From an uncultured Pseudomonadales bacterium (GTDB lineage Bacteria > Patescibacteriota > Microgenomatia > UBA1400 > PJMF01), in assembly GCA_964537665.1 (NCBI GenBank), contig CAZIBP010000002.1, forward strand, positions 1 to 58,365: a DNA stretch of 58,365 nucleotides, given 5' to 3'. This document shows, one piece after another, positions 1 to 58,365 of this stretch; the first letter of the stretch is position 1; the number at the start of each line of letters is the position of its first letter. The translations under genes were made by a program, and so were the position numbers. The notes under the pieces are model-generated. The model saw only the letters and a program-made list of their open reading frames with translations. It did no database searches and was not told the DNA's origin.

Positions 1-53
1 GCCTCGAAAACTGTCGCCTTCGGGCACCGCGGGTTCGAGTCCCGCCCCTTCCG
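1..53 (+). tRNA. 3' part of a class II (long variable arm) tRNA, probably tRNA-Ser(CGA); the 5' part lies outside the window
   Basis: Loop CUCGAAA at 3-9 (anticodon CGA). UUCG-capped variable-arm stem at 16-25. T arm GCGGG-TTCGAGT-CCCGC at 29-45. Acceptor 3' strand CCCTTCC and discriminator G53. No encoded CCA. Position 31-39 would be a C-A mismatch. Confidence 0.7.
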
Positions 54-202
54 CAAGTATCGATTTTTTCTGGATAGACACGTCTATTTGCTGTATTAGG
101 TTGATGTGTCACACTTCTTTTCTTCTAAATTTACCAGATGTGAGTTTTGAAGCCTGTAATCGTTGGTATAATAGTATTAGTAATCTTATTTATTAAACCA
201 AA

Positions 203-955
203 ATGAACAATGAACTAGTCAGGATACACTACCTTTCTAAAGTTCCAATTAAGATTAAGTTGTACTTTGATGAAACTTATCTGGCTCTAGGAACAGCATT
301 CGTGTATAAGAAAAATGATAATTATTATTTAGTATCTAATTGGCACAATTTTTCCGGTAGAGATCCAGATAATGATCAACCTTTATCACCGACTGCAGCT
401 ATACCAAATAAAATTAAGTGCAAATTAGTTTTAAATAAAGAAATACTTGAGTGGGAAGATTATTCTTTTGATTTGATAGAAAATGATCAAAGAAAATGGC
501 TTCAACATCCAAGATACAAATCAAAAGTTGATATTGCAATTTTACCTATCAGAATTCCGACCAAGTTTAAACCGAATCCAATAAATGATTATGAATTTAC
601 TAATCTACGAATAGAAATTGCTAGGGATGTATTTATTTTGGGTTTCCCAAAAGGAATAAATGGAAGAAAAGAGTTGCCGATATGGAAAAGAGCAAGTATT
701 GCAAGTGAACCTGGAGGGAATTACCCTAAAATTCTAGTTGATACTGCAACAAGAGAAGGTATGTCTGGATCTCCCGTAATAATGCAACATAAAGGATATT
801 TTATAAAAACTGATGATGATGAAGATTGGACTACAGATGCTTATCAATTTTTAGGAATTTACTCAGGTCGTTTAGGTGAAGATGAATTGAAAGCTCAATT
901 GGGAATAGTTTGGAAAAAAGAACTAATTAATGAAATAATTGAATCTAAAAATTGA
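203..955 (+). CDS. Trypsin/chymotrypsin-fold serine protease, no signal peptide (predicted cytoplasmic)
   Basis: 250-aa ORF with His/Asp/Ser triad contexts SNWHNFSG, VDIAIL and GMSGSPV. Extended -10 TGgTATAAT at 164-172. Confidence 0.7.
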   Translation: MNNELVRIHYLSKVPIKIKLYFDETYLALGTAFVYKKNDNYYLVSNWHNFSGRDPDNDQPLSPTAAIPNKIKCKLVLNKEILEWEDYSFDLIENDQRKWLQHPRYKSKVDIAILPIRIPTKFKPNPINDYEFTNLRIEIARDVFILGFPKGINGRKELPIWKRASIASEPGGNYPKILVDTATREGMSGSPVIMQHKGYFIKTDDDEDWTTDAYQFLGIYSGRLGEDELKAQLGIVWKKELINEIIESKN

Positions 956-1033
956 ACAATAAATTAATTTTTATGATTAGTGATTTTAAAAAAGAATTTT
1001 CCACAGTCACTTGCTTATTTTTTTTACAATAAA

Positions 1034-1894
1034 TTAGCTGATTAGAGAGCTAATAATTTTTTCTTCACATTCTTTTCTAAATAAATGTCCACCGCTCTCA
1101 TCAATAAAAAGTTTGCTGTTTGGTATTTGTGATTGATAATACTTCCCCATATTCAACGAAACATTTCTATCTTTTGCTCCATACCAAAGATAAACCTTTG
1201 TTTTAATATCGCTTAATTTGAATCCCCAATCATCAGTGTAGATTTTTAAGTCTAATGCTGGACCTTTAATACCTTGTCGATAAGCCTCTTTACTAGAAGC
1301 AAAGTTACTGATTTCTTTTTTATTTTTAAGCATTTGTCTATCTTCTTTTGCTTGGAAACCAACTATTTTGCCAATTATTGGAAAGTATTTAAATTCCAAA
1401 GCTCCAATCAAAGAAGCCAATTTTCTTAAGAATGGAAATTGATGATAATTATTCCAGCCAATTCTAGATATAAAAAATATACCTTTAGTTATTTCTTTGG
1501 AAACAATTGGAGATAGTCCAACGACAATGGCAGTTTTAGTAACTCTATCTTTTAATTTATATACACAAGCAGCGGCATATGGTCCACCACCAGAAACTCC
1601 TATTACGGCAAATTTTTTAAGTTTTAATTTATCAGCTAATTCAGTAACATCGTCCGCCCAATCAAGTAAAGTTCTATTTGTTTTATAAGTTGATAAGCCA
1701 AATCCTGGACGATCTGGAGATATTACTCTTATTCCCAGCTTTTTTGCTGATATATCCAATTCAGAACCAGAAAGACGTGATGCTGGCCAGCCGTGAAAGT
1801 AAAAGAGTGGTTTGCCATCCTGATTGCCATATTCACAGTAAGCAAGCTTTCTACCATCTTTGAGCTTAATGATAAAATTTATGTTTTTAGACAT
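1034..1894 (-). CDS. Alpha/beta hydrolase (proline iminopeptidase-like)
   Basis: HGWP oxyanion motif (FYFHGWPASR) and nucleophile elbow GVSGGG. Start chosen at MSKNINF (ATG 1894) rather than the GTG at 1942. Confidence 0.8.
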   Translation of the reverse strand: MSKNINFIIKLKDGRKLAYCEYGNQDGKPLFYFHGWPASRLSGSELDISAKKLGIRVISPDRPGFGLSTYKTNRTLLDWADDVTELADKLKLKKFAVIGVSGGGPYAAACVYKLKDRVTKTAIVVGLSPIVSKEITKGIFFISRIGWNNYHQFPFLRKLASLIGALEFKYFPIIGKIVGFQAKEDRQMLKNKKEISNFASSKEAYRQGIKGPALDLKIYTDDWGFKLSDIKTKVYLWYGAKDRNVSLNMGKYYQSQIPNSKLFIDESGGHLFRKECEEKIISSLIS

Positions 1895-2122
1895 AAGTGA
1901 AACAAATATGATTATATACTGTCTCATTTTGAGTATAATCACCCCCCCAGTGGAGTGAGTGGTTATAAGGCCGCACGAGTTCCAGAACTGAGTGCTCCAT
2001 CATTTTCTTTTTAAGCTTTTTATTCTTTAATTTGATATATAGTTTATCCCTGTTATTTTTTTTACAACTATATTATTATTAGACTAATTTAGTAATTAAT
2101 TTTATCTGCTTAATAATAAAAG

Positions 2123-3118
2123 ATGTCAAATATGGGTAATGTAGAAAAATATTCTGATCAAATAAACAATCTTGTATTGGAATTAGCAGACACTAATCAT
2201 AATGGCGTTGTTGAAGATGAATCTGGAAAAATTAAAACTCTCTTAAGAAGGCTTCCAAAAATTTTATCATTTTTGAGAATAGAAGATGCAAAAATTTCTT
2301 TAATAAAAAGTAGAGACACAACTGAACATAGTGCAAATAGATTAATAATTTTAATTAAATCAGAAGAGGCTTCGTATGTTATTAAATACAAAAGAGTTGG
2401 ATTTAATTCATACGAATCAAGCTACCGACAGGGTGATTTTTCTGGAACTTTAGCGCCTAAAATTTTTTTAGAGGGAAAAACATTTATTATGGAAGAATAC
2501 ATTGATCCAGAAAGATTTCCCTCTTTAGATTCAATAGCAAGAGAAAATGGTCTAAAACAAATATTAGGTTTAATAGCCAATGTATTTTCTGAAATTGTTT
2601 CAGAGGAAATTAGTTACTTTGATCGTCATTTTTTGGATAAGTTTAAATTAAGAGAAAATTCTGAAAGTGTCGTAATTATCAATTGGAGTAAAGTTAAAAA
2701 AACTAAAAGACTTAATTTGGTAAATAAGCCAAATTCAAGGGCGGGGATTGCATTTGCAATACTACATAGAAGAATGGACTTATTGAATGAAGATTTGAGA
2801 AAAACATTGATAGAAGATCAAACTTTGGTAGGTAAGAATTATACATTTACTGCATTTTCAATTATTTGTTATAAGCTGAACATATGCAAGGATAATTATC
2901 CTGATTTATATATGGATATAGCTAAAGAATTTGAAGACATAAATGGCGATCCAGACTTTTTATTGCAAGTGATTTTTGTGTTCAACATAGTTCTAATAGG
3001 ATTAGAAACATTCCTAGAAGACAGCGGACAAAGTGATAATGCATGGATGGATGTTTGGCTCTATTTTAAAGAGTTCGTTAAAAAGTTTTCTGAGAGTATA
3101 AAAAACTATAATTTATAA
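2123..3118 (+). CDS. Hypothetical protein, possibly a degenerate kinase-like (APH/protein-kinase) fold
   Basis: 331-aa ORF. It has a VIKYK strand, an IMEEYID hinge-like segment and VVIINWSKV in place of the IDW motif. Catalytic residues are not clearly conserved. Confidence 0.5.
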   Translation: MSNMGNVEKYSDQINNLVLELADTNHNGVVEDESGKIKTLLRRLPKILSFLRIEDAKISLIKSRDTTEHSANRLIILIKSEEASYVIKYKRVGFNSYESSYRQGDFSGTLAPKIFLEGKTFIMEEYIDPERFPSLDSIARENGLKQILGLIANVFSEIVSEEISYFDRHFLDKFKLRENSESVVIINWSKVKKTKRLNLVNKPNSRAGIAFAILHRRMDLLNEDLRKTLIEDQTLVGKNYTFTAFSIICYKLNICKDNYPDLYMDIAKEFEDINGDPDFLLQVIFVFNIVLIGLETFLEDSGQSDNAWMDVWLYFKEFVKKFSESIKNYNL

Positions 3119-3236
3119 GTTGACTGGCAAAAAAGTTACGATTTTTTTCATTTTTTTCTGCTGTTGAATTAGTCTTTTTGAGAGTTAAAGAGTGTGTAAT
3201 AAAAAATGTTTATTATTCAATATTTTTAACAAATAG

Positions 3237-3488
3237 ATGCAAATCAACTCTGGCGTAGTCCACCAACTTCCAACTGATCTGAAAGATGTTTTAATTTCTA
3301 ATCCAGAAGTTTTAGAACTTTGGAACAATCTAACACCTTTAGCAAGAAACGAATGGATTTGTTGGGTGACCGCAGTCAAAAAGGCAGAAACCAGAAAAGA
3401 TCACCTGAGACGTTTGCAGGAAGATTTACTTAAGGGTAAGCGCAGGCCATGTTGCTGGCCAGGTTGCTCTCATCGCGATAAAAATTAA
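3237..3488 (+). CDS. YdeI/OmpD-associated family small protein
   Basis: The pattern P.DL...L..NPE....W..L.P..R.EWI.W....KK.ETR..R matches the YdeI-type C-terminal domain as I remember it. Confidence 0.6.
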   Translation: MQINSGVVHQLPTDLKDVLISNPEVLELWNNLTPLARNEWICWVTAVKKAETRKDHLRRLQEDLLKGKRRPCCWPGCSHRDKN

Positions 3489-3500
3489 TAAAGAATAAAA

Positions 3501-3833
3501 ATGAACAAAGAAATTTCCACCTATATTTCCAAGCAAGAAACAAAACAACAAGAAGTTCTAACTCAAACTAGAAATTTAATTAAGACTTTATTGCCAGCAG
3601 CAGAAGAAAGAATGAGCTATGGAGTGCCTTCTTTTAGACTAAATGATAAATCCATCATGTACGCAGCTTTCAAAAATCATTTGGGACTTTATCCAGGACC
3701 ACAGATCATTGAGCATTTCCAAAAAGAACTAACAGCATACGAAACAGCCAAAGGTACTATTAAATTTAATTTAGATCAGCCAATTCCCTTTGATCTGATT
3801 ACAAAAATCGTGAAATATAAATACAGCTTGTGA
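3501..3833 (+). CDS. DUF1801 (YdhG-like) domain protein
   Basis: 110 aa. The central MSYGVPSFRLNDKSIMYAAFKNHLGLYPG segment is typical of DUF1801. Confidence 0.65.
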   Translation: MNKEISTYISKQETKQQEVLTQTRNLIKTLLPAAEERMSYGVPSFRLNDKSIMYAAFKNHLGLYPGPQIIEHFQKELTAYETAKGTIKFNLDQPIPFDLITKIVKYKYSL

Positions 3834-4048
3834 GAATTTCTGTTTGCGTCCATCCCAACTCCAAAAAACCAAGAATTATCAAAAATAATTTGGGTAACTT
3901 TGAAATTTATGTTGCGCAAAAAGCAGTTGAGAACCAAGCTAATTTAGCGGTAATCGAAGCACTAGCAGAATATTTCAAAGTTAAAAAATCAGCAATTAGA
4001 TTTATTTCAGGGATGAAATCTAAAATAAAGATTTTTGAAATTCTTTAA
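3830..4048 (+). CDS. DUF167 (YggU-like) protein
   Basis: GTG start overlaps the upstream stop (GTGA). The N-terminus RISVCVHPNSKKPRI resembles the DUF167 signature. Confidence 0.6.
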   Translation: MRISVCVHPNSKKPRIIKNNLGNFEIYVAQKAVENQANLAVIEALAEYFKVKKSAIRFISGMKSKIKIFEIL

Positions 4049-4067
4049 AAAATGCTAAGCTATAACT

Positions 4068-4397
4068 ATGATTTATAAAATCTGGAAATTTAGTTTACTC
4101 GTTATCTTTCTCGCTGTTTTATTTCATTTTCTCAAGGACATCACTCAAGATATTTTTGGTCTTGCAACTGTTTTGGATAAATTTGGCAACATTGAAGAAG
4201 ATATTAGCTACTTTCCCATGTGGCTAACTTGGTTGTATCACTGGGCTTGGGTTAATGTCTTTTTTGCGGAAATTGCCATCGTCATAATAATTCCTTTAAA
4301 AATTAAAGAAAAAATCTTTACCAAAAAAGATTTGATGATAGCTGTTTGTTTGTTCTATTTAATTTTGATTATGGGGATTGCTTACTTTTTACAGTAG
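4068..4397 (+). CDS. Small integral membrane protein (3 predicted TM helices)
   Basis: Hydrophobic 109-aa ORF. Extended -10 TGcTAAGCT ends 6 nt before the ATG. Confidence 0.55.
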   Translation: MIYKIWKFSLLVIFLAVLFHFLKDITQDIFGLATVLDKFGNIEEDISYFPMWLTWLYHWAWVNVFFAEIAIVIIIPLKIKEKIFTKKDLMIAVCLFYLILIMGIAYFLQ

Positions 4398-4409
4398 CTT
4401 TTTGTTGCT

Positions 4410-7400
4410 ATGAATGAAGCCAAGTTAAACACAGAGAATACAAGCGCTGAATCTATTTCTCCAGCAGAAAGAAGTTTAAATCTGGTTTCTTTTCAGTCTT
4501 TAAGTGCCTTAGCATTAAAGAACCTGAGAACTAAACTACCCGAAGCCATGCAACAGGGTTTTCGTTTTACTTATATAGAAAACTCTAGAAATTTAGCATT
4601 AGCTCAGTCTTTGGTTAAAGGTGGTGATTTGTTAGGAGCGAAAGATGCTCTCACCAATATAGATATAGAAGAAATTTTTGAAGAAAAAGAATTATTAAAA
4701 TTAGTTGAACTTTATTTTCAAATTGGTGAAAAAGCAGAAGCTTTAAAGATAGCAGGCGAAATGATTGAAAATGAAAGAGGAATAAAAGCTGTTTTTTTGG
4801 CTGAAAATTTTATTGATCTTCTTTATGCTAATGGAGTTTTAGACCAAGATACAGCAATAAAAATCATTAGTAGTATTGAAAGCCAAGATGTCCAATTGAA
4901 TTTTATATATCGATATCTTAATAAGCAGAATGATGCCGACATTTATCAGCTTACAATTTCCATATTAAATAAAATTAAAATTTCACCAAGAAATCAAATA
5001 ACACTATGTCTTCGGGCAAAAGATATTTGTTTAAAAAATAATCAGATTGAGTGGGCTAAGGAAATGATTGATAAGGCTTTTAAAATTGTTGGTGATCTAG
5101 AGTTCTCAACGGCAAAATTCTATGCCATTTTTGATATAGCTACTGATCAAACTTCAGAAACCAAAATTATTTCTGCTGAAGAAGCTATTTCACAGATGAA
5201 AGAATTAATCAGAATAATTGAAAATAAAGAAGTTGAACCCCATGAAGTTTTCACTCATGGCGATGATGTCTCTCAAATTAATATGTATTTTGCGGAGTTT
5301 TTATTGAGAGAAGGTATGACTGCTGAAGCAGAGGTTGTTTTGGAAAAGATTTCCATGCCTGCTCAAAAAGAAAACACAATGCTGAGAATAGCTAGGCAGT
5401 ATGCAGAAAAAGGAGATAAAACTAGTGCTAAAAGACTAATTGCTGAAGCAGGAAAATTTGGTTGGGAAAACAATAGAGGGATTAATGGAAATGGTTATGG
5501 GTGGAATAAAGAAAATCCTCTCCCAGTTTCTATTGCCAAAACTCAGATGATAATTGGTGATTTAGAATCAGCTATTAGAACACTTGAAGGAATTATTCCA
5601 GGTCTCACAAAAGAGTTAAGTGAAGAAAAAAAGAGCAAAGAAAAAAGTTGGGTTGACGAATTATTGATAAGTGATGTTTCTAAAGAATTTAAATCAATTG
5701 GTGTTAATTACAATTACTTCCATCAAACTGTAGTGGAATTATTAAATGAGGGACATACCGAAAAAGCTATTTTACTTTTAACTAAGTATCCTGAATTCAT
5801 TGCAGCTATACCAGATAATTCGGAGCAAAGAATTGTTGCACTTGGTCAAATTACCGCTTTACAAATAAAACTTAAACAACCAATTACAACTAGTCTAATC
5901 TTAAGACACATAAGTTTTTCTTTGGACAAAGATGACTTTTTAAATCAAGAAAAAGAGCAAAATAACGAGCATACTCTTAAAAAATTAATTGCTATAGCCA
6001 AAATTCAATCAACTTTTCCAGACAAAAATGAATTAACTAAAACCTTGGAGATTGCTGAAAAATTCATCAATCAAGATTCTTCAAAAGATATTGTTGGAAT
6101 TATAATTGATATGGCAAAGCTTTGGCTTTTAGTTCCAGAAAAAAATAAGGCAATTGAGCAAGTTAATAGAGCTTTGCTAATTTGTGAATTTAACTTTAAT
6201 TTCGAAGAAAATTGTTCTCATAACGAAGCCCATTCGATTTTTCTAGCCAACAAAAAAAATTTATTGGAAATATATGAACTTTTTTTAAATTTAGGAGAAA
6301 AAGATAGGGCTTCTAAAGTGATTAAATATATAGCAATTTCCGTTATTAAATTTGAAAATGAAATTCAAAAACGAGAACAAAAGAAAACCAAGAACACCTT
6401 TATTTTAAAAAATTGGAATAACGAATGGCCACTTTCCAAAGATTGTTTTGAACTTAGTGAGTTGTTACTAAGTAATGGAGACATGACTGTTACTAGAGAG
6501 CTTATGTCTTTAGTTGCTCAAAAAATGCAAAGTGGTGTTTTTGACACAAGTAATTTCATCACTATAAATAAAAAAATAGTTAGTTTGTTGACTAGCAAAA
6601 AAGAATTGTTGTCTGAACAAATAGATTATAAATTACTTAAAGATAAAATCTTAATCAATGGACGCTTGAATGCACAGCTGCTCACTGAAGTTGGTTCTTT
6701 TGCTGAAAAAGATTCTATTGAGCAATTATTATCTTTAGTGCCTTCAGAGCAATTAAAATTAGCTAGACAGATTATCTATAGAAGTGCTGTAGAGAATGAG
6801 ACTGGCTTTTGGAGAGCCAACCAGGAATTGATTTCCAAAAGCACCCTTGCTTTGTTAACAGAAGCTATTGCTAATCAAAATATTGAAGAAGTAATGCTTG
6901 GCAAATATTTGTTAGGAACTATTAATTTGCTTAGCACTAAAGAAGCAAAAGACGCTTTGCTTGGAATTGCTAGAAGTTTAGCCAGCCAGGATAGCATTCA
7001 ATACGATCAATTCTTAAATCCTCATTTTATGAGGATTTTAAAAACTTTAGCAGAGTTAGACTCTTTTAGAGGAAATGATTTGATTTTTATTATTGCTGCT
7101 GATGAGAATCTTCCAGCTCATTATTCTAATTATTTATTTGGCAAACTTACAGAAAACAAATATTTGCAGTTTGATATTAATGACTGGCTTAGAAAAAGAA
7201 AAGGTAAAAGAACTGAGCGGGATAAAATTAGAGGTTGGGTTAGATTGCCAGCAGATCAAGAATTGAAGCAAGAAAGAATAGAATTAGCGGCGATTAAAAT
7301 GATTTGTAGATTGGGCGCTGCGCCTTCTTCCGACATATTGGATTATCTTCTAGATAGAGAAGAAACAGATCTCTACGAACTAACTTTAGAAGAGGTTGCC

Positions 7401-9269
7401 GAAAGAGTTAAGTTTTTGGAAGGATATAAACAAAAATTTGAAACTGTTGCAGATCAGAGTGAGTTGATAGCTCTTTTAACAAAAGATAAAAATGCTGCTT
7501 CAGCTTTTTACCTTTTAAATAATGGCAGAGTAACCTTTGATTTGGTGAACAATTACAGCTTTGATAAATTTAAAGAAATGCTAGAGTTAATTGGAAGATT
7601 GCAGATTCATGAGCAGCCAATATTGGAATTTAGAACAGCTTTGATTAATAGTGGCATGACCAGCGCACAGGCAGATCAAATAATTAGTAATCTTAAGCAT
7701 GGTTCTCCGCCTTTTGGTAAAAGTAGCGGTGAATTGATTAGATTAGATATTTCCGATACTACTAAGTTAAGAGACGCTAATAGAGAGCTGGCCGATGTTT
7801 TAGGCAGTGAGCAAATGGGCATTAGTTTCAAAGTTCCACAATATCGAAAATATTTGAATGCGAGCGATCATTTACAGGCTAAGAACTATCTCACAAAACT
7901 TATCAATGCTAACTCTTTGGCTGAGGCAACAAGATTAATCAAAGAAATTGAAAAGGTTTTCCCTGACTTTGAGACTCGTTTAATCTCCGATCTTAGTGAT
8001 AAATGGGATCATTTTAGAAAAAAAAGTATTTTGCCTCTCACCTTTGAAAGTATTTTGAAAAGTAGTTCTAATCCAGTGAATGGTGAAGAAGTTATTCAAG
8101 CTTTGGAACAAAATCGCTCAGCTTTGAAAAGAGCTAAAACAGATGTTATTGATGCTCTGAAACACGAAAATCCAGAGATTAAAAGGTTGCAAGCAGATCT
8201 TAAAAAGAAACAAGCTGTAAAAGAAAAACTAAAAGGTAATTTAGAAAAAAGTCCCAGCAATACTAGAATCATCGAGCAAATAGAGTCTATTGATAAAGAT
8301 TTAATTTTATTAGAACAAAATTTAAAACAAATTAAGACTAACCCAATTGCCCAAAGATATGATCATTTACCTGACCAGGAAAAAAGAGAATTGTTGGAAA
8401 AGACAAAAAAAGAACTCGAAGCACTATCACAAAAAGATTCTAGTCTAGTTTTGCTTGATATTATTGTCGAAATAATTGGGCTTGAAAATCTAAATGAAGG
8501 GGAGGTGGATTTAATTAAGGAAGTTGCTTCTCACTTAGAATCACCCATTCATGCTATTACCGATTTAGCTAAACTTGACGCTAGTTTTAGAAGAAAGCAA
8601 CGCAAAGAGGCAAGGTTGCGGCTTTTGGATAAAAAGGATGATCTGATTACCATGTTGAGATTTGCAGACTCAAAAATTTGCTGTTTTTCCAGTTCAAATT
8701 ATGAAATGAGAGTAGCTCATGGAATTCCAAATAAAGAATGGGTGGCCTCAATTAATAAAGATCCATTATCTTTCGTTTTTCAAATTGAAGAATTAAAAGA
8801 TAACGAAAATGATAAAACTAAAAACTTGGGCTTTGTTTTTGGTTCATTTGGTGTTTCAAGCGATGGTTTGCCAGTAGTTCTCTTAAATGGAATTTATTTT
8901 TCTGAAGGAAACGATTTAAAATCAGTTCAAAGTATTCTTCGCTCTGTTGAAAGTCAGTTATCTGCGCCGATCAAAGCACAATATCAGCTTTTGGCATCTA
9001 AATATGGTGGTTCACTGTCCGGTCAAATACCTGGCTATGATGGCAAAGCTGTGACGGTCAAAAGACTTAGAGCTTTAAAAGGCAAAGGAGATAAGCCAGA
9101 GACAATTATTTATGACGATCTTGGTACAGCTATTAATCAATTTCTTGATTATTCTGGTAGTAATAGTGTTACCCATAAACAGTTTGGTGAAAAAATTAAG
9201 CCAGCTAAACAATTTTATAATAGGTTTATGGCGAAGTTTGGCTCTCTAGTTCCAAGATTGAGTGCTTAA
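4410..9269 (+). CDS. Giant 1619-aa hypothetical protein: helical-repeat N-terminal half, coiled-coil region, unrecognised C-terminal domain
   Basis: Uninterrupted 4860-nt ORF in AT-rich DNA. No signal peptide or TM helices. TPR-like helical hairpins in the first ~900 aa. A K/E-rich heptad-like stretch around aa 1230-1330. Confidence 0.8.
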   Translation: MNEAKLNTENTSAESISPAERSLNLVSFQSLSALALKNLRTKLPEAMQQGFRFTYIENSRNLALAQSLVKGGDLLGAKDALTNIDIEEIFEEKELLKLVELYFQIGEKAEALKIAGEMIENERGIKAVFLAENFIDLLYANGVLDQDTAIKIISSIESQDVQLNFIYRYLNKQNDADIYQLTISILNKIKISPRNQITLCLRAKDICLKNNQIEWAKEMIDKAFKIVGDLEFSTAKFYAIFDIATDQTSETKIISAEEAISQMKELIRIIENKEVEPHEVFTHGDDVSQINMYFAEFLLREGMTAEAEVVLEKISMPAQKENTMLRIARQYAEKGDKTSAKRLIAEAGKFGWENNRGINGNGYGWNKENPLPVSIAKTQMIIGDLESAIRTLEGIIPGLTKELSEEKKSKEKSWVDELLISDVSKEFKSIGVNYNYFHQTVVELLNEGHTEKAILLLTKYPEFIAAIPDNSEQRIVALGQITALQIKLKQPITTSLILRHISFSLDKDDFLNQEKEQNNEHTLKKLIAIAKIQSTFPDKNELTKTLEIAEKFINQDSSKDIVGIIIDMAKLWLLVPEKNKAIEQVNRALLICEFNFNFEENCSHNEAHSIFLANKKNLLEIYELFLNLGEKDRASKVIKYIAISVIKFENEIQKREQKKTKNTFILKNWNNEWPLSKDCFELSELLLSNGDMTVTRELMSLVAQKMQSGVFDTSNFITINKKIVSLLTSKKELLSEQIDYKLLKDKILINGRLNAQLLTEVGSFAEKDSIEQLLSLVPSEQLKLARQIIYRSAVENETGFWRANQELISKSTLALLTEAIANQNIEEVMLGKYLLGTINLLSTKEAKDALLGIARSLASQDSIQYDQFLNPHFMRILKTLAELDSFRGNDLIFIIAADENLPAHYSNYLFGKLTENKYLQFDINDWLRKRKGKRTERDKIRGWVRLPADQELKQERIELAAIKMICRLGAAPSSDILDYLLDREETDLYELTLEEVAERVKFLEGYKQKFETVADQSELIALLTKDKNAASAFYLLNNGRVTFDLVNNYSFDKFKEMLELIGRLQIHEQPILEFRTALINSGMTSAQADQIISNLKHGSPPFGKSSGELIRLDISDTTKLRDANRELADVLGSEQMGISFKVPQYRKYLNASDHLQAKNYLTKLINANSLAEATRLIKEIEKVFPDFETRLISDLSDKWDHFRKKSILPLTFESILKSSSNPVNGEEVIQALEQNRSALKRAKTDVIDALKHENPEIKRLQADLKKKQAVKEKLKGNLEKSPSNTRIIEQIESIDKDLILLEQNLKQIKTNPIAQRYDHLPDQEKRELLEKTKKELEALSQKDSSLVLLDIIVEIIGLENLNEGEVDLIKEVASHLESPIHAITDLAKLDASFRRKQRKEARLRLLDKKDDLITMLRFADSKICCFSSSNYEMRVAHGIPNKEWVASINKDPLSFVFQIEELKDNENDKTKNLGFVFGSFGVSSDGLPVVLLNGIYFSEGNDLKSVQSILRSVESQLSAPIKAQYQLLASKYGGSLSGQIPGYDGKAVTVKRLRALKGKGDKPETIIYDDLGTAINQFLDYSGSNSVTHKQFGEKIKPAKQFYNRFMAKFGSLVPRLSA

Positions 9270-9303
9270 TAATTGCATAAAGTATTTATGCTATGATTTA
9301 TTT

Positions 9304-9696
9304 ATGTTCAAACAATTTTTGGTTGCTTTCCTCACCTTTTTAGCAATTGATGGTCTTTGGCTCACCGTGGTCGCCAAAGATTTCTACGCCAAACATCTTG
9401 GTTTTATCATGACCAAAACCCCTAATCTCACTGCAGCTTTGCTCTTTTATGTAATCTACATTTTTACCATGGTAGTTCTAATCATTTCTCCAGCTTTGCA
9501 AAAAGGCTCGCTCATGACTGCAATTTTGACTGGAGCTCTCTTTGGTCTGTGTGCTTACGCTACTTATGATTTGACTAATCTCGCTACCCTCAAAGATTGG
9601 CCGCTTCTTGTCACCATTGTTGATTTAATTTGGGGCACAGTGCTTTCAGCATCAGTCGCAGGAATAAGTTACTTAATTTTAACTAAGTTACTATGA
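9304..9696 (+). CDS. DUF2177 family membrane protein
   Basis: The N-terminus MFKQFLVAFLTFLAIDGLWLTVVAKDFYAKHLG resembles DUF2177. TGcTATGAT ends 6 nt before ATG 9304, so I reject the GTG 9262 extension. Confidence 0.65.
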   Translation: MFKQFLVAFLTFLAIDGLWLTVVAKDFYAKHLGFIMTKTPNLTAALLFYVIYIFTMVVLIISPALQKGSLMTAILTGALFGLCAYATYDLTNLATLKDWPLLVTIVDLIWGTVLSASVAGISYLILTKLL

Positions 9697-10412
9697 TCAC
9701 TAGTGCTTTAATCATTTGGTTTTACATGACAGCTTGGTATTTTGCTGCCCTTTTGAAGAAAAGAAATGACATCGCCGACGTAGCTTGGGGACTTGGTTTT
9801 ATTCTGGTCACTTTTTCTAGTTTCATTTTATCGCCATCATTCAAATTATTGATTTCCTTATTACTTATTTCTATTTGGGGTATTCGTTTGGCAACTCACA
9901 TATATAAACGCAACAAAAACAAAAAAGAAGATAAGCGCTATGAACAATTCAAAAGTAGCCCCTACCTAAAAGTCTTCATCACCCAAGGATTTTTCATGTG
10001 GCTAATTTGTTGGCCAGTGATTAATTCCGTTGGAGTTTTGCAATGGTTTAATTTATTTGGCATTTTAATTTGGCTATTTGGTTTTTATTTTGAAGCTCGA
10101 GCTGATAGAGAATTAAGAGCCTTTATTAGCAACAAAGCTAATAAAGTCAAAATTATGCAAAGTGGCTTGTGGTCACTCAGCCGTCACCCCAATTATTTTG
10201 GTGAAGTGACGATGTGGTGGGGGATTTGGTTGTTAAATATGAATGGGAATTGGTGGACTATCATTGGCCCTTTGACTATTACTTTTTTGATCTTAAGAGT
10301 CTCTGGTGTGCCACTCCTTGAAAAACGCTATGAAGGCAACCAAGAATTTGAGGATTACAAGAAAAGAGTCTCGGTATTTATTCCGTGGTGGCCAAAGAAA
10401 TCAAAGGAGTAG
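9693..10412 (+). CDS. DUF1295 / steroid 5-alpha-reductase-like membrane protein
   Basis: Polytopic membrane ORF with the C-terminal LWSLSRHPNYFGE motif typical of the DUF1295/ICMT-like superfamily. ATGA start/stop overlap with the upstream gene. Confidence 0.75.
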   Translation: MITSALIIWFYMTAWYFAALLKKRNDIADVAWGLGFILVTFSSFILSPSFKLLISLLLISIWGIRLATHIYKRNKNKKEDKRYEQFKSSPYLKVFITQGFFMWLICWPVINSVGVLQWFNLFGILIWLFGFYFEARADRELRAFISNKANKVKIMQSGLWSLSRHPNYFGEVTMWWGIWLLNMNGNWWTIIGPLTITFLILRVSGVPLLEKRYEGNQEFEDYKKRVSVFIPWWPKKSKE

Positions 10413-10418
10413 AAATTT

Positions 10419-11198
10419 ATGAAAAATCTGTTTTTAAAAATCTTCGTTCTCATTTCTTATTTATTAATGATCGCCGTCAATGCTTTAGCCAATATCTTGC
10501 CTATCAATGGCAATAACACTGGTGAAGTTTCCAATGCTTATCCAAATTTATTTGCCCCAGCTGCTATCACCTTTTCTATTTGGGGTTTGATCTATGCTCT
10601 TTTGGCTGCTTACACTCTTTACCAATTTGGTTTATTTCAAAAAGATCATGGCAAAAGTCGTACCACTTTATTTAAAAAGGTTGGCATTTATTTTAGTCTC
10701 ACTTCTGTCGCCAATATCTTGTGGATTTTTTCTTGGCATTATCGTTTGATTAGTTTGTCTTTGCTGCTCATGTTGGTGATTTTATTTTATTTAATTAAAA
10801 TTGCTGATCTATTACAAAAGCAAAAACTTTCTAACAAAGAAATATTTTTTATCAAAGCTCCTTTTAGCATTTATTTTGTTTGGATTACTGTGGCCACCAT
10901 CGCCAATGTGACTACTTTCTTAGTTAGTCTTGATTGGAATGGTTTTGGCTTATCAGATCAATTTTGGACTATATTAGTTCTTTTGGCGGGAGCGGCGATT
11001 GGGATTATTAGAACTATCAAAGATAAAAATATTTTTTATGGCGCTGTTTTGATTTGGGCGTATTTAGGGATTTTAATTAAACATACTTCTGTAGATGGAT
11101 TTAATTCTCAGTATCCAATGATTATTGGTGCGATAGGTGTCTGTCTAGTTACTTTTCTAGTGACGAATGGATTAGTTTTATTTAAAAAAAGTAAATAA
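10419..11198 (+). CDS. Trp-rich polytopic membrane protein, TspO/MBR-related (long form)
   Basis: The N-terminal NALANILPINGNNTGEVSNAYPNLFAPAAITFSIWGLIY segment resembles the ~260-aa tryptophan-rich sensory protein-like family. This is from memory. Confidence 0.5.
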   Translation: MKNLFLKIFVLISYLLMIAVNALANILPINGNNTGEVSNAYPNLFAPAAITFSIWGLIYALLAAYTLYQFGLFQKDHGKSRTTLFKKVGIYFSLTSVANILWIFSWHYRLISLSLLLMLVILFYLIKIADLLQKQKLSNKEIFFIKAPFSIYFVWITVATIANVTTFLVSLDWNGFGLSDQFWTILVLLAGAAIGIIRTIKDKNIFYGAVLIWAYLGILIKHTSVDGFNSQYPMIIGAIGVCLVTFLVTNGLVLFKKSK

Positions 11199-11216
11199 TT
11201 TTTAATTTAATATTTT

Positions 11217-11864
11217 ATGAATTTACATGATTTTTGTAAAAAATATGATATTTTACTAGATGAGCGCATAGATTTAGTGTCCTCCTATGCTCTTAATAAA
11301 ATGAGTCATTCTAAGAATCAACATCATGACGTCTTACACGTATATAGAATGTTTGATGATCTTGGCCATCTTTTAGATCTTAATAAAAAATTATTAAATA
11401 AAATTAATTTTCAAGTTTTATTGCCAGCAATTTGTTGGCATGATATTTGGATTTCAAAAAAACAAGCCAATAGTTTCTTAGAGCTACTTTGGCATCAATT
11501 GCTTGAGGGTCGCGGTTCTTCTAGACTTTTCAGTCTTTATGCCAAAGAGCTCATTCCTTCAAGCCTAGTTAATCAGATTGCCTACTGCATCAGAAAGCAT
11601 TCCAGCATTCAATTTCTTCCAACTTTTAATCTAGAAGCCAAGATTTTGGCTGATTTGGATAAGCTTGAAATGTGGAATATTTGTCGATTTTTAGATAAAG
11701 ATAAAACTATAGTATCTAAAAAATCACTGTATTCTAAATATTTGGTTAGAGCTTATTATAAATATTCTTGGTACGTAGGTTTATCTTTTAGTGAACTCAA
11801 TCCTAGATTTGAAGTTTTGAAAAATAATTATTTATCGAAACTATTAGATTCAGCAATGGACTAA
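11217..11864 (+). CDS. HD-domain protein (putative metal-dependent phosphohydrolase)
   Basis: H..HD context (NQHHDVLHVYRM) and a downstream CWHDIW motif. Confidence 0.55.
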   Translation: MNLHDFCKKYDILLDERIDLVSSYALNKMSHSKNQHHDVLHVYRMFDDLGHLLDLNKKLLNKINFQVLLPAICWHDIWISKKQANSFLELLWHQLLEGRGSSRLFSLYAKELIPSSLVNQIAYCIRKHSSIQFLPTFNLEAKILADLDKLEMWNICRFLDKDKTIVSKKSLYSKYLVRAYYKYSWYVGLSFSELNPRFEVLKNNYLSKLLDSAMD

Positions 11865-11891
11865 ATGTAATTAGCGGAATATAAAAATATT

Positions 11892-12494
11892 ATGATCAAA
11901 ATCGTTTATTTTGATTTCGGGGCTGTGCTTGTTAATTACGAAAAAGTTTTTAGCAAAATTTGTGCTGACTTTACTATAAATATTGAAGATTTTTGGAATT
12001 TATACAATCAACTTGATAATGATTTGGCTGTTGGCAGAATTAGCACAGAACAGTTTTGGCAAAAATGTGTCGATAAGTTCAATCTTAAAGTTCCCGTTGA
12101 CTATGATTTACTTGGTAATTGGGTTTCTGACTATGAAATTATTCAGCCAATTCATGACTTAATTTATTCATTAGAAAATAAGGTGGAAGTGGGAATTATT
12201 TCCAACATCCACAAAGGCTTATGGGAAAGATCATTCGAGCTTGGTTTGGTGCCAAAAATTAAATATAAGCAAGTTTATCTTTCATATCAACAAAAAATGG
12301 CCAAGCCAAATTTAGATATTTATCAAAAAGTCCAAAAAGAATCTGGTACTTTGCCAAATGAAATTTTATTTGTCGATGATAAAGCCGAAAACTTAGTTGT
12401 TCCGCAAAAATTAGGTTGGCAAACCGTGTTGTTTAGCGAGTCGCAAACGCAAGACGGCATCTCCCGCATCAAAAAAATGCTATCATTAAATTAG
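11892..12494 (+). CDS. HAD-superfamily hydrolase (subfamily IA-like)
   Basis: Motif I variant VYFDFGAVL, motif II GIISN and motif IV LFVDDKAEN. Confidence 0.75.
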   Translation: MIKIVYFDFGAVLVNYEKVFSKICADFTINIEDFWNLYNQLDNDLAVGRISTEQFWQKCVDKFNLKVPVDYDLLGNWVSDYEIIQPIHDLIYSLENKVEVGIISNIHKGLWERSFELGLVPKIKYKQVYLSYQQKMAKPNLDIYQKVQKESGTLPNEILFVDDKAENLVVPQKLGWQTVLFSESQTQDGISRIKKMLSLN

Positions 12495-15010
12495 TGCCGG
12501 ATTTATTAACTTCATCATTTATTGGTCTAACTGATCAGCAGGCAGCTGATTTGCTCAAACAGAATGGGTCAAATGTTTTAGTTTCACAGAAAAAATCAAA
12601 TATTTTCATACTCTTATTGAGAATTTTAGCTGAACCAATGCTGCTTTTATTAATTGGTAGCGGCGCGATTTATTTATTGATAGGCGAATCAAGTGACGCC
12701 TTGATGTTACTTTCAGCTGTTTTTGTGGTGATTGGAATTACTCTTTATCAAGAAAGAAAAACTGAGAAAACTCTGGAGGCATTGAGGAATTTAGCTAGCC
12801 CTAGAGCTTTGGTTATTAGAGATAGTCAACAAAAAGTGATACCTGGTTCTGAATTAGTTGTGTCTGACATAATTCTTATGCGTGAAGGAGATCGTGTCCC
12901 AGCTGATGTCAAAATTCTCACTTGTGAAAACCTCTCAGTTGATGAGTCCTTATTAACTGGTGAAGCAATTCCAGTTCGCAAGATCGCATTTAAGGATGAG
13001 CATATAATCAATCGACCAGGCGGTAATGATTTGCCTTTCGCTTATTCCGGTTCGCTGGTAATTTCAGGACACGCAATTGCACAAGTGATTGGCGTTGGTT
13101 CAAATACAGAAATTGGTAAAATTGGTCAAAGTTTAAATGAAATTAAAGAAGAAAAAACTTTGCTTCATCAACAAAGTCAAAAAATTGTTCGCATATTAGG
13201 TTTATTTGGATTGATCACTTGTTTGTTGGTGGCGATTATTTATGCTTTGAGTAAAGCTAATTTAGTCGCTGGTCTTTTGGCTGGTTTAACTTTGAGTATG
13301 GCTATGTTGCCCGAAGAGTTTCCAGTGATACTAACAATTTTTTTAACTTTGGGTGCGTGGCGACTTTCTAAAAGACAAGTTTTGACTAGAAAAGCTGCAG
13401 TCATTGAAACTTTGGGGGCAGCCACTGTTCTTTGTACCGACAAAACTGGAACACTAACTTTTAATAGAATGGATTTATCAAGCTTATATTGTGATGGTAT
13501 TAATTATGAAGTTACTTCTGATAGAAAAGTTTTAGCTCCTCAAATTCAAGACTTATTGGAAACATCTGTCTTAGCCAGTCAAGAAAATCCTTATGATCCA
13601 ATTGAAAAGGAACTGCATAGAGTGGCTAAAAATTATCAGCATCAAATGAAATTGGTCAAAGAGTATCAATTAAATCAAGAAATGTTGGCTTTATCTCACG
13701 TTTGGCAGTCTCAGGAACAAAATTATGTAGTTGCTTGTAAAGGTGCTCCAGAAGCAGTAATTGCTCTTTGTCATTTAGACTCAACCAAAACCGAAGAACT
13801 TATGCAAAAAGTTTTAGAGATGGCTGGGAAGGGCTTGCGCGTTCTGGCTGTAGCCAAAGCTTTTTACACCAAACAAGCTTTGCCACAAAATCAACATGAT
13901 TTTGCTTTCAAGTTTGTAGGTTTGCTTGGTTTTATTGATCCTCTTCGTGAAAGCGTCCCTCAAGCAATTAAAGAAGCGCAAAATGCTGGTATGAGAGTGA
14001 TTATGATTACTGGTGATTATCCTGGTACCGCTGCTTATCTTGCCAAGCAAATTGATTTAGCCAATCCCAACAATATTTTAACAGGTGCAGATTTAAAAGT
14101 TCTAAGCTCAAGTCAGTTGCAGGAAAAAATTAAAACAACTAACGTTTTTGCTCGAGTTTTACCAGAACAAAAATTATTAATTGTCAAAGCATTGAAAGCT
14201 AACGGAGAAATAGTGGCCATGACTGGAGATGGAGTCAATGATGCGCCTGCTCTGAAGGCAGCTCACATTGGAATTGCGATGGGTGAAAGGGGAACAGATG
14301 TGGCTCGTGAAGCGGCTGCTCTTGTCTTGCTTAATGATGATTTCTCATCTATTGTTGCCGCCACTAGACTTGGCCGACGAATTTATAACAATATTAAGAG
14401 AGCGATGGGCTACGTGATTGCTATTCATGTACCAATTGCTGGAATGGCTTTCTTGCCGCTCCTCTTTGGTTTCCCAGCAGTTTTACTGCCAGCCCATATT
14501 GCTTTCATGGAACTAATTATTGATCCGGCTTGTTCGACTGTTTTTGAGGCAGAAGAAGAGGAAAAAGATATTATGAAGCAAGCTCCTCGAAATTTGTTGG
14601 AGCCACTTTTTAAACCAAGTATAATGATTGTAAATTTCTTACAAGGCTTAGGAGTGCTATTTGCTTCTTTGGCTTTATTTATGATCGGTGTTTACGCTGG
14701 CAAAAGTGAAGATCAAACTAGAGCTTTTGCCTTTACTTCTTTGGTACTTGGCAATTTACTTTTAATTATTGTTAATTTGTCTTGGAAACAAAACATTTTT
14801 CAAATTATTGGTTCTGCTAACAAAATTCTAAAATGGATTATTTTTTTAATTTTACTAGCTCTTTTGGCCGTTTTATACATTCCAAGTCTTTCCCAACTTT
14901 TTCACTTATCTCCCCTGCATTTTTATGATTTGATTTTAGTCATTGTGATGGTCTTTTTAAGTTTGGCGTGGTTTGAAGTTTTAAAAGCTTTCAAAAATCG
15001 TGTATATTAA
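12494..15010 (+). CDS. P-type cation-transporting ATPase (type II, Ca2+/Mg2+-like)
   Basis: DKTGTLT phosphorylation site, TGES-like LTGEA, MITGD and TGDGVNDAPALK hinge, ~10 TM helices. GTG start overlaps the upstream stop by 1 nt. Confidence 0.9.
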   Translation: MPDLLTSSFIGLTDQQAADLLKQNGSNVLVSQKKSNIFILLLRILAEPMLLLLIGSGAIYLLIGESSDALMLLSAVFVVIGITLYQERKTEKTLEALRNLASPRALVIRDSQQKVIPGSELVVSDIILMREGDRVPADVKILTCENLSVDESLLTGEAIPVRKIAFKDEHIINRPGGNDLPFAYSGSLVISGHAIAQVIGVGSNTEIGKIGQSLNEIKEEKTLLHQQSQKIVRILGLFGLITCLLVAIIYALSKANLVAGLLAGLTLSMAMLPEEFPVILTIFLTLGAWRLSKRQVLTRKAAVIETLGAATVLCTDKTGTLTFNRMDLSSLYCDGINYEVTSDRKVLAPQIQDLLETSVLASQENPYDPIEKELHRVAKNYQHQMKLVKEYQLNQEMLALSHVWQSQEQNYVVACKGAPEAVIALCHLDSTKTEELMQKVLEMAGKGLRVLAVAKAFYTKQALPQNQHDFAFKFVGLLGFIDPLRESVPQAIKEAQNAGMRVIMITGDYPGTAAYLAKQIDLANPNNILTGADLKVLSSSQLQEKIKTTNVFARVLPEQKLLIVKALKANGEIVAMTGDGVNDAPALKAAHIGIAMGERGTDVAREAAALVLLNDDFSSIVAATRLGRRIYNNIKRAMGYVIAIHVPIAGMAFLPLLFGFPAVLLPAHIAFMELIIDPACSTVFEAEEEEKDIMKQAPRNLLEPLFKPSIMIVNFLQGLGVLFASLALFMIGVYAGKSEDQTRAFAFTSLVLGNLLLIIVNLSWKQNIFQIIGSANKILKWIIFLILLALLAVLYIPSLSQLFHLSPLHFYDLILVIVMVFLSLAWFEVLKAFKNRVY

Positions 15011-15015
15011 TAATA

Positions 15016-15669
15016 ATGCTAGAAAAAATTAAAACAGCACTTTTTGGCAATCAAGTTGAAGAGAAGTTGGGACCAATTAGTGCAGATGTTAATCAAAATC
15101 AGTCAGATCAAACTGCTAGTGTACGTATGCCAGAGCAGTTTAAAATGGAAAAATCTCGAGTAGCACCTGGCTTATATAGGCCAATTCCAGAGGAGACTTT
15201 GGTTGAGTGGGATGCTCCAGCTCGGCCGTTTAAGAAGCGTAATCGTCAATTTTTTAGCACAGTGATGATCATTGCTATTTTGATTTCCTTGATTTTATTT
15301 TTTGCTGGCCAAGTTTTGCCGGTGGCAGTAGTGATTTCAGTAGTGTTTTTACTTTATGTCACTGCTGTTGTGCCTCCCCAAAAACTGCACTACAAATTAA
15401 CTAACTATGGTATTTACATCGAAAATGAAGCTTTTTCTTGGCTTAATATGGGTCGTTTTTGGTTTGATCACAAAGCAGGACAGAGAGTTTTGGAAATTGA
15501 GCTTTATAAATTTCCTGGTCGTTTAACTTTTGTTCTCATTGATGGACAAACACCCAGAGAGCAAGATTTGGCAAATGTTTTATCTGAAGTTTTGATCAAG
15601 GAAAAACCAGCATTAACTACTTACGAAAAAATTGCTGCGTGGCTCAAGGATAAAATCCCCCTAGAGTAA
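15016..15669 (+). CDS. Hypothetical membrane protein (two central TM helices)
   Basis: 217-aa ORF with a hydrophilic N-terminus, a TM hairpin (FSTVMIIAILISLILFFAGQVLPVAVVISVVFLLYV) and a soluble C-terminus. Confidence 0.6.
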   Translation: MLEKIKTALFGNQVEEKLGPISADVNQNQSDQTASVRMPEQFKMEKSRVAPGLYRPIPEETLVEWDAPARPFKKRNRQFFSTVMIIAILISLILFFAGQVLPVAVVISVVFLLYVTAVVPPQKLHYKLTNYGIYIENEAFSWLNMGRFWFDHKAGQRVLEIELYKFPGRLTFVLIDGQTPREQDLANVLSEVLIKEKPALTTYEKIAAWLKDKIPLE

Positions 15670-15697
15670 AGATAATATTTTTTGCTATCATGTATTT

Positions 15698-16237
15698 ATG
15701 ATTAAAAAAGACTCCGTAGATGTTTTAGCAGTTATTGAGCATAGGCAATTGCAGTTGGCAATTGCTCTGTCTTCATTAATTTTTCTGATTCCTTTTTTTG
15801 TGCACCAACAGTTTTTAACTGGACCAATTATTAATGCTTTACTAATATTATCCTTGCTTTATTTAGGTAAGAGCCAAGCATTTTTTCTAGCTTTAATTCC
15901 TAGCAGCGTAGCTCTTTCGCGTGGTTTATTGCCTTTGGCTTTAGCCCCAATGGTGCCATTTATCATGATTAGCAACTGCTTATATATAGAGGCTTTTGCT
16001 CGTTTGACTACTGCTAAGCTAAGCAATGGGTTTGTAGCAGTTTTCGCGGCGTCATTATTTAAAACAATTTTTCTTTTTTTAATTTCCAAATTACTTATGG
16101 AAAATATTTTAGCGGCGCCACTAGCTAGTAAAATTGCGGTGATGATGTCTTGGCCACAATTATGGACAGCTTTACTGGGAGGAGTTTTGGCTTTGTTAAT
16201 TGATCAAGGACTCAAAAAAGGCTATGTATCAAGATGA
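15698..16237 (+). CDS. Polytopic membrane protein of unknown function, immediately upstream of the hydrogenase genes
   Basis: 179-aa hydrophobic ORF. TGcTATCAT ends 6 nt before the ATG. Its 3' end overlaps the NuoF-like gene. Confidence 0.55.
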   Translation: MIKKDSVDVLAVIEHRQLQLAIALSSLIFLIPFFVHQQFLTGPIINALLILSLLYLGKSQAFFLALIPSSVALSRGLLPLALAPMVPFIMISNCLYIEAFARLTTAKLSNGFVAVFAASLFKTIFLFLISKLLMENILAAPLASKIAVMMSWPQLWTALLGGVLALLIDQGLKKGYVSR

Positions 16238-17240
16238 ATTGCTATTAGAGATTGAACGGGCCAATTTAGTTGGTCGTGGTGGTGCGGCTTTTCCAGTTCA
16301 TCGCAAGTGGCGTCGGATCAAAGATTTGACCAATCCAAAAAAATATATAGTTTGTAATGCGAGTGAAGGTGAACCTGCGGTCAATAAAGATTTTTTTCTT
16401 TTGCAAAATTTTACGGCAGAAGTGATCAAAGGCATGCTTTTGGCGATGGATTTTTTAGCTAGTAAAGAAGCTTACCTTTATATTAATAAAAATTATTATC
16501 AAGCTCTTGCCAAAAAAATTGATCCGATTCTAGCTTTTTGTCGACAAAAAGGATATCTCATCAATCTTTTTCAGGAAGAACCTAGTTACATAGGTGGTGA
16601 AACTGGAGCGCTCTTAAACGCAATTGAAGGCAAAAAAGTTCAGCCACGTCATCAATCTCCCAGCCCCTCGGTTTTAGGAATTTTTGGTTCGCCAGTTCTT
16701 TTGCACAATGTGGAAACTTTCTATGATATTGCTTGTGTAGCTGCCAATAAATTCGATCAAACTCGTTTGAGCACTATCTCTGGAGCAGTTTCTCATCCTG
16801 GCGTTTATCGCGTTGCCAATCAAGCTAAAGTTATTGAAATTTTAAAAATGACCAACAATTTGCCGGATTTTGATTTTTTTGTCCAAGTGGGTGGTGGGGC
16901 CAGTGGTGAAGTTTTAAATTCTACCCAAGCACAAACTGCCATTCTAAGTGGCAGCGGTTCGATTGGAGTTTACCAGGCAAATCTCAGCCCTTACGCTTTT
17001 TTAAATCAACTTTTTATTTTTTACGCCAAGGAGAGTTGCGGTAAATGCACACCTTGTCGTGATGGCTCTTGGCAGTTAATGGATCTTTTGGCTAATCTGG
17101 AGGACAAAAATGTAATTCCTTGGTCCAAAATTACGCCAATTATCAAAGTGATGGATAAAGGTTCTTTTTGTGGTTTGGGTAAATCAATTGCCCTGCCGGT
17201 TAGAAGTTACGCTAAAAATATATTGAATTTGGAAATCTAA
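16224..17240 (+). CDS. NuoF/HydB-like flavoprotein subunit (NADH-binding 51-kDa family), short form
   Basis: GRGGAAFP, CNASEGEPAVNKD, IGGETGALLNAIEG (FMN/NADH region) and the ESCGKCTPCRDG [4Fe-4S] motif. ATG at 16224 preferred over the TTG at 16200. Confidence 0.85.
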   Translation: MYQDELLLEIERANLVGRGGAAFPVHRKWRRIKDLTNPKKYIVCNASEGEPAVNKDFFLLQNFTAEVIKGMLLAMDFLASKEAYLYINKNYYQALAKKIDPILAFCRQKGYLINLFQEEPSYIGGETGALLNAIEGKKVQPRHQSPSPSVLGIFGSPVLLHNVETFYDIACVAANKFDQTRLSTISGAVSHPGVYRVANQAKVIEILKMTNNLPDFDFFVQVGGGASGEVLNSTQAQTAILSGSGSIGVYQANLSPYAFLNQLFIFYAKESCGKCTPCRDGSWQLMDLLANLEDKNVIPWSKITPIIKVMDKGSFCGLGKSIALPVRSYAKNILNLEI

Positions 17241-18971
17241 ATGCCAAAAACAGTGACAATTTACATTGATGACAAGGCCTATCAAGCAGAAGAAGGTCAA
17301 AATATTTTGCAGCTAGCCCTATCCAATCAGCTAGATATTCCTCACCTGTGTTATCACGAAGATTTAGCGATTGAAGCCAATTGTCGTTTGTGTTTGGTAG
17401 AACACGAAGGAGAAATTACTACTTCTTGCACTTTAAGAGCAACTGATGGCCTGAGAATTAAGACTAATGGGGCAGATTTAGTTAAGCTCCGCCAAGAAAA
17501 TCTTAAATTACTTTTAGCATCACATCAAGAGAATTGTCCCAAGTGTCAAAAAAACTTACCTTGTCCAGCTTTTGGCTTGATGCAAAAATACGGCGTAACC
17601 GGTCAGGAATATAAAAGAAAAATGCTTGATTTAGCAGTCCATAAAATGGGCATGGCGGCTGAATTTGATCCAAATCTTTGCGTGCGTTGTGGTCGTTGTG
17701 TTAATGCTTGTGCAGATATTGGAATTAATTTTCTCAAAATTGAAGGTAAAAATAGTGATATTCATTTAACTTACAATAAGAATCCTAAAGTAGATTGCAT
17801 TTATTGTGGACAGTGCACAGTACATTGTCCAGTGAATGCCATTCGTGAGCAGAGTCATTTGGAGCAAGTGGAAGCAGCTCTCAGGGATCCAGGAAAAACA
17901 GTCATCGTACAGATGGCTCCTTCAGTACGCACTAGTATTGGTGAGGAATTTGCCCAAAAACCAGGTACCAATTTGGAGAAAAAGATGTTTACCGCTTTAC
18001 GTCAATTAGGTTTTGACAAAATTTTTGATGTTAATACTGGTGCAGACATCACTACTTTAGTTGAGGCTAAAGAATTAAGTGATCGGCTCAAAAAAAAGTT
18101 CGCTGGAGGAGAAACAGTTTTACCCATGTTTACCTCTTGTTGTCCAGGTTGGGTTAAATTTTTGGAATTTTATTATCCAGAATTAATCAAGCATTTAACT
18201 ACAGCTAGATCGCCTCATATTCATTCTGGAGGGGCTTATAAAACTTGGTGGGCACAGAAAGTTGGAATTAGTCCAGACAAAATTGTGGTGGTTTCGTTGA
18301 TGCCCTGTACTTCAAAGAAATATGAGGCAGAGTTGGCGAAGTTGAGCTTTGAATTTGAAGGCTATCAAATTAAACCAGTTGATTACGTGCTAACAACTCG
18401 AGAAATTGCTGCTCTACTTAAAAAGAATCAGATTGATTTGCCAAATCTTACTGAGAGTGAAGCTGATAGCGAAGGTGAATATAGTGGAGCAGCGGCAATT
18501 TATGGAGCTTCTGGAGGAGTGATGGAATCAGCTCTACGTAGCGCTGCTTTAATGTTAACTGGTCAGGAATTAGCTAAAATAGATTTGGAAGAAGTCAGAG
18601 GTATGAAAGGTATTAAGCGTGCCACTATTAAAATAGCTGAACACGAAATCAAGGTTGCTGTGGTAGCTACTGCTAGGAATGCACGCAATATTTTGGAAAA
18701 GATCAAACGCGGATTGGAAACTTATGATTACATAGAATTTATGGCTTGCCCTGGTGGTTGTATTGGCGGCGGCGGCCAACCTTTGACTGGTACGGTAGAT
18801 ATCATCAAACAGCGAATTGCTAGTTTGTACGCAATTGACGCTGAGAAGAAAATTCGTCGAGCTCACCAAAACAAAACAGTTCAAGAATTTTTTACTTATT
18901 TAGCAGATAAGCCTTCATTAGCCAAAAAAATCTTGTATACTACTTATTCGGCAAAAGATAAATTTGATTAG
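17241..18971 (+). CDS. hydA: [FeFe]-hydrogenase catalytic subunit
   Basis: N-terminal 2Fe-2S ferredoxin-like domain and two CxxCxxCxxxCP ferredoxin motifs. H-cluster motifs FTSCCPGW, MPCTSKKYE and EFMACPGGCIGGGGQP. Confidence 0.9.
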   Translation: MPKTVTIYIDDKAYQAEEGQNILQLALSNQLDIPHLCYHEDLAIEANCRLCLVEHEGEITTSCTLRATDGLRIKTNGADLVKLRQENLKLLLASHQENCPKCQKNLPCPAFGLMQKYGVTGQEYKRKMLDLAVHKMGMAAEFDPNLCVRCGRCVNACADIGINFLKIEGKNSDIHLTYNKNPKVDCIYCGQCTVHCPVNAIREQSHLEQVEAALRDPGKTVIVQMAPSVRTSIGEEFAQKPGTNLEKKMFTALRQLGFDKIFDVNTGADITTLVEAKELSDRLKKKFAGGETVLPMFTSCCPGWVKFLEFYYPELIKHLTTARSPHIHSGGAYKTWWAQKVGISPDKIVVVSLMPCTSKKYEAELAKLSFEFEGYQIKPVDYVLTTREIAALLKKNQIDLPNLTESEADSEGEYSGAAAIYGASGGVMESALRSAALMLTGQELAKIDLEEVRGMKGIKRATIKIAEHEIKVAVVATARNARNILEKIKRGLETYDYIEFMACPGGCIGGGGQPLTGTVDIIKQRIASLYAIDAEKKIRRAHQNKTVQEFFTYLADKPSLAKKILYTTYSAKDKFD

Positions 18972-18978
18972 GTGCCTT

Positions 18979-20013
18979 ATGTTTAATTTTTTGAAAAACA
19001 CTCTATTGGTAATTAAAAAAAATTACAAGTTTGTATTAATTGCACTGGTGGTGCTCGTAGTAATTTTCTTTTTTTTGAGCAATAAAAATAAACAAGAAAT
19101 TAAGTTGACCTATATCTCTCCAGTCAGAAAAGATCTAGCTTCAACCATCACGATTGCTGGTCATATTGACGCCAAAGAAAAGGCTCGTTTGCGTTTTGCT
19201 GCAGGAGGTAAAGTAATTTATTTAGGTGCCAAAGAGGGCGAAGTTGTCAAAAAATGGCAAAGTTTAGCCACAATTGACCAGAGTGCTTTAAAGAAACAAT
19301 TGACTCAAAATCTTAATGCCTACATGCAAGAACGCTATGATTTTGAAAATACCAAAGATGATATTAAAGATCGAGCTATTGATACCACTGAGACTAGATC
19401 GGTGGCTCAACAACAATATGATTTGGATAATAAAGTTTTAAATGTGGAGATTCAAAACATTGCTATTGCTAATACCACCATTTATTCTCCTTTTGATGGA
19501 GTTTTAACAGTTTCTCCAACTAATGTAGCCGGAGTGCAACTTTTGGCAACTGATTATTTCGAAGTGGTTAATCCTCAAACTTTAGTTTTTCGTGCCAACA
19601 TTGACGAAATCGATATTGATCGCATTAAGAAAGGTCAAAGTGGACAAATTGTTTTAGATGCATATGATGGAGTCAAGATTGATACTTATATTTCTTATAT
19701 TTCTTACACTAGCAGTGAATCATCGAGTGGGACGGTTTTTATGATTGAATTTCCAATTGCGGAACAGAATATTGATAAATATCGTATTGGGATGAATGGT
19801 GACGCTTTTATTAAAATTGCAGAAAAGAAAAATGTTTTAACTATTCCTCTTGACGCAATAAGTGAGAGAGATGGTAAAGTTTTTGTTGATGTGAAAGCTG
19901 ATAATAAAGAACAGAAAATTGAGCGAGAAATCAAGGTTGGCTTGGAAAGTGATCAAGAAATTGAAGTGATTGAGGGTTTAAGTGAGAATGATCTGGTTGT
20001 TTTACCAGAATAA
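18979..20013 (+). CDS. Efflux periplasmic adaptor (HlyD/MacA family)
   Basis: N-terminal TM anchor, lipoyl/barrel-sandwich segments (ISPVRKDL..., IYSPFDGVLT) and a position upstream of the MacB-like ABC pair. Confidence 0.75.
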   Translation: MFNFLKNTLLVIKKNYKFVLIALVVLVVIFFFLSNKNKQEIKLTYISPVRKDLASTITIAGHIDAKEKARLRFAAGGKVIYLGAKEGEVVKKWQSLATIDQSALKKQLTQNLNAYMQERYDFENTKDDIKDRAIDTTETRSVAQQQYDLDNKVLNVEIQNIAIANTTIYSPFDGVLTVSPTNVAGVQLLATDYFEVVNPQTLVFRANIDEIDIDRIKKGQSGQIVLDAYDGVKIDTYISYISYTSSESSSGTVFMIEFPIAEQNIDKYRIGMNGDAFIKIAEKKNVLTIPLDAISERDGKVFVDVKADNKEQKIEREIKVGLESDQEIEVIEGLSENDLVVLPE

Positions 20014-20020
20014 TCATTTT

Positions 20021-20719
20021 ATGTTATTAAATTTAAGAAATGTCTCCAAAAATTATAAAATTGGTGACACCATTATTCGTGCTCTCGACGGTGTTTCGTT
20101 GCAAGTCAGAGAAAAAGAGTTTTTGGCAATTATGGGGCCATCTGGTTCTGGCAAATCAACCTTTTTGCAAGTAGCGAGTATGTTGGCTGAGCCTAGTGAT
20201 GGGGAAATTTTTCTAAACGGAATTGAAGTGTCTTCTTATAATGAAATTCAACGTGCTCATTTGCGCAACAAGCAAATTGGTTTTATTTTTCAATCTTTCA
20301 ATTTGTTAGCTCGCACTAGTGCTTTAGAAAACGTGATGTTGCCATTATTTTATGCTGGTTTCAAAACTGATTCTGATCATGCCAAAGATATGGCAAAAAA
20401 AATGTTAGAAAGAGTTGGACTAGGTGATCGTTTGCACAACACTCCAGCTCAATTGTCAGGCGGTCAACAACAGCGAGTAGCTATTGCCCGAGCTCTAATT
20501 AATGAACCAACAGTAATCTTTGCTGATGAACCAACTGGTAATCTTGATTCTAAAAGTGGTGAAGATATTAAGAAAATTCTTAGAGAACTAAACAAAGAAG
20601 GTAAAACTATTATCATGGTGACGCACGAAGAAGATGTGGCGGCCATTGCTAAGCGTCAAATTGTGTTCAAAGATGGTAAAGTTCTAAGCGACAGCGGAAA
20701 TAAAAATAAAAAATCATGA
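20021..20719 (+). CDS. ABC transporter ATP-binding protein (MacB/LolD-like)
   Basis: Walker [10 protein letters not shown], signature [15 protein letters not shown] and Walker [12 protein letters not shown]. The ATG at 20021 follows the upstream stop. Confidence 0.9.
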
Positions 20720-21930
20720 AAATTGGAGCAATTTTTACACTAGCTCTCAAATCAATTGCTTTAAATAAAAGTCGATCTTTTTTGACAATGTTAGGAGTCA
20801 TTATTGGAGTTGGCTCAGTAGTTCTTCTCACTAGTATCGGAACCGGTTTGCAAGCTTATGTTACTGACCAATTTGCCAGTTTGGGCAGCAACATTCTCTA
20901 TGTTGTTCCTGGCAACCCCTTTGGTGAGAATGGTGGCTTTGGTGGAGAACAATCAATGATTGAAAGTACGAGACCAGTTTTGAAAAGGAGATTCTACAAT
21001 CAGGTAATCAGAAACAACCGCGAACTAATTAAAGACGGAGTTGTGACGGCGATCAACATTGCTGAAGCTAAATACACCAAAACTAATAAAAAAGTAACCT
21101 TATATGCTGTGACTAGTTCATATGAAACTGTTTACAATGCTCAAGCAATCAAAGGTCGTTGGTTTACCAAAACTGAAGAAGAAAAGGCCGAAAGAGTGGC
21201 TTTACTTGGGCCAAAAATTGCTGAAGAGTTGTTTGGTCAAGTTGATCCAATTAATAAGAAAATTCAACTAAATGGTCAAAGCTACGAAGTTTTGGGTGTG
21301 CTCAAGGAAAAGGGTGGTGGTTTTGGTGGGCCAAGTTTTGATAATTATGTTTATTTGCCTCTGGAAACTTCTTTTAAATATTTTGACACAGAGTTGATTG
21401 ATTCTTTTATTTTTGAAGTGAGGGACAAAGAGCAAATCAAGGATGCGAAATTAGCAATCGAGAAAACTATGGGAAAAGAGTTAAAAGAAGATGAGTTTAC
21501 TGTTTTTGATCAAACTCAATTGTTGTCAACAATTAATAGTATTTTAGGTATGTTGACAGTTGGCTTGGGTGGTATATCTGCTATTTCTCTAGTGGTTGGT
21601 GGCATTGGCATTATGAATATTATGTTGGTTTCAGTGACTGAGCGTACTAGGGAAATTGGTTTGCGTAAGGCTTTGGGGGCTACTCCAAATTTAATTTTGA
21701 CTCAATTTCTAATTGAAGCAGCTCTTTTGTCAGTCATTGGTGGTTTGATTGGTTTATTAATTGCTTACTTAGGCTCTTTAGCTTTGCAAGCTTATTTTCC
21801 TGCCAAAGTCACTATTCAAGCAGTATTTTTAGCTTTTGGTGTTTCCACAATTGTTGGTTTGGTTTTTGGTGTGGCTCCAGCTAGAAAAGCAGCCAAACTG
21901 TCACCAATCGAAGCTTTGAGATATGAATAG
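20716..21930 (+). CDS. ABC transporter permease (MacB/FtsX family)
   Basis: N-terminal TM, large extracytoplasmic domain and a C-terminal FtsX domain with ERTREIGLRKALGA. ATGA overlap with the ATPase gene. Confidence 0.9.
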   Translation: MKIGAIFTLALKSIALNKSRSFLTMLGVIIGVGSVVLLTSIGTGLQAYVTDQFASLGSNILYVVPGNPFGENGGFGGEQSMIESTRPVLKRRFYNQVIRNNRELIKDGVVTAINIAEAKYTKTNKKVTLYAVTSSYETVYNAQAIKGRWFTKTEEEKAERVALLGPKIAEELFGQVDPINKKIQLNGQSYEVLGVLKEKGGGFGGPSFDNYVYLPLETSFKYFDTELIDSFIFEVRDKEQIKDAKLAIEKTMGKELKEDEFTVFDQTQLLSTINSILGMLTVGLGGISAISLVVGGIGIMNIMLVSVTERTREIGLRKALGATPNLILTQFLIEAALLSVIGGLIGLLIAYLGSLALQAYFPAKVTIQAVFLAFGVSTIVGLVFGVAPARKAAKLSPIEALRYE

Positions 21931-22048
21931 TTTTTTTGTAATTTAAAGATTCGCTTTTTCTGTTTTTGTGTCATTAACCATCATTACCAAACTTAGAACA
22001 AACAGAGTTCTCTGACTTTTTTTTACTAGTTTCTTGATTCATAGAATA

Positions 22049-23305
22049 TTAAATAATTCTCAATTTTTTGGCTGTTTCACTTAAGGTTTGTACAAAACTA
22101 GCAATGTCATTTTTAGTGTGAGCAGCGCTCAACTGAACTCTGATCTCATCGCGACCTTTGGGCACCACTGGGTAATTGATATTAGTAATCAAGAAACCTT
22201 TTTGATACATTTCTTTAGTTAAATCTCTAGTTTTAGCGGTATCACCAATTAAAATTGCTTGAATTGGATGAATAGAATCAGCAGCAAATTTAAAGCCATT
22301 ATTTTTTAATTGATTTTTTAAGTCGATGACATTATCTGCAAGTGTTTTTAATAAAGCTTTACCTTCTTTGGAGTCTAAAACATCTAGCGAAGCACTGGCA
22401 GCAGCAGCAGTTCCTGGTGAGATAGAATTAGAGTAGATGTAAGTAGCTGCTGATTCTCTTAAATAATCAATTACTATTTGATCGGCTACCACATAGCCTC
22501 CGTCTGCTCCAAAACCTTTACCCAAAGTGCCAGTTAGAACATCAGCTTTGGCTCCAGAAACTTCTTCGGTGCCTCGACCAGTTTGCCCAAAAGCGGCAAT
22601 GCCATGGCAATCATCAACAATGAGCAAGACACCTTCTTTAAATTTGTGATCATATTGATCAATGACTGAGCGCAAAGCTTTGAGATCTTGATATTCTCCA
22701 AGCATACTAAAAACACCATCAGTAATAATGACTGCTCTGTCAAATTTTTCAGTGTTGGAAGCTAGAATTTCACCAAGTGATTTTGAATCTAGATGTTTGA
22801 AAATTAATTTAGCCTCAGTGCTTAAATTTCCTAAGCGCACCCCATCAATAATACTGCGATGATTCAATTCATCTGAGATCACTAGGGTATTACCACTAAG
22901 CAAAGAATCTTTACTTTGACCCTTAATTAAACTAAAAATGACTGCTAAGTTGGTGGCAAAAGCCGAAGAAAAAACCATTGCGTCATCGCGACCATGAAAA
23001 GCAGCGAGTTTTTTTTCTAATTCACGATGAATGGCAAATGAGCCAGAAATAAAGCGAACTGCTCCCGGCCCTGTTCCCAATTTGGAAGATGCTTCATGCT
23101 CTGCTTGTTTGAGATGCTGATGATGACGCAAGCCTAAATAATCGTTGGAATTAAAGATGCTCACCGTTTGGCCACCAATAATGGCTTTGGGGGATGGGTC
23201 ATGATTAAAATCTTCTATTAAATGCTCAAACCTTTTAGAAATAGCGGCTTCGTCGATACGAGCAATTTCTTTTTTGAGAGAATCTAAAAATTTCAATTTA
23301 GACAT
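22049..23305 (-). CDS. kbl: 2-amino-3-ketobutyrate CoA ligase (glycine C-acetyltransferase), alpha-oxoamine synthase family
   Basis: PLP-fold motifs (DDCHG, GTLGKGFG with the Schiff-base Lys). Translationally coupled to the upstream threonine dehydrogenase gene. Confidence 0.8.
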   Translation of the reverse strand: MSKLKFLDSLKKEIARIDEAAISKRFEHLIEDFNHDPSPKAIIGGQTVSIFNSNDYLGLRHHQHLKQAEHEASSKLGTGPGAVRFISGSFAIHRELEKKLAAFHGRDDAMVFSSAFATNLAVIFSLIKGQSKDSLLSGNTLVISDELNHRSIIDGVRLGNLSTEAKLIFKHLDSKSLGEILASNTEKFDRAVIITDGVFSMLGEYQDLKALRSVIDQYDHKFKEGVLLIVDDCHGIAAFGQTGRGTEEVSGAKADVLTGTLGKGFGADGGYVVADQIVIDYLRESAATYIYSNSISPGTAAAASASLDVLDSKEGKALLKTLADNVIDLKNQLKNNGFKFAADSIHPIQAILIGDTAKTRDLTKEMYQKGFLITNINYPVVPKGRDEIRVQLSAAHTKNDIASFVQTLSETAKKLRII

Positions 23306-24242
23306 GGCTTAACCTTTCTTTAACACCCTGACATAAAGCTTGAGTCATTTTGTTTAGATCAAATTCTTCCTTCCAGCCCCAATCTTCACGAGCTTTGGAG
23401 TCGTCAATGGTTTGTGGCCAACTTTCGGCGATTTGTTGACGTTGATCTGGTTTATAGGTAATTTTGAAATCAGGAGAGATTTTTTGAATTTCAGCCACTA
23501 ATTCTGCAGGAGTGAAGCTGATGGCAGAGAAATTATAACTAGTTCTTACGGTGATTCTTTCACTTGGTGCTTCCATCAGAGCAATTGTGCCTTTGATGGC
23601 ATCATCCATATACATCATGGGCAATCGAGCATCTTCTTTGAGGAAACATTCGTAAGCATTATTTTTGATTAGACCATAAAAAATATGAATAGCATATTCG
23701 GTAGTGCCATCACCAGGTGCAGCCTTATAACCATTTAAGCCCGGATAACGCAAACTGCGCACATCAACACCATATCTTTTGAAGTAATATTGACAGAGTA
23801 ACTCACCAGTAACTTTACTAACACCATAAATTGTAGTTGGTTCTAAGCTAGTGTGCTGTGGAACATTTTGTTTGGGAGTGCTGGGGCCAAAAGCAGCAAT
23901 TGAACTTGGCCAGAAAACTTTTAGTGAGTATTCTTTTGCCAGGTCCAAAATGTTTTTAAGACCATTAACATTGACGTCCCAAGCCAAGTCTGGCTGTTTT
24001 TCGCCACCAACTGATAACAAACCGGCTAAATGGTAAACTTCTCCCACATCATATTTTTTAATCAAAGAAGCCATTGCTTCTTTATCACGTACATCACCTT
24101 GCTCCAGAATTCCTTGAAAATTATTGTTAATTGTTTGTCGACCAAGAGCAACAACCTTATCTGGACCATATTTTTTTTGCAGCTGCAAAACCAAATCACT
24201 ACCAACTAAACCAAAAGCTCCAGTTACCAAAATGCGTTTCAT
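23298..24242 (-). CDS. tdh: L-threonine 3-dehydrogenase, NAD-dependent epimerase/dehydratase (extended SDR) type
   Basis: Rossmann motif ILVTGAFGLVGS and YGVSK catalytic motif. Operon with kbl. Confidence 0.75.
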   Translation of the reverse strand: MKRILVTGAFGLVGSDLVLQLQKKYGPDKVVALGRQTINNNFQGILEQGDVRDKEAMASLIKKYDVGEVYHLAGLLSVGGEKQPDLAWDVNVNGLKNILDLAKEYSLKVFWPSSIAAFGPSTPKQNVPQHTSLEPTTIYGVSKVTGELLCQYYFKRYGVDVRSLRYPGLNGYKAAPGDGTTEYAIHIFYGLIKNNAYECFLKEDARLPMMYMDDAIKGTIALMEAPSERITVRTSYNFSAISFTPAELVAEIQKISPDFKITYKPDQRQQIAESWPQTIDDSKAREDWGWKEEFDLNKMTQALCQGVKERLSHV

Positions 24243-24325
24243 AAACACCTTTCAAAGAAAGTTCTTTAATACTAACAAAATATTAGTCGAAATTAATAGG
24301 TAGTTTCACGCAATAATTATTGCGA

Positions 24326-25252
24326 CTAGTCTTTTAATTGTAATTCTGTTTGTACTTGATTCATTTCACTGGCTTCTTTTGCTTTTTCAATTTGTTTAGC
24401 TGGATTGATAGTAGCTATTATTACGGTAGATAGTAGTAATAAAACAATTGGTCCGAAGGCGAGTAAATTCCAGCGTAATTTACGCCAACCAGTGATTTGA
24501 GGTTCAATTTCACCTTTAATTTCAACTAGATTGACGTATAAACCGTACATTAAGCGATACATGGCGCTACTAATCAGACCAATTGCTAGAATGTAAAAAA
24601 TATAACCAATTATTCCGAGAAGCGAATTAATTTCTGCCATTTTCATGTAGATAAACATAACCAAGCCGAAAGCGATAACCATGACGAGGCCAGTCAGAAA
24701 AAGTCTACCCAATACAGGCCAGAAAAAACCTCGCACATAATCTCTACTTTTAACCATGGCTTGGATGCCACCTTTTCCACTTTGCCAAGTGAAGAAAGAA
24801 AAAGCAACCCAAGTGGCAATGATGAAACCAGGAATAATAAAAGTGATTAATCCGGTGTAAAAAACAAGCATGTAAAGAATTAAAAGCCAATAGATGCTGA
24901 GACCGTCTTGCCAGCTGATTTTTTTCCAAGTTTCCCTAATTTTCTCAACTGGTGATTTGATTGCTTGCAGCTGAAGCAAGAGAAATTTGCCAGCAATGGA
25001 CAATAGAAAAAGAAGAATGGGGATAGCGAGAACAGTAATTAACAATCCATTGAAGATGTTGAGACTGAATTTGGTGATTAAACCAATAGAAACTGCCAAG
25101 CCCACAATTGCTCCGACTAAAATACTGGCACCAAAATAGATGAACATGCCATAAAGATAGGTTTTCATGAGCATTTGCCAATTGGTGGTGACGTATGATA
25201 ATTCTTCTCTGATCCAAGTAGTGATTGGTTTGAGTTTGGTGGTTTTTGACAT
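24326..25252 (-). CDS. Polytopic membrane protein of unknown function
   Basis: 308-aa ORF with ~6-7 hydrophobic helices. No recognisable catalytic motif. Confidence 0.6.
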   Translation of the reverse strand: MSKTTKLKPITTWIREELSYVTTNWQMLMKTYLYGMFIYFGASILVGAIVGLAVSIGLITKFSLNIFNGLLITVLAIPILLFLLSIAGKFLLLQLQAIKSPVEKIRETWKKISWQDGLSIYWLLILYMLVFYTGLITFIIPGFIIATWVAFSFFTWQSGKGGIQAMVKSRDYVRGFFWPVLGRLFLTGLVMVIAFGLVMFIYMKMAEINSLLGIIGYIFYILAIGLISSAMYRLMYGLYVNLVEIKGEIEPQITGWRKLRWNLLAFGPIVLLLLSTVIIATINPAKQIEKAKEASEMNQVQTELQLKD

Positions 25253-25350
25253 AGTGATTGATATTATTTTAGTTTAATTTACGAAATAATAAAGAGACAG
25301 AGCTTTTATTTATTATAGTCTTAGTTCTCATCCATATCTCATCAAAAAAA

Positions 25351-25380
25351 TAAAAAAACGGCTTTGCAGCCGTTTTTTTT
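25351..25380. terminator. Bidirectional intrinsic terminator (serves the minus-strand tRNA-Pro)
   Basis: The stem CGGC-tttgca-GCCG is flanked by an A7 run upstream and a T8 run downstream. Confidence 0.6.
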
Positions 25381-25387
25381 ATCAAAG

Positions 25388-25461
25388 TCGGAGAGACAGG
25401 ACTCGAACCTGCGACCTTACGCACCCCATGCGTACGTTCTAGCCATCTGAACTACTCTCCG
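25388..25461 (-). tRNA. tRNA-Pro(GGG)
   Basis: The reverse complement folds as a canonical cloverleaf: acceptor CGGAGAG/CTCTCCG, D arm GTTC...GAAC, anticodon arm TACGC-ATGGGGT-GCGTA, T arm GCAGG-TTCGAGT-CCTGT, discriminator A. No encoded CCA. Confidence 0.9.
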
Positions 25462-25723
25462 TTTTTAATCTGTGATAGATTTTACCCCAAATTTCTCTAA
25501 AAGAAATCAAAGAAAAGCTTGTTGCACTTCTTGTAAGTTTGTTGTTGCATAATTAATTTGGTGATAAAAAACAAAAAAGCGAAGAAAAGACAAAACTGCT
25601 AGTTAACAAAAGTGCAAAAATAGCTTACAAAAGAGACACAATAAAAACAGTTAAAGAAAGAAAGGAGTGAATAAATTTTTTGGTCATTTAGTCTCTGATT
25701 AAAAAATTAAATCACGAATAATT

Positions 25724-26764
25724 ATGGTGAAGAAAAAAACAGACGAAATTGTAGAACAAAGTGCGGAGAGTTTAAGTGATGGCAAGAGACAAGCAGTAGA
25801 AATTGCGATGCAACAAATTGACAAGCAGTTTGGCAAAGGTTCAATCATGAAGCTTGGTGAATCGCTCAAGAATATGCCTAAAATGCCAGTAATTTCTACT
25901 GGTTCACTTTCCTTAAATATGGCTTTGGGCGTGGGCGGTTTTCCAAAAGGACGAATTATTGAAATTTACGGTCCAGAAGCTTCTGGTAAAACTACCATTT
26001 GTTTGCATGCCATTGCTGAAGTGCAGAAACATGGTGGAGTGGCTGCTTTTATTGACGTTGAGCATGCTTTGGATCCCACCAGAGCAGAGAAAATTGGAGT
26101 TAATCTAGAAGAAGTTTTAATTTCACAACCAGATTATGGTGAACAAGCTTTAGAAATTGCTGAGACGTTAGTTAGGTCTGGAGGAGTTGATTTGGTCATT
26201 GTTGATTCAGTTGCTGCTTTGGTACCCAAATCAGAAATTGAAGGTGAAATGGGAGATCACCAGATGGGTACCCAAGCTCGTTTGATGTCCCAAGCGATGC
26301 GTAAACTTACGGCAGCTCTCAATAAGACCAAAACAACCATTATTTTCACTAATCAAATTCGTATGAAAATTGGAGTCATGTTTGGTTCCCCAGAAACTAC
26401 CACAGGTGGAAATGCTTTGAAATTTTATGCTTCTATTCGTTTGGATATTCGTAAAGTTGCGAATATTCAAGAAGGTGACAAAGTTATTGGTAGTCGCCAT
26501 CGTGTCAAAGTGAAGAAAAATAAAGTTGCTCCTCCATTTAGACAAGCAGAATTTGACATGAATGATTATGGTATTTCTAGAGAAGGTGATGTGGTAGATA
26601 TTGGAGCTGAAATGGGGGTTATTGAAAAATCTGGCAGCTTTTTTAAATACAATGGTGAAGTAATTGCTCAAGGTCGTGAGGCGGTCAAAGATAAATTCAA
26701 AGAAGATAAGAAATTGATGAAGGAGATTGAACAAGCAATTTGGAAGAAAATTCAAGAAGAATAA
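25724..26764 (+). CDS. recA: Recombinase RecA
   Basis: [12 protein letters not shown], Walker [10 protein letters not shown], and L1/L2 regions ([45 protein letters not shown]). Confidence 0.95.
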
Positions 26765-26785
26765 ATTAAATATTCTTGTTAATTC

Positions 26786-27535
26786 TTATCTTGAACTAGA
26801 ATTAGCAACAGAATTAACCAAGATTCCAAAGCTAACCGCTACATTAAGTGATTCAGCTTGGCCATATTTAGGAATGCTGATAAATCTATCTGCCAATTCA
26901 TCAATTTCTCTAGAAGTGCCTTGTGATTCGTTGCCAAAAACTAAAGCAATTTTATCTTCTAGCTTGGTTCTTTCTTGCTTGGTACCTGCCAACTCTGGTC
27001 TGGTGACCACTACTTCAAAGCCAGCTTTTTTTAAAGATAAGAGGTCTTCTACTGGATTTTGACTGCTAATCAGAGGTATATGGAAAATAGAACCCATGCT
27101 AGAGCGGACGACTTTAGATTGATAAGGATCAGCTCCACCAAGTAGCAAAATGCCATCCAAACCAAACCAATCAGCGGTTCTAATCATGGTTCCCAAGTTG
27201 CCTGGATCGCGAATATCCTCAAGCACAGCAATAAATTTGCCTTTTTTAAGATTCTCCAAGCTATAACTTGGCATTCGCACCACTGCAGCAATTCCAGATG
27301 GAGTAACTGTCTCAGCCAATCTAGCAAAATCTCGGTCATCAACAATTAGTTTTTCTTGGTTTTCGCCAAAATCTTCTTCTAAGTTGGCGAATTGTCTAGT
27401 CATGACCAATTCAATAATTTCTTTTCCAGACGCAATCGCATCTAGTACGCCTTTTTTACCTTCAACAATAAAACAGCCGTATTCACTGCGATATTTTTTT
27501 TGATTGAGTTTAGAAAGGATTTTGAGACCAAACAT
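26786..27535 (-). CDS. SpoU/TrmH-family RNA 2'-O-methyltransferase (RlmB-like)
   Basis: SPOUT motifs DPGNLGTMIRTA, LVFGNESQGTS and IPKYGQAESLNVAVS. Confidence 0.85.
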   Translation of the reverse strand: MFGLKILSKLNQKKYRSEYGCFIVEGKKGVLDAIASGKEIIELVMTRQFANLEEDFGENQEKLIVDDRDFARLAETVTPSGIAAVVRMPSYSLENLKKGKFIAVLEDIRDPGNLGTMIRTADWFGLDGILLLGGADPYQSKVVRSSMGSIFHIPLISSQNPVEDLLSLKKAGFEVVVTRPELAGTKQERTKLEDKIALVFGNESQGTSREIDELADRFISIPKYGQAESLNVAVSFGILVNSVANSSSR

Positions 27536-27570
27536 ATTGAGCCGACTTTTTATGATATATTTTATTATAT

Positions 27571-28470
27571 ATGAAACTTGCTTATATCGGTCTTGGCAAA
27601 ATGGGTAAAAACATGGTCCTGCGTTTGCTAGAGCAAGGTATGGACATAGTTGCTTGGAATCGTTCTCCTGAGCCTGTTGCTGAAGTTGTTGCTGCTGGTG
27701 CTACTTCTGCCACTAATTTTGCAGATTTACTCAAAGCTTTGCCAGAGCGCAGAGTGATTTGGTTGATGTTGACTGCCGGTCAAGTCACTGATCAAATTAT
27801 TAACGAGTTGTTGCCACATCTAAAAAGTGGCGATTTATTAATTGATGGTGGCAATTCTTTTTATAAAGACACCGTCCGTCGTTCCAGCGAATTAGCCAAA
27901 AAAGGCATTCATTATCTGGATATTGGTGTTTCCGGCGGTCCAGGTGGGGCTAGAATTGGCGCTTGCATGATGGCTGGTGGCAATAAAGCTGATTACGATT
28001 ATGTTTTACCAATCATTAAGGCTGCTTGCTCATCAGAGGCTTATGGCTATGTTGGTGGCAGTGGAGCTGGCCATTTTGTCAAAATGATCCACAATGGCAT
28101 TGAGTATGGCATGATGCAGGCCATTGCTGAGGGTGCTGCCGTTTTAGAAAAGAGCCCTCTAAAACCAGACTTAGCTGAAGTTTTCCGTATTTATAACAAC
28201 CGAACCGTAATCGAATCTAGGTTAGTCAATTGGGCTAGAGAAGCTTTTGAGGAAAACCCAAAGCTTGATAATATCTCTTCAACTATTGCCCACACAGGAG
28301 AAGGCGAGTGGACAGTACAAGCAGCCAAAGAACTCGATATTGAAGTGCCAATTATTGAGCAATCTTTTCAAGTTAGAGTAAATTCTGCTAATGAACCAGA
28401 AAATTTCCGTAACAAAGTTGTCTCAATTTTGCGCAACAAATTTGGTCACCACAAGGCTACCAAAGATTAG
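27571..28470 (+). CDS. gnd: 6-phosphogluconate dehydrogenase, short (YqeC/Gnd-like, ~300 aa) form
   Basis: NAD(P)-binding IGLGKMGKNM, and the GGNSFY, GVSGGPGGA and GHFVKMIHNGIEYG signatures. Confidence 0.85.
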   Translation: MKLAYIGLGKMGKNMVLRLLEQGMDIVAWNRSPEPVAEVVAAGATSATNFADLLKALPERRVIWLMLTAGQVTDQIINELLPHLKSGDLLIDGGNSFYKDTVRRSSELAKKGIHYLDIGVSGGPGGARIGACMMAGGNKADYDYVLPIIKAACSSEAYGYVGGSGAGHFVKMIHNGIEYGMMQAIAEGAAVLEKSPLKPDLAEVFRIYNNRTVIESRLVNWAREAFEENPKLDNISSTIAHTGEGEWTVQAAKELDIEVPIIEQSFQVRVNSANEPENFRNKVVSILRNKFGHHKATKD

Positions 28471-28488
28471 TTTTTTGGTCAGAATTTT

Positions 28489-29925
28489 TTAAAGAGAGCA
28501 GAAACTAATTGATGGTTCAATCCAAATTCTGCCATCTTTTTCGATGATTTCGTTAGCCTCAGTTGGTCCAAAGCTACCTGGTTTATAGCTAAATAGTTTT
28601 TTACGCTGCGCAATTAGTGGGTCAATAAATTGCCACTGTGCTTCCACTTCCTCTGCGTCAACGAAGAAAGTTTGATCACCACGCAGCGCATCAACAAGCA
28701 ATCTAAGGTAAGGGTCTGGTAAATTTTCTACAGTATGCTTGTAACAATACTGCATGTATTCATTTTGAATTTTAAAATCCGGTCCAGGTATTTTGGAAGA
28801 GAAGCGAAAGACAATGCCTTCATTTGGTTGAATGCGATAGATCAACATGCTGGGATTATTTCCTCCAATGACATTAGAGAACAGATGCTTGGTTTCATTT
28901 TTGAAAATAATGGCAATTTCTGTCACTGTGCGAGCAAGCATTTTACCAGCACGAACGTAAACGGGGACACCTTTAAAGCGTTGGTTGTTAATTTGAGTAC
29001 GAAAGGCAAAAAATGTGTCACTAGTTGAATTTTTAGCAACGTCCTTTTCTTCTAAATATCCTTCATATTGACCAAAAACTAATCTATCTGTTTCTGGAAC
29101 CAGCTCTTTTAGCAAGGCAGTTCTCTTGCGAGTGACACTTTGATCATCGAAATTTTTGGGAGCTTCCATAGTAGCTAAAGCGATCATTTGCAGAATGTGA
29201 TTTTGACCAACATCCTTGAGAGCACCGACGCTGTCGTAATAACCACCACGCATGCCGATACTAAAATCCTCAGCAGCAGTGATTTGGATGTGATCAATAT
29301 TATCTTTGTTAATGAGTGGTTCAAATAAGTTATTGGCAAATCTGAAGGTCAATAAATTTTGCAGTGTTTCTCTGCCCAGATAGTGGTCAAGACGGAAAAT
29401 TTGATTCTCATCATAATAATCAGCTAATAATTGGTTTAATTTTTGAGCTGAGGGTAGATCAGAACCGATTGGCTTCTCAATGATTACTCTGACAAAGCCA
29501 CACTTCTGGTCATTGAGGCCACTTGCTTGTAGATGGTTAAAAACAGTTGGATAAAGTTCTGGATAGGTGGCTAGATAAAACATGCGGTTGGTGCAAGATT
29601 CATTTTGTTTGGTCAGAGTAGCCAATTTATCATAGAGCGCTCTTTGAGTAATATCTCCAGAGACATAGAGCATTCTATCTAGCAAATTTTTGGCCACTTC
29701 ATCTTTGATAGGATGCTGATGGTGGCGATTGGGCTTGTGTAGAACCTCATTGGAGTAGGTACGAAATTCCTCGTTGGAAAGTTCTTTGCGACCAATGCCA
29801 ATAATCGACATTTTTTCTGGTAACAAATTAGCTTCAACTAAGTCATACAATGCAGGAATTAATTTAAGTTGAGCTAAGTTGCCAGTCGCTCCAAAAATAA
29901 TAAGAGAAAAAGATTCTTCATGCAT
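28489..29925 (-). CDS. zwf: Glucose-6-phosphate 1-dehydrogenase
   Basis: IFGATGNLAQ (GxxGDLA-type), IIEKPIGSD and RLDHYLGRE active-site motifs. Confidence 0.9.
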   Translation of the reverse strand: MHEESFSLIIFGATGNLAQLKLIPALYDLVEANLLPEKMSIIGIGRKELSNEEFRTYSNEVLHKPNRHHQHPIKDEVAKNLLDRMLYVSGDITQRALYDKLATLTKQNESCTNRMFYLATYPELYPTVFNHLQASGLNDQKCGFVRVIIEKPIGSDLPSAQKLNQLLADYYDENQIFRLDHYLGRETLQNLLTFRFANNLFEPLINKDNIDHIQITAAEDFSIGMRGGYYDSVGALKDVGQNHILQMIALATMEAPKNFDDQSVTRKRTALLKELVPETDRLVFGQYEGYLEEKDVAKNSTSDTFFAFRTQINNQRFKGVPVYVRAGKMLARTVTEIAIIFKNETKHLFSNVIGGNNPSMLIYRIQPNEGIVFRFSSKIPGPDFKIQNEYMQYCYKHTVENLPDPYLRLLVDALRGDQTFFVDAEEVEAQWQFIDPLIAQRKKLFSYKPGSFGPTEANEIIEKDGRIWIEPSISFCSL

Positions 29926-29939
29926 AGGTTTTTAACAAG

Positions 29940-30857
29940 TTACTTTTTTTTACTACCTGCAATATAAACCCCAAAAACTACAATGAGAAGTGAGAAAATT
30001 TGGATTGGTGTAACAGTCTCTTTTAGCAGAATATAGCCAAGTGGAATGTAAATTGCTGGTTGCAAATAAGTAAAAAGACTAGCTTCAGAGGCTTCAATTT
30101 CGTTTTGTCCTTGAATGTAAGCAGTAAGACCAATAATTGAACCAAAAATGGCGGCGAAAATAATCACTCCTAGGATAAGCGGCGAACTAAGTTCAAAAAT
30201 AATATTGCTAGCCAAGTTGGTGAAATTAAAATCTAGTTGTGCAAGAGACAAGAAACCAAAAGTAACGATTCCTACAAAAAAACTGATGCCACTGACAAAA
30301 AGCTTAGGTATTTTTCTGTAATATTTTTTGGCAAGAATAAAATAGATAGCAGTTAATATGTTATGTCCAATGACGAGTAAATTCCCGGTCATCGATCCAG
30401 AGAATTGATCATTGCCTGACCAAAGTGGTTCCAGAGAAATTAGGGTTGTTCCAACTAGAGCAAAGATCAGACCTAGCCATTCTCTCCGATCTTGGCGCTC
30501 TTTGAGGAAGATGATTCCGCCCAAAATAACGAAAAGTGGTAAGCTAGTGGCAATTAAATTAGTTTCAAGGGCACTGGTCATTTTTAGGCCAATATATAAG
30601 CAGCTTAAGGCTAGTGTGGTTTCAATAATTTCTAGAAGAATAATGGTGATAATTGTTTGCCATTTATGTTTAATCTTCTTTAAATAATGAAGAATAATGG
30701 GGATAGATAAAACTCCAGCCAAGAGGAAACGATAAAATAGATAACGAAAAGGGGTAATTTCAGAATCGTTAAATCCAAGTTTGACCACTGGTAAGAGAGC
30801 CCCCCAAGTAATAGTGGTTAAAATCAAAAAAAGATAAGCTTTGGCTCGTTTACTCAT
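29940..30857 (-). CDS. EamA/DMT-family transporter
   Basis: 10-TM organisation as two EamA-like halves. Start chosen at MSKRAKAYLF (ATG 30857). Confidence 0.8.
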   Translation of the reverse strand: MSKRAKAYLFLILTTITWGALLPVVKLGFNDSEITPFRYLFYRFLLAGVLSIPIILHYLKKIKHKWQTIITIILLEIIETTLALSCLYIGLKMTSALETNLIATSLPLFVILGGIIFLKERQDRREWLGLIFALVGTTLISLEPLWSGNDQFSGSMTGNLLVIGHNILTAIYFILAKKYYRKIPKLFVSGISFFVGIVTFGFLSLAQLDFNFTNLASNIIFELSSPLILGVIIFAAIFGSIIGLTAYIQGQNEIEASEASLFTYLQPAIYIPLGYILLKETVTPIQIFSLLIVVFGVYIAGSKKK

Positions 30858-30919
30858 TGAATGTAGATAATTAACGATAACTTTTATTTTGTTAGAAATC
30901 CAGTAGAATAGCTTCACTC

Positions 30920-31345
30920 ATGTCAAAAAAAGTGAATCAATATGTTAGTTTTATTTTGTTTCTAGCCATAATTGGAACTTGGCTCTATCGCCAGAAAAAT
31001 AATCAAGAGTTCTTGCGTACTGCTACCCCTAGTCCAATGGCCACAGCCAGTCCTACTGCTGTTCCAGCTGCTCAGCTCGAATTTGTAGTTGGGTCAGAAA
31101 ATTACAAATTTGTAGCGACTGTGTCTGGTCAAAATGCCTTAGATTTAGTGCAGAGTCAAGTCAAGCTGAATCTGAAAAAATATGACTTTGGATTAATGGT
31201 AGAGGGAGTGAATGATTTAATGGCAGATAACCAACATTATTGGGCTGTTTATCAAAACAATGATTATGCCAAGACTGGGCTGGCAGAGATTAAATTAGAG
31301 AAAGATGAAACAATCGAATTACGCTATGAAGAAATTAAATTATAA
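30920..31345 (+). CDS. DUF4430-domain secreted/anchored protein
   Basis: N-terminal TM/signal anchor. The C-terminal pattern GVNDLMADNQHYWAVYQNNDYAKTG...KDETIELRYE resembles DUF4430. Confidence 0.6.
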   Translation: MSKKVNQYVSFILFLAIIGTWLYRQKNNQEFLRTATPSPMATASPTAVPAAQLEFVVGSENYKFVATVSGQNALDLVQSQVKLNLKKYDFGLMVEGVNDLMADNQHYWAVYQNNDYAKTGLAEIKLEKDETIELRYEEIKL

Positions 31346-31817
31346 TTTTACCAATTTAGCTGTAGCCTTACCCACCTTTATTTCTAGGTTTAATCTTTTG
31401 CCGGCTAACATTTCTCCTCTAGGAGCATATGGTTTTTTGGGTGGGAATATTCTGCTTTATTTTGTCTCAATTTTGGCCTTTGATTTCTTCAAAGGTGGTT
31501 TTTATCAGGGTTTTTGGTGGACCTACACAGGTTTTCTTGCCTATCCATTTTTTGCTTTTTTCGCGAAGAAATCAGCGCGAAGGCAACTTTTTCTTTTGCC
31601 TGTAGCTTCTTTTACTTTTTTTATTTTATCTAATTTCGGAGTATTTCTAGCTTGGTATGATCATACTTGGCAAGGTTTGCTTGCTTGCTATACTTTGGCT
31701 TTACCTTTTTATACCAGGACTCTACTGGGGGATGTATTTTTTGTTTATGGTTTTCTTTTGCTTAAAAAAGCCATAAATCTTGCTTTTTCTCGTTTTCCAA
31801 GATATAATGTCCTATAA
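31326..31817 (+). CDS. DUF6580-like polytopic membrane protein
   Basis: The LPANISPLGAYGFLGG motif near the N-terminus and 5-6 TM helices. Start ambiguous (31305 or 31326). Confidence 0.5.
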   Translation: MKKLNYNFTNLAVALPTFISRFNLLPANISPLGAYGFLGGNILLYFVSILAFDFFKGGFYQGFWWTYTGFLAYPFFAFFAKKSARRQLFLLPVASFTFFILSNFGVFLAWYDHTWQGLLACYTLALPFYTRTLLGDVFFVYGFLLLKKAINLAFSRFPRYNVL

Positions 31818-31820
31818 TAT

Positions 31821-32645
31821 ATGCTATTGCAGCAAAAAAATAGGGTAAAGCTTTACAAAAAAGCCCCTAGTAGATTCTTATTGTATCAAGCTAAACGCCT
31901 GCAAAAATTGGCCTTTTTTTCTTTTGTCTTAAGTTTATTTTTTATTGTTTTAAGTAATCCTTTTGTGATTTATGAACAATTCAAGCAATTGCCCAAAACA
32001 AAAGAAGAATTAAAACAAATGGTTATGAGTATCCCCGAATTTATTAAGGTTTTTCCAAAAGAAGCAGAAAAAAGTAGTTTTGCCTTTTTTGATTGGACTA
32101 ATGATCAATTAAATAATTCTTGGCCAATTTTTGCCAAAGAAAATATTTTAGCTGACAAAGAGGCTGGTCAGAGTGCTGTTGCTGAAAATACTCAAGTCAA
32201 AAATTATGCCGAATTACCTTTTTTTATCGAAATTCCTAGTCTCAACCTTTATGAAAAAGTGCAGGCCAATGTGAATCCTAACGATGCTCAAGCCTATCAA
32301 TTGGCTCTAAAAAATGGAGTAGCTCATGCGCTTGGTTCTGCTTTTCCCGGTCAGGAAAAATTAATTTATATTTTTGGTCATTCAACTGATGGGGTTTGGA
32401 ATGTTAAGGCTTTTAATGCGGTTTTTTATCAGATCAAAGAGTTGAAAATTGGGGATCGCATTATTTTACATTTAGGTGATGAGCAATTTGTTTATGAGGT
32501 CAGTGGGCAGGATGTGGTCAAAAGTAGTGAGGTTGATTTCGTCAATAATCTCAAAAACCAAAATTTATTACTTTTACAAACTTGTTGGCCACCTGGCACT
32601 TCTTGGCAAAGGCTATTTATCAGTGCGGTGCCAGCCAGCTCTTAA
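31821..32645 (+). CDS. Sortase-family transpeptidase
   Basis: N-terminal TM anchor, catalytic His context IFGHST, Cys context LLLLQTCWP, and a downstream Arg. Confidence 0.8.
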   Translation: MLLQQKNRVKLYKKAPSRFLLYQAKRLQKLAFFSFVLSLFFIVLSNPFVIYEQFKQLPKTKEELKQMVMSIPEFIKVFPKEAEKSSFAFFDWTNDQLNNSWPIFAKENILADKEAGQSAVAENTQVKNYAELPFFIEIPSLNLYEKVQANVNPNDAQAYQLALKNGVAHALGSAFPGQEKLIYIFGHSTDGVWNVKAFNAVFYQIKELKIGDRIILHLGDEQFVYEVSGQDVVKSSEVDFVNNLKNQNLLLLQTCWPPGTSWQRLFISAVPASS

Positions 32646-32666
32646 CCTTCTAATAATCCTATAATA

Positions 32667-32695
32667 TTGACAATTTGCAATTATAAATATATAAT
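32667..32695 (+). promoter_or_regulatory. Sigma70-type promoter TTGACA-N17-TATAAT; the start codon lies 8 nt after the -10 (near-leaderless)
   Basis: TTGACA at 32667-32672 and TATAAT at 32690-32695, with the ATG at 32704. It is preceded by a further ATCCTATAAT element at 32656-32665. Confidence 0.6.
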
Positions 32696-32703
32696 AGCCA
32701 ATC

Positions 32704-33396
32704 ATGAAAACTAATATGAAGAAAATCGTTTCTTATTTATTGATTTTAACTGGTTTCTTTTTGTTTTTTGCCAACGTGGCCAACGCTAAAGAATGTCAAA
32801 CCGTTTATGGTGGTGGTGAAGTCTGCGAAACTGGAGAACTCAGTTTAGACAAAAAAGTTTTTAACCCCAAAACCAATGAGTATTGGGATAATATTGACAG
32901 CAAGGACTACACTTTTGCTCCTAATGAAGAAGTGAAATTTAGTCTGCGTATCAAAAACATTTCCAATATCAAAGTTGATAGTGCTCGCATTAATGATGAC
33001 TTCGATCGCCTCGATGACTACATGGTTTTTGTCAGTAGTGATAAGGGTGACTATCGTGCTGAAGTAACAGATCACAAAGTTAAATTTGAATTTGGTGGAC
33101 TTGAGCCAGGTGCTGAGGCCACTGTTTATTTTGTTGCTCGTTTTAAACTCGAGGATAAATTGCCAGTTGGTACCACTTGTCTTACTAATGCCGCTCACGC
33201 TTATTCTCATGTTGACGCTGTAAGTGATAGTGATTACGCCACTTTTTGTGTCAAAACTGACAATGGTAAAATTGTGACCAAAAGCACTCCAGCTACTGGG
33301 CTTAATCTTGGCACAATCTTGGGTTTAGAAGCCTTAGCTTTTGCTGGACTTGGTTCTATAGCTTGGAGAAAAGCTAAGTTAATTATTAAAAAATAA
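32704..33396 (+). CDS. Cell-surface protein with signal peptide and C-terminal sortase-type sorting signal (PATG variant)
   Basis: Signal peptide (...FFANVANA|KE). C-terminus KSTPATG followed by a hydrophobic stretch and a WRKAKLIIKK tail. Confidence 0.75.
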   Translation: MKTNMKKIVSYLLILTGFFLFFANVANAKECQTVYGGGEVCETGELSLDKKVFNPKTNEYWDNIDSKDYTFAPNEEVKFSLRIKNISNIKVDSARINDDFDRLDDYMVFVSSDKGDYRAEVTDHKVKFEFGGLEPGAEATVYFVARFKLEDKLPVGTTCLTNAAHAYSHVDAVSDSDYATFCVKTDNGKIVTKSTPATGLNLGTILGLEALAFAGLGSIAWRKAKLIIKK

Positions 33397-33424
33397 TTCT
33401 TTTTTTGATTGAATTGAAATTGTA

Positions 33425-33450
33425 AACCCCGCCAAAAAGGCGGGGTTTTT
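33425..33450 (+). terminator. Intrinsic terminator
   Basis: AACCCCGCC-aaaaa-GGCGGGGTT followed by a T run. Confidence 0.8.
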
Positions 33451-33470
33451 GAATAGAATGTTGAGGCTTA

Positions 33471-33498
33471 TTGACTTTTTACAAAATTATCCTATAAT
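33471..33498 (+). promoter_or_regulatory. Sigma70-type promoter TTGACT-N16-TATAAT (second copy of the ATCCTATAAT module)
   Basis: TTGACT at 33471-33476 and TATAAT at 33493-33498. There is no ORF for ~200 nt downstream. Confidence 0.6.
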
Positions 33499-33706
33499 AT
33501 TTGTCATTGTTCCTAATCCAGATAAGAACAAAATTTAATTACTTGACTTTGCGTCTAGAAAATTGAATTTAGATCTGGCCGTACTTTAAAAAACTTGTCA
33601 AAATTGGAGCAACATTAAGGACACCTTTAATTTTTAGAGGTGTTTTTCATGTTGTTCCAATGCGCACGCGAGCAATCGCGTGTAGCCCACAAAAAAGAGG
33701 TTTGAA

Positions 33707-34177
33707 ATGAGTAACTTTTTACTCTCTGTTTGGTTTGTTTTGTCCATGTGGTTTGGCAGTCCCGCCCCAGCCACAGTCGCATTGTTGCCGGATAACGGCG
33801 ACGAGGCGATGAATATCCACACCAACGTTCGAATTTGGTCGCTGAGCGATCATGAAGTGGAAGTTGGCGCCTCTATCGGCATCCTGGAGCTTGTATGCTC
33901 TCAGAATGGTGAATCACCTGTTGATGGTTACACGCTTACCACTTCAGGTGGACAATCGGTAATTTATGTTTCCGATTGCGCTGATCTGATTTCAAGTGGC
34001 GGAGCCACTTATCAGGTCATCGAGACAGCCTTCCCGATGCTCGTTACTTGCAATGCTGACTGCGAGGTTTACACCTTGCACAAAACATTCGAAAGTGACG
34101 GGCTGACCCAGCAAGTGGGGAAAATCTGGGTCCGAGTCATTGGTCCAGATCCACAACTCATTGTGACTGGCAAGTAA
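33707..34177 (+). CDS. Hypothetical secreted protein, G+C-rich foreign-looking gene (ORF A)
   Basis: SD aagagg sits 8 nt upstream. N-terminal hydrophobic signal-like segment. About half G+C in the lines I counted. Terminator immediately downstream. Confidence 0.65.
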   Translation: MSNFLLSVWFVLSMWFGSPAPATVALLPDNGDEAMNIHTNVRIWSLSDHEVEVGASIGILELVCSQNGESPVDGYTLTTSGGQSVIYVSDCADLISSGGATYQVIETAFPMLVTCNADCEVYTLHKTFESDGLTQQVGKIWVRVIGPDPQLIVTGK

Positions 34178-34183
34178 GTATGG

Positions 34184-34212
34184 AAAGCGCGCCTCAAAAG
34201 GGCGCGCTTTTC
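34184..34212 (+). terminator. Intrinsic terminator
   Basis: AAAGCGCGCC-tcaaaag-GGCGCGCTTT followed by T. Confidence 0.75.
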
Positions 34213-34258
34213 TGTAGTCAAAACTACTTAGTTTCAAATTCTTATATATCCTATAATC

Positions 34259-34287
34259 TTGACAAAAGTGACTTATAGTGATATACT
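34259..34287 (+). promoter_or_regulatory. Sigma70-type promoter TTGACA-N17-TATACT (third copy of the ATCCTATAAT-TTGACA module)
   Basis: ATCCTATAAT at 34248-34257, TTGACA at 34259-34264 and TATACT at 34282-34287. Confidence 0.55.
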
Positions 34288-34293
34288 TTGTTC

Positions 34294-34689
34294 TAGTTAG
34301 GTAGGGAATGGCTTAACTAACAATAAATATTTCCCCTACTTGATCGACAGTTTCAACTGTCTTAACAACATAGTGTTTTTTGGCAGAGAAAAGGTTTCTG
34401 ACCGCTTGCTTCATTTCACCATTCCGAAATAAGCGATAAGTTGCCAGAGGCCTCCTCTCTGCTCGAGAGAGCAGAATGGTATCTCTAATGAGATATTGTC
34501 TCTAGGCGATAGCCGCTTAGCAGATGGTAATAAATCTCAATTAGAGACGCACTTTAACATTTGAAGAAGGATGCCTTTGGTATTTTGCCCAGCTTTTTTG
34601 CCCATCATTTTTTGGTGATCAGAAAAGCTGGGCTTTGATGCCGCAAGGCAAAGGAGTCGAACAAATTCACGCGCAAAGGAGATAAAATC
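34294..34689 (+). ncRNA. Candidate long structured 5' leader or ncRNA upstream of the lipoprotein ORF
   Basis: About 400 nt with no ORF of 60 aa or more in any frame between 34238 and 34604. At least seven hairpins, including a 7-bp stem with a GAGA loop (34458-34475), an 11-bp perfect stem (34587-34597 with 34623-34633) and a GCAA-capped stem (34639-34650). Confidence 0.35.
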
Positions 34690-35283
34690 ATGCGCAAAAT
34701 TACGTTCGTTATGTTCTTGGTCGTGGTGGTGAGCTTCGTGCTCGTCGCTTGCGGTTCTGCCGCACCGACCAACCTCAGCGCCGAGGATTTGGTGGCAACG
34801 CTCACCGCGATGCCCACCAACACCCTCTCGCCGACTTCCACCTCCGTGCCGACCAGCACTCCACTTCCTCCCACCAACACCCCGTTGCCTTCACCCACGT
34901 CTGTGCGCGATACCGGCATGCAGCTTAATACTGCCGCCGATATCCGCGTGCTCTTCGTGAAAGTGAATGGCTGGGTGAGCGGCGGCGAGGGTCAGTGGGT
35001 CGCTGGAGCCCAGGGCGCGCTTCGCAATGATCTTATCTTGAAGGACTTGCCCGAAGGGGCAACCTTTGAGTTTGAGTGTGTGCAATATCACACTCTTGGT
35101 GGCTCCATTGTCATCAAAAAGGTTTGCCCGAACGCGACCATCAGCTACAGCGAGGTCATCCCCGCTGGTAGTGTCGGCACGATGTGGTTGGATTGGGCGG
35201 TCATGCGCAATGGTGACAGGCTTGACGAGGATTTCCTCAACGAGCCTTGCGCTTGCCCTTCGGGCGATTGCCGCAAACCGTAA
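34690..35283 (+). CDS. Hypothetical lipoprotein with Pro/Thr-rich linker, G+C-rich foreign-looking gene (ORF B)
   Basis: SD aaggaga lies 7 nt upstream. Lipobox LVAC|GS, PT/S-rich linker and G/C-ending codons. Confidence 0.7.
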   Translation: MRKITFVMFLVVVVSFVLVACGSAAPTNLSAEDLVATLTAMPTNTLSPTSTSVPTSTPLPPTNTPLPSPTSVRDTGMQLNTAADIRVLFVKVNGWVSGGEGQWVAGAQGALRNDLILKDLPEGATFEFECVQYHTLGGSIVIKKVCPNATISYSEVIPAGSVGTMWLDWAVMRNGDRLDEDFLNEPCACPSGDCRKP

Positions 35284-35303
35284 CCTCTCCTTCCTCAAAT
35301 TGT

Positions 35304-35327
35304 CCGGCCTGGTTCAAACCAGGCCGG
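35304..35327 (+). terminator. Stable GC hairpin after ORF B (no U tract)
   Basis: CCGGCCTGG-ttcaaa-CCAGGCCGG, a 9-bp stem. The lack of a T run makes terminator function uncertain. Confidence 0.45.
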
Positions 35328-35397
35328 CAACCCAAAGATTTTGATTTAATTGATCTTCGAAATTTTTGAGTTGCGCCACACGTTTCAAATTTAAAAT

Positions 35398-36759
35398 ATG
35401 CAAAAAAAATCCCTTAAAACTTTGTTAAAAAGTTTTAATAAGGCTAATACTATTTTAGTTATTTCCAAATACCCTTATCAGAATATTGGGGAGTCTTTTC
35501 ATGGAGTAGCGGTTTACACCAGAGATACTTTGGAAACGATTGCTAAAAAAACTAAGCAAAAATTTGTAGTTTTAGTAGAGGCAAAATATGGTCGTGAAAT
35601 GGAGCTTAGAGCTAATGGTTCAGTTTTAATTTTGCCAGTTTTTGATAATCATCAAGTTTTAGTTTTCAAGCAATTATTGACTACTTTGAAAAATTTTAAT
35701 CAGGTTAAAAATATCCAATTGCATTCTGAATTCTACAATTCAGGTGACTTATTGCAAATGTCTTTGCTTTTGCCTTTTTTGTATTTGCTACGTTTGCAGG
35801 GCAAAATTGTTAGTTTTGTGGCCCACAACGTGGTTCATGATTTTGCTTTTTTGACCAATCATTTTGGCAAAGAAGCAACTGATTGGCGCTTTAATTTACT
35901 TTCTAAAGTTATTCCTTGGTATTATCGCTTCTTATCTTTGGGTGTAGAACAATTCATCACCTTAGATGAGAGCATCAGTGAGCGTTTGAGTTCTTATTTG
36001 TGGCAGAAAAATAAAGTTAAAAATACTGTAATTTGGCTAAAAAATAAAAAAATTACCCACAAAGAGAGAGTGATTGCTCGTCGCAAGCTTGCTTTAAATA
36101 GAGACGATCTTGTTTTGTCCGTTTTTGGTTTTATGAGTCGTTATAAGGGCGTGGATGTAGTTCTGCGTCATTTTTTACGTTTTAAAAAAGAATTTCCAAA
36201 TAGTAAATTTAAACTTTTATTAGCTGGTGGTATGGCTCCTTCACAAAAAAATCATGCTCATTATCAAAATTTTTATAAGGGTTTAGAAAACCTAGCAGCT
36301 AAGCATCAAGATATTACTTTAACTGGTTTTATTCCTTCAAATGAAGTTAAATCCTATATGGCTTTGACTGATGTGGTTTTATTGCCTTATCGCGGTATTT
36401 TGGGGGCTTCGGCTTCTTGGTCAACTGTTCTTAGTTATGGCAAAGCTTGTTTTTTTTCTAAAGCTCTTGAACCATATTTTATGGCAAGAGATGTAAAAAT
36501 TGCTTTGCTTAAATCTAGAATTAGCAAAGAAGAATTGATTTTTGGCAATAATTATCAGTCCTTTAGAAACTTACTTTTAAATTTGGAAGTTAACAATAAG
36601 TTATTAAATAAGTCTCTGATTTTTTCCAAGATTCTACGTTTTTCTAGAGACGAACGGGCTCGTGTCTTTCGTGATTTTCCACCTTTGTACTTTCCACGTT
36701 CTGCTGCTAAGACGGCTCAATCTTGCTATAATTTGAGTAATGAAGAAATTGCTGTCTAG
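35398..36759 (+). CDS. Glycosyltransferase, GT-B fold (GT1/GT4-like)
   Basis: The C-terminal half resembles the Glycos_transf_1 pattern (LSVFGFMSRYKG..., LLLAGG..., GFIPSNEVKSYMALTDVVLLPY). Confidence 0.7.
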   Translation: MQKKSLKTLLKSFNKANTILVISKYPYQNIGESFHGVAVYTRDTLETIAKKTKQKFVVLVEAKYGREMELRANGSVLILPVFDNHQVLVFKQLLTTLKNFNQVKNIQLHSEFYNSGDLLQMSLLLPFLYLLRLQGKIVSFVAHNVVHDFAFLTNHFGKEATDWRFNLLSKVIPWYYRFLSLGVEQFITLDESISERLSSYLWQKNKVKNTVIWLKNKKITHKERVIARRKLALNRDDLVLSVFGFMSRYKGVDVVLRHFLRFKKEFPNSKFKLLLAGGMAPSQKNHAHYQNFYKGLENLAAKHQDITLTGFIPSNEVKSYMALTDVVLLPYRGILGASASWSTVLSYGKACFFSKALEPYFMARDVKIALLKSRISKEELIFGNNYQSFRNLLLNLEVNNKLLNKSLIFSKILRFSRDERARVFRDFPPLYFPRSAAKTAQSCYNLSNEEIAV

Positions 36760-39700
36760 GCTTTTATTTCCGTTTGTCCTTTTTCTTCTAGTTTTCTTTT
36801 TGTTTTTAGCTAACTTCACTCCTGGCACTTACTTGAGTGGCTGGGATAACTTGCATCCTGAATTCAATCCATTGATGAATCTGGAACGAGCTTGGCAATC
36901 GGCTTGGCAAGAATATCAGGGCTTAGGTTTGTTGGCAGGTATGGCACATGGTGCAGATTTGTTTCGTCAACTTGTTTTTTTGCCTTTGGCTCTATTGTTG
37001 CCAGCTAGCCTCTTTAGATATGTTTGGCATTTTTTGATGGTTCTTACAGGAGTAATCAGTAGTTTTTATTTATTCAAATTTTTTTTACAAAAAGAAAAAC
37101 AACAGGATTTATTGGCTTTTCTTGGTGCTAGCTTTTATTTACTTAATTTTGGAACAGTCCAGAATTTTTATGTGACTTTCGAACCATTTGCCGCTTTTTA
37201 TGCTTTTTTACCTTTACTATTATTGTTTTTAATTCGAATTTTATTACAGCGTTTTGTTCAAAAAAAAGACTTAATGTTGTTTTTCATTATTTCTATTTTG
37301 GCGAGTGGAATGGCCTACGTACAAACTATTTTTGTGGTCTACTTTGCTCTTGTCTGTTTGCTTTTTTTAAGTTATTTTTTGCAAAATAAAAATCAATTTA
37401 AAAGAGTTTTTTCTTTATTCACTTTAGTTTTGGCGATTAACTCTTTTTGGCTGTTTAATGTTTTGCATTTTACTGTCGATGGCTCGCAACTTCTAGCTGA
37501 TAGTAAAGGTAAGGCGATGTCCAACGATATTCTCAGCCTTAAAAACCAAGCTTTTGCTGATTTTGCTCATTTAGCTAAATTACAGGGTTTTTGGTTGGGA
37601 CAAACAGACTTTGATCAATTTGGTAACACCGTTTATCTTTTTGATGCCTGGAAAACCCATTTTAGCAATCCCTTAGTAACCATTTCGGCTTTTAGTTTTT
37701 TTGCTTTACTCCTTTTGGGAATTTTTTATATTTCAAAAAGAAAGGTTATTGGCCGGTATTTTATTTTTAGTGCTTTTCTTGTTTCTTCGTGGATGATGGC
37801 CTTACAAGCTTGGCCTTTTAGTTATCTAAGTCATTTACTTTCAAGATTTTTGCCGCTTTTTGACCAAATGTTTCGTATCAATTTCACCAAATGGATTGTG
37901 CCATTTTCTTTATTTTATAGTTTATTGCTGACTTTTGGTTTGGCTTTCATATTTTCTTTAATCAGGAAAAGATGGCTTAATTTTTTATTTGCAGTGCTTT
38001 TTGCAATAGTTTTAATTTTTTATTCGTTACCTGCTTTTCAAGGTCATTTTTTTTACGAGCGCTTACGTGTGCAGATTCCACAAGTATATTTTGATTTATT
38101 CACGTATTTGAAAAATAATGTGCCAACAAATAGCAGAATTGCTAACTTGCCGCAACATACTTTTTATGGTTGGCAGTGGAATGATTGGGGCTATCGTGGT
38201 TCTGGATTCTTATGGTACGGCATTAAACAACCAATTTTAGATCGGGCTTTTGATGTGTGGAGCGAAGCTGACGAACGCTACTATTGGCAATTGCAAGCTG
38301 CTTTAGATAAAAAAGACGTGAAAATAGTAGAACAGGTTTTAGCAGAATATGATGTCGACTATTTATTATTAGATGAATCAATTGTTAATCGTAACACTGC
38401 CAAACCTTTCAACTACTCCGCACTAAAGAGTTTATTGGCTAGTTCTACTCGATTTAAATTGGTGGAGAATTTTGGTTTTATTTCTCTTTACATTTTTGAT
38501 GATCAAGAAAATCAACGTGAAAAAGACTTTGTCAGTTTTTATGGTAATTTACCTTTAATTAATAATTCTTATAAACATAGCTGGAGTGACCAGGCTTTTA
38601 ATGATTTTCACGATTATTTTAGTGAGATTAATAATAATGCAAATAATCAAGTAATTATTTATCCATTTTCCTCTTTTTTCACTAATCATTTGCAGAAGGA
38701 CCTGGAGTTTAAATTGGATGAAGATCAAAATGCTTTTTATTTAAGAAGTCTTAAACGAACATCTGGAGGAAACTACGCGCTTAAAATACCTGATTTATTA
38801 AGAAGTGAAACTTATTTACCTTTCCATTTAAGTTGGACTACCGAAAGGAAAAAGACACAATTAATTTTTAAGGCTATCCTGCCGGAAATCTATTTAGCTG
38901 ATCAGAAATATTATTTTGATTTCGTCAAGGAAATTTCGCTTACTAGTGAGTTTTGCCAAAAAAACGAATTGTGTTCTATTAATGTTAATAATCAATTTAT
39001 TAGTCCATTTACGCAAAACGGTCAGATAGATTTACTGCTTGATAGCAGAAAACCAAATAGCATTTCTCTAAGTGCTGCCAATAAAACTGAGTATTTTGAT
39101 TATTCCTTGTTTGATTTCTCTTTTTATGACTTAAAGCCCAAGATAATCAAATTACAACAGAATGTGGATTTAACTGTCAAAATACCAAAAATACTTATAC
39201 AAGCCGATATTTTAAAAAGTGAATTGAATGATGATCAAGTGAAAAACTGTCGACCTTTGCAAGCAGGAAGTGTTTTTAAAGAAAAAAGAAATGATGGTAA
39301 TTATTATCTTGCCATAAATAGTAGTGTTTGTGATCATTTTTATTTAGATAATTTGAAACATCAGGCAGCCTATTTGTTCAGGCTAGAAGCCAATAGCTTG
39401 AGATCAATTCCTTTCATCTTTGCTGTTCAAGCGGAGAGCTTGGGACGTAGCCCTCTAGAAACTTATTTGAGCGAAGGAATAAATTACCAGATTTTATCTC
39501 CCACAGAAAATTTTAATCAAGGTTACACGCTTTATTTGTCCACCGATTCTTATGGTCGAGAAATCAACGATAATTTGCTAAAAAAAGCTGAGGTTTTTTC
39601 TTGGCCCTACAACTTTTTGAACAACTTGTATTTAGAGAGCACTAATCAAGAGCCTAGTAAAGCGAATTTATCGACTTGCGACTTTAAAGTTGATAAGAAG

Positions 39701-39970
39701 GCACTATGGTTATATAGAGTTGACCTAGTAGAAGGTTGTCAAGATAAATATTTAAAATTGTCTCAAGCTTATGATCTGGGTTGGTTAGCTTTTAGAAACG
39801 GCAAAAGCTTGCAACATGGAAAATTTAATAATTGGGCAAATGTTTGGATTTTAGATGATCTTGTCAGCAGCTCTTCAATTTATCTTTTCTTTTGGCCCCA
39901 ACTTTTGCAATATTTTGGCTTGATTATATTATTGGTTTTAGCTTGCTTTTTTATCAAAAAAATGAGATAA
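36740..39970 (+). CDS. Large GT-C-type membrane glycosyltransferase, possibly AftD/DUF3367-like
   Basis: 1076 aa. About 12-14 TM helices in the first ~470 aa, with an early loop motif GWDNLHPEFNP...WQEYQGLG, then a large soluble domain and a C-terminal TM. TGcTATAAT ends 7 nt before the ATG. Confidence 0.6.
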   Translation: MKKLLSRLLFPFVLFLLVFFLFLANFTPGTYLSGWDNLHPEFNPLMNLERAWQSAWQEYQGLGLLAGMAHGADLFRQLVFLPLALLLPASLFRYVWHFLMVLTGVISSFYLFKFFLQKEKQQDLLAFLGASFYLLNFGTVQNFYVTFEPFAAFYAFLPLLLLFLIRILLQRFVQKKDLMLFFIISILASGMAYVQTIFVVYFALVCLLFLSYFLQNKNQFKRVFSLFTLVLAINSFWLFNVLHFTVDGSQLLADSKGKAMSNDILSLKNQAFADFAHLAKLQGFWLGQTDFDQFGNTVYLFDAWKTHFSNPLVTISAFSFFALLLLGIFYISKRKVIGRYFIFSAFLVSSWMMALQAWPFSYLSHLLSRFLPLFDQMFRINFTKWIVPFSLFYSLLLTFGLAFIFSLIRKRWLNFLFAVLFAIVLIFYSLPAFQGHFFYERLRVQIPQVYFDLFTYLKNNVPTNSRIANLPQHTFYGWQWNDWGYRGSGFLWYGIKQPILDRAFDVWSEADERYYWQLQAALDKKDVKIVEQVLAEYDVDYLLLDESIVNRNTAKPFNYSALKSLLASSTRFKLVENFGFISLYIFDDQENQREKDFVSFYGNLPLINNSYKHSWSDQAFNDFHDYFSEINNNANNQVIIYPFSSFFTNHLQKDLEFKLDEDQNAFYLRSLKRTSGGNYALKIPDLLRSETYLPFHLSWTTERKKTQLIFKAILPEIYLADQKYYFDFVKEISLTSEFCQKNELCSINVNNQFISPFTQNGQIDLLLDSRKPNSISLSAANKTEYFDYSLFDFSFYDLKPKIIKLQQNVDLTVKIPKILIQADILKSELNDDQVKNCRPLQAGSVFKEKRNDGNYYLAINSSVCDHFYLDNLKHQAAYLFRLEANSLRSIPFIFAVQAESLGRSPLETYLSEGINYQILSPTENFNQGYTLYLSTDSYGREINDNLLKKAEVFSWPYNFLNNLYLESTNQEPSKANLSTCDFKVDKKALWLYRVDLVEGCQDKYLKLSQAYDLGWLAFRNGKSLQHGKFNNWANVWILDDLVSSSSIYLFFWPQLLQYFGLIILLVLACFFIKKMR

Positions 39971-40018
39971 AGAGCAAGATTATTTACTTGTTTTGCTATA
40001 GGTTTTGGGTGATGTCTT

Positions 40019-41833
40019 ATGTCTCAAATTCGTGAAATCAAAGATGCTAGCAATATTGTCGAAATTATTGGTGAACGTATTAAGCTAGATTCTGGTGGAG
40101 TCAACTTTAAGGCTTGTTGTCCTTTTCATAACGAGAAAACTCCCTCTTTTTTTGTTAATCCTTCTTTGCAACGCTATCGTTGTTTTGGTTGTGGAGCTAA
40201 TGGTGATGTTTTAGATTTTTTACAAAACTTTGAAGGAGTAACTTTCTATGAGGCACTCAAAACTTTAGCTGATCGCGCTGGTATTACTCTGAAAGAATTT
40301 CAAAGGACTCAAGATGACGAAGAACGGGAAAAGCTTTTGGAAATTTTGAGTCTTGCCAAAGAATATTATCATTTTATTTTAACCAAACATGAAATTGGTC
40401 AAACCGGTAGAGATTACCTAAAGAATCGAGATATTAGTAATGAGTCGATCAAAATTTTCCAATTAGGTTTTGCCACTAATGCTTGGGATTCACTGCTTAA
40501 ATATTTACACCAAAAAAAAAGATACCCGTTAGATTTAATTGAAAAAGCTGGTCTAATTATTAGGGGAAAGAATGGTGGTTATTATGATCGTTTTCGTGAA
40601 CGCTTGATTTTTCCTCTTAAAAACCACAGAGGGCAAGTGGTTGGTTTTTCTGGTCGTTTACTCAGCCAATCTCCCAAAGAGGCTAAATATATTAATTCAC
40701 CAGAGACTTTGCTTTATCACAAATCAAAAATGCTCTATGGCTACAGCGAATTATTTCGTGAAATTAAAAAACAAGAGCAGGTGGTGGTGGTTGAAGGAGA
40801 ATTCGACATGATTTCTTCAGCGCAGGCTCATATTAATAATGTTGTGGCAATTAAAGGTTCGGCTTTGACTAAAGATCAAGTAACCTTGCTTTCTAGAGTA
40901 GTCAAAACAATTATTTTATCTTTAGATGCTGATGAAGCGGGGATTAAAGCCACTAAGCGAGCGATTGAGGTAGTGAAGGAAAAAGGGATTGACTTAAAAG
41001 TCATTGATCTTAAACATTTAGATTCATTGTCGGCTGAAGATAAAGTCAAAGATCCAGATCAGTTGGCTAGAGAAAAACCAAAATTATGGCGCGCTGCAGT
41101 GGGAGCAGCAGTTTCAGTTTATGAGTTTTTGATGACTAGTGCTCTAGATTTATATGATCCAAATACGGCTGACGGTAAACGTCAAATTGTTAACTATTTA
41201 GCTCCGGTTTTGGAAACAATTGATCATGCTGTTGAGAAGGAGTTTTATTTACAAAAATTATCAGCTGCGCTTAACGTTAAAGAATCTTTGCTTAAGGCAG
41301 ATATTAGCAAATTTGGCCAGAAATCTGCTGCAATTCAGGTAGATGAACAAAAGGAATCAAAAGACAAGCAAATGATCAAGACGTATCAAGAACGCAATGA
41401 AGAATATTTGTTGTTTTTATTATTCAATTCCGAATCAAAGCAAATTCCAGAGCGGGCTAATACTTTAGCTGATTTTGCTTTTGTTAGTAGTGGTTTTGGT
41501 AAATTAATAGAGCAGCTATTGCTTTTTAAAGGTGATTTCAATTTATCAAATTTTGCCGCTACTTTAGCTGAAGATTTGAAGAAATCTTTAATGGATGTTT
41601 TGCTGAATCCCGATTATGAAAAATCTGCCAAAGAAAATGATTTTGACAAAGAATGGCAAAGTACAATTGCTAGAGTTAAGAAAGAAGCTTTGCGTAATGA
41701 AATAGCCAAAATTAATGAGGAAATTAGTAGTTTGGATAACAGTTTCAAAAGAACCTCAGAACAAGAGACAAGACTTGATGAGCTTTTGGCTTTGATTGTT
41801 AGCAAGCAAGCTGCCATCAAAAAACTCAACTAA
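40019..41833 (+). CDS. dnaG: DNA primase
   Basis: Zinc finger CCPFHNEKTPSF...CFGCGANGD, RNA-polymerase core and TOPRIM VVVVEGEFDMIS ... SLDADEAG. Confidence 0.9.
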   Translation: MSQIREIKDASNIVEIIGERIKLDSGGVNFKACCPFHNEKTPSFFVNPSLQRYRCFGCGANGDVLDFLQNFEGVTFYEALKTLADRAGITLKEFQRTQDDEEREKLLEILSLAKEYYHFILTKHEIGQTGRDYLKNRDISNESIKIFQLGFATNAWDSLLKYLHQKKRYPLDLIEKAGLIIRGKNGGYYDRFRERLIFPLKNHRGQVVGFSGRLLSQSPKEAKYINSPETLLYHKSKMLYGYSELFREIKKQEQVVVVEGEFDMISSAQAHINNVVAIKGSALTKDQVTLLSRVVKTIILSLDADEAGIKATKRAIEVVKEKGIDLKVIDLKHLDSLSAEDKVKDPDQLAREKPKLWRAAVGAAVSVYEFLMTSALDLYDPNTADGKRQIVNYLAPVLETIDHAVEKEFYLQKLSAALNVKESLLKADISKFGQKSAAIQVDEQKESKDKQMIKTYQERNEEYLLFLLFNSESKQIPERANTLADFAFVSSGFGKLIEQLLLFKGDFNLSNFAATLAEDLKKSLMDVLLNPDYEKSAKENDFDKEWQSTIARVKKEALRNEIAKINEEISSLDNSFKRTSEQETRLDELLALIVSKQAAIKKLN

Positions 41834-41858
41834 ATTATTAATGATTTTGCCTCTTGCC

Positions 41859-41882
41859 AATATACCCCCCACCAGTATATAT
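41859..41882. promoter_or_regulatory. Candidate CsoR/RcnR-type operator: AT-rich inverted repeat flanking a C/G tract
   Basis: ATATAC-CCCCCACCA-GTATAT lies 18 nt upstream of the CsoR-family gene. On the other strand it reads TACTGGTGGGGGGTATA. Confidence 0.5.
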
Positions 41883-41899
41883 TATCTTCATCACAAATT

Positions 41900-42145
41900 A
41901 TGAGTCCAGTTAAAAAAGATCCAATTATCGTTTCCTTAAACCGCATTCGTGGTCAAGTGGATGGTATTTCAAAGATGTATGAAGATAATCGGCCTTGTGT
42001 CGAAATTGCTCGCCAATTGGCAGCAGTGCGCAACTCCATCTCTAGAATTGCCAGAGACATACTAACTGGTGAGGCAGGCGTTTGTTCCAAAGACAATAAT
42101 CGTGAACAACTTAGTTTGGTGCTCAAAGAATTACTTCGTTATTAA
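41900..42145 (+). CDS. CsoR/RcnR/FrmR-family metal- or stress-sensing transcriptional repressor
   Basis: 81 aa. RIRGQVDGISKMYEDNRPCVEIARQLAAVRNSISRIARDIL matches the DUF156 helix-bundle signature. Cys residues are at the sensing positions. Confidence 0.8.
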   Translation: MSPVKKDPIIVSLNRIRGQVDGISKMYEDNRPCVEIARQLAAVRNSISRIARDILTGEAGVCSKDNNREQLSLVLKELLRY

Positions 42146-42189
42146 ATATTAATATTAAAAGTTATTTTTAAAATATATAGAAAGGCAAA

Positions 42190-42516
42190 ATGCCAGCAGT
42201 TCATTTAGATAATAATAATTTCAAACAAAGCGTGGAAGATGCAAAAGGAGTCGTTTTTGTTGATTTCTTTGCAGTTTGGTGCGGTCCATGTCAGATGTCA
42301 GCTCCAATTGTTGATAAAATGGCTGATGATTACGCTTCTAAAGCCTCCATTGTCAAAGTTGATGTTGACCAAGCTCGTGAGCCAGCTATGAAATATAATG
42401 TTATGAGTATTCCAACTTTTATTGTTTTTAAAGATGGTCAAGAAGTTGATCGCCAAATTGGTTTTCCAGGTGAGGCCGCTTTGAAAGCAATGGTTGATCG
42501 AGCTTTAAATAGTTAA
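42190..42516 (+). CDS. trxA: Thioredoxin
   Basis: WCGPC active site in a 108-aa thioredoxin fold. Confidence 0.9.
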   Translation: MPAVHLDNNNFKQSVEDAKGVVFVDFFAVWCGPCQMSAPIVDKMADDYASKASIVKVDVDQAREPAMKYNVMSIPTFIVFKDGQEVDRQIGFPGEAALKAMVDRALNS

Positions 42517-42542
42517 ATTAAGTCAGGAGACAAGGAAAAGAA

Positions 42543-43556
42543 ATGCAAAAATTGAAGCTTGCTATCATTGGATCTGGTCCGGCGGGACTAACTGCGGGTA
42601 TTTATACCTCTCGTGCTCGTTTGGATACCACTCTTTTTGCTGGCAGCGAAATTGGTGGGCAGTTGATGTATACCAGTGATATTGAAAATTTTCCTGGTTT
42701 TCCTGATGGCAAGTCTGGTCCGTTACTAATGATGGATTTACAAAAGCAAGCGGCTCGTTTTGGCACAGTGATTAAATACGAACATATCACTGCTGTAGAT
42801 TTTTCCAAAAGACCATTCTTATTGTGGACAACGCTACCAAATGGTGTAGATCAGAAACAACTCAAATCACTTCGGGATGAAGAACTTGTAAAGATGATGC
42901 AAGAAATTAGAAAATTGGAGCCTGCTTATCAGGCAGAATTGATAATTATTGCCACTGGAGCAAGCAGCGTGATGCTTGGAATTCCTGGAGAACAAGAGTA
43001 TTTTGGACACGGAGTGAGTACTTGTGCAGTTTGTGACGCTGCTTTTTATCAGGACAAGAATGTCTATGTTATTGGCGGCGGTGATAGTGCCATGGAAGAC
43101 GCTATGGCTTTGACTAAGTTTACCAAACAAGTGACGATTATTTATCGCGGCGATTCTTTCAGAGCCAGTAAGATCATGCAAGAAAGAGTTTTAAATAATA
43201 AAAACATTAAGGTTTTATGGAACACTAATCTAAAAGAGGTGATAGGAGATGGCAAAGCTGTGAAGGCAATCAAAATTGAGACAAATGGCGAAATTAGAGA
43301 AATAGCTGCACAGGGAGTCTTTTTAGCCATTGGTCATAAACCAAATACTAGCTTGTTTATCGAGCAATTAGATTTGGATCGAGCTGGTTACATAAAATTG
43401 ATTACTCACGACGTGTATTCAACTGCAACCTCTATCGAGGGTGTTTTTGCTGCTGGAGATGTGGCTGATCATCGTTATCGCCAGGCAATTGTTTCGGCGG
43501 GTATGGGTACTCAGGCTGCTTTAGACGTGGAGCATTACATAGTAAATCATTCTTAG
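42543..43556 (+). CDS. trxB: Thioredoxin-disulfide reductase (low-Mr type) with a ~25-aa insertion
   Basis: GSGPAG FAD motif, redox CAVC, GGGDSAMEDA NADPH motif and AAGDVADHRYRQA. An extra segment lies between RPFLL and IIIATGA relative to E. coli TrxB. Confidence 0.9.
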   Translation: MQKLKLAIIGSGPAGLTAGIYTSRARLDTTLFAGSEIGGQLMYTSDIENFPGFPDGKSGPLLMMDLQKQAARFGTVIKYEHITAVDFSKRPFLLWTTLPNGVDQKQLKSLRDEELVKMMQEIRKLEPAYQAELIIIATGASSVMLGIPGEQEYFGHGVSTCAVCDAAFYQDKNVYVIGGGDSAMEDAMALTKFTKQVTIIYRGDSFRASKIMQERVLNNKNIKVLWNTNLKEVIGDGKAVKAIKIETNGEIREIAAQGVFLAIGHKPNTSLFIEQLDLDRAGYIKLITHDVYSTATSIEGVFAAGDVADHRYRQAIVSAGMGTQAALDVEHYIVNHS

Positions 43557-43571
43557 TGGCAAGATTTAAGT

Positions 43572-44156
43572 ATGCTTGAAAAAATTGTTTTAGCTTCACA
43601 ATCAAGACAACGTTTAAATATCTTAAAAACTCTTAATTGGCCCATTGAAGTTATTCCTGCAGATATTGATGAGCAAGCCATTGCTTTCCTTAATCAATAT
43701 GACAAGGCAGAAAGAATTGCCTTAGCCAAAGCTACAAAGGTTGCTACTAATCATCAAAATGATTTAATTGTTGCTGCTGACACATTCTGTTATCTGGAGG
43801 GTAAAATTTTGGAGAAACCAAAAAGCTTAGAAGAGGCAAAAGAAATGCTGCATTTTCAAGCTGGTAAAGAAATAGAAATTTTGACAGGCTATGCTTTTTT
43901 AGATCTTAAAAGAGGTGTGAGAAAAAGTGGCTGTGAAAAGATTGTAGCCAAAATGCGTCAGTTAAGTGATGAAGAAATTAATCAATATGTTAGTACAGAG
44001 CCAGTTTTGACTTGGTCTGCGGCTTTTTCTCCAGCTTATGATAGTGGTATGGCTTTAATTGCCAGTATTAATGGAAATTTGACCGCTTTTAGTCATGGTT
44101 TACCTATCAATCTGTTGGTGGATTTTCTAAGCGTAAATTACAAAGATCACCGCTAG
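43572..44156 (+). CDS. maf: Maf-family nucleoside triphosphate pyrophosphatase
   Basis: The N-terminus LASQSRQRLNIL, a central ADT motif and a 194-aa length. Confidence 0.85.
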   Translation: MLEKIVLASQSRQRLNILKTLNWPIEVIPADIDEQAIAFLNQYDKAERIALAKATKVATNHQNDLIVAADTFCYLEGKILEKPKSLEEAKEMLHFQAGKEIEILTGYAFLDLKRGVRKSGCEKIVAKMRQLSDEEINQYVSTEPVLTWSAAFSPAYDSGMALIASINGNLTAFSHGLPINLLVDFLSVNYKDHR

Positions 44157-45080
44157 GAACCACAGAAAAACTGTGATTAGCAGTGATTTATCTTTGAGAA
44201 GAATATCTTCAGGAGCTTCGCCCTTATTTTCTTCATAAATTAATTGTAAATATCTCATCACTCCAAAGATCACAAACGGTAGAGTCAGCATCAGTAATTT
44301 TTGAGACTGGAGTGTTTTTGGCAAAACAAAATAGAGAGCAGGAAATTTTTCGTAGAGCAAATTAACTCCTTGTCCAGTGTAACTTTGAAAAGTGAAAATA
44401 GCATAAGTTAGCCATGTGGATGTAGCAAACATTGCTGTGTATTGATCAAGTAATCTTTGGCTGTATTTTTTGAGACTTAAGCGTGTGAATTCGACATGAC
44501 TGTTGCTTAATAGAGTGCGCTCGCTTTGTCTTTTACCAACAGCCATAAATAAAGAAACAGAAATCACCGTCAATAAAAACCAAACATTCATATGTAAATT
44601 GACTACCACTGCTCCGGCATAAACTCTGATTAAAAAGCCAAGTGCAATAGAAATAATGTCAAAAATGGCATATTGTTTGAGTTTGGTTGAGTAAAAAACT
44701 TGCAGGATGAAGTAAGCAAAAGTTAAAATTTTAAAGAAAGCGGGTAGGCTAAGAGAAAGAAAAAAAACTATAGCTAGGCCAGTAACAACGCTAAAAACGG
44801 CAATTGGAATTGGTAATTTTCCAGAAGCCAAAGGACGATTCTTCTTGAATGGATGTTGTCGATCTAGTTCAATGTCAATGAGATCGTTAATTAGGTAAAT
44901 ACTGGAGGTTAAAACACAAAAAATCAGAAAAGCATAACTAACAATCACAAAATATGGAGCTTGACCATTTTCTTGATAAAATAAAAACCCAGAGAAAATT
45001 AAAGCTGCATAAATCGCTAAATTTTTAAGCCATTGTTTGGGGCGAAAGGACTTAAAGAGAAGAAAAAATACATTGTTCAT
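44127..45080 (-). CDS. UbiA-family prenyltransferase, decaprenyl-phosphate phosphoribosyltransferase (DPPR synthase)-like
   Basis: NDLIDIELDRQHPFKKNRPLASG closely follows the ND..D.E.DR.HP.K..RP.A.G motif of Rv3806c-type enzymes. 8-9 TM helices. Confidence 0.7.
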   Translation of the reverse strand: MNNVFFLLFKSFRPKQWLKNLAIYAALIFSGFLFYQENGQAPYFVIVSYAFLIFCVLTSSIYLINDLIDIELDRQHPFKKNRPLASGKLPIPIAVFSVVTGLAIVFFLSLSLPAFFKILTFAYFILQVFYSTKLKQYAIFDIISIALGFLIRVYAGAVVVNLHMNVWFLLTVISVSLFMAVGKRQSERTLLSNSHVEFTRLSLKKYSQRLLDQYTAMFATSTWLTYAIFTFQSYTGQGVNLLYEKFPALYFVLPKTLQSQKLLMLTLPFVIFGVMRYLQLIYEENKGEAPEDILLKDKSLLITVFLWFLAVIFVIYA

Positions 45081-45081
45081 T

Positions 45082-46137
45082 TTATTTTTGCTTAGATTTA
45101 ATCTTACTATATATCAAAAATGAAAAAACAATAAGCATAGTTGTCACAATGGCAATAATTTTACCCAAAGTGCTTAAATATAAAGATATAAGTCCGAGAG
45201 CAGTGCTGCTTAAAATGTAAAAAATGGCGATTCTTCTTTTGCCCCAGCCATAGTAGTCCATTAATTTGTGATGGAGATGGCCTCGATCGCCCCAGAATGG
45301 CGATTTCCCTGCCAAAATGCGCCTCATAATGGTAAAAATGCCATCAGCTGTGGGAACGGCCAAAACCATAAGCGTGGTGGCGACTTTAGCTCCAGATAAA
45401 ATAGCTAAAATACTTAGAAAATAACCAGCTAGAGAACCAGCTCCATATCCAGGCATGATTTTTTGGGGATAGAAATTCCAAACCAATAGTCCTGCAAATG
45501 CTCCTGAGACGATAAGAGCAAGATTGGCGACATTGAATTGAGTGGGAGCATCTGCGAATTTATTGGCCAAAAGGGCGATAAACAAGCAAGAAACTGAAAC
45601 GAATCCAGGTAATTGGCCATCAATTCCTTTGGACCAATTAATAATATTCATATTCCACAGGATAAAAAAGATGGCGAATAAACTCGATAAAATCCAAATT
45701 GTGTGATTTGTTCCAAACAAATTAAAAATTAGTTGGGGTTGATTTAGATGGATAACTCCTGCTCCAAAAGGATTGCTGACGTAAGCTATGCCAATACCTG
45801 ATCCAACTACAATTAGACTAGCTAGAAAACCAGTAATCAACCTAAGATAAGGATGCAAATCAAAAATATCATCTAGTGAGCCAACCATTGTTAGTAAACT
45901 TGCTCCAATGAAAATTGCCAATAAATATTTGTCAAAATCTAAAATCAGAAATGCGCTAAACAAAGTTGCCAGGAAGATAACCACACCGCCGCCTCGTGGC
46001 ACAGCTTGGGAATGAGTTTTTTTGATATGTTTATTTTTGTCCGGATCATCAAGCCAATTATTCTTTTGATATAGCTTAACGATTAGAGGAGTAATAAAGA
46101 CAGCCAACAAGAAACTACTCAAGAAAGATAACATCAA
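45082..46137 (-). CDS. Polyprenyl-phosphate sugar-1-phosphate transferase (GT4, MraY/WecA family)
   Basis: 10-11 TM helices, the DDIFDL motif, NMNIINWSKGIDGQ and HLHHKL. Confidence 0.8.
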   Translation of the reverse strand: MMLSFLSSFLLAVFITPLIVKLYQKNNWLDDPDKNKHIKKTHSQAVPRGGGVVIFLATLFSAFLILDFDKYLLAIFIGASLLTMVGSLDDIFDLHPYLRLITGFLASLIVVGSGIGIAYVSNPFGAGVIHLNQPQLIFNLFGTNHTIWILSSLFAIFFILWNMNIINWSKGIDGQLPGFVSVSCLFIALLANKFADAPTQFNVANLALIVSGAFAGLLVWNFYPQKIMPGYGAGSLAGYFLSILAILSGAKVATTLMVLAVPTADGIFTIMRRILAGKSPFWGDRGHLHHKLMDYYGWGKRRIAIFYILSSTALGLISLYLSTLGKIIAIVTTMLIVFSFLIYSKIKSKQK

Positions 46138-46514
46138 TTGACTATTATAATGATTCTAAGCAGAATCGCCAAAACCAAAACTTGCAATAGCAACGTGATT
46201 TCAACAAACATTTTCAAAATATTCGAATTAATCTCTTTTTCTAGATAAGCAATTACGAGATGAAGCAAATTAATGAGAGTTGCCAAAATTGGTAAAATAA
46301 AAATAAAATTTTTATTTACCAGTTGTTGGTCACTAGATAATGAATAAAAAAGCGGGATTATTTCTTGTAGTCCAGTATAAAAAATAACACTGATTAAAAT
46401 AATAATGAGATTGATAAAAATGGATATTGCGCCAATTGGACGTAAATTTTTTGGCAAAAAACTTAAGTAACGCCAGTTAGACTTTTTCTTTTCGGTTTTG
46501 AAAGTTAGGTCCAT
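46134..46514 (-). CDS. Small membrane protein within the glycan operon
   Basis: Three or four TM helices, translationally coupled to flanking genes. Start ambiguous (TTG 46529 or ATG 46514). Confidence 0.5.
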   Translation of the reverse strand: MDLTFKTEKKKSNWRYLSFLPKNLRPIGAISIFINLIIILISVIFYTGLQEIIPLFYSLSSDQQLVNKNFIFILPILATLINLLHLVIAYLEKEINSNILKMFVEITLLLQVLVLAILLRIIIIVN

Positions 46515-46529
46515 ATTTTTTGGTCTCAA

Positions 46530-48116
46530 TTATTGTCTCAAATACAAGGTCATACTTTCAAGTTGATTATTTGCTAGGTAGTAATTTGCTAAGTACTCTT
46601 CCAATTTGGGAAAAGCTTGGTTTTCATTTTTCATGACAATGATCAGTCTAGGTTCTTCTTTTACAATTTGTGCAAAAGTACGATCATAATCATTAAAATC
46701 TTTAATGTGAAAGGAAACAGTAAAGCGAGAAGTGGGAATAGTTTTGCTTTGGGCATAAAGCAATGGATTAGTGCCCCAGATAAACATTTTTTTGATTCCT
46801 AGCTCTTTAATTAATTTACTCACTATTCGATTTTCACGAACTACACTGTCAAATGAATTTTCGTATTCTTCTTGACTAATTTGCTTTGTGGCGTACTTAT
46901 AAAATTGTTGGTAATATTTTAGAGCTGAGTAAGGTCTAAAATTAAAGCTAATCATCACGTAAATCGTTAGAGCTAGTAAACTAAGACTCAAAACTAAGCT
47001 CTTGGCAGAATGTAAAATTTTATTTTTACTGATTTCCTTTAGGGATACGAAAAGATTGACTAGTATTAAGGCAAAAGCAGGCACCATTTGGATGAAATAA
47101 TGCGGATATGGTCTACTAGAGAGTAGGACTGCATATAAAGTCAATATAAAATACAAGCTAATAAACTGAAATCTCTTTTTTAGTTGGTTGCTGTTTAAGG
47201 AAATCAGGACGAAAAGAACAAATAAAATAATTGTTTTGCCAGTCATGCTAAAGGCAAAATTGATCAAATTGTTGCCTAAATCAATTGGCCAAGATTGACT
47301 GTATCTAAAATTATAAAGTAAGCCATAGTCCAGATAATCTTGTCCTTGTCCCTGTATCACGAAATAAATAATAGAAATTAAAATGGGCAATAATAAACCA
47401 GTGACAAACATTAATCCTCGATTGAACAAATAATTAAATAATGTTTTGAAATTTTGATAGTCGCTTTTTTCATCAAAAAAATTATTGACCAAAATTAACC
47501 AAAAAATAGATAGGAAGGCGGCAACATCAAGGATAGCTGGAACTTTGGTTAAAATTCCCAACCCCATCATAAAACCGGCGGAAATAAGTAAGAGGGTGTC
47601 TTTCTTATTCTTTTGTAAAGTAAACTTCTTTTCAAGTAACGCTCGAAAAATTGAGCTTTTACTAAACAACAGTGCTCCCGCCATGACAAATCCCATAACG
47701 AATAATTCTCCATTTGGGATATGACCTTCCAACCATGGCAAAGTAGTAAAAATCACTAAAATAGCGCTAGCCCAAAAAGCTAAGCTTTTTTTCTTAAATA
47801 ATTCTTTGGCAAAATTAAAAAACAGACTAGTGGTGACAAGCATCCAGATTAAATTTAGGATTCTAAAATAAAATTGATTAGGCACCATTGCCAAGTAATA
47901 AATTAGGGGCGTTTTATGATCAATAATAGTGGTGTAAAGCCGACCTCCATTTTTTAATGCGTTGCCTAGTGTCAGATAAATTGCTTCATCACCATACCAG
48001 TAAGGTTCAAAAAAATTAGGAAGACGAAGAAGAATAATAATGACAAAGAGGATCAAAAGTGGAGTTTGTTGGTCAAGGAAACGATCAATCTTTTTTAGTA
48101 AAGAAATAAATCTCAT
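46530..48116 (-). CDS. GT-C membrane glycosyltransferase (ArnT/PMT-like, GT39/GT83)
   Basis: Early-loop YWYGDEAIY acidic motif, ~12 TM helices and a C-terminal soluble domain. Confidence 0.7.
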   Translation of the reverse strand: MRFISLLKKIDRFLDQQTPLLILFVIIILLRLPNFFEPYWYGDEAIYLTLGNALKNGGRLYTTIIDHKTPLIYYLAMVPNQFYFRILNLIWMLVTTSLFFNFAKELFKKKSLAFWASAILVIFTTLPWLEGHIPNGELFVMGFVMAGALLFSKSSIFRALLEKKFTLQKNKKDTLLLISAGFMMGLGILTKVPAILDVAAFLSIFWLILVNNFFDEKSDYQNFKTLFNYLFNRGLMFVTGLLLPILISIIYFVIQGQGQDYLDYGLLYNFRYSQSWPIDLGNNLINFAFSMTGKTIILFVLFVLISLNSNQLKKRFQFISLYFILTLYAVLLSSRPYPHYFIQMVPAFALILVNLFVSLKEISKNKILHSAKSLVLSLSLLALTIYVMISFNFRPYSALKYYQQFYKYATKQISQEEYENSFDSVVRENRIVSKLIKELGIKKMFIWGTNPLLYAQSKTIPTSRFTVSFHIKDFNDYDRTFAQIVKEEPRLIIVMKNENQAFPKLEEYLANYYLANNQLESMTLYLRQ

Positions 48117-48169
48117 ATTTTCTCATTTTATATGAGTCTTGTTATGAAATAAAGCTCAACCGTTTACTT

Positions 48170-49666
48170 TTAGACCTTTTCCGTAACTTTATACTCCATG
48201 TATTTGCCAAGCATAAGTCTGGTGTGAGCGTCTATTCCTGGTAAAGCAGAGAAAAAGAAGCCAACGATTGGAATTAAAACAAATTCTAGTGGCTGCATTA
48301 AATAAGAGAAAATTGTTCTTTTTTCTTCATTGACAGGTCTGTTGTTGCTATCAATGAGAAAAATAGTAAGCATGGCAACTAGAGAAAGGGTTAAAAGAGT
48401 GGAAGTAACTTGTGGTAGAGTTTTACCGATGATTGTTCGATTAAATTCCTCATTTAATAAAGGAGGCAGCATAGCAGAAACAGTCACAGCAAACCAGTTA
48501 ACTGGCCACAAGAAGTGATCTTCAACTACTTTCAAAACGCGAATAGTTTTGTCCCAAAATGGTAAGCCCTCTGTTAGGATGTACTGCCTAATAATGTAAG
48601 CGTCGTCGCTGACTCCCCAAGCCCAGCGCTTGATTTGTTCATATTGGCTATGCATGGTGCGCCAAAAGCCATTTGATTGAACCGCATCAGCATAAATTGG
48701 TAAGAAAATTGGTTCAACTTCAAAATCACCTTTTTTAGCGAAGTAGGATTTGAAGAATAATCGATAATCCTCTGGGATGACATCAGTATCCCAGTAGCCG
48801 ATCTCTTCAACATGTTTCAGAGTGGTGGAGTAAGTGGAGAAATTAATTAAGCGGTCGCGACGAGATAAGATATAAATTTGGGTAACTGATTGAATTGCTG
48901 CTAAAACACGGATTGGAGCCGGTACTTTCCAAATATTATTATAGAAACTAATTCCTCCTTGCCAACTACGGTTATATGGTTTTTTGCTACTCAGGAAAAG
49001 GAAGGTTAAATGAGCAAAATAATGAGGATGAAAAATGGCATCTGCGTCTTCACTAGTGATAGTGATGTTTTCAATTGGAATACCTTCTTTGTCAACTAGT
49101 TTGAACTTAGCTGCTTTGGCGCCATAGCAAGTGTTTGATGATTTACCTTTAATTTCTCCCACGATATCTGGGTGTTTACTAACCCAGAGATGACCAAATT
49201 GCTTGGCAAATTTATCTTGCAAGATTTTGGCCTTTTGATCGACAACATCCCCCTCTCTTTCTTCAAAAGAGAGCATGACATGAATATTTTCTCTTGGAAA
49301 AGTTTGTTTGGTTAAGCCAGTGAGAGTTCGCTCCAAAGTAGAAATTGGTTCTTGGTAAGTTGGGATAACTATAATGTGATGAATTTGTTTATATCTTTCT
49401 GGGAAAGTTTTTTTGAGTTCAGGTAAATAATCGTATTTGCTAAAAGCCTTAATTTTAAAATGTGAGATGGTGGCGAAAAACGTTAGGATTAAAGAGCGAT
49501 ATAACCAGTAAACAGCAAAAATAATTACGTAGTAGGCTACCACTTGAGGAATTACCAAAGATCCCCAAACTGGGAATAGAATTAAAAACCAAGAAAAAAG
49601 GCCAGGAATAATTTCCAAAGCTCTTTTGGTACGAATTGGGTGGCGACGGAAATATTTCTTAACCAT
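48170..49666 (-). CDS. Membrane-integrated family 2 glycosyltransferase, processive-synthase-like
   Basis: IVIPTYQEP, TSEDADA and the QxxRW motif (YEQIKRWAWG), flanked by TM helices. Confidence 0.8.
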   Translation of the reverse strand: MVKKYFRRHPIRTKRALEIIPGLFSWFLILFPVWGSLVIPQVVAYYVIIFAVYWLYRSLILTFFATISHFKIKAFSKYDYLPELKKTFPERYKQIHHIIVIPTYQEPISTLERTLTGLTKQTFPRENIHVMLSFEEREGDVVDQKAKILQDKFAKQFGHLWVSKHPDIVGEIKGKSSNTCYGAKAAKFKLVDKEGIPIENITITSEDADAIFHPHYFAHLTFLFLSSKKPYNRSWQGGISFYNNIWKVPAPIRVLAAIQSVTQIYILSRRDRLINFSTYSTTLKHVEEIGYWDTDVIPEDYRLFFKSYFAKKGDFEVEPIFLPIYADAVQSNGFWRTMHSQYEQIKRWAWGVSDDAYIIRQYILTEGLPFWDKTIRVLKVVEDHFLWPVNWFAVTVSAMLPPLLNEEFNRTIIGKTLPQVTSTLLTLSLVAMLTIFLIDSNNRPVNEEKRTIFSYLMQPLEFVLIPIVGFFFSALPGIDAHTRLMLGKYMEYKVTEKV

Positions 49667-49703
49667 ATCTTCAGTAATTTTTTATTATTATAGCTTATTT
49701 AGT

Positions 49704-50561
49704 CTAAGCAATGTGAAAGGCATAAAGTGAATTTTGATAAATTTCTTCCAAATTGGCACCCAATTCTTTTTCTAGGTATTTGGCTGTCATTTTGATCATT
49801 TGTGGTTCACAAATTTGTCCACGATAAGGTTCTGGGGCTAGATATGGAGCGTCAGTTTCTAGCAAAATTTTACTTGCATCAAAATTTTGAACTATTTGGA
49901 AAATTTCCCTAATATGATTGGCGTTTTTGAAAGTGATGTTGCCATCAAAACCAAAATAACTTTTTTTCAGTTGCAAAGCTTTTTTAATGTAAGTAGTTGG
50001 GCCAGATGCACAGTGAAAAATGATTGCTTCCTCAAATGACCAATATTTTTTCAAAATCTCTAGAGTTTTGAAATAGGCCTCTTCACCTTGGTCGCGCACA
50101 TGCAGAATCAACGGTAGACTTAATTCTTTTGCAAGTTCAATTTGAGCAATAAATAATTTTTCTTGAAGACTTTTAGTTTCGGTCAAATTTAATTCTGTCC
50201 CTAGATAATAATAATCTAAGCCAGTTTCACCAATGGCGACGACCCTGTTGTTGGTGGCGATTTTTTTTAGTTGTTGAATAGTTTGAGCTAAATCTTTGAT
50301 CTTATTAATTCTTTCTGGATGGATGCCCACGCTGGCGTATAAATTTTCATTAGCATTAGCAATTTCCACAGCTTTTTGACTACTAGAAAGGCCTGGTCCA
50401 ACCACAATACTTTTTCTAACCTCATTTTTTAGAGCATTTTGCAAATGTGTTCGCCAATCCATCCGTAAAATTGAAGATTTTTCCTGGATTTTAAAGCAAA
50501 AAGGATTGCCACTGTAAAGAGGCTCTAAGTTGTAGTGGCAGTGAGTGTCTACAATATTCAT
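49704..50561 (-). CDS. tatD: TatD-family metal-dependent hydrolase/DNase
   Basis: N-terminal DTHCH, internal IGETGLDYY, LHVRD and a C-terminal ETDAPYL. Confidence 0.85.
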   Translation of the reverse strand: MNIVDTHCHYNLEPLYSGNPFCFKIQEKSSILRMDWRTHLQNALKNEVRKSIVVGPGLSSSQKAVEIANANENLYASVGIHPERINKIKDLAQTIQQLKKIATNNRVVAIGETGLDYYYLGTELNLTETKSLQEKLFIAQIELAKELSLPLILHVRDQGEEAYFKTLEILKKYWSFEEAIIFHCASGPTTYIKKALQLKKSYFGFDGNITFKNANHIREIFQIVQNFDASKILLETDAPYLAPEPYRGQICEPQMIKMTAKYLEKELGANLEEIYQNSLYAFHIA

Positions 50562-50568
50562 TTTTTTA

Positions 50569-51987
50569 TTATTTTAGTCTAGGAAATAAGCCAGTCGCAA
50601 AAGATCTAACATTTCCTGCGAAATGTTCGCGAATCAAGGTAGTTGTTGCTGGCATAAATGGGCTAAGTAAAACAGAAATTTTTCTGATTTTTTGACTGGC
50701 AGTTGTTAGGATATTGACCTTTTCTGCTCCCTCTTTTTTCCAGGGAGTTTCTTTGGCCAAAAATTTGTCCAAGTCACTGACTTCTTGGTCGATATACTTT
50801 AAAGCTTGGTTAAGGTCAAAATTATCCATCAATTTTCTAAATTCATCATCGATTTTTTCATTTTCTTCTTTTAGTTGTAATCCTACTTGTTCGGCCATTT
50901 TAGCCACTCTAGAACAAAGATTGCCAATTCCGTTAGCTAATTTAGCATTAAAGTTAATATCCAATTTTTCAAAAGTTACATCAACATCTTCTTCAAAAGT
51001 ACCAAGATTCACTAATAGGTACCTGGTCGCATCGATGCCATAACGTTCAATCATGTCGCTTGGACTAATCACATTGCCGAGTGATTTACTCATTTTCTGT
51101 CCATTGACGCCAATAAAACCATTAATCAGGATCTGCTTTGAATTAGTTAAATTAGCTGAAAGTAACATGGCCTGCCACATTGCTGCCTGTTGACGTAAAT
51201 TATCTTTGCCAGCCAATTGGATGCCCGGCCAAAAATTTGAAAATTTTTCTGAATCTTGTGGCCAATCGAGTGTTGAAATGTAATTAACCAAAGCATCGAA
51301 CCACACATACATAACATGCTCATTGTCTCCAGGTACATCAATGCCCCAAGGCATTTTTGCTTTGAGGCGAGAAATGCTAAAATCTGTCAAACCGGCTTGA
51401 ACAAAAGCCTTAATCTCGTTTAATCTGATCGATGGCTTCACAAAATTTGGATTTTGTTCGTAGAGTTCTAGAAGTTTGCTTTGATATTTGCTGAAACGAA
51501 AAAAATAATTTTCTTCTTCACGAAGCTCCAACTCTTGTTGGGGATGTAGTGGACAGCGATTTTCTACTAATTCGCTTTCTGTTTTGGCTAATTCACAGCC
51601 CACACAATATTTGACGCTGTATTTAGCTTTATAAATATCACCATTTTTTTCACAAAGTCGCCAGAATTCTTGTGCTGCTTTAATGTGTTTTTCATCTGTA
51701 GTACGGATAAAATGGTTAAAACTTAGATTAAGTTGTTTTTTGAGATCTGCAAATTTAATAGCCCAGTCATCACAATAATCTTTCGCAGTCATTTGTGCTG
51801 CAATTGCTTTTTCGTAAATTTTTTGACCATGCTCATCAGTGCCGGTATTAAAAACAACTTCTTTACCTAAAATTTCTGCTTGGTATCTGGAGATAATATC
51901 AGCCTCAATGATTTCTAGAGCGAAACCTATATGTGGAGCAGCATTAACATAAGGCAAAGTAGTAGTGATATAAAATTTATTTGTCAT
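50569..51987 (-). CDS. metG: Methionyl-tRNA synthetase (short form without the C-terminal tRNA-binding domain)
   Basis: PYVNAAPHIGFAL (HIGH), zinc knuckle CVGCE...CPLH and KMSKSLGN. Confidence 0.9.
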   Translation of the reverse strand: MTNKFYITTTLPYVNAAPHIGFALEIIEADIISRYQAEILGKEVVFNTGTDEHGQKIYEKAIAAQMTAKDYCDDWAIKFADLKKQLNLSFNHFIRTTDEKHIKAAQEFWRLCEKNGDIYKAKYSVKYCVGCELAKTESELVENRCPLHPQQELELREEENYFFRFSKYQSKLLELYEQNPNFVKPSIRLNEIKAFVQAGLTDFSISRLKAKMPWGIDVPGDNEHVMYVWFDALVNYISTLDWPQDSEKFSNFWPGIQLAGKDNLRQQAAMWQAMLLSANLTNSKQILINGFIGVNGQKMSKSLGNVISPSDMIERYGIDATRYLLVNLGTFEEDVDVTFEKLDINFNAKLANGIGNLCSRVAKMAEQVGLQLKEENEKIDDEFRKLMDNFDLNQALKYIDQEVSDLDKFLAKETPWKKEGAEKVNILTTASQKIRKISVLLSPFMPATTTLIREHFAGNVRSFATGLFPRLK

Positions 51988-52015
51988 CCGGTTTATTATA
52001 TACGAAAAAGCCTTT

Positions 52016-52411
52016 TTAGTTTTTTCTAACTTGATCGAAAAAAACCAGCAAACCTAAAGTGCAGGTAAAGACTAAGATAGTTGTAAATCCAAAAAAATCA
52101 AACTTGATCTGGTTGATTTTGAAATAAACAAGTAAATTAATTAAGCAGGCTACGGTCAAACCAATTTTTGTATTAAGCGAAACAAAGGTAAAAAATAAAA
52201 AATTGGCAATACAAAGTAAAGTTAGAAATGGTAAATAACTATTTTTAAACAAGAAATTTTGAATCTGACTTGGGTAAACTTGTCGAATCAACAAATAGAT
52301 CAGAAAATAGACGAACAAGGCGATTAGTAAACAAAAAATATAACGTAAATACTTGCTTAGTATCGACTTTTTTTTGGGCTTCAATCTAGATCGGGCATGG
52401 TTCTCTACCAT
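52016..52411 (-). CDS. Small membrane protein of unknown function
   Basis: Basic N-terminus followed by 3-4 TM helices. ATG 52411 is chosen so the gene does not overlap the divergent rmuC start. Confidence 0.5.
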   Translation of the reverse strand: MVENHARSRLKPKKKSILSKYLRYIFCLLIALFVYFLIYLLIRQVYPSQIQNFLFKNSYLPFLTLLCIANFLFFTFVSLNTKIGLTVACLINLLVYFKINQIKFDFFGFTTILVFTCTLGLLVFFDQVRKN

Positions 52412-52437
52412 GTTTTCAGTATATACTAAAGCTATAT

Positions 52438-53574
52438 ATGACAAGTACAAGCTTTATTTTATTCTTTTTATTTTTTGCCGCTTTAGCTGTTTTCTATTTT
52501 TCTATCAAGAAACTTTTGCAAGAAAAGAATTCCAATAATGATCCAGAGCAGTTGGAAAATATGATTCACAAAGTTTTTGGTATGACGGCCAATAAAATTG
52601 CTGAGCAGAGCAAGCAAATTTTGTCTTCGGAAAAAGACGTTATCAAAAATGATCTGGCGAATAAACAAGCCATGATGGAAAAAATGGTCAAAGATTTGCG
52701 CCAGGAAATGAGCGAACAACAGAAAGAGATTCGTGCCATTGAAAAAGAGCAAATTGATAAAATTGGTAGTGTCAAAACTGCTGTGGAAGAGCATCGCCAA
52801 TTAACTAAAGAATTAAAAATTTCCACTGAACAATTAGCCAAAGTTTTGTCTAACAATCAAACGCGTGGAGCTTGGGGAGAGAGAATTATTGAAGATTTAC
52901 TTCAAGCTAATGGTTTACAGGAAGGAATTCACTATCTACGCCAAGCTAAATTAGGTGAATCAGTCATGAAACCAGACATTACTTTGCTTTTGCCAGATCA
53001 TCGAAATGTGCCAGTTGACGTCAAATTTCCTTATCAAGAGGTACAAAAAATGGCTTTAACTGAAAATCAGAGTGAGAAGCAAACCCATATGACGCAATTT
53101 AAGCGCGATCTCAAAATTAAAGTTGACAAAGTTGCCACCTATATTTCTCCAGAAAATGACACGCTAGATTATGCAATTATGTTTGTCCCCAATGAAGCTC
53201 TTTTTTCATTTATTAATCAAAAATTTCCGGATGTTATTGATGAAGCTTTAGCAAAAAAAGTGATTATTTGTTCACCTTTTAGTTTTTTGATTGTAGCCCG
53301 CACGGTGATGGAAAGTTATCGCAATTTCATGGTAGGTAAAAAAATTAAGGAAGTAATTAAACAGATTGACGCTTTTGCTAGCGAATGGTTTAAGTTTGAT
53401 GATGAATTTGCTAAATTTGGTCGCAGTATTGAAAGCTTGCAAAAGAACTATGAAATTTTAGCTGGCACTCGTAAACGCCAAATGGAAAAAAGAATAGCTA
53501 AGATTGAACAGTATCGAGGCAGCTCAAATGATTTGTTGGAAGAAGGTGAAAAGCCAAAGTTGTTGGAAGGGTAG
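52438..53574 (+). CDS. rmuC: DNA recombination protein RmuC
   Basis: N-terminal TM, long coiled coil, then the RmuC nuclease-like core (RGAWGERIIEDLL..., PDITLLLPDHRNVPVDVKFP, MFVPNEALF). Confidence 0.85.
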   Translation: MTSTSFILFFLFFAALAVFYFSIKKLLQEKNSNNDPEQLENMIHKVFGMTANKIAEQSKQILSSEKDVIKNDLANKQAMMEKMVKDLRQEMSEQQKEIRAIEKEQIDKIGSVKTAVEEHRQLTKELKISTEQLAKVLSNNQTRGAWGERIIEDLLQANGLQEGIHYLRQAKLGESVMKPDITLLLPDHRNVPVDVKFPYQEVQKMALTENQSEKQTHMTQFKRDLKIKVDKVATYISPENDTLDYAIMFVPNEALFSFINQKFPDVIDEALAKKVIICSPFSFLIVARTVMESYRNFMVGKKIKEVIKQIDAFASEWFKFDDEFAKFGRSIESLQKNYEILAGTRKRQMEKRIAKIEQYRGSSNDLLEEGEKPKLLEG

Positions 53575-53647
53575 TAGGTTTAATTTTTTTACTAATTTTT
53601 CAAAAGTAATATTTCTTGTAATCTTAAACTGAGATGATTATTGTTGA

Positions 53648-53718
53648 GGGCTCGTGTGCTGGTGCGCAGGTGAATCCGTGAAATTCATTCTTAGGGGGTT
53701 CGATTCCCCTCGAGTCCA
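53648..53718 (+). tRNA. tRNA-His(GUG)-like gene with non-canonical features
   Basis: Acceptor GGGCTCG/CGAGTCC, anticodon arm TGAAT-CCGTGAA-ATTCA (anticodon GTG) and T arm GGGGG-TTCGATT-CCCCT. However, the D region is only 16 nt, position -1 is A and the discriminator is A. Confidence 0.5.
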
Positions 53719-53825
53719 CAACAATATTTGATTCAGTAGTTTGTGTAAATTACATTTGCAAAAAGAAGTAAAATTTGGTATAAAATGGGTACACGGATTC
53801 ATCCTCGGGCAACCGAGAAGAATAA

Positions 53826-53857
53826 CAAAAAGGCCACACTTCGCGAGTGGCTTTTTT
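53826..53857. terminator. Bidirectional intrinsic terminator
   Basis: GCCAC...GTGGC stem flanked by an A run (53826-53830) and a T6 run (53852-53857). It lies just downstream of the minus-strand hydrolase gene. Confidence 0.6.
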
Positions 53858-53872
53858 GTTATTAAAACACAT

Positions 53873-55012
53873 TTATTTAATCATTAGTGTTTTTGCAAAA
53901 AAATTTAAATCTTTCTGAATAGCTTCAGCCCAGTTTGGTTGTAAATTGTGATTAGCTCCAGGATATTGATGAAATTCAATTTCTATCTTCTTTTTGTCAG
54001 CTGACTCACTGCTAGCAGTAGCTCTTTTTTCATTTTCTAAGTCAACTTTGCTTAAAAATTCCTTCGTCCAGCTAATTAGAGCAGAATCATCATTATTACC
54101 ATGTTGGATTTGAATTGGTCCATTGAGACGATCTAGATGTTGGCTAATGGAAAAATCAAAGACGTCATAATCCTCTTCAAATTGGGCTAAGTATTTACGT
54201 GCTTCTTTACCTTCGTCAGCATTTTCATCTGTAAAGTAAAGGATGGAATATGGAAAGGGCGCCAGAACTGGCGCCCAAAGTGTGGTGGGCAGATTGCTGC
54301 CTAAGACTTCTAGAGTTGAAACAGCAATCTGCCCACCATTACTATGTCCCCAAAGACCAATTCTTTTTGTATCAACAGTGATCTTTTGCCCAGCCAGTTT
54401 CTCAATTTGACTTAAATCAATTTCTGGAAATTGTTGTATTGTTTTAATTAAATCGATTACGTTGACGACTTTAATAAATCTTGCTTCCCAAGTGTTGCTT
54501 GGTTCTGAATCGCTCTCACTATAGCCTAAAAAGTCTGGTGCTAAGGTCAAATAGTTATTTTCTGCCAAGACAGCGGCGGCATTTTTTGTACCCAAGCCAG
54601 AATAATAATTTTCCAGAGGAGCGAAACCTCGGAGCATAATAACAGTAGCTTTATTTTCTTTACTGGCGGTTATTTGTAAATTAAGTGCTCCAGAAATGTT
54701 CTTGCCTTGACTTATGTAGGTAAAAAGCAAAACGTAACTGTTGTTGGCCAAATTTTGGCTGAGTATTTTTTTGACTTTGATTGGTTGCTGGGCACTAAAC
54801 TCTTTTTTGGCTAAATTCGTTATTGAGTATTGCAGCAATGGTAAAGTTTTAGTTTGTTCCGCAGTAATTTTGGGTTTAAGCAGAGGGATGTCATTCAAGT
54901 TCTCTTTTTTAATTTGCAAATAGGCTAGAACAAATGAGACAAAACTATTTAAGATTAAAACGAGAACAATGAAAAATATTTTTTTTGACATTTTTTTATT
55001 ATCTACAATCAT
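53873..55012 (-). CDS. Membrane-anchored alpha/beta hydrolase (S9/dienelactone-hydrolase-like)
   Basis: N-terminal TM anchor, nucleophile elbow GLWGHSNGG and a C-terminal His in GANHNL. Confidence 0.75.
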   Translation of the reverse strand: MIVDNKKMSKKIFFIVLVLILNSFVSFVLAYLQIKKENLNDIPLLKPKITAEQTKTLPLLQYSITNLAKKEFSAQQPIKVKKILSQNLANNSYVLLFTYISQGKNISGALNLQITASKENKATVIMLRGFAPLENYYSGLGTKNAAAVLAENNYLTLAPDFLGYSESDSEPSNTWEARFIKVVNVIDLIKTIQQFPEIDLSQIEKLAGQKITVDTKRIGLWGHSNGGQIAVSTLEVLGSNLPTTLWAPVLAPFPYSILYFTDENADEGKEARKYLAQFEEDYDVFDFSISQHLDRLNGPIQIQHGNNDDSALISWTKEFLSKVDLENEKRATASSESADKKKIEIEFHQYPGANHNLQPNWAEAIQKDLNFFAKTLMIK

Positions 55013-55099
55013 ACCTAAATGGGGCTTGTTTTCCAGGCTTTTATTTTTACAATATCATCCTATATCTTTATATATCAATGATTTAAGGAGTAAAAGCCA

Positions 55100-55300
55100 A
55101 TGGAACGCACTCCGACTCGTACAGCAGTTGAAAAATTCACCGATGAAGAGGGGGTTGCGCGCTATGGTATTTTTGCTTGGTTGGATTGTATCCTCAAATC
55201 TCAGAAGCGTCATGATAGTAGTCGCAATGAGAGAAGAAGGCAAGAAAGTCAGAAAGCGGAAAGAAAAAAAGAGAGATTTAAATCTGAAGATGAAGATTGA
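55100..55300 (+). CDS. Hypothetical 66-aa protein with a highly charged C-terminal tail
   Basis: SD aaggag (55085-55090) lies 9 nt upstream. Candidate promoter TTTACA-N17-TATATA at 55046-55074. Locally elevated G+C. Confidence 0.45.
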   Translation: MERTPTRTAVEKFTDEEGVARYGIFAWLDCILKSQKRHDSSRNERRRQESQKAERKKERFKSEDED

Positions 55301-55509
55301 CATAATAAAAAGGATTGATATAATCTGCCATTAACCAAGTTTTCCTCAACTATTTTCAGGAAAATTTTCAAAGAACATTAAAAAACAAATTTTTCTCCTC
55401 AGTTTTTAATTTTTTAGTTTTTATTTTTTGAAAATTGAAGAGACCCTTTGTGGCTCAGACGCTTGCGTCTGAGTTTCGAAGGGAATAACGAAGAAAGGAG
55501 GATTGCATT

Positions 55510-55602
55510 ATGAGCGTTTGCGCTAAATGTGGCCAAAACCACAAGACGAAGAAATGCCCCAATGCTTTGGTGGCTTTCTTCAAACGCATCTTCGGCGTGT
55601 AA
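55510..55602 (+). CDS. Hypothetical 30-aa mini-protein with a CCHC knuckle-like motif (MSVCAKCGQNHKTKKCPNALVAFFKRIFGV)
   Basis: Strong SD aaaggagg (55494-55501) lies 8 nt upstream. An 11-bp-stem terminator starts 18 nt after the stop. This ORF is not in the supplied ORF track because it is too short. Confidence 0.4.
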   Translation: MSVCAKCGQNHKTKKCPNALVAFFKRIFGV

Positions 55603-55619
55603 CTCCACCTTCACCATCT

Positions 55620-55654
55620 GTCTCCGGCCCTTACGGGCCGGAGACAATCTTTTT
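55620..55654 (+). terminator. Intrinsic terminator
   Basis: GTCTCCGGCCC-ttac-GGGCCGGAGAC followed by aatcttttt. Confidence 0.75.
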
Positions 55655-55712
55655 AATTTGTTTTAAATTCCTCTACCTTTCTCCTCATTCCTCTCCTATA
55701 ATAGCGATCGTT

Positions 55713-57110
55713 ATGCAAAGAACCCTCGTCCTTGAATCACTTCAAAAAATTGGCCAGACCGTTACTTTATGTGGCTGGGTCGATAGCAAACGCGATCATG
55801 GTAAGGTTACCTTCATTGATTTGCGCGATCGTACTGGCAAAATTCAAGCTGTTGGCATTGGTGGAAAACTTAGTGAGTTGACCACTGAGTCAGTCATTGA
55901 AATCACTGGCCAGATTAATGCTCGCAATGAAAAATCTATCAATCCAAATTTACCAACTGGTAGTATCGAAATTTTTGTTGAGGCTTATAAAGTACTAAAC
56001 AAAGCTAGTGAGTTACCGATTTTGGTGGAAGGTGATGGTTTAGATGTTAACGAAGAAATGCGTTTGAAGTATCGTTATTTGGATTTGCGTCGAGCTAGAA
56101 TGCAAAAAATTGTGCGTTTACGTTCTAAATTTTATCAAGCATTACGTGAGCAACTTGAGAAAAAAGATTTTGTAGAGGTTGAAACTCCCATGTTGACCAA
56201 GTCAACCAAAGAAGGGGCTCGTGATTTTATTGTGCCTTCTCGTTTTAATCCTGGTAAATTTTATGCGCTACCTCAGAGTCCTCAGCAATACAAACAATTA
56301 CTGATGACTGCGGGTGTAGAGAATTATTATCAATTTGCTCGCTGTATTCGTGATGAGGATTTGCGAGCTGATCGTGGTTTTGAATTTACTCAACTTGATT
56401 TGGAAATGAGTTTTGTCACCCAAGAAGAAGTTATGGCTAATGTTGAAGACATTGTCAAAAATGCGGTCAAAAAAGTTGGTGGTAAATTACAGCAAGAGAC
56501 TTTTCCAGTGATTCAATATCAAGATGCTTTGGCTAAATATGGAGCTGATAAGTTTGATTTGCGCTCTCAGGAAGAGAAAGAAGCTGGGGTTTTGGCTTTT
56601 GCTTGGGTAGTTAATTTTCCATTCTTTAAAAAAGTTGACAAAAAAGATGTAGCTGAGGTTCGTGACGGTAAGAGTGGTTGGACTTTTACTCACAACCCAT
56701 TTTCTAGTCCTGTACCAGAATCGGCGCAAGATCATAAAAATGCCACCAACATTGAGAATATTATCACTGCTCAATATGATTTGGTTTGTAATGGTTATGA
56801 AGCTGGTGGAGGTAGCATTCGTGCCCATCAACCAGAGGTTTTGGAGCAAACCTTCAAGATCATGGGCTATTCACTCGAAGAAATTCAAAATAGCGTTGGC
56901 CACATGCTGGAAGCCTTTAAATTGGGGACTCCTCCACATGGAGGCATTGCTTTGGGTTTAGATCGCTTGGTGATGCTTCTTGCTGGAGAAAATTCCATCA
57001 AGGAAACCATTGCTTTCCCGATGACTTCCAGTGGCAAAACTGCCATTATGGATGCACCAAGTGAGGTTACAAGCGAACAACTTAAAGAGTTGGGGATTAG
57101 AATTGCTTGA
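55713..57110 (+). CDS. aspS: Aspartyl-tRNA synthetase, bacterial type lacking the GAD insertion domain
   Basis: OB-fold N-terminus (LCGWVDSKRDHGKVTFIDLRDRTG), motif 2 FARCIRDEDLRADRGFEFTQLDLEMSF and motif 3 GGIALGLDRLVML. Start at ATG 55713, 10 nt after TATAAT 55697-55702. The ORF-track extension from 55527 is rejected. Confidence 0.9.
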   Translation: MQRTLVLESLQKIGQTVTLCGWVDSKRDHGKVTFIDLRDRTGKIQAVGIGGKLSELTTESVIEITGQINARNEKSINPNLPTGSIEIFVEAYKVLNKASELPILVEGDGLDVNEEMRLKYRYLDLRRARMQKIVRLRSKFYQALREQLEKKDFVEVETPMLTKSTKEGARDFIVPSRFNPGKFYALPQSPQQYKQLLMTAGVENYYQFARCIRDEDLRADRGFEFTQLDLEMSFVTQEEVMANVEDIVKNAVKKVGGKLQQETFPVIQYQDALAKYGADKFDLRSQEEKEAGVLAFAWVVNFPFFKKVDKKDVAEVRDGKSGWTFTHNPFSSPVPESAQDHKNATNIENIITAQYDLVCNGYEAGGGSIRAHQPEVLEQTFKIMGYSLEEIQNSVGHMLEAFKLGTPPHGGIALGLDRLVMLLAGENSIKETIAFPMTSSGKTAIMDAPSEVTSEQLKELGIRIA

Positions 57111-58036
57111 CTTTTTGCTACAATAAAAAAGTGAAAAGAACTAATTTAATTTTATTTTTGTTTTTGTTGTTTTCACTTTTAGTTTTGTTTATTCTCTATT
57201 TTTTTTATCCGCAGAAATTCGAACAGCAATATTCAGTTGAACTTTTCACTTTAGAAGATATTCCAGTTGTTAAAAATAATGGATTGCTGGATCAAAATCT
57301 CAATTTGAGTGCGGTTTCTGCCTATGCTTTAGATCTTTCTTCAATGACGGTGTTGTATGACAAAAATGCTGATTTAGTGCTTTATCCTGCTTCAACTAGC
57401 AAAATGGTGTCTGCTTTAGTTACGGTGGATAATTTTGCTCTTGATCAAGAATTGCAGGTGGCTAAAGAGGCTACAGTGGCAGGCAACAAACTATCCTTTA
57501 AGGAAGGAGAATTAGTTAGAGTAGATGATCTTCTAGCTGCTCTTTTGATTTTTTCTGCCAACGATAGTGCCTATATTCTAGCCAACAATTATCCCACTGG
57601 TTTATCTGGTTTCGTTGAGCAAATGAATGAAAAAGTTAAAAATTTAGGTCTTAGATCGAGTCATTTTGTCAATCCAGCTGGTTTAGATGAAGATGGGCAA
57701 CAAAGCAGTGCTCGTGATTTAACTATTATTGCCAAAGAGCTAATCAAAAATCAGCGACTCAAGCAGTTAGTGGCCACTCCATATAAAAAAATTAGCAATC
57801 AATCCCAAAATTGGTCCTATGACTTGTACAACAACAACCAGTTATTGGGTCGGATTCAAGGTGTTGCTGGAGTTAAAACAGGGACTACTGAACTAGCAGG
57901 TGAAGTACTAGTGACCTTAATTGAGAGAGATGGCCATCAAATCTTGATGACTCTAATGAACAGTCAGGATCGTTATCAAGATACTAGTAAGTTAATCGCC
58001 TGGATATTAAATAATTACGAGTGGAAAAAACTCTAA
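57107..58036 (+). CDS. D-alanyl-D-alanine carboxypeptidase (S11, PBP5-like)
   Basis: SxxK (PASTSKM), SxN (SANDSA) and KTG (VKTGTT) motifs, plus an N-terminal TM anchor. The start may instead be GTG 57131, which is 6 nt after TGcTACAAT. Confidence 0.85.
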   Translation: MTFCYNKKVKRTNLILFLFLLFSLLVLFILYFFYPQKFEQQYSVELFTLEDIPVVKNNGLLDQNLNLSAVSAYALDLSSMTVLYDKNADLVLYPASTSKMVSALVTVDNFALDQELQVAKEATVAGNKLSFKEGELVRVDDLLAALLIFSANDSAYILANNYPTGLSGFVEQMNEKVKNLGLRSSHFVNPAGLDEDGQQSSARDLTIIAKELIKNQRLKQLVATPYKKISNQSQNWSYDLYNNNQLLGRIQGVAGVKTGTTELAGEVLVTLIERDGHQILMTLMNSQDRYQDTSKLIAWILNNYEWKKL

Positions 58037-58065
58037 GAAAACTTTAGACTAATAAAGAAGAAATT

Positions 58066-58365
58066 ATGCCAACTTCAGTTCAAAATAGTTCTGGTCCGAA
58101 TTTAACAAGCATTAATTATGCTGGTCGTTTGCTAGTTAAATATGGTTTGGCTTTTTTGGTTTTTCTGATGGTGGGTCGAGTTCTACTTAACGCTTTTGTA
58201 AATTACTGGAAGGCTACTCATCCCGCACCTCCTCCACCGCCAACTGTTGGTTTTGGAATTTTACCTAATTTGGTTTTTCCTCCACAAGAAGAAGCAGATA
58301 AACCTCAGTCTTATAGTTTGGAAATGGCTTATGGTATCAAAGAAATTACAGATAGAGCTAAGGTT
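58066..58365 (+). CDS. 5' part of a hypothetical membrane protein (runs off the window)
   Basis: 100 codons are open from ATG 58066 to the window end. One TM helix (LLVKYGLAFLVFLMVG) is followed by a proline run. Confidence 0.5.
   Translation, partial: MPTSVQNSSGPNLTSINYAGRLLVKYGLAFLVFLMVGRVLLNAFVNYWKATHPAPPPPPTVGFGILPNLVFPPQEEADKPQSYSLEMAYGIKEITDRAKV

Follow-up and report, generated by a model that had tools for sequence, protein, structure and literature searches.

What keeps two neighboring genes for exported proteins rich in G+C within a genome that is otherwise rich in A+T? The stretch of DNA analyzed here, which we call the window, is 58,365 nt long and has a G+C content of 35.6%. Its richest 1700-bp segment starts at 33651 and has a G+C fraction of 0.497, about 4.5 sd over the mean, and its richest 600-bp segment, 34726-35325, reaches 0.593, about 6 sd. 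Measured against the GC3 of the 50 other ORFs of the window, 0.295 ± 0.045, ORF A (33707-34177; GC 0.495) has a GC3 of 0.522 (z = 5.1), and ORF B (34690-35283; GC 0.584) has a GC3 of 0.707 (z = 9.2). Thus, both the sliding windows and the per-gene GC3 bear out the local jump at about 33650-35335 seen in an initial annotation of this DNA. That annotation interpreted the region as a two-gene island, recently acquired from a high-GC donor. The features of the region are as follows.

33427..33450, + strand: terminator hairpin with T run of the sortase-substrate gene, read from the sequence, with an equivalent hairpin in sister loci; left edge of the variable intergenic slot
33470..34216, + strand: ORF A cassette, a self-contained 747-bp unit from -35 box to terminator, delimited by homology with locus L005
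33471..33498, + strand: promoter-like site of ORF A, TTGACT, 16 nt, TATAAT (11/12 matches), kept in L005 and L011
33505..33706, + strand: structured 5' leader of ORF A (folding z = -6.5), with Shine-Dalgarno (SD) sequence AAGAGG at 33695-33700
33707..34177, + strand: ORF A, 156 aa, with hydrophobic N-terminus, four conserved Cys and a predicted all-beta fold
34185..34213, + strand: terminator of ORF A, G+C-rich hairpin with T run, read from the sequence and kept in L005 and L011 with compensatory changes
34259..34287, + strand: promoter-like site of ORF B, TTGACA, 17 nt, TATACT, with TG (11/12 matches), kept in sister loci
34292..34689, + strand: structured leader RNA of the slot, about 300-400 nt, with a conserved core at about 34450-34660, ending in SD AAGGAG (34676-34681); from folding and covariation
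34690..34752, + strand: signal peptide and lipobox (LVAC, Cys21) of ORF B, from comparison of homologues; includes a covarying RNA hairpin
34753..34905, + strand: Pro/Thr/Ser-rich linker of ORF B, conserved in homologues; the left edge of the exchangeable segment is at about 34820
34906..35283, + strand: C-terminal domain of ORF B, about 125 aa, with five conserved Cys and the ending PCxCxxGDCR, plus stop codon; a family of about 12 clusters and the variable cargo of the slot
35304..35327, + strand: G+C-rich hairpin behind the stop codon of ORF B, preserved in sister loci by compensatory changes; right-hand limit of the exchangeable segment

Although both genes are G+C-rich, they do not form a single island. 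Each is a transcription unit in its own right, with a promoter of its own, and the AT-richer interval of about 500 bp between them is the ORF B leader. SD sequences had been noted for both genes and are indeed present, and the native genes mostly lack them, as had also been said: an SD is found in only about 6 of the 52 genes of the window. Many window genes have TATAAT 6-12 nt ahead of the start codon, i.e., they are leaderless. A G+C-rich hairpin lies past each stop codon, as described, but that of ORF B has no clean T run. We agree with the initial annotation that there is no integrase or transposase near the island, and no mobility signature (integrase, transposase, tRNA site, or flanking direct repeats) was found around 33400-35400.

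The lipobox LVAC, the Pro/Thr linker, and the Cys-bearing C-terminal domain that had been read from ORF B are all there and are kept in its homologues. The N-terminus has a positively charged n-region and a hydrophobic core, MRKITFVMFLVVVVSFVLVA..., in a pattern common to all homologues, and L18, A20, and C21 of the lipobox L18-V-A-C21 are invariant (alignment A2). With this signal peptide and lipobox, the product looks like an exported lipoprotein. The hydrophobic, signal-like N-terminus of ORF A is likewise present, and its product also looks exported. The coding nature of the island is seen in dN/dS of about 0.2, conserved lipobox and Cys residues, and in-frame indels. The dN/dS is 0.17-0.22 for ORF B and about 0.2 for ORF A, so both proteins are under purifying selection.

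Neither protein has a match over noise in Pfam, NCBIfam, PHROGs, or PDB sequences, and their AlphaFold2 models (pLDDT 35 and 38) are unusable. The N-terminal 65 residues of ORF B match the Rcas_1661 lipoprotein family weakly (E = 6.5e-4, far under the cut-off), and its linker matches P0007 and P0008. ORF A has homologues in just two clusters among 5.8 billion proteins. For ORF B, 13 proteins in total match among 1.84 billion representatives. The genomic context was looked up for 8 of these 13, with P0015, P0017-P0021, and P0023 outside the look-up; 7 are in the slot described below, and one distant relative, P0022, is elsewhere, beside GroEL on a 44% G+C contig. A third, word-indexed homology search was swamped by the low-complexity linker and gained little. 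Viral contigs scanned with the ORF B protein profile and the ORF A leader motif gave no matches.

Is the ORF B gene a newcomer at this position? A lipoprotein gene is found at the same position in at least 15 independently assembled relatives, in the shared order sortase, substrate, slot, GT1, and membrane protein of about 1070 aa. The fuller order of the locus is EamA, DUF4430, DUF6580, sortase, sortase substrate, slot, GT1 glycosyltransferase, the ~1070-aa membrane protein, and DnaG. A gene of the ORF B family is directly upstream of GT1 in L001-4, L006-10, L012-14, L018-20, L023, and L027. In relatives, these genes have GC of 0.48-0.60 and GC3 of 0.41-0.71, and the adjoining genes have GC3 of 0.21-0.37; in all relatives found, the slot gene is G+C-rich inside AT-rich flanks. 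The slot and its contrast persist in lineages with GT1 at 69-73% identity. Across the relatives, GT1 proteins are 69-86% identical and ORF B proteins just 40-80%; promoter, leader, SD, and signal peptide with lipobox are conserved, and the mature part varies. Because the slot and its G+C contrast recur in every relative found, the recent arrival of ORF B from a high-GC donor, as first proposed, fails; such a distribution had been named at the outset as evidence against it. The proposal of acquisition beside the sortase-substrate locus holds for the ORF A insertion, which is missing from sister genomes, but ORF B is resident in the slot. Similarly, of the marks of a recently acquired genomic island, deviant composition is shown by both genes (GC3 z = 5.1 and 9.2), whereas absence from close relatives is shown by the ORF A cassette and not by the ORF B slot. 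The bacteria that carry the slot are AT-rich, have mostly leaderless mRNAs, and are probably Patescibacteria; the source habitats are stratified lakes and activated sludge. Our literature searches returned no description of this locus or phenomenon.

The mature part of the slot gene behaves differently from its surroundings. L001 and L007, from near-identical genomes, are 98-99% identical in leader, signal peptide, and GT1 (GT1 dS 0.02), and only about 65-70% identical (dS about 1) from about 130 nt into the ORF B gene to just past the stop. The identity returns to 98-99% at the hairpin 35304..35327, so the difference of about 30% is confined to the mature part. Thus, conserved 5' and 3' homology blocks surround an exchangeable mature segment, as in an antigenic-variation expression site of the vlp/vsp or vsa kind. 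Other cargo also stands behind this leader and a signal peptide of the same type: an unrelated "type 2" domain in L021, L025, L026, and L028 (hhalign probability 0.04%), and a distant "type 3" domain in L024; the lipoboxes of other cargo types are LAAC, LSAC, or LAGC. The type-2 cargo is as G+C-rich as that of ORF B. Different cargo types have linker modules in common, a sign that exchange takes place inside the clade. These alignments show mosaic exchange of the slot's mature part between lineages, as judged from the sequence comparisons. Within the 58-kb window, no cargo type was found a second time, nor did we find silent cassettes, repeats, or a site-specific recombinase. A diversity-generating retroelement target was considered and rejected: the variable region has no repeat in the window, and the divergence, which extends over about 470 bp, includes indels and every type of substitution. 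No reverse transcriptase was found among the subset of window ORFs that was scanned.

ORF A has a different history. Its cassette (33470-34216) is 72% identical in nucleotide sequence to L005 9776-10524, and the homology ends exactly there, with unrelated flanks. The cassette is missing in sister loci and is found at another place in another AT-rich genome. In L029-31, an ORF A-type cassette has direct repeats of about 90 bp on either side. Comparison of L005 with L011 shows a mosaic: dS is 0.66 over the 5' portion of ORF A but 0.02 over its 3' portion. From this distribution of homologous sequence, the cassette is shown to be mobile. The high-GC donor that had been proposed for ORF A is not in evidence, because its only relatives are in AT-rich genomes (GC about 0.34-0.39), where the local G+C is also raised. 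The cassette is not an integron cassette; it has its own 11/12 promoter and intrinsic terminator, and there is no integrase. The 10-mers of ATCCTATAAT beside ORF A are not a target-site duplication, since the same promoter boxes stand in loci without the insertion. This box precedes the ORF B promoter and is also found at the substrate-gene promoter (repeat D1). The intergenic region just upstream of the slot holds other accessory genes as well, AbiEii and DUF1016 in L019.

The leaders of both units are predicted to be strongly folded. The slot leader has a folding z of -8.6, is kept in at least 13 loci, and has helices that covary across 13; a scan of metagenomes with the leader motif gave matches only in this syntenic slot. 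The hairpin in the signal-peptide region of ORF B corresponds to pair columns 417-437 of alignment A10 and to helix 2 of A8. The ORF A leader contains a terminator-like hairpin with a T run (33617-33652), and compensatory changes preserve its hairpins in L005 and L011. Neither leader has an Rfam family, and none of the Rfam 15 covariance models reached the gathering score over 33400-35400, with the best sub-threshold E of 0.2-0.5. The slot leader is a candidate new RNA of about 300 nt outside Rfam.

Does the pairing extend into the coding sequences? With dinucleotide shuffles, ORF B has a folding z of -7.4 and ORF A one of -6.3. For 26 other window genes, 25 are between +1.1 and -3.1, and the remaining one (z = -4.9) is accounted for by a mis-called start. 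All 13 of the homologues tested by folding have z of -3.8 to -12.5. Synonymous-codon shuffles, which preserve the protein, give z of -2.9 to -12.3 for every coding sequence of both gene kinds (ORF B -5.6, ORF A -5.1), versus +1.0 to -2.4 for controls that include a GroEL gene of 50% G+C. Shuffles inside 30-codon blocks give z of -4.4 to -9.0 (ORF B -4.8, ORF A -4.4). In an alignment of seven sequences, with the structure taken from the same alignment, there are 28 two-sided pair changes, compared with 14.8 ± 2.4 in shuffles, and 0 of 500 shuffles reach 28; slid controls give 4-8. Thus, the modeled folds show far stronger self-complementarity in the ORF A and ORF B coding sequences than in their synonymous shuffles, and compensatory changes accompany it. 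Most of the pairing is lineage-specific rather than positionally conserved, since the consensus structure reaches only -60 kcal/mol, against about -260 kcal/mol for the individual folds. Perfect Watson-Crick hairpins are enriched in some members only; the signal is overall pairing, including G-U pairs, and not DNA palindromes. Raw sense and antisense folding energies were also considered as a means to distinguish RNA-level from DNA-level effects, but they are uninformative, because the control genes carry the same bias. Polarized synonymous changes from G/C to A/T and the reverse number 12 and 5, counts that are too few and too parsimony-biased to distinguish maintenance from amelioration.

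On balance, we lean toward an explanation in which ORF A and ORF B are two independent units for exported proteins that share an RNA property, with the slot resident, ORF A inserted, and G+C kept up by selection for pairing. The slot unit consists of promoter, structured leader of about 400 nt, SD, ORF B, and 3' hairpin, and would be a vertically inherited resident of a conserved cell-envelope locus. The mature lipoprotein part would be swapped between lineages by homologous recombination, with crossovers in the early linker and just past the stop codon. The ORF A cassette would have landed in an intergenic hot spot immediately before the slot. The G+C content, chiefly at synonymous sites, would then be maintained by selection that favors transcripts with heavy base pairing, rather than being left over from a high-GC donor. 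Most likely, the benefit would be that the mRNA of an abundant or variable surface protein lives long or is under tight regulation.

How do other explanations compare? If both genes had been taken recently from a high-GC donor (e.g., Chloroflexota or Actinomycetota) and were not yet ameliorated, the GC3 z-scores of 5 and 9 would be expected, as would the SD and leader of both genes, unlike native genes, the shared PT-linker lipoprotein style (the weak Rcas_1661 match and the linker matches to P0007 and P0008), and the lack of ORF A in sister genomes. However, this is very unlikely, since every relative found has the ORF B slot and its contrast, even where GT1 identity is as low as 69%, searches of 5.8 billion and of 1.84 billion proteins gave no homologue on the donor side, the relatives of ORF A are likewise in AT-rich genomes, and the G+C content is just as high when the slot holds an unrelated domain. 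An assembly chimera, with reads of a high-GC organism joined to an AT-rich contig, could produce the abrupt change in composition, but we regard it as practically negligible. The initial annotation had raised this concern for the junctions of both genes. It is excluded for ORF B, whose junctions recur in independent ENA, NCBI, JGI, and Logan assemblies from many samples; furthermore, the ORF A promoter and leader are AT-rich and continuous with the coding region, and the cassette recurs in AT-rich flanks elsewhere. A single ancient acquisition from a very high-GC donor by the ancestor of the clade, followed by slow amelioration, with the RNA structure incidental, is a less remote idea, though we still consider it rather improbable. 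It would account for the range of GC3 among lineages, from 0.71 down to 0.41 (0.41-0.46 in some), and for the foreign look of the SD and leader; the 12-to-5 excess of changes toward A/T agrees with it, in very small counts. Yet the synonymous sites are saturated (dS about 1 or more), and GC3 is still 0.58-0.71 at 41% protein identity; the unrelated type-2 domain is just as G+C-rich, and the folding excess over protein-preserving shuffles is unexpected from composition alone, as the 50% G+C GroEL control without such excess illustrates.

Two further explanations place the cause in recombination. The slot might repeatedly capture foreign G+C-rich lipoprotein domains from an unsampled pool, such as a host organism, with one recombination arm provided by the conserved leader and signal peptide and the other by the 3' hairpin. 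Sharp mosaic edges, at least two unrelated cargo domains that are all G+C-rich, and the gathering of accessory genes in the upstream intergenic region (ORF A, AbiEii, DUF1016) fit with this. We consider it unlikely, because ORF B-type homologues of known context are all in the clade's slot except for P0022, whose contig, at 44% G+C, is not high-GC, the linker modules shared between cargo types point to exchange within the clade, and the pairing excess over synonymous shuffles is left unexplained. Alternatively, GC-biased gene conversion at a recombination hot spot might lift the G+C of the exchanged segment. The G+C-rich segment is indeed the recombining one, and ORF A is a mosaic too (dS 0.66 and 0.02 in L005/L011), but the shift in GC3 from about 0.27 to 0.7 is far over the effects reported for bacteria, the polarized changes lean to A/T, and conversion does not predict position-specific synonymous choices that raise pairing. 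We consider it, like a recent import, very unlikely.

The explanation that we favor, a resident slot with selection for pairing, may have an extension. It is possible, and we suggest it only tentatively, that the whole slot transcript, leader and coding sequence together, has a dual function as a structured RNA, as does the ORF A cassette, with the modeled fold itself under selection. If so, the fold would be a regulatory or protective RNA, or a recognition unit for cassette exchange. Selection on the fold would create a lasting G+C island in this AT-rich genome of leaderless mRNAs, and the encoded domain would be free to swap.

Variable surface lipoprotein sites are known from Borrelia hermsii (vlp/vsp, with upstream and downstream homology sequences) and from the vsa/vlp/vsp loci of Mycoplasma. 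Like these, the slot is one expression site with promoter, 5' end, and lipoprotein signal peptide, in which the mature part appears to be replaced by recombination, with crossovers near the end of the signal peptide and past the stop, and unrelated cargo families stand behind the same 5' module. However, the variation of the slot is seen between lineages and not inside one genome, and no silent cassettes, repeats, or site-specific recombinase were found in the 58-kb window. Neither a long, conserved leader with structure nor coding sequences that are G+C-rich and hyper-paired are known from those systems. Extensive hairpins are found in the stable structured mRNAs of abundant envelope proteins, such as E. 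coli lpp, and long 5' UTRs in ompA and S-layer genes. The slot resembles these as a surface-protein mRNA with extensive predicted hairpins and a long 5' leader, and they offer a rationale for pairing selection. Unlike them, the slot mRNA is predicted to be paired over a 600-nt coding sequence, with a 20-point G+C shift relative to the genome background, and the pairing is kept while the encoded domain swaps.

G+C-rich islands in AT-rich genomes mark structured RNAs, which is the logic behind the finding of OLE, GOLLD, and ROOL. Here, too, a local G+C excess coincides with strong covarying RNA structure, although most of the island is clearly protein-coding and no Rfam family matched. The ORF A unit resembles genomic islands and integron cassettes in being small and discrete, occupying differing genomic sites, being missing in close relatives, and being flanked by direct repeats in another host. 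In contrast to integron cassettes, it is only 747 bp, with its own promoter and terminator, and its window shows no attC-like site, integrase, transposase, or target-site duplication.

What do these results mean more generally? A strong G+C and codon anomaly is here a stable, inherited property of a locus and appears to be tied to RNA structure, which calls for caution in inferring horizontal transfer from composition. The genes are also an extreme test case of protein-coding sequences in which synonymous sites are seemingly dominated by selection for base pairing. Finally, the slot is a polymorphic expression site for surface lipoproteins, now defined in a clade of bacteria with small genomes that are probably Patescibacteria.

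The G+C content of the window is 35.6%, and composition does jump at the stretch that the initial annotation had described as a G+C-rich two-gene island. The highest G+C in 1700-bp windows (0.497) begins at 33651, and the highest in 600-bp windows (0.593) is at 34726-35325. Against a GC3 of 0.295 ± 0.045 for the 50 other ORFs, GC3 is 0.522 for ORF A (z 5.1) and 0.707 for ORF B (z 9.2). The lipobox, PT linker and Cys-containing C-terminal domain, the SD sequences, and the hairpins 3' of both stop codons were each found as described. However, although the G+C-rich stretch is real, it is made up of two transcription units, and the 500 bp between the ORFs, which is AT-richer, is the ORF B leader:

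33471-33498, near-consensus promoter of the ORF A unit
33707-34177, ORF A, 156 aa with a hydrophobic N-terminus
34259-34287, near-consensus promoter of the ORF B unit
34292-34689, ORF B leader
34690-35283, ORF B, lipoprotein

The 10-mer ATCCTATAAT has exactly three copies in 58 kb (window 32656-32695, 33489-33498, and 34248-34287), which precede the consecutive genes for the sortase substrate, ORF A, and ORF B; two of them are a common promoter module, TCCTATAAT-N-TTGACA-N17-TATAAT. As had been noted, many native genes lack an SD, which is present in only about 6 of the 52 genes of this chromosomal window (encoding RecA, DnaG, MetRS, G6PD/6PGD, and thioredoxin reductase). A TATAAT box lies 6-12 nt 5' of the start codon in many genes, for example at 32690-32695 with the ATG at 32704. 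These two features of the gene starts indicate that the organism relies mostly on leaderless mRNAs. Another small G+C-rich, SD-led unit is seen at 55440-55665, where AAGGAGG is followed by a 30-aa Cys-containing ORF (55510-55602, MSVCAKCGQNHKTKKCPNALVAFFKRIFGV) and then by a strong terminator hairpin at about 55612-55650. Downstream, the class II aminoacyl-tRNA synthetase has TATAAT at 55697-55702 and a probable leaderless start at 55714. The tRNA-His called by ARAGORN at 53648-53719 is atypical, since it scores 26.9 bits with the Rfam tRNA model, for which the gathering score is 29 bits.

Homologues of ORF B are few. When 1.84 billion representatives were searched with a profile, about 12 clusters shared its C-terminal domain, which has about 120 aa and five conserved Cys and ends in PCxCxxGDCR. 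All family genes with readable context are directly 5' of the same GT1 gene, with the single exception of P0022, a distant relative that adjoins GroEL on a 44% G+C contig. The conserved gene order is EamA, DUF4430, DUF6580, sortase, substrate, slot, GT1, a membrane protein of about 1070 aa, and DnaG. Across the slot loci, GT1 is 69-86% identical and ORF B only 40-80%. At all of these loci, the ORF B-family genes are G+C-rich (GC 0.48-0.60, GC3 0.41-0.71), and the flanks are AT-rich (neighbour GC3 0.21-0.37). Both the slot synteny and the persistent G+C contrast are established. The initial annotation had considered ORF B recently acquired, but relatives carry the gene at the same position with the same G+C contrast, the very observation that it had named as arguing against acquisition. 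An assembly chimera, its other concern, is excluded for ORF B because the same arrangement recurs in independent assemblies. By this comparison, ORF B is resident rather than a recent arrival.

The slot combines a constant 5' module with exchangeable cargo. Two related loci, L001 and L007, are 98-99% identical in leader, signal peptide, and GT1 (GT1 dS 0.02), but identity is only about 65-70% between a point about 130 nt inside the gene and just beyond the stop (dS about 1, dN 0.19), a sharp-edged swap of the mature-protein segment. Leader conservation is far above that of the coding sequence; at L019, the protein is 41% identical to that of the window, yet the leader matches almost completely in its upstream part. 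A leader-motif scan of metagenomes gave seven true loci, all seven in the same syntenic slot. Their cargo is ORF B-type in two, a distant relative in one (hhalign E 7.6e-5), and an unrelated C-terminal domain in four (hhalign probability 0.04%), the last preceded by the same leader and SD and by similar signal peptide, lipobox, and linker modules. The cargo genes of the scan loci are all G+C-rich, 0.48-0.55, versus 0.28-0.34 in the flanks. Exchange of cargo in the slot is thereby demonstrated; no further copy of any cargo type was found within the 58-kb window. The architecture acts like the variable-lipoprotein expression sites generally known from Borrelia and Mycoplasma, but since neither silent cassettes nor a recombinase were found for the slot in the 58-kb window, we do not claim membership in that class.

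ORF A is missing from the sister loci. Its sole relatives, with 60-65% protein identity, are in a different AT-rich genome (L005, L011, L029-31), where the unit is also locally G+C-elevated. Homology is limited to window 33470-34216 and L005 9776-10524, with unrelated flanks, and the block edges are exactly the -35 box and the terminator. Imperfect direct repeats of about 90 bp, 78% identical (L029 1436-1526 and 2435-2524; also in L030 and L031), bracket the cassette together with about 200 nt of 3' tail, which suggests site-specific insertion there; the window has no such repeats beside the ORF A cassette. Mobility of the cassette is clear, and ORF A is a separate mobile cassette. Its dN/dS is about 0.2, and L005 and L011 differ chiefly in the 5' two-thirds of the gene (dS 0.66 vs 0.02); both ORF A and ORF B are coding. 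In the ORF A leader, a terminator-like 14-bp hairpin with a T run after it (33617-33652) is nested in a longer stem. It has equivalents with compensatory changes in L005 and L011 and could serve to attenuate transcription. An element of 37 nt, with 84% identity, is common to window 1941-2000 (minus strand), where it is intergenic, and L005 10668-10704, next to the ORF A-type cassette of that unrelated genome. It gave no Rfam or tRNA call and could represent either a short repeat or an RNA element.

At the spot equivalent to the ORF A site, L019 (2982-5423) has genes for an AbiEii-family toxin and a DUF1016/YhcG nuclease-like protein along with two small ORFs, and L013, from a sister genome, has another small G+C-rich ORF one gene upstream. 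This intergenic neighbourhood is therefore a hot spot gathering accessory genes. The small G+C-rich ORFs of L013 (8473-8784, and 4278-4634 on the minus strand) are a 103-aa ORF (GC 0.54), inserted between sortase and substrate and bracketed by ATCCTATAGT/ATCCTATAAC promoter boxes, and a 118-aa lipoprotein; their folding is weaker (z -1.3 and -3.4).

Both leaders fold far better than their dinucleotide shuffles (z -8.6 for ORF B, -6.5 for ORF A), and no Rfam family matches either. The ORF B leader has covarying helices across 13 loci, one of them a hairpin within the signal-peptide codons, and could represent a new cis-acting RNA. The coding sequences give z -7.4 (ORF B) and -6.3 (ORF A), versus +1.1 to -3.1 for 25 of 26 other genes; the outlier, the mechanically called ORF 55527-57110, is explained by over-extension of the call, its first 240 nt folding with z -5.4. 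Strong folding is common to all homologues of both families and to the unrelated cargo (z -3.8 to -12.5). Synonymous-codon shuffles, which keep protein and codon usage, gave z -2.9 to -12.3, compared with +1.0 to -2.4 for controls that include a 50% G+C GroEL gene. Even when shuffles were confined to 30-codon blocks, changing about 13% of bases, z was still -4.4 to -9.0. The pairing exceeds these protein-preserving nulls. In a seven-sequence alignment, from which the structure was itself derived, 89% of cells are paired versus 38-48% in slid controls, and there are 28 both-sided pair changes versus 14.8 ± 2.4 in shuffles (none of the 500 had as many as 28). The individual folds are far stronger than the consensus, which means that a large part of the pairing is specific to a lineage. 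Pairing could lie at the level of RNA or of DNA, and invariant G-U pairs favour RNA. The lpp mRNA is stable and hairpin-rich, and the slot RNA resembles it and the S-layer or ompA leaders, but goes much further than they do and is tied to an island of distinct composition.

What keeps these genes G+C-rich? An old import, with amelioration incomplete, is possible, given that GC3 is down to 0.41-0.46 in some lineages and that, among polarised changes, G/C to A/T outnumbers the reverse, 12 to 5. However, it explains neither the synonymous-site pattern nor the same syndrome in unrelated cargo and in ORF A. We consider two other accounts less probable: biased gene conversion, and serial capture of cargo from a G+C-rich pool that is unsampled. 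We suggest instead that selection for heavily paired transcripts maintains the G+C richness of both units. In a genome otherwise using leaderless mRNAs, the likely gain would be a stable message, or control of translation, for a variable surface protein that is exported.

Follow-up and report, generated by a model that had tools for sequence, protein, structure and literature searches.

Approximately 400 nt of untranslated DNA separate a promoter from a lipoprotein gene in the 58,365-nt stretch analysed here (the window), which raises the question of whether this interval encodes a structured RNA and, if so, whether that RNA acts on the gene that follows it. A first-pass annotation had proposed a cis-regulatory RNA or an ncRNA. 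The analysis supports that proposal: the interval between the strong promoter and the start of the lipoprotein gene is shown to encode, on the plus strand, a highly structured RNA that is new and specific to one clade (Table 1).

Promoter, strand and coding potential

The window as a whole is A+T-rich (approximately 35% G+C), while the G+C content between positions 33600 and 35400 is 45-63%. The leader RNA and the lipoprotein gene are located within a cell-surface gene cluster. On the 5' side, the intrinsic terminator of ORF1 marks the 5' limit of the leader's transcription unit; weak Rfam matches to terminator-type sRNAs overlap this terminator. The TTGACA-N17-TATACT promoter named in the first-pass annotation was recovered in a promoter scan, where it matched 11 of 12 consensus positions and had TG ahead of the -10 element, and each of the 12 full-length copies has, ahead of the RNA, a block of the form CC(T/C)ATAA(T/C)NTTGACAAA...TATA(C/A)T. 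The same upstream box, together with TTGACA, also occurs ahead of a DUF11 gene at 32657. The predicted transcript begins with UAGUU, which does not vary among copies.

Folding of the plus strand of 34294-34689 gave -144.5 kcal/mol, compared to -97.9 +/- 6.1 kcal/mol in 100 dinucleotide shuffles, none of which folded as well (z = -7.67); the opposite strand reached a z-score of only -4.42. Energies far below those of shuffled controls were also obtained in two other homologues, with z-scores of -9.68 in L092 and -7.61 in L003. Over all counted helices, canonical cells accounted for 91.9% when read on the plus strand and 84.1% when read on the other, and 141 cells were G-U. This pairing bias, together with the covariation described below, therefore indicates structure at the RNA level, formed by the strand that carries the promoter and gene.

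The earlier statement that no ORF of at least 60 aa lies between 34238 and 34604 was correct, as the interval holds only ORFs of 25-33 aa, and a 104-aa minus-strand ORF begins at 34605. Among the ORFs of at least 20 codons compared across 12 leaders, start, frame, and stop vary, and none was conserved in position or frame. Annotated ORFs in L080 and L083 have been wrongly extended into the RNA by gene callers. A terminator scan identified no terminator-like site inside the leader (34294-34689), and the sequence 3' of P8 is CUUUGAUG or UCCUUCGU, with no U-tract.

Table 1. Features of the leader RNA locus, with positions counted along the window
Feature	Position	Strand	Description
Upstream ORF1	33707-34177		Followed by intrinsic terminator
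ORF1 intrinsic terminator	34185-34213	+	GCGCGCC-tcaaaag-GGCGCGC then TTTTCTG; read from sequence
Conserved box	34249-34257	+	TCCTATAAT, upstream of -35; part of promoter 34249-34287
-35 element	34259-34264	+	TTGACA; spacer 17
-10 element	34282-34287	+	TATACT
Structured leader RNA	34294-34689	+	Predicted 5' end (~34294) to base preceding AUG
H1 hairpin	34294-34302 with 34311-34319	+	Loop includes GGAATGG (34305-34311); 98.7% paired, no both-side changes
P1b	34301-34308 with 34330-34339	+	Alternative to H1 in 5' domain (34294-34339)
Pb hairpin	34346-34361	+	GACAG-uuucaa-CUGUC; 97.5% paired, covaries
P1	34383-34389 with 34456-34462	+	GCAGAGA/UCUCUGC; 100% paired, invariant
P2	34393-34400 with 34445-34452	+	96.9% paired; 2 pairs changed on both sides
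P3	34413-34417 with 34426-34430	+	91.3% paired; 3 pairs changed on both sides
P3 loop	34418-34425		ACCAUUCC; strictly conserved, unpaired
P4 hairpin	34458-34475	+	UCUGCUC-GAGA-GAGCAGA; 100% paired in 13 sequences
P5o	34482-34489 with 34540-34547	+	Part of composite P5-P6 rod (34482-34547)
P5i	34490-34493 with 34535-34538	+	P5o/P5i: 84.8% paired; 7 pairs changed on both sides (alignment A9, model R1)
P5c	34494-34501 with 34522-34529	+	88.4% paired; 4 pairs changed on both sides
P6	34502-34520	+	Loop form NNNGC; 88.8% paired; 7 of 7 pairs changed on both sides
Junction	34549-34559	+	GCAnnUUAACA; invariant, unpaired
P7 hairpin	34571-34583	+	AUGCC-uuu-GGUAU; 79.3% paired; 4 pairs changed on both sides
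P8 long hairpin	34587-34633	+	Variable tip; stem CCAGCUUUU/AAAAGCUGG nearly invariant; 95.8% paired across 19 pairs, 8 changed on both sides
P9 hairpin	34633-34654	+	93.3% paired; both-side changes in 6 of 9 pairs
P9a	34633-34636 with 34651-34654	+	
P9b	34639-34650	+	UGCC-GCAA-GGCA
P11 start-site hairpin	34671-34695	+	GCGCA (34671-34675) with UGCGC (34691-34695)
Shine-Dalgarno sequence (SD)	34676-34682	+	AAGGAGA, in P11 loop
AUG	from 34690	+	
Lipoprotein gene	34690-35283	+	197 aa; lipobox LVAC-G, Pro/Thr linker, Cys-containing C-terminal domain

Homologous copies and covarying helices

Twelve distinct full-length copies of the RNA (in the window, L079, L085, L083, L082, L077, L086, L080, L092, L003, L070, and L089) and two partial copies (L068 and L073) were collected from the same position in related Microgenomates genomes. 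They were located through protein searches in which the lipoprotein and the downstream glycosyltransferase served as queries, look-ups of the encoding contigs, and two DNA-pattern scans. An independent assembly carries the same lipoprotein with the same flanks. In 12 distinct genomes or contigs, a profile search with nhmmer recovered a single copy at each locus, and it found no second copy elsewhere in the 58-kb window. One of the hosts is CP011212, a complete genome of 853,053 bp with 36% G+C, which a phylogenomic study assigns to the Microgenomates order UBA1400, family PJMF01 (PMC7143001). The glycosyltransferase has more distant relatives in L087 and L088 (42-44% identity), but no such RNA was found upstream of these, and on this distribution the family looks restricted to one narrow Microgenomates (CPR) lineage.

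An exact 17-mer scan of species-representative genomes returned 53 matches, compared to approximately 70 estimated by chance, and of these only two LaPlata bins were real. A pattern scan of metagenomes recovered L077 as its one true locus, alongside three chance matches in an actinobacterial HTH gene; the pattern fixed GCAGAA, so GUAGAA variants, which were found later, would be missed. No copy was found in the phage and viral collections. Chloroflexi loci that carry the N-terminal linker of the lipoprotein gave no BLAST match to the window leader, and their leaders extend approximately 20-70 nt from the upstream terminator (four loci with a visible terminator, judged by eye). Over aligned columns, pairwise nucleotide identity is 78-87% among leaders, 75-88% among glycosyltransferase coding sequences, and 68-84% among lipoprotein coding sequences, and the conservation of the leader is thus at least equal to that of the adjacent coding DNA.

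Three covariance models were built from subsets of the sequences, and every matched copy was realigned and its pairs were counted (14 sequences for models R1 and R2, and the 8 retaining the 5' domain for R3). Because the sequences come from a single narrow clade, the following shuffle statistics overstate independence: P4, P5, and P6 (34458-34547) were paired in 89.6% of cells, compared to 75.6% in shuffled alignments (none of 500 reached this value) and 37-46% when partners were slid; P7, P8, and P9 (34571-34654) in 92.0%, compared to 82.2% shuffled (0 of 500) and 39-52% slid; the P1-P2-P3 junction (34383-34462) in 96.9%, compared to 92.8% shuffled and approximately 50% slid; and the 5' domain in 90.6% overall, compared to 88.2% shuffled and 34-51% slid. 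Changes on both sides of a pair were observed in 19 of 34 pairs in P4-P6, 18 of 35 in P7-P9, 5 of 20 in the P1-P2-P3 junction, and 2 of 16 in the 5' domain. The 42 such pairs across P1-P9 are the compensatory changes beyond controls by which a conserved structured RNA is recognised in general.

All of the helices listed in the first-pass annotation exist at the coordinates given there, and strong comparative support was found for four of them, namely the GACAG/CTGTC hairpin (Pb), the GAGA-capped stem (P4), the GCCCAGCTTTT/AAAAGCTGGGC stem (P8), and the TGCC-GCAA-GGCA hairpin (P9b). In Pb, the third pair is U-A in four sequences, C-G in three, and G-U in one, and the whole stem is exchanged for AGCAA/UUGCU in L092. 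One pair of P4 is U-A in 11 sequences and C-G in two, with two more pairs alternating between G-C and G-U. The P6 stem reads CUAGGCG/CGCUUAG in the window and AGUAGA/UCUACU or CCGGAA/UUCUGG in other copies, P7 of L092 is a perfect AAAGCA/UGCUUU stem, and P9a changes from GUCCUU/AGGGAC in most copies to GUCUUU/AAAGAC in L003. Strict conservation is also found in the GNRA-type loops of P4 and P9 and in the final two bases (GC) of the P6 loop, and UUAACA in the junction is identical in all 14 sequences. The 5' domain is missing from L003, L070, and L089.

Alternative pairings and the start site

Several pairings that exclude one another are maintained in the leader. P1 and P4 exclude one another through common bases (34458-34462), and each is 100% paired. 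Several of the helices first listed have competitors of this kind: pairing of 34301-34308 with 34331-34339 is kept (P1a/P1b, 87.5% paired), but it excludes the 5' hairpin H1, which is paired more fully; 34384-34389 with 34395-34400 is kept at 90%, but is rivalled by P1 and P2 (97%); and the local hairpin at 34479-34496 is kept at 88%, but competes with the long-range P5 helix. The long-range GTCTCTA/TAGAGAC pair likewise persists (74.5% paired), but competes with P5o for the same 3' strand. This strand (34540-34547) has two 5' partners, 34482-34489 (P5o) and 34498-34504, and the same two pairs covary with both (U-A with C-G and C-G with U-A). The proposed CCTTTG/CAAAGG pairing is part of a kept long-range alternative around P9, but that alternative, at 79% paired versus 76% shuffled, is barely above controls and was rejected. 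An RNAalifold pairing of a 5' GUUA with UUAACA was also set aside; its partners do not covary, and a local GUUA/UAAC helix, reduced in L089 to a minimal hairpin, competes with it. In all eight sequences that have both loops, GGAAUGG of H1 and CCAUUCC of P3 are complementary (94.6% of cells paired), and the two motifs are lost together in the three copies that lack the 5' domain. No covariation was found in this complementarity, so a kissing contact between the loops is offered as a hypothesis.

At the start site, the SD and the ATG are those given in the first-pass annotation. Its wider claim, that mutually exclusive helices stand beside ribosome-binding sequences, holds for the alternatives, which are conserved, but not for the 'first SD-like AAGGAG' (34651-34656), which reads AGGGAC or AAAGAC elsewhere and is not maintained as an SD; its bases form the 3' strand of P9a, a helix that covaries. 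The element that contacts the translation start is P11, which was absent from the earlier list. P11 joins strands of 5-6 bases, (A/G)CGCA(U) just 5' of the SD with (A)UGCG(U/C), around a loop of 12-16 nt that holds the SD, and this stem is closed by an outermost G-C pair in the window and by A-U or G-U in most other copies. The AUG, or at least its UG, is paired by P11 in all 12 lipoprotein-linked copies (10 full-length and two partial), with a folding energy between -5.4 and -9.2 kcal/mol (from -32 to +10). No helix joining the large fold to P11 was found.

A same-strand gene lies directly 3' of the RNA in all 12 loci, and in nine of these it belongs to the same lipoprotein family. The alternative that the downstream lipoproteins are unrelated to one another was ruled out, as these nine share one C-terminal domain. 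The family has a variable Pro/Thr/Ala linker followed by a GWVxGG...CVQY...KVC...GTxWL...NKPCxCxDGDCR domain; this domain is an orphan, with no Pfam match and 13 matches among 1.84 billion representative proteins, and the AlphaFold model (pLDDT 35) was uninformative. GC3 is anomalously high in the lipoprotein gene, and the N-terminus that it encodes is Chloroflexi-like. In L089, a different lipoprotein retains the same start, AUGCGUAAA, with the mature protein replaced and P9-P11 retained. In L082 and L092, the downstream genes encode unrelated membrane proteins, and the RNA is retained through P8 with P9-P11 replaced; the conserved domain is therefore independent of this start site. A possible small terminator (GCCCCUGGGGUUUUC) lies immediately 3' of P8 in L082.

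Interpretation and comparison with known systems

There are several potential explanations for such an RNA. From the sequence, we infer that the strong sigma-70-type promoter (34259-34287) would be transcribed into a 5' leader of approximately 396 nt on the lipoprotein mRNA, starting near 34294 and reading through into the gene, and that this leader would fold into at least ten helices (the 5' domain, P1-P2-P3, P4, P5-P6, the UUAACA junction, P7-P9, and P11). The large conserved fold may then serve in cis as a sensing or protein-binding domain, and a switch between the conserved alternative pairings might determine ribosome access to the P11-held AUG or the survival of the mRNA. A cis-acting leader that sets translation initiation at this AUG or the lifetime of the mRNA, possibly by fold switching in response to a signal, is the explanation we prefer, with confidence that is evenly poised. 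Besides the fold stability, conservation, covariation, and strand bias described above, its support comes from the direct passage of the RNA into the SD in all copies, uninterrupted by an internal terminator, the constant pairing of the AUG in lipoprotein-linked copies, the retention of P9-P11 with the lipoprotein start in L089, and the conserved exclusive pairings (P1/P4, H1/P1b, the two partners of 34540-34547, and the local hairpin versus P5). Against it, the SD stays exposed in P11, itself a weak hairpin (-5 to -9 kcal/mol), unrelated genes follow the fold through P8 in L082 and L092, and P11 has no connection to the large fold that could be found; these last two observations keep two rivals alive, an ncRNA and a stabilising leader.

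It is rather less probable that the functional product is the conserved fold itself, from the 5' end as far as P8 or P9. This fold would then be a stable ncRNA or a scaffold for a ribonucleoprotein, perhaps released from the 5' UTR by processing and acting in trans, with the gene expressed by read-through. The size, complexity, and conserved loops of the RNA resemble those of large bacterial ncRNAs, the invariant P8 stem sequence and UUAACA are as expected of protein or tertiary contacts, and the GGAAUGG/CCAUUCC loop complementarity is conserved. The persistence of the fold where the gene and P9-P11 have been exchanged (L082 and L092), and the possible terminator after P8 in L082, point the same way. 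However, of the features expected of an independent sRNA, the promoter is present and a terminator is absent from the window and most copies, with no U-tract after P8 or P9 in the window or the other lipoprotein-linked copies; the short, hairpin-filled spacer has no separate gene promoter evident by eye, and a same-strand gene directly follows the RNA at every one of the 12 loci. A constitutive leader, in which a stable 5' structure shields a very abundant envelope mRNA from 5' exonucleases or endonucleases and displays the SD in a loop with no sensing or switching, appears unlikely. It would account for the near-consensus promoter, the H1 hairpin at the predicted 5' end itself, the SD in the P11 loop, and the different secreted or membrane proteins encoded downstream in different genomes, but a 5' hairpin alone would suffice for protection, the 5' domain has been lost in three genomes with the remainder kept, and more than ten covarying helices, UUAACA, ACCAUUCC, NNNGC, and the covarying alternatives would be left unexplained. 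It is highly improbable that there is no RNA element at all and that the conservation reflects repeats, binding sites, or another feature at the DNA level, or else a small protein-coding gene that escaped annotation: gene-caller ORFs do reach into the region in L080 and L083, and a frame through P8 (…GPAFVEII…) recurs in several copies, but the length-variable P8 tip breaks this frame, ORF boundaries shift among copies, none of the three codon positions varies in the conserved blocks, and compensatory changes with a G-U excess are strand-specific signatures of RNA.

Members of the CPR/Patescibacteria have tiny genomes and no genetics. An RNA of approximately 400 nt represents roughly 0.05% of a 0.85-Mb genome such as CP011212, and its function must justify that cost. 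In episymbionts, host attachment is a role that surface proteins could plausibly fill, and this RNA fronts a lineage-specific lipoprotein; given the high GC3 and Chloroflexi-like N-terminus of that gene, the RNA may relate to an episymbiotic lifestyle. No published account of this RNA, nor of any regulatory RNA specific to CPR/Patescibacteria, was found in the literature search. We tentatively suggest that it could represent a class of large (330-500 nt) structured RNAs, the first such class to be specific to CPR/Microgenomates. With its conserved alternative pairings and loop-loop complementarity, the RNA would then govern a lineage-restricted surface lipoprotein, either as a bistable sensor or within a ribonucleoprotein, and its ligand or partner would be new. 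In any event, the RNA is a testable candidate for a new riboswitch-like or ribonucleoprotein class, the collected copies provide a seed alignment for an Rfam family, and annotation of the RNA would correct the gene callers that now extend ORFs into the leader.

The first-pass annotation recognised no named RNA family here, and comparison with known families agrees. When scanned against the 4227 models of Rfam 15 with cmscan, both at gathering thresholds and at E <= 10, the leader had no match at gathering level (the sole match in the window was a tRNA at 25388-25461), matches at E <= 10 within 34100-34800 were at chance level (11-20 bits versus thresholds of 33-229), and none was found in eight homologous loci. 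No Rfam match was obtained to the c-di-GMP riboswitch classes. For a T-box, there was no match to RF00230 at E <= 10, and the downstream gene encodes a lipoprotein, not an aminoacyl-tRNA-related protein. Neither a conserved leader ORF nor an internal terminator, the marks of an attenuator, was found in the leader. An aptamer-like domain in the 5' UTR, as in riboswitches, is present in the form of the covarying multi-helix fold between promoter and SD. Of the features of an expression platform, there is no terminator; the AUG is paired by P11 with the SD in its loop, and no connection of the conserved alternatives to P11 was found. The leader resembles riboswitches and T-box leaders in its 5' UTR site, conserved structured domain, exclusive pairings, and GNRA-capped hairpins, but at 330-500 nt it is two to five times the size of most aptamers and, unlike riboswitches and T-boxes, it has no intrinsic terminator and no SD-sequestering helix that could be found. 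The gene context, an orphan lipoprotein, points to no ligand.

Resemblances to other kinds of RNA are also partial. Stabilising 5' UTRs of envelope-protein mRNAs, such as the Escherichia coli ompA leader and the Bacillus thuringiensis cryIIIA STAB-SD, are short and simple. They share with this leader a strong promoter, a secreted or surface gene, a hairpin at the extreme 5' end, and an SD-like purine tract, but here the tract is paired in P9a and does not persist as an SD among the copies, and the fold is far more elaborate than protection needs. P11 resembles RNA thermometers and translation-start hairpins in being short, marginally stable, and inclusive of the start codon; however, unlike RNA thermometers it holds the SD in its loop, has no ROSE or fourU element, and is attached to a conserved fold of approximately 350 nt. 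The raiA motif RNA, OLE, ROOL, GOLLD, and HEARO are large bacterial ncRNAs that came from comparative genomics and whose functions are at best partly known. They differ in that the leader has no match to their Rfam models in the window or the eight loci, is represented by about a dozen sequences from one Microgenomates family, and adjoins the SD of the next gene with no intervening terminator. Like these RNAs, it is several hundred nucleotides long, with many covarying helices, conserved loops and junctions, a G+C content above that of an A+T-rich genome background, and a fixed genomic neighbourhood; like raiA RNA, it also lies just upstream of a gene. The RNA is accordingly classed as a new family within the structured 5'-leader and large bacterial ncRNA kind.

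Composition and origin of the lipoprotein gene

The third-position G+C (GC3) of the lipoprotein gene that follows the structured leader RNA is anomalously high in every genome of the clade, ranging from 0.42 to 0.71 across the window and the homologous loci L079, L083, L080, L085, L086 and L003, with 0.20 to 0.38 in the adjoining glycosyltransferase gene in the same comparison. The lipoprotein sequences have diverged to approximately 50% identity, yet the high GC3 has been retained. Simple recent transfer fails to account for this pattern. The N-terminal linker of the protein (…LVATLTAMPTNT… and then Pro/Thr repeats) is common to many Anaerolineae/Chloroflexi lipoproteins (loci L004-L014), and the C-terminal domain is restricted to the CPR lineage of the window. 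Judged from these sequences, the lipoprotein may be of chimeric origin, or it may reflect exchange with a possible Chloroflexi host.

Features of the locus and one related locus
Feature	Position	Remark
Regions with 17-mer TCCTATAATNTTGACAA	window 32657-32706 and 34249-34265	exact match
24-nt direct repeat	window 33403-33426 and 35339-35362	79% identity
ORF1 unit	window 33450-34230	among compared loci, in the window only
ORF1 own promoter	window 33471-33498	sequence scan
Terminator-like hairpin	window 33617-33647	within ORF1 leader of ~200 nt; sequence scan
Lipoprotein gene	window 34690-35283
N-terminal linker of lipoprotein	window 34780-34900
RNA insert	L077:1408-1475	example hairpin CUUUUUGC-uuu-GCAAAAAG

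Upstream genes, promoters and variation in the RNA

ORF1 encodes a 156-aa secreted protein (GC3 0.52) without a match in Pfam. At the homologous loci L003, L070 and L080, the RNA promoter lies directly after the terminator of the DUF11 gene. The G+C-rich island containing ORF1, the RNA and the lipoprotein gene is flanked by a 24-nt direct repeat, which may be merely similar terminator-flank sequence.

Upstream of both the RNA and the DUF11/CLIPPER surface-protein gene lies an identical 17-mer, which suggests that envelope genes have a class of promoter, or a site for a regulator, in common. The -10 element of the DUF11 gene (TATAAT) ends only 8 nt 5' of the ATG and its start region lacks an SD; thus, the DUF11 mRNA may be leaderless. 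Within the RNA itself, three related loci (L077, L082 and L086) carry an additional insert of approximately 65 nt with two hairpins between hairpin Pb and helix P1. This insert, which has no counterpart in the window RNA, is a lineage-specific expansion segment.

Gene calls and taxonomic labels

In two related loci (L080:2885-3870 and L083:3044-3862), the 3' half of the RNA is covered in the automatic annotation by a lengthened lipoprotein ORF or by an extra ORF of 73 aa; the true lipoprotein start in both is the conserved AUGCGUAAA after the SD. Elsewhere, ARAGORN called a tRNA-His (GUG) at window 53648-53719, where the Rfam tRNA model fell below its gathering score.

The record for CP011212.1 (locus L092, 35.6% G+C) is titled 'candidate division TM6 bacterium GW2011_GWF2_28_16', and its genome has been assigned to Microgenomates, order UBA1400, family PJMF01 (PMC7143001). 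The title 'uncultured Pseudomonadales' borne by several related MAGs looks like mislabelling, as with the TM6 title.

Follow-up and report, generated by a model that had tools for sequence, protein, structure and literature searches.

The window, i.e. the whole stretch of 58,365 nucleotides analysed here, belongs to an ultra-small, Pacebacteria-like bacterium with a genome of 0.98 Mb. Directly 5' of aspS, positions 55013-55712 contain two short open reading frames, and the question raised by this locus is whether these are genes and, if so, whether they belong together. Direct reading of the sequence confirmed both ORFs and their SD sequences as placed by a first-pass annotation (Table 1). Both frames represent real genes, as demonstrated by homologues in other genera for the 66-aa frame and by a conserved core under purifying selection for the 30-aa frame. 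As previously noted, neither protein belongs to a named family according to searches of Pfam, NCBIfam, and libraries of defence and phage proteins. The proposal that the two form a functional or regulator pair was not supported: several genera possess the 66-aa gene, its surroundings there being unrelated, and it adjoins the second gene in only 3 of the 15 genomes of the genus, the remaining cassettes of the genus standing without it. We favour, with some reserve, the reading that the interval comprises two independent small genes, the second being a translationally locked cassette for a zinc-knuckle, nucleic-acid-binding mini-protein. What is new is this mini-gene, absent from all annotation, with its folded leader RNA. 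Such unannotated knuckle genes reside in genomes of less than 1 Mb, in which each retained gene is presumably useful.

Table 1. Features of the interval 5' of aspS (positions refer to the window).
Feature	Position	Strand	Remarks
P1, promoter-like TTTACA-N17-TATATA	55046-55074	+	direct reading; did not reach the consensus-scan threshold; putative promoter of the 66-aa gene
SD of the 66-aa gene, AAGGAG	55085-55090	+	9 nt 5' of ATG
66-aa orphan gene	55100-55300	+	homologues, profile family, invariant columns, helical model
P2, TTGACA-16-TGnTATAAT	55297-55324	+	12/12 consensus match
H0, A+U-rich leader hairpin	55394-55443	+	predicted in 13/14 cassettes; arm sequences differ
H1, leader hairpin	55444-55483	+	covariance model R1; compensatory changes
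Strong SD of the 30-aa ORF, AAAGGAGG	55494-55501	+	8 nt 5' of ATG
30-aa mini-gene	55510-55602	+	putative zinc-knuckle core (codons 55519-55560) and predicted 13-residue amphipathic C-terminal helix
Anti-SD-like CUCC-A-CCUUC	55603-55612	+	immediately 3' of the stop codon; predicted pairing with the SD (MFE, partition function)
Intrinsic terminator, 12-pair stem (9 G-C), 4-nt loop, then AUCUUUUUAA	55619-55656	+	
TATAAT	55697-55702	+	10 nt 5' of the aspS ATG (55713), no SD; the cassette slot ends here

The interval had also been described as elevated in G+C and as a possible single acquired module. The elevation is confined to positions 55426-55660, which span the leader hairpin, the terminator, and all that lies between, and where G+C reaches 46.8% and ranks within the top 2% among windows of equal size. 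It does not apply to positions 55013-55712 as a whole, with a G+C content of 38.1% compared to 35.6% in the window, a level equally high in 22% of all 700-bp windows, and a single G+C-rich module is not supported by a value so little above that of the window. The 125 nt separating promoter P2 from the hairpins contain only 22% G+C. Horizontal transfer from a G+C-rich donor was considered, and the G+C profile gave no indication of it.

The first relatives of the 30-aa mini-gene were spotted as plain ATG ORFs 5' of aspS in sister genomes. Knuckle mini-ORFs occur in eight genomes, this one (G000) and 7 of 14 sister genomes, and are located 150-660 nt 5' of aspS. The motif C-x2-C-x3-H-x4-C noticed earlier was confirmed (C4, C7, H11, and C16), and the core C-x2-C-G-x2-H-x4-C-P is the only invariant part of the peptides. 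All six invariant core residues show synonymous third-base changes, with TGY, GGN, CAY, and CCN codons in phase, indicating that within the mini-protein it is the Cys-Cys-His-Cys unit on which selection has acted. A search of 140 family genomes for the codon pattern of the core yielded eight matches 5' of aspS, one elsewhere, and none in the reversed control; since this search required the six core codons, the method itself accounts in part for the invariance of the core. Evidence independent of the pattern search comes from position, frame, signals, and dN/dS. The first-pass annotation had proposed a check for coding conservation, and dN/dS between this genome and the closest member (G123) is 0.22; in all eight mini-ORF pairs compared, pS exceeds pN. 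Start and stop codons, a terminator, and a GGAGG-type SD accompany every knuckle ORF. The peptides include one of 34 residues (G121); at an AspRS identity of 88%, they are 60% identical. All eight knuckle peptides are missing from a set of 15 billion predicted proteins, and paralogues of either the 30-aa or the 66-aa peptide were not detected elsewhere in the genome. The core-pattern match in G014, a genome from outside the genus, falls within an unrelated frame of 57 codons, and roughly one such match was expected by chance. In tblastn, the 30-mer gave weak matches to G017 and G069, which represent other genera; these were regarded as noise.

The product of the 30-aa ORF would be a single Cys2-His-Cys knuckle fused to a short amphipathic helix. 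An AlphaFold2 model of moderate confidence (pLDDT 70.5) displays the knuckle and a helix at residues 19-28. The most likely role of the peptide is to bind a single zinc ion and, by analogy with other knuckles, to contact nucleic acid, presumably RNA. It shares with the CCHC knuckles of retroviral nucleocapsid and Lin28 (PF00098) the same Cys-Cys-His-Cys ligands within 13-14 residues, the Gly after the second Cys, and the basic surroundings. However, canonical zf-CCHC spacing is C-x2-C-x4-H-x4-C, while all eight mini-proteins have C-x2-C-x3-H-x4-C, one residue fewer before the His. PF00098 was not listed for five members even at E-values up to 10, and none of the profiles available for named zinc-finger families reached its threshold. 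Foldseek matched the 30-mer model to a Lin28A knuckle only, with an rmsd of 1.0 across 17 residues and an insignificant E-value of 9.7. Among solved structures, the best sequence match was the zinc site of eIF3g (E = 0.011; PF12353, yeast chains), in which the spacing C-x2-C-G-x2-H-x4-C-P is identical, including the trailing Pro. The PF12353 profile, which has a cut-off of 24.4 bits, scored 15.1 and 11.5 bits, and the domain context of eIF3g is missing, the knuckle here being the whole protein of 30-37 aa without any other domain. A language model likewise gave zf-CCHC and eIF3g as leads, and a search of 1.84 billion proteins identified multi-knuckle metagenomic proteins repeating C-x2-C-G-G-x-H-x4-C-P. 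The likeness to PF00098 and eIF3g is probably convergent.

A single knuckle as an entire protein in a bacterium is unlike the known CCHC proteins; at 30-50 residues it would be among the smallest of its kind and a handy model for metal-dependent folding. Haloarchaea possess one-domain zinc-finger micro-proteins (HVO_ families) of a few dozen residues with CPxCG half-sites, most of them unannotated or orphan. The knuckle mini-proteins resemble these in standing alone and in a CPxCG-like half-site. In contrast, the haloarchaeal proteins belong to another domain of life and have two CPxCG pairs (C4) instead of a CCHC site, and we know of no shared leader RNA for them. Profile comparison gave no significant match to these families (HVO_B0008_N, E = 0.047; HVO_0416, E = 0.54).

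Positions 55297-55656 form a self-contained cassette, in which a consensus promoter is followed by a leader of about 180 nt ending in the hairpins H0 and H1, the SD, the 30-codon ORF, the anti-SD, and the terminator. TGaTATAAT at 55316-55324, listed before as a candidate promoter element, is the -10 region of a promoter matching the consensus at 12 of 12 positions, and the -35 hexamer TTGACA (55297-55302) overlaps the TGA stop codon of the 66-aa ORF. The terminator reported after the 30-aa ORF was confirmed as well, with a stem of 12 pairs at 55619-55646 preceding a T-run.

The 3' arm of H0 corresponds to a conserved UUGAAArUUrAGG element in the leader alignment, and its end abuts the start of H1. 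In H1, a U-U 1x1 internal loop separates an outer helix of 7 bp (CCCUUUG/CGAAGGG) from an inner helix of 10 bp, which is capped by a 4-nt loop. Covariation of this hairpin was demonstrated on 18 distinct sequences, in which 11 of 16 pairs show compensatory changes and 94% of the cells are paired. The covariance model R1 scored 74.3 bits for H1 here, its sole match in the 0.98-Mb genome. Within the genus it gave 14 matches in 10 of 15 genomes, every one beside aspS, and none was obtained in 125 other genomes of the family. One match among 146 other genomes of the order (G178, another family) is a terminator-like hairpin and was judged to be due to chance. A search of two collections for the H1 pattern added 10 further contigs, and aspS followed just 3' in all five metagenome contigs examined. 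The leader was found in one genus only and only beside aspS. It represents a new, covariation-supported RNA. Rfam covariance models identified no T-box, riboswitch, known leader, or sRNA in 55300-55700, the sole match being a minus-strand TD-2 at E = 2, far under the gathering score; tRNA and tmRNA genes were not found in the interval either. The lipoprotein leader near 34.5 kb gave no R1 match with filters off, and kinship with the H0-H1 leader was not recovered.

A GGAGG-type SD is present in every cassette. The cassette unit of this genome folds with z = -9.4, and the finished mRNA most likely adopts a fold in which the SD is covered by the anti-SD. This would confine translation to a co-transcriptional window or make it dependent on an opening event. 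The SD is predicted to be paired in 14 of 14 cassettes, with a mean probability of being unpaired of 0.07 compared to 0.25 in 55 control genes; pairing in silico is common in the controls too, 33% of which have values below 0.1. The pairing partner is located between -4 and +25 nt relative to the stop codon in all 14 cassettes, and CTCC or CCTC occurs near the stop in 12 of 14, compared to 7.9% of 644 long ORFs, counts that are not independent across cassettes since these are homologous. The predicted closure of the SD by the anti-SD represents a testable translational lock.

The cassette is one variant of a genus-specific, fast-diversifying slot 5' of aspS, in which the same leader would drive exchangeable micro-ORFs encoding CCHC knuckles, C4 ribbons, or poly-basic peptides. 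Other cassettes of the slot do encode C4 ribbons or poly-basic peptides in place of the knuckle. The slot peptides comprise 15-50 aa and are extremely basic; some have a single putative zinc site, and others lack Cys. The cassettes have been duplicated in tandem, diversify rapidly, and are patchily distributed even among closely related genomes; 4 of the 15 genus genomes have none, the closest relative among them. At 68 aspS loci outside the genus (identity of 74% or less), no comparable mini-ORFs were found. As peptides in other cassettes lack a metal site, what is functionally constant in the slot could be the leader and not the peptide. A further-reaching interpretation, which we consider unlikely, is that the slot serves as a nursery of micro-genes: one conserved RNA chassis (BoxA/promoter, H0-H1, locked SD, and terminator) would be duplicated and put to use again for new, interchangeable RNA-binding micro-proteins of the CCHC, C4, and poly-basic kinds, the knuckle feeding back on its own leader via GGAG-rich or hairpin elements. 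If this were true, it would constitute a bacterial, convergent counterpart of the RNA recognition by Lin28 and nucleocapsid knuckles. The exchange of knuckle, ribbon, and poly-basic ORFs on a single chassis offers a clear view of the birth, duplication, and loss of small genes in bacteria of the candidate phyla radiation (CPR).

The TATAAT preceding aspS is probably the promoter of a leaderless aspS mRNA. It is kept 10-11 nt 5' of the ATG in genus genomes with and without cassettes, and genome-wide TAnAAT shows a peak 11-15 nt 5' of ATG codons. This observation bears on a different explanation of the locus, namely that the mini-ORF is a cis-acting leader-peptide attenuator of aspS, in which translation or the nascent metal-binding peptide sets termination or read-through, with BoxA antitermination helping in sister genomes. 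Attenuators of amino-acid and synthetase operons (pheST type) also have a short ORF and a terminator directly 5' of the synthetase gene, the cassettes are always located directly 5' of aspS and on the same strand, and the succession of ORF and terminator is typical. As the anti-SD often lies within the 5' arm of the terminator, SD occupancy could influence terminator folding. In addition, a BoxA-pattern 11-mer occurs 40-91 nt 5' of the leader in 8 of 10 first cassettes of the genus, four of these 11-mers (GATC-type) being identical to a BoxA-like element in the 16S leader of the genome studied here, which also contains nusB. We nevertheless consider an attenuator unlikely. The plus, i.e. transcribed, strand of the cassette in this genome has no BoxA 11-mer, and aspS keeps its own TATAAT whether or not a cassette is present, including in the closest relative. 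The cassette likewise has its own promoter and leader hairpins, unlike a pheST-type attenuator. Cognate codons are not enriched, the 30-aa peptide having no Asp codon and two Asn codons, and the peptide is under purifying selection, tail included. Finally, the terminators are strong ones, for which an alternative antiterminator could not be identified.

The second alternative, which appears quite unlikely, is that the peptide is harmful when over-produced, similar to a type I toxin, with long-range sequestration of the SD holding the mRNA translationally inert. In hok/sok and aapA1/IsoA1, a tiny ORF lies on a very stable mRNA with its SD sequestered by a distant 3' element, and such systems occur in tandem copies and are patchily spread. 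The cassette seems to have similar traits to the hok and aapA1 mRNAs: a tiny ORF with a strong promoter, a hyper-structured mRNA, an SD paired in silico with a 3' element in all cassettes, tandem duplication with rapid diversification and patchy presence, and the amphipathic tail of the peptide encoded here. A conserved antisense promoter or an antitoxin RNA gene like those of type I systems was not detected in the window or in three sister cassettes, minus-strand promoter-like sites being limited to a single weak one (9/12) in the window and none in the sister cassettes. The slot peptides are also mostly basic and hydrophilic instead of being membrane helices. The tail of the 30-mer has a hydrophobic moment of 0.47, but its longest hydrophobic stretch covers only 13 residues and carries K and R. 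Among the eight knuckle members, a hydrophobic tail of this length occurs in two only and a hydrophobic N-terminus in two others; the remaining four members are hydrophilic and basic without a membrane segment, and the same applies to every ribbon and poly-basic peptide. The earlier suggestion of a membrane-active toxin is not supported as a function of the family, and no match was obtained in defence or phage libraries.

We regard it as distinctly improbable that the peptides serve the ribosome or nucleoid as lineage-specific accessory proteins, in zinc-binding and zinc-free forms, with the leader hairpins as an autoregulatory site. Tiny ribosomal proteins have C+ and C- paralogues, and the slot peptides recall them in their size, basicity, and alternation of zinc-site and Cys-free forms in one slot. 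Owing to its U-U and tandem G-U feature, the conserved hairpin might serve as the binding site of a protein, and a weak profile similarity exists to the zinc sites of uS14 type Z and uL24. However, the peptides evolve far faster than ribosomal proteins, as is apparent from their divergence relative to AspRS, and the cassette is missing from 4 of the 15 genus genomes. Upon testing of NCBIfam ribosomal-protein profiles, including bL36, bL32, bL33, and uS14 type Z, the best match was to uS14 type Z at 13.1 bits against a cut-off of 77, with none for the peptide of the window. That the unit is a structured non-coding RNA with a fortuitous 30-codon frame is highly improbable, for although the structure is very strong, hairpins inside the 'ORF' of the poly-basic cassettes show compensatory changes that come with amino-acid changes, and the eight knuckle peptides were never called as genes, the in-phase codon conservation with synonymous variation, the excess of pS over pN, the SD and start codon at the right spacing in every member, and the varying length of the open frames all point to translation.

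The first gene of the interval, encoding the 66-aa protein, is a further conserved orphan. The sequence TTTACA-N17-TATATA had been listed as a candidate promoter and is indeed present (P1). Homologues with 43-62% identity occur in six other genomes representing five genera. In a word-index search, the single sequence retrieved only itself, and a profile of eight sequences was required to obtain the family, which comprises at least 34 members of 59-88 aa (E-values of 1e-13 to 1e-30). Searches of Pfam, NCBIfam, PADLOC, and solved structures gave no match for the protein, and in PHROG only an insignificant match to a family of unknown function was found (E = 0.007). The AlphaFold2 model is all helical and confident (pLDDT 83.6); Foldseek returned nothing for it, VIA-align gave only long-helix matches with Z of 4.5 or less, and a language-model atlas provided no usable match. 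The few named members of the family are all 'hypothetical' Pacebacteria proteins. In the protein, a small helical N-terminal part precedes the H-D-S-x-R motif, and the C-terminus is a long, charged helix with a basic tail; the family alignment revealed invariant E11, G23, K33, D39, and R42 along with near-invariant H38 and S40.

We read the cassette upstream of aspS, which comprises a promoter, the leader hairpins H0 and H1, a Shine-Dalgarno site (SD), a 30-aa mini-ORF, an anti-SD and a terminator, as an autonomous mini-gene that is held under a predicted translational lock and encodes a putative nucleic-acid-binding zinc-knuckle peptide. The genes, the order of the parts, the RNA covariation and the distribution are established by the analysis; the lock and the binding of metal and RNA are inferences. 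The 30-aa ORF was found as described in the first-pass annotation, with an SD (AAAGGAGG) at a gap of 8 nt and the reported Cys/His spacing. At the syntenic locus of the related genome G062, a 31-codon ORF retains the Cys/His core, with the hydrophobic part located N-terminally instead, and further members became visible when the ATG ORFs preceding aspS in the genomes of the genus were simply listed, before any pattern was applied. A codon pattern for the core, C-x2-C-G-x2-H-x4-C-P, gave nine matches in 140 family genomes, and the reversed control gave none. Eight matches fell into genus g1 (15 genomes, the source genome G000 included), all on the aspS strand and 150–660 nt upstream of the gene; the ninth, in G014, is unrelated. 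All eight mini-ORFs begin with ATG or GTG behind a GGAGG-type SD and end in a stop codon, and each has a terminator. In the alignment of the eight peptides, including a 34-residue member (G121), only M1, C4, C7, G8, H11, C16 and P17 are invariant. At every one of the six core residues codon bases 1 and 2 are fixed and the third is variable, an invariance that is partly due to the construction of the search pattern. Independently of that construction, pS exceeded pN in all eight pairs compared, and dN/dS between G000 and G123 was 0.22 with the tail included. The 30-aa ORF is coding. The eight peptides are absent from a collection of 15 billion proteins.

The peptide had been assigned to no recognised family, and indeed no Pfam or NCBIfam model passed. 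Its top sequence match among solved structures was the zinc site of eIF3g (E 0.011), identical in spacing and likewise flanked by Gly and Pro. A profile search, run exhaustively against 1.84 billion representatives, yielded only multi-knuckle proteins repeating the knuckle unit and no single-knuckle minis. The metagenomic proteins P0003–P0057 (62–1337 aa) carry the unit C-x2-C-G-G-x-H-x4-C-P 2–16 times. The AlphaFold2 model (pLDDT 70.5) displays a knuckle followed by a helix at residues 19–28; its sole Foldseek match was a Lin28A knuckle, with an insignificant E-value, and the atlas leads, zf-CCHC and eIF3g, stayed below 0.9. We infer that the peptide acts in the manner of CCHC knuckles and would bind metal and RNA. 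Membership in PF00098 is not demonstrable because the spacing deviates from that of the family and the profile does not recover the peptide.

The predicted -10 element turned out to be part of a perfect promoter (TTGACA-16-TG-extended TATAAT); its -35 and the stop codon at the end of the 66-aa ORF overlap. H1 lies within a 66-nt stretch that stops about 20 nt short of the start codon and comprises 16 pairs, with 94% of cells paired among 18 distinct sequences. Compensatory changes occurred at 11 of the 16 pairs, doubly changed cells numbered 47 versus 10.8 in shuffles, and the covariation collapsed in slid controls; the larger H1 alignment was fitted to the model, a procedure biased towards structure. 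For H0, 13 of the 14 cassettes gave a prediction, and the arm sequences differ among them. The predicted fold of the unit at 55426-55660 reached -102.9 kcal/mol (z = -9.4), and 220-nt gene starts used as control averaged -46.6. Pairing of the SD core is predicted for every one of the 14 cassettes, with a mean probability of being unpaired of 0.07 versus 0.25 in 55 control genes, and would lock translation of the mini-gene mRNA. The predicted partner, a CCUC/CUCC-type element, lies between -4 and +25 nt relative to the stop codon. Such an element occurs close to the stop codon in 12 of the 14 cassettes versus 7.9% of 644 long ORFs, although, as the cassettes are homologous, this anti-SD represents one conserved trait rather than 14 independent events. 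In knuckle members with basic tails the last two or three codons constitute the anti-SD, which accounts for their common Ser or Pro-Ser ends. The terminator was present as annotated. Cassette terminators share the stem CCUCCGRCC...GGYCGGAGG followed by AAAUC and a T-run, so that the 5' arm is itself an anti-SD and the 3' arm an SD-like GGAGG; these arms could couple SD occupancy to termination.

Features of the aspS upstream region and of related loci (window positions unless a locus is named)
Feature	Position or size	Remarks
tRNA-His(GTG) gene	53648-53719	
Promoter-plus-terminator unit	53796-53894	beside tRNA-His(GTG)
66-aa ORF	55100-55300	
-10 element	55316-55324	
Minus-strand GTTCTTTGAAA	55366-55376	
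H0	55394-55443	A+U-rich hairpin, abuts H1; 3' arm is the conserved flank UUGAAArUUrAGG
H1	55444-55483	conserved hairpin
30-aa ORF	55510-55602	
Region with the shared terminator stem	55603-55646	also in sister terminators
Terminator stem	55619-55646	12 pairs, then T-run
TATAAT-to-ATG stretch of aspS	55697-55715	TATAAT 10 nt before ATG; no SD
Replacement element, ~150 nt	L147:2100-2275	in the complete sister genome; likewise L027, L030, L031, L035, upstream of cassettes
CCHC knuckles		variants: basic tails, hydrophobic N-termini, amphipathic C-tails (G000 and G123)
C4 ribbons (zinc ribbons)	27-33 aa	driven by cassette leader
Lys-rich peptides	15-18 aa	driven by cassette leader
Basic peptides	24-26 aa	driven by cassette leader
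Non-knuckle micro-ORF loci	L056-L060, L144, L145, L028:1300-1440	

The covariance model of the leader, R1, matched once in G000 and 14 times in the genus (10 of 15 genomes), each time beside aspS, and had no match in 125 other family genomes; a single match among 146 further genomes from the order was spurious. R1 did not recover a kinship between the cassette leader and the lipoprotein leader near 34.5 kb. Searching with the H1 pattern retrieved five metagenome contigs and five genome contigs, and in each of the five metagenome contigs, which were examined for this, aspS follows closely. One leader drives several kinds of micro-ORF, and tandem pairs of cassettes occur in several genomes. In G124 the product is a basic peptide with a TTG start and a divergent leader. 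Internal hairpins of the 24–26-aa basic peptides covary even though this alters amino acids, and the G128 copy has a frameshift in a poly-A run. Four genomes of the genus lack a cassette, among them the nearest relative as measured by AspRS (96% identity), in which a methyltransferase gene abuts aspS. Upstream regions of aspS outside the genus contain no comparable mini-ORFs.

A less likely reading is an attenuator of aspS. In its favor, sister genomes carry a BoxA-pattern 11-mer 40–91 nt before the leader, identical in four of them to the BoxA-like element of the G000 16S leader, and nusB is present. However, aspS has its own TATAAT, without an SD, which is kept with or without cassettes and fits a genome-wide TAnAAT peak 11–15 nt before start codons (87 before the ATG of long ORFs versus a background of ~10). 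As SD-like motifs before long ORFs are only ~3-fold enriched, leaderless mRNAs seem, from these motif counts, to be common in G000. A toxin-like role of the cassette and a ribosome-accessory role of its peptides are further alternatives to the locked mini-gene that we favor. The 16S leader of G000 (contig C16) contains GATCTTTAACAA ~140 nt before the rRNA, and, genus-wide, 8 of 10 first cassettes have the BoxA-pattern 11-mer ahead of their leader (L048-L055, upstream of R1). On the plus strand of the G000 cassette no BoxA was found, and the consensus promoter sits at its position. GTTCTTTGAAA on the minus strand, at a distance equivalent to that of the sister BoxA, could have arisen by a small inversion or be coincidental; sites of this kind number ~40 per genome.

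The neighboring 66-aa ORF was likewise present as annotated, with the SD AAGGAG at a gap of 9 nt, and the proposed tblastn search detected intact frames in six other genomes of five genera at 43–62% identity. Homologs in other genera reside in neighborhoods unrelated to aspS, and within the genus the gene adjoins the cassette in just three genomes (G000, G062, G124). A profile from eight sequences identified 34 relatives of 59–88 aa, none with a Pfam domain; the few named members are 'hypothetical' Pacebacteria proteins. M1, E11, G23, K33, D39 and R42 are invariant in a 29-sequence alignment, and R7, H38, S40 and R45 nearly so, resulting in an H-D-S-x-R motif. The AlphaFold2 model (pLDDT 83.6) has three short helices followed by a long charged helix (38–65). 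Pfam, NCBIfam, PADLOC, PHROGs, solved structures, Foldseek and the atlas gave nothing informative, and VIA-align returned generic long helices only (Z 4.5 or less). The gene is a real, conserved orphan; that its basic helix contacts nucleic acid or the ribosome is only a guess. Several homologs of other genera also display the TATAAT-then-ATG arrangement. In sister genomes a conserved ~150-nt element takes the place of the gene. This candidate attenuator or sRNA contains a hydrophobic ORF of 21–28 codons together with a terminator made of a G+C hairpin and a T-run, and Phe/Trp leader models match it weakly (E 0.15).

The genome comprises 56 contigs (0.98 Mb), the window being contig 2. AspRS relatives, one of them a complete genome of 853 kb from the same genus, originate from groundwater and freshwater metagenomes and are labeled Candidatus Pacebacteria, Candidatus Microgenomatus or Patescibacteria. 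Rfam matches of the promoter-plus-terminator unit beside the tRNA gene were all sub-threshold (rimP leader, 29 bits vs 47). The 700 bp upstream of aspS, previously described as a G+C-elevated insert, are only mildly elevated (38.1% vs 35.6%), a level equally high in 22% of same-size windows. The rise is limited to the 66-aa ORF (41.8%) and the segment that runs from the hairpin to the terminator (46.8%, in the top 2%), and the 125 nt between these two parts have 22% G+C.
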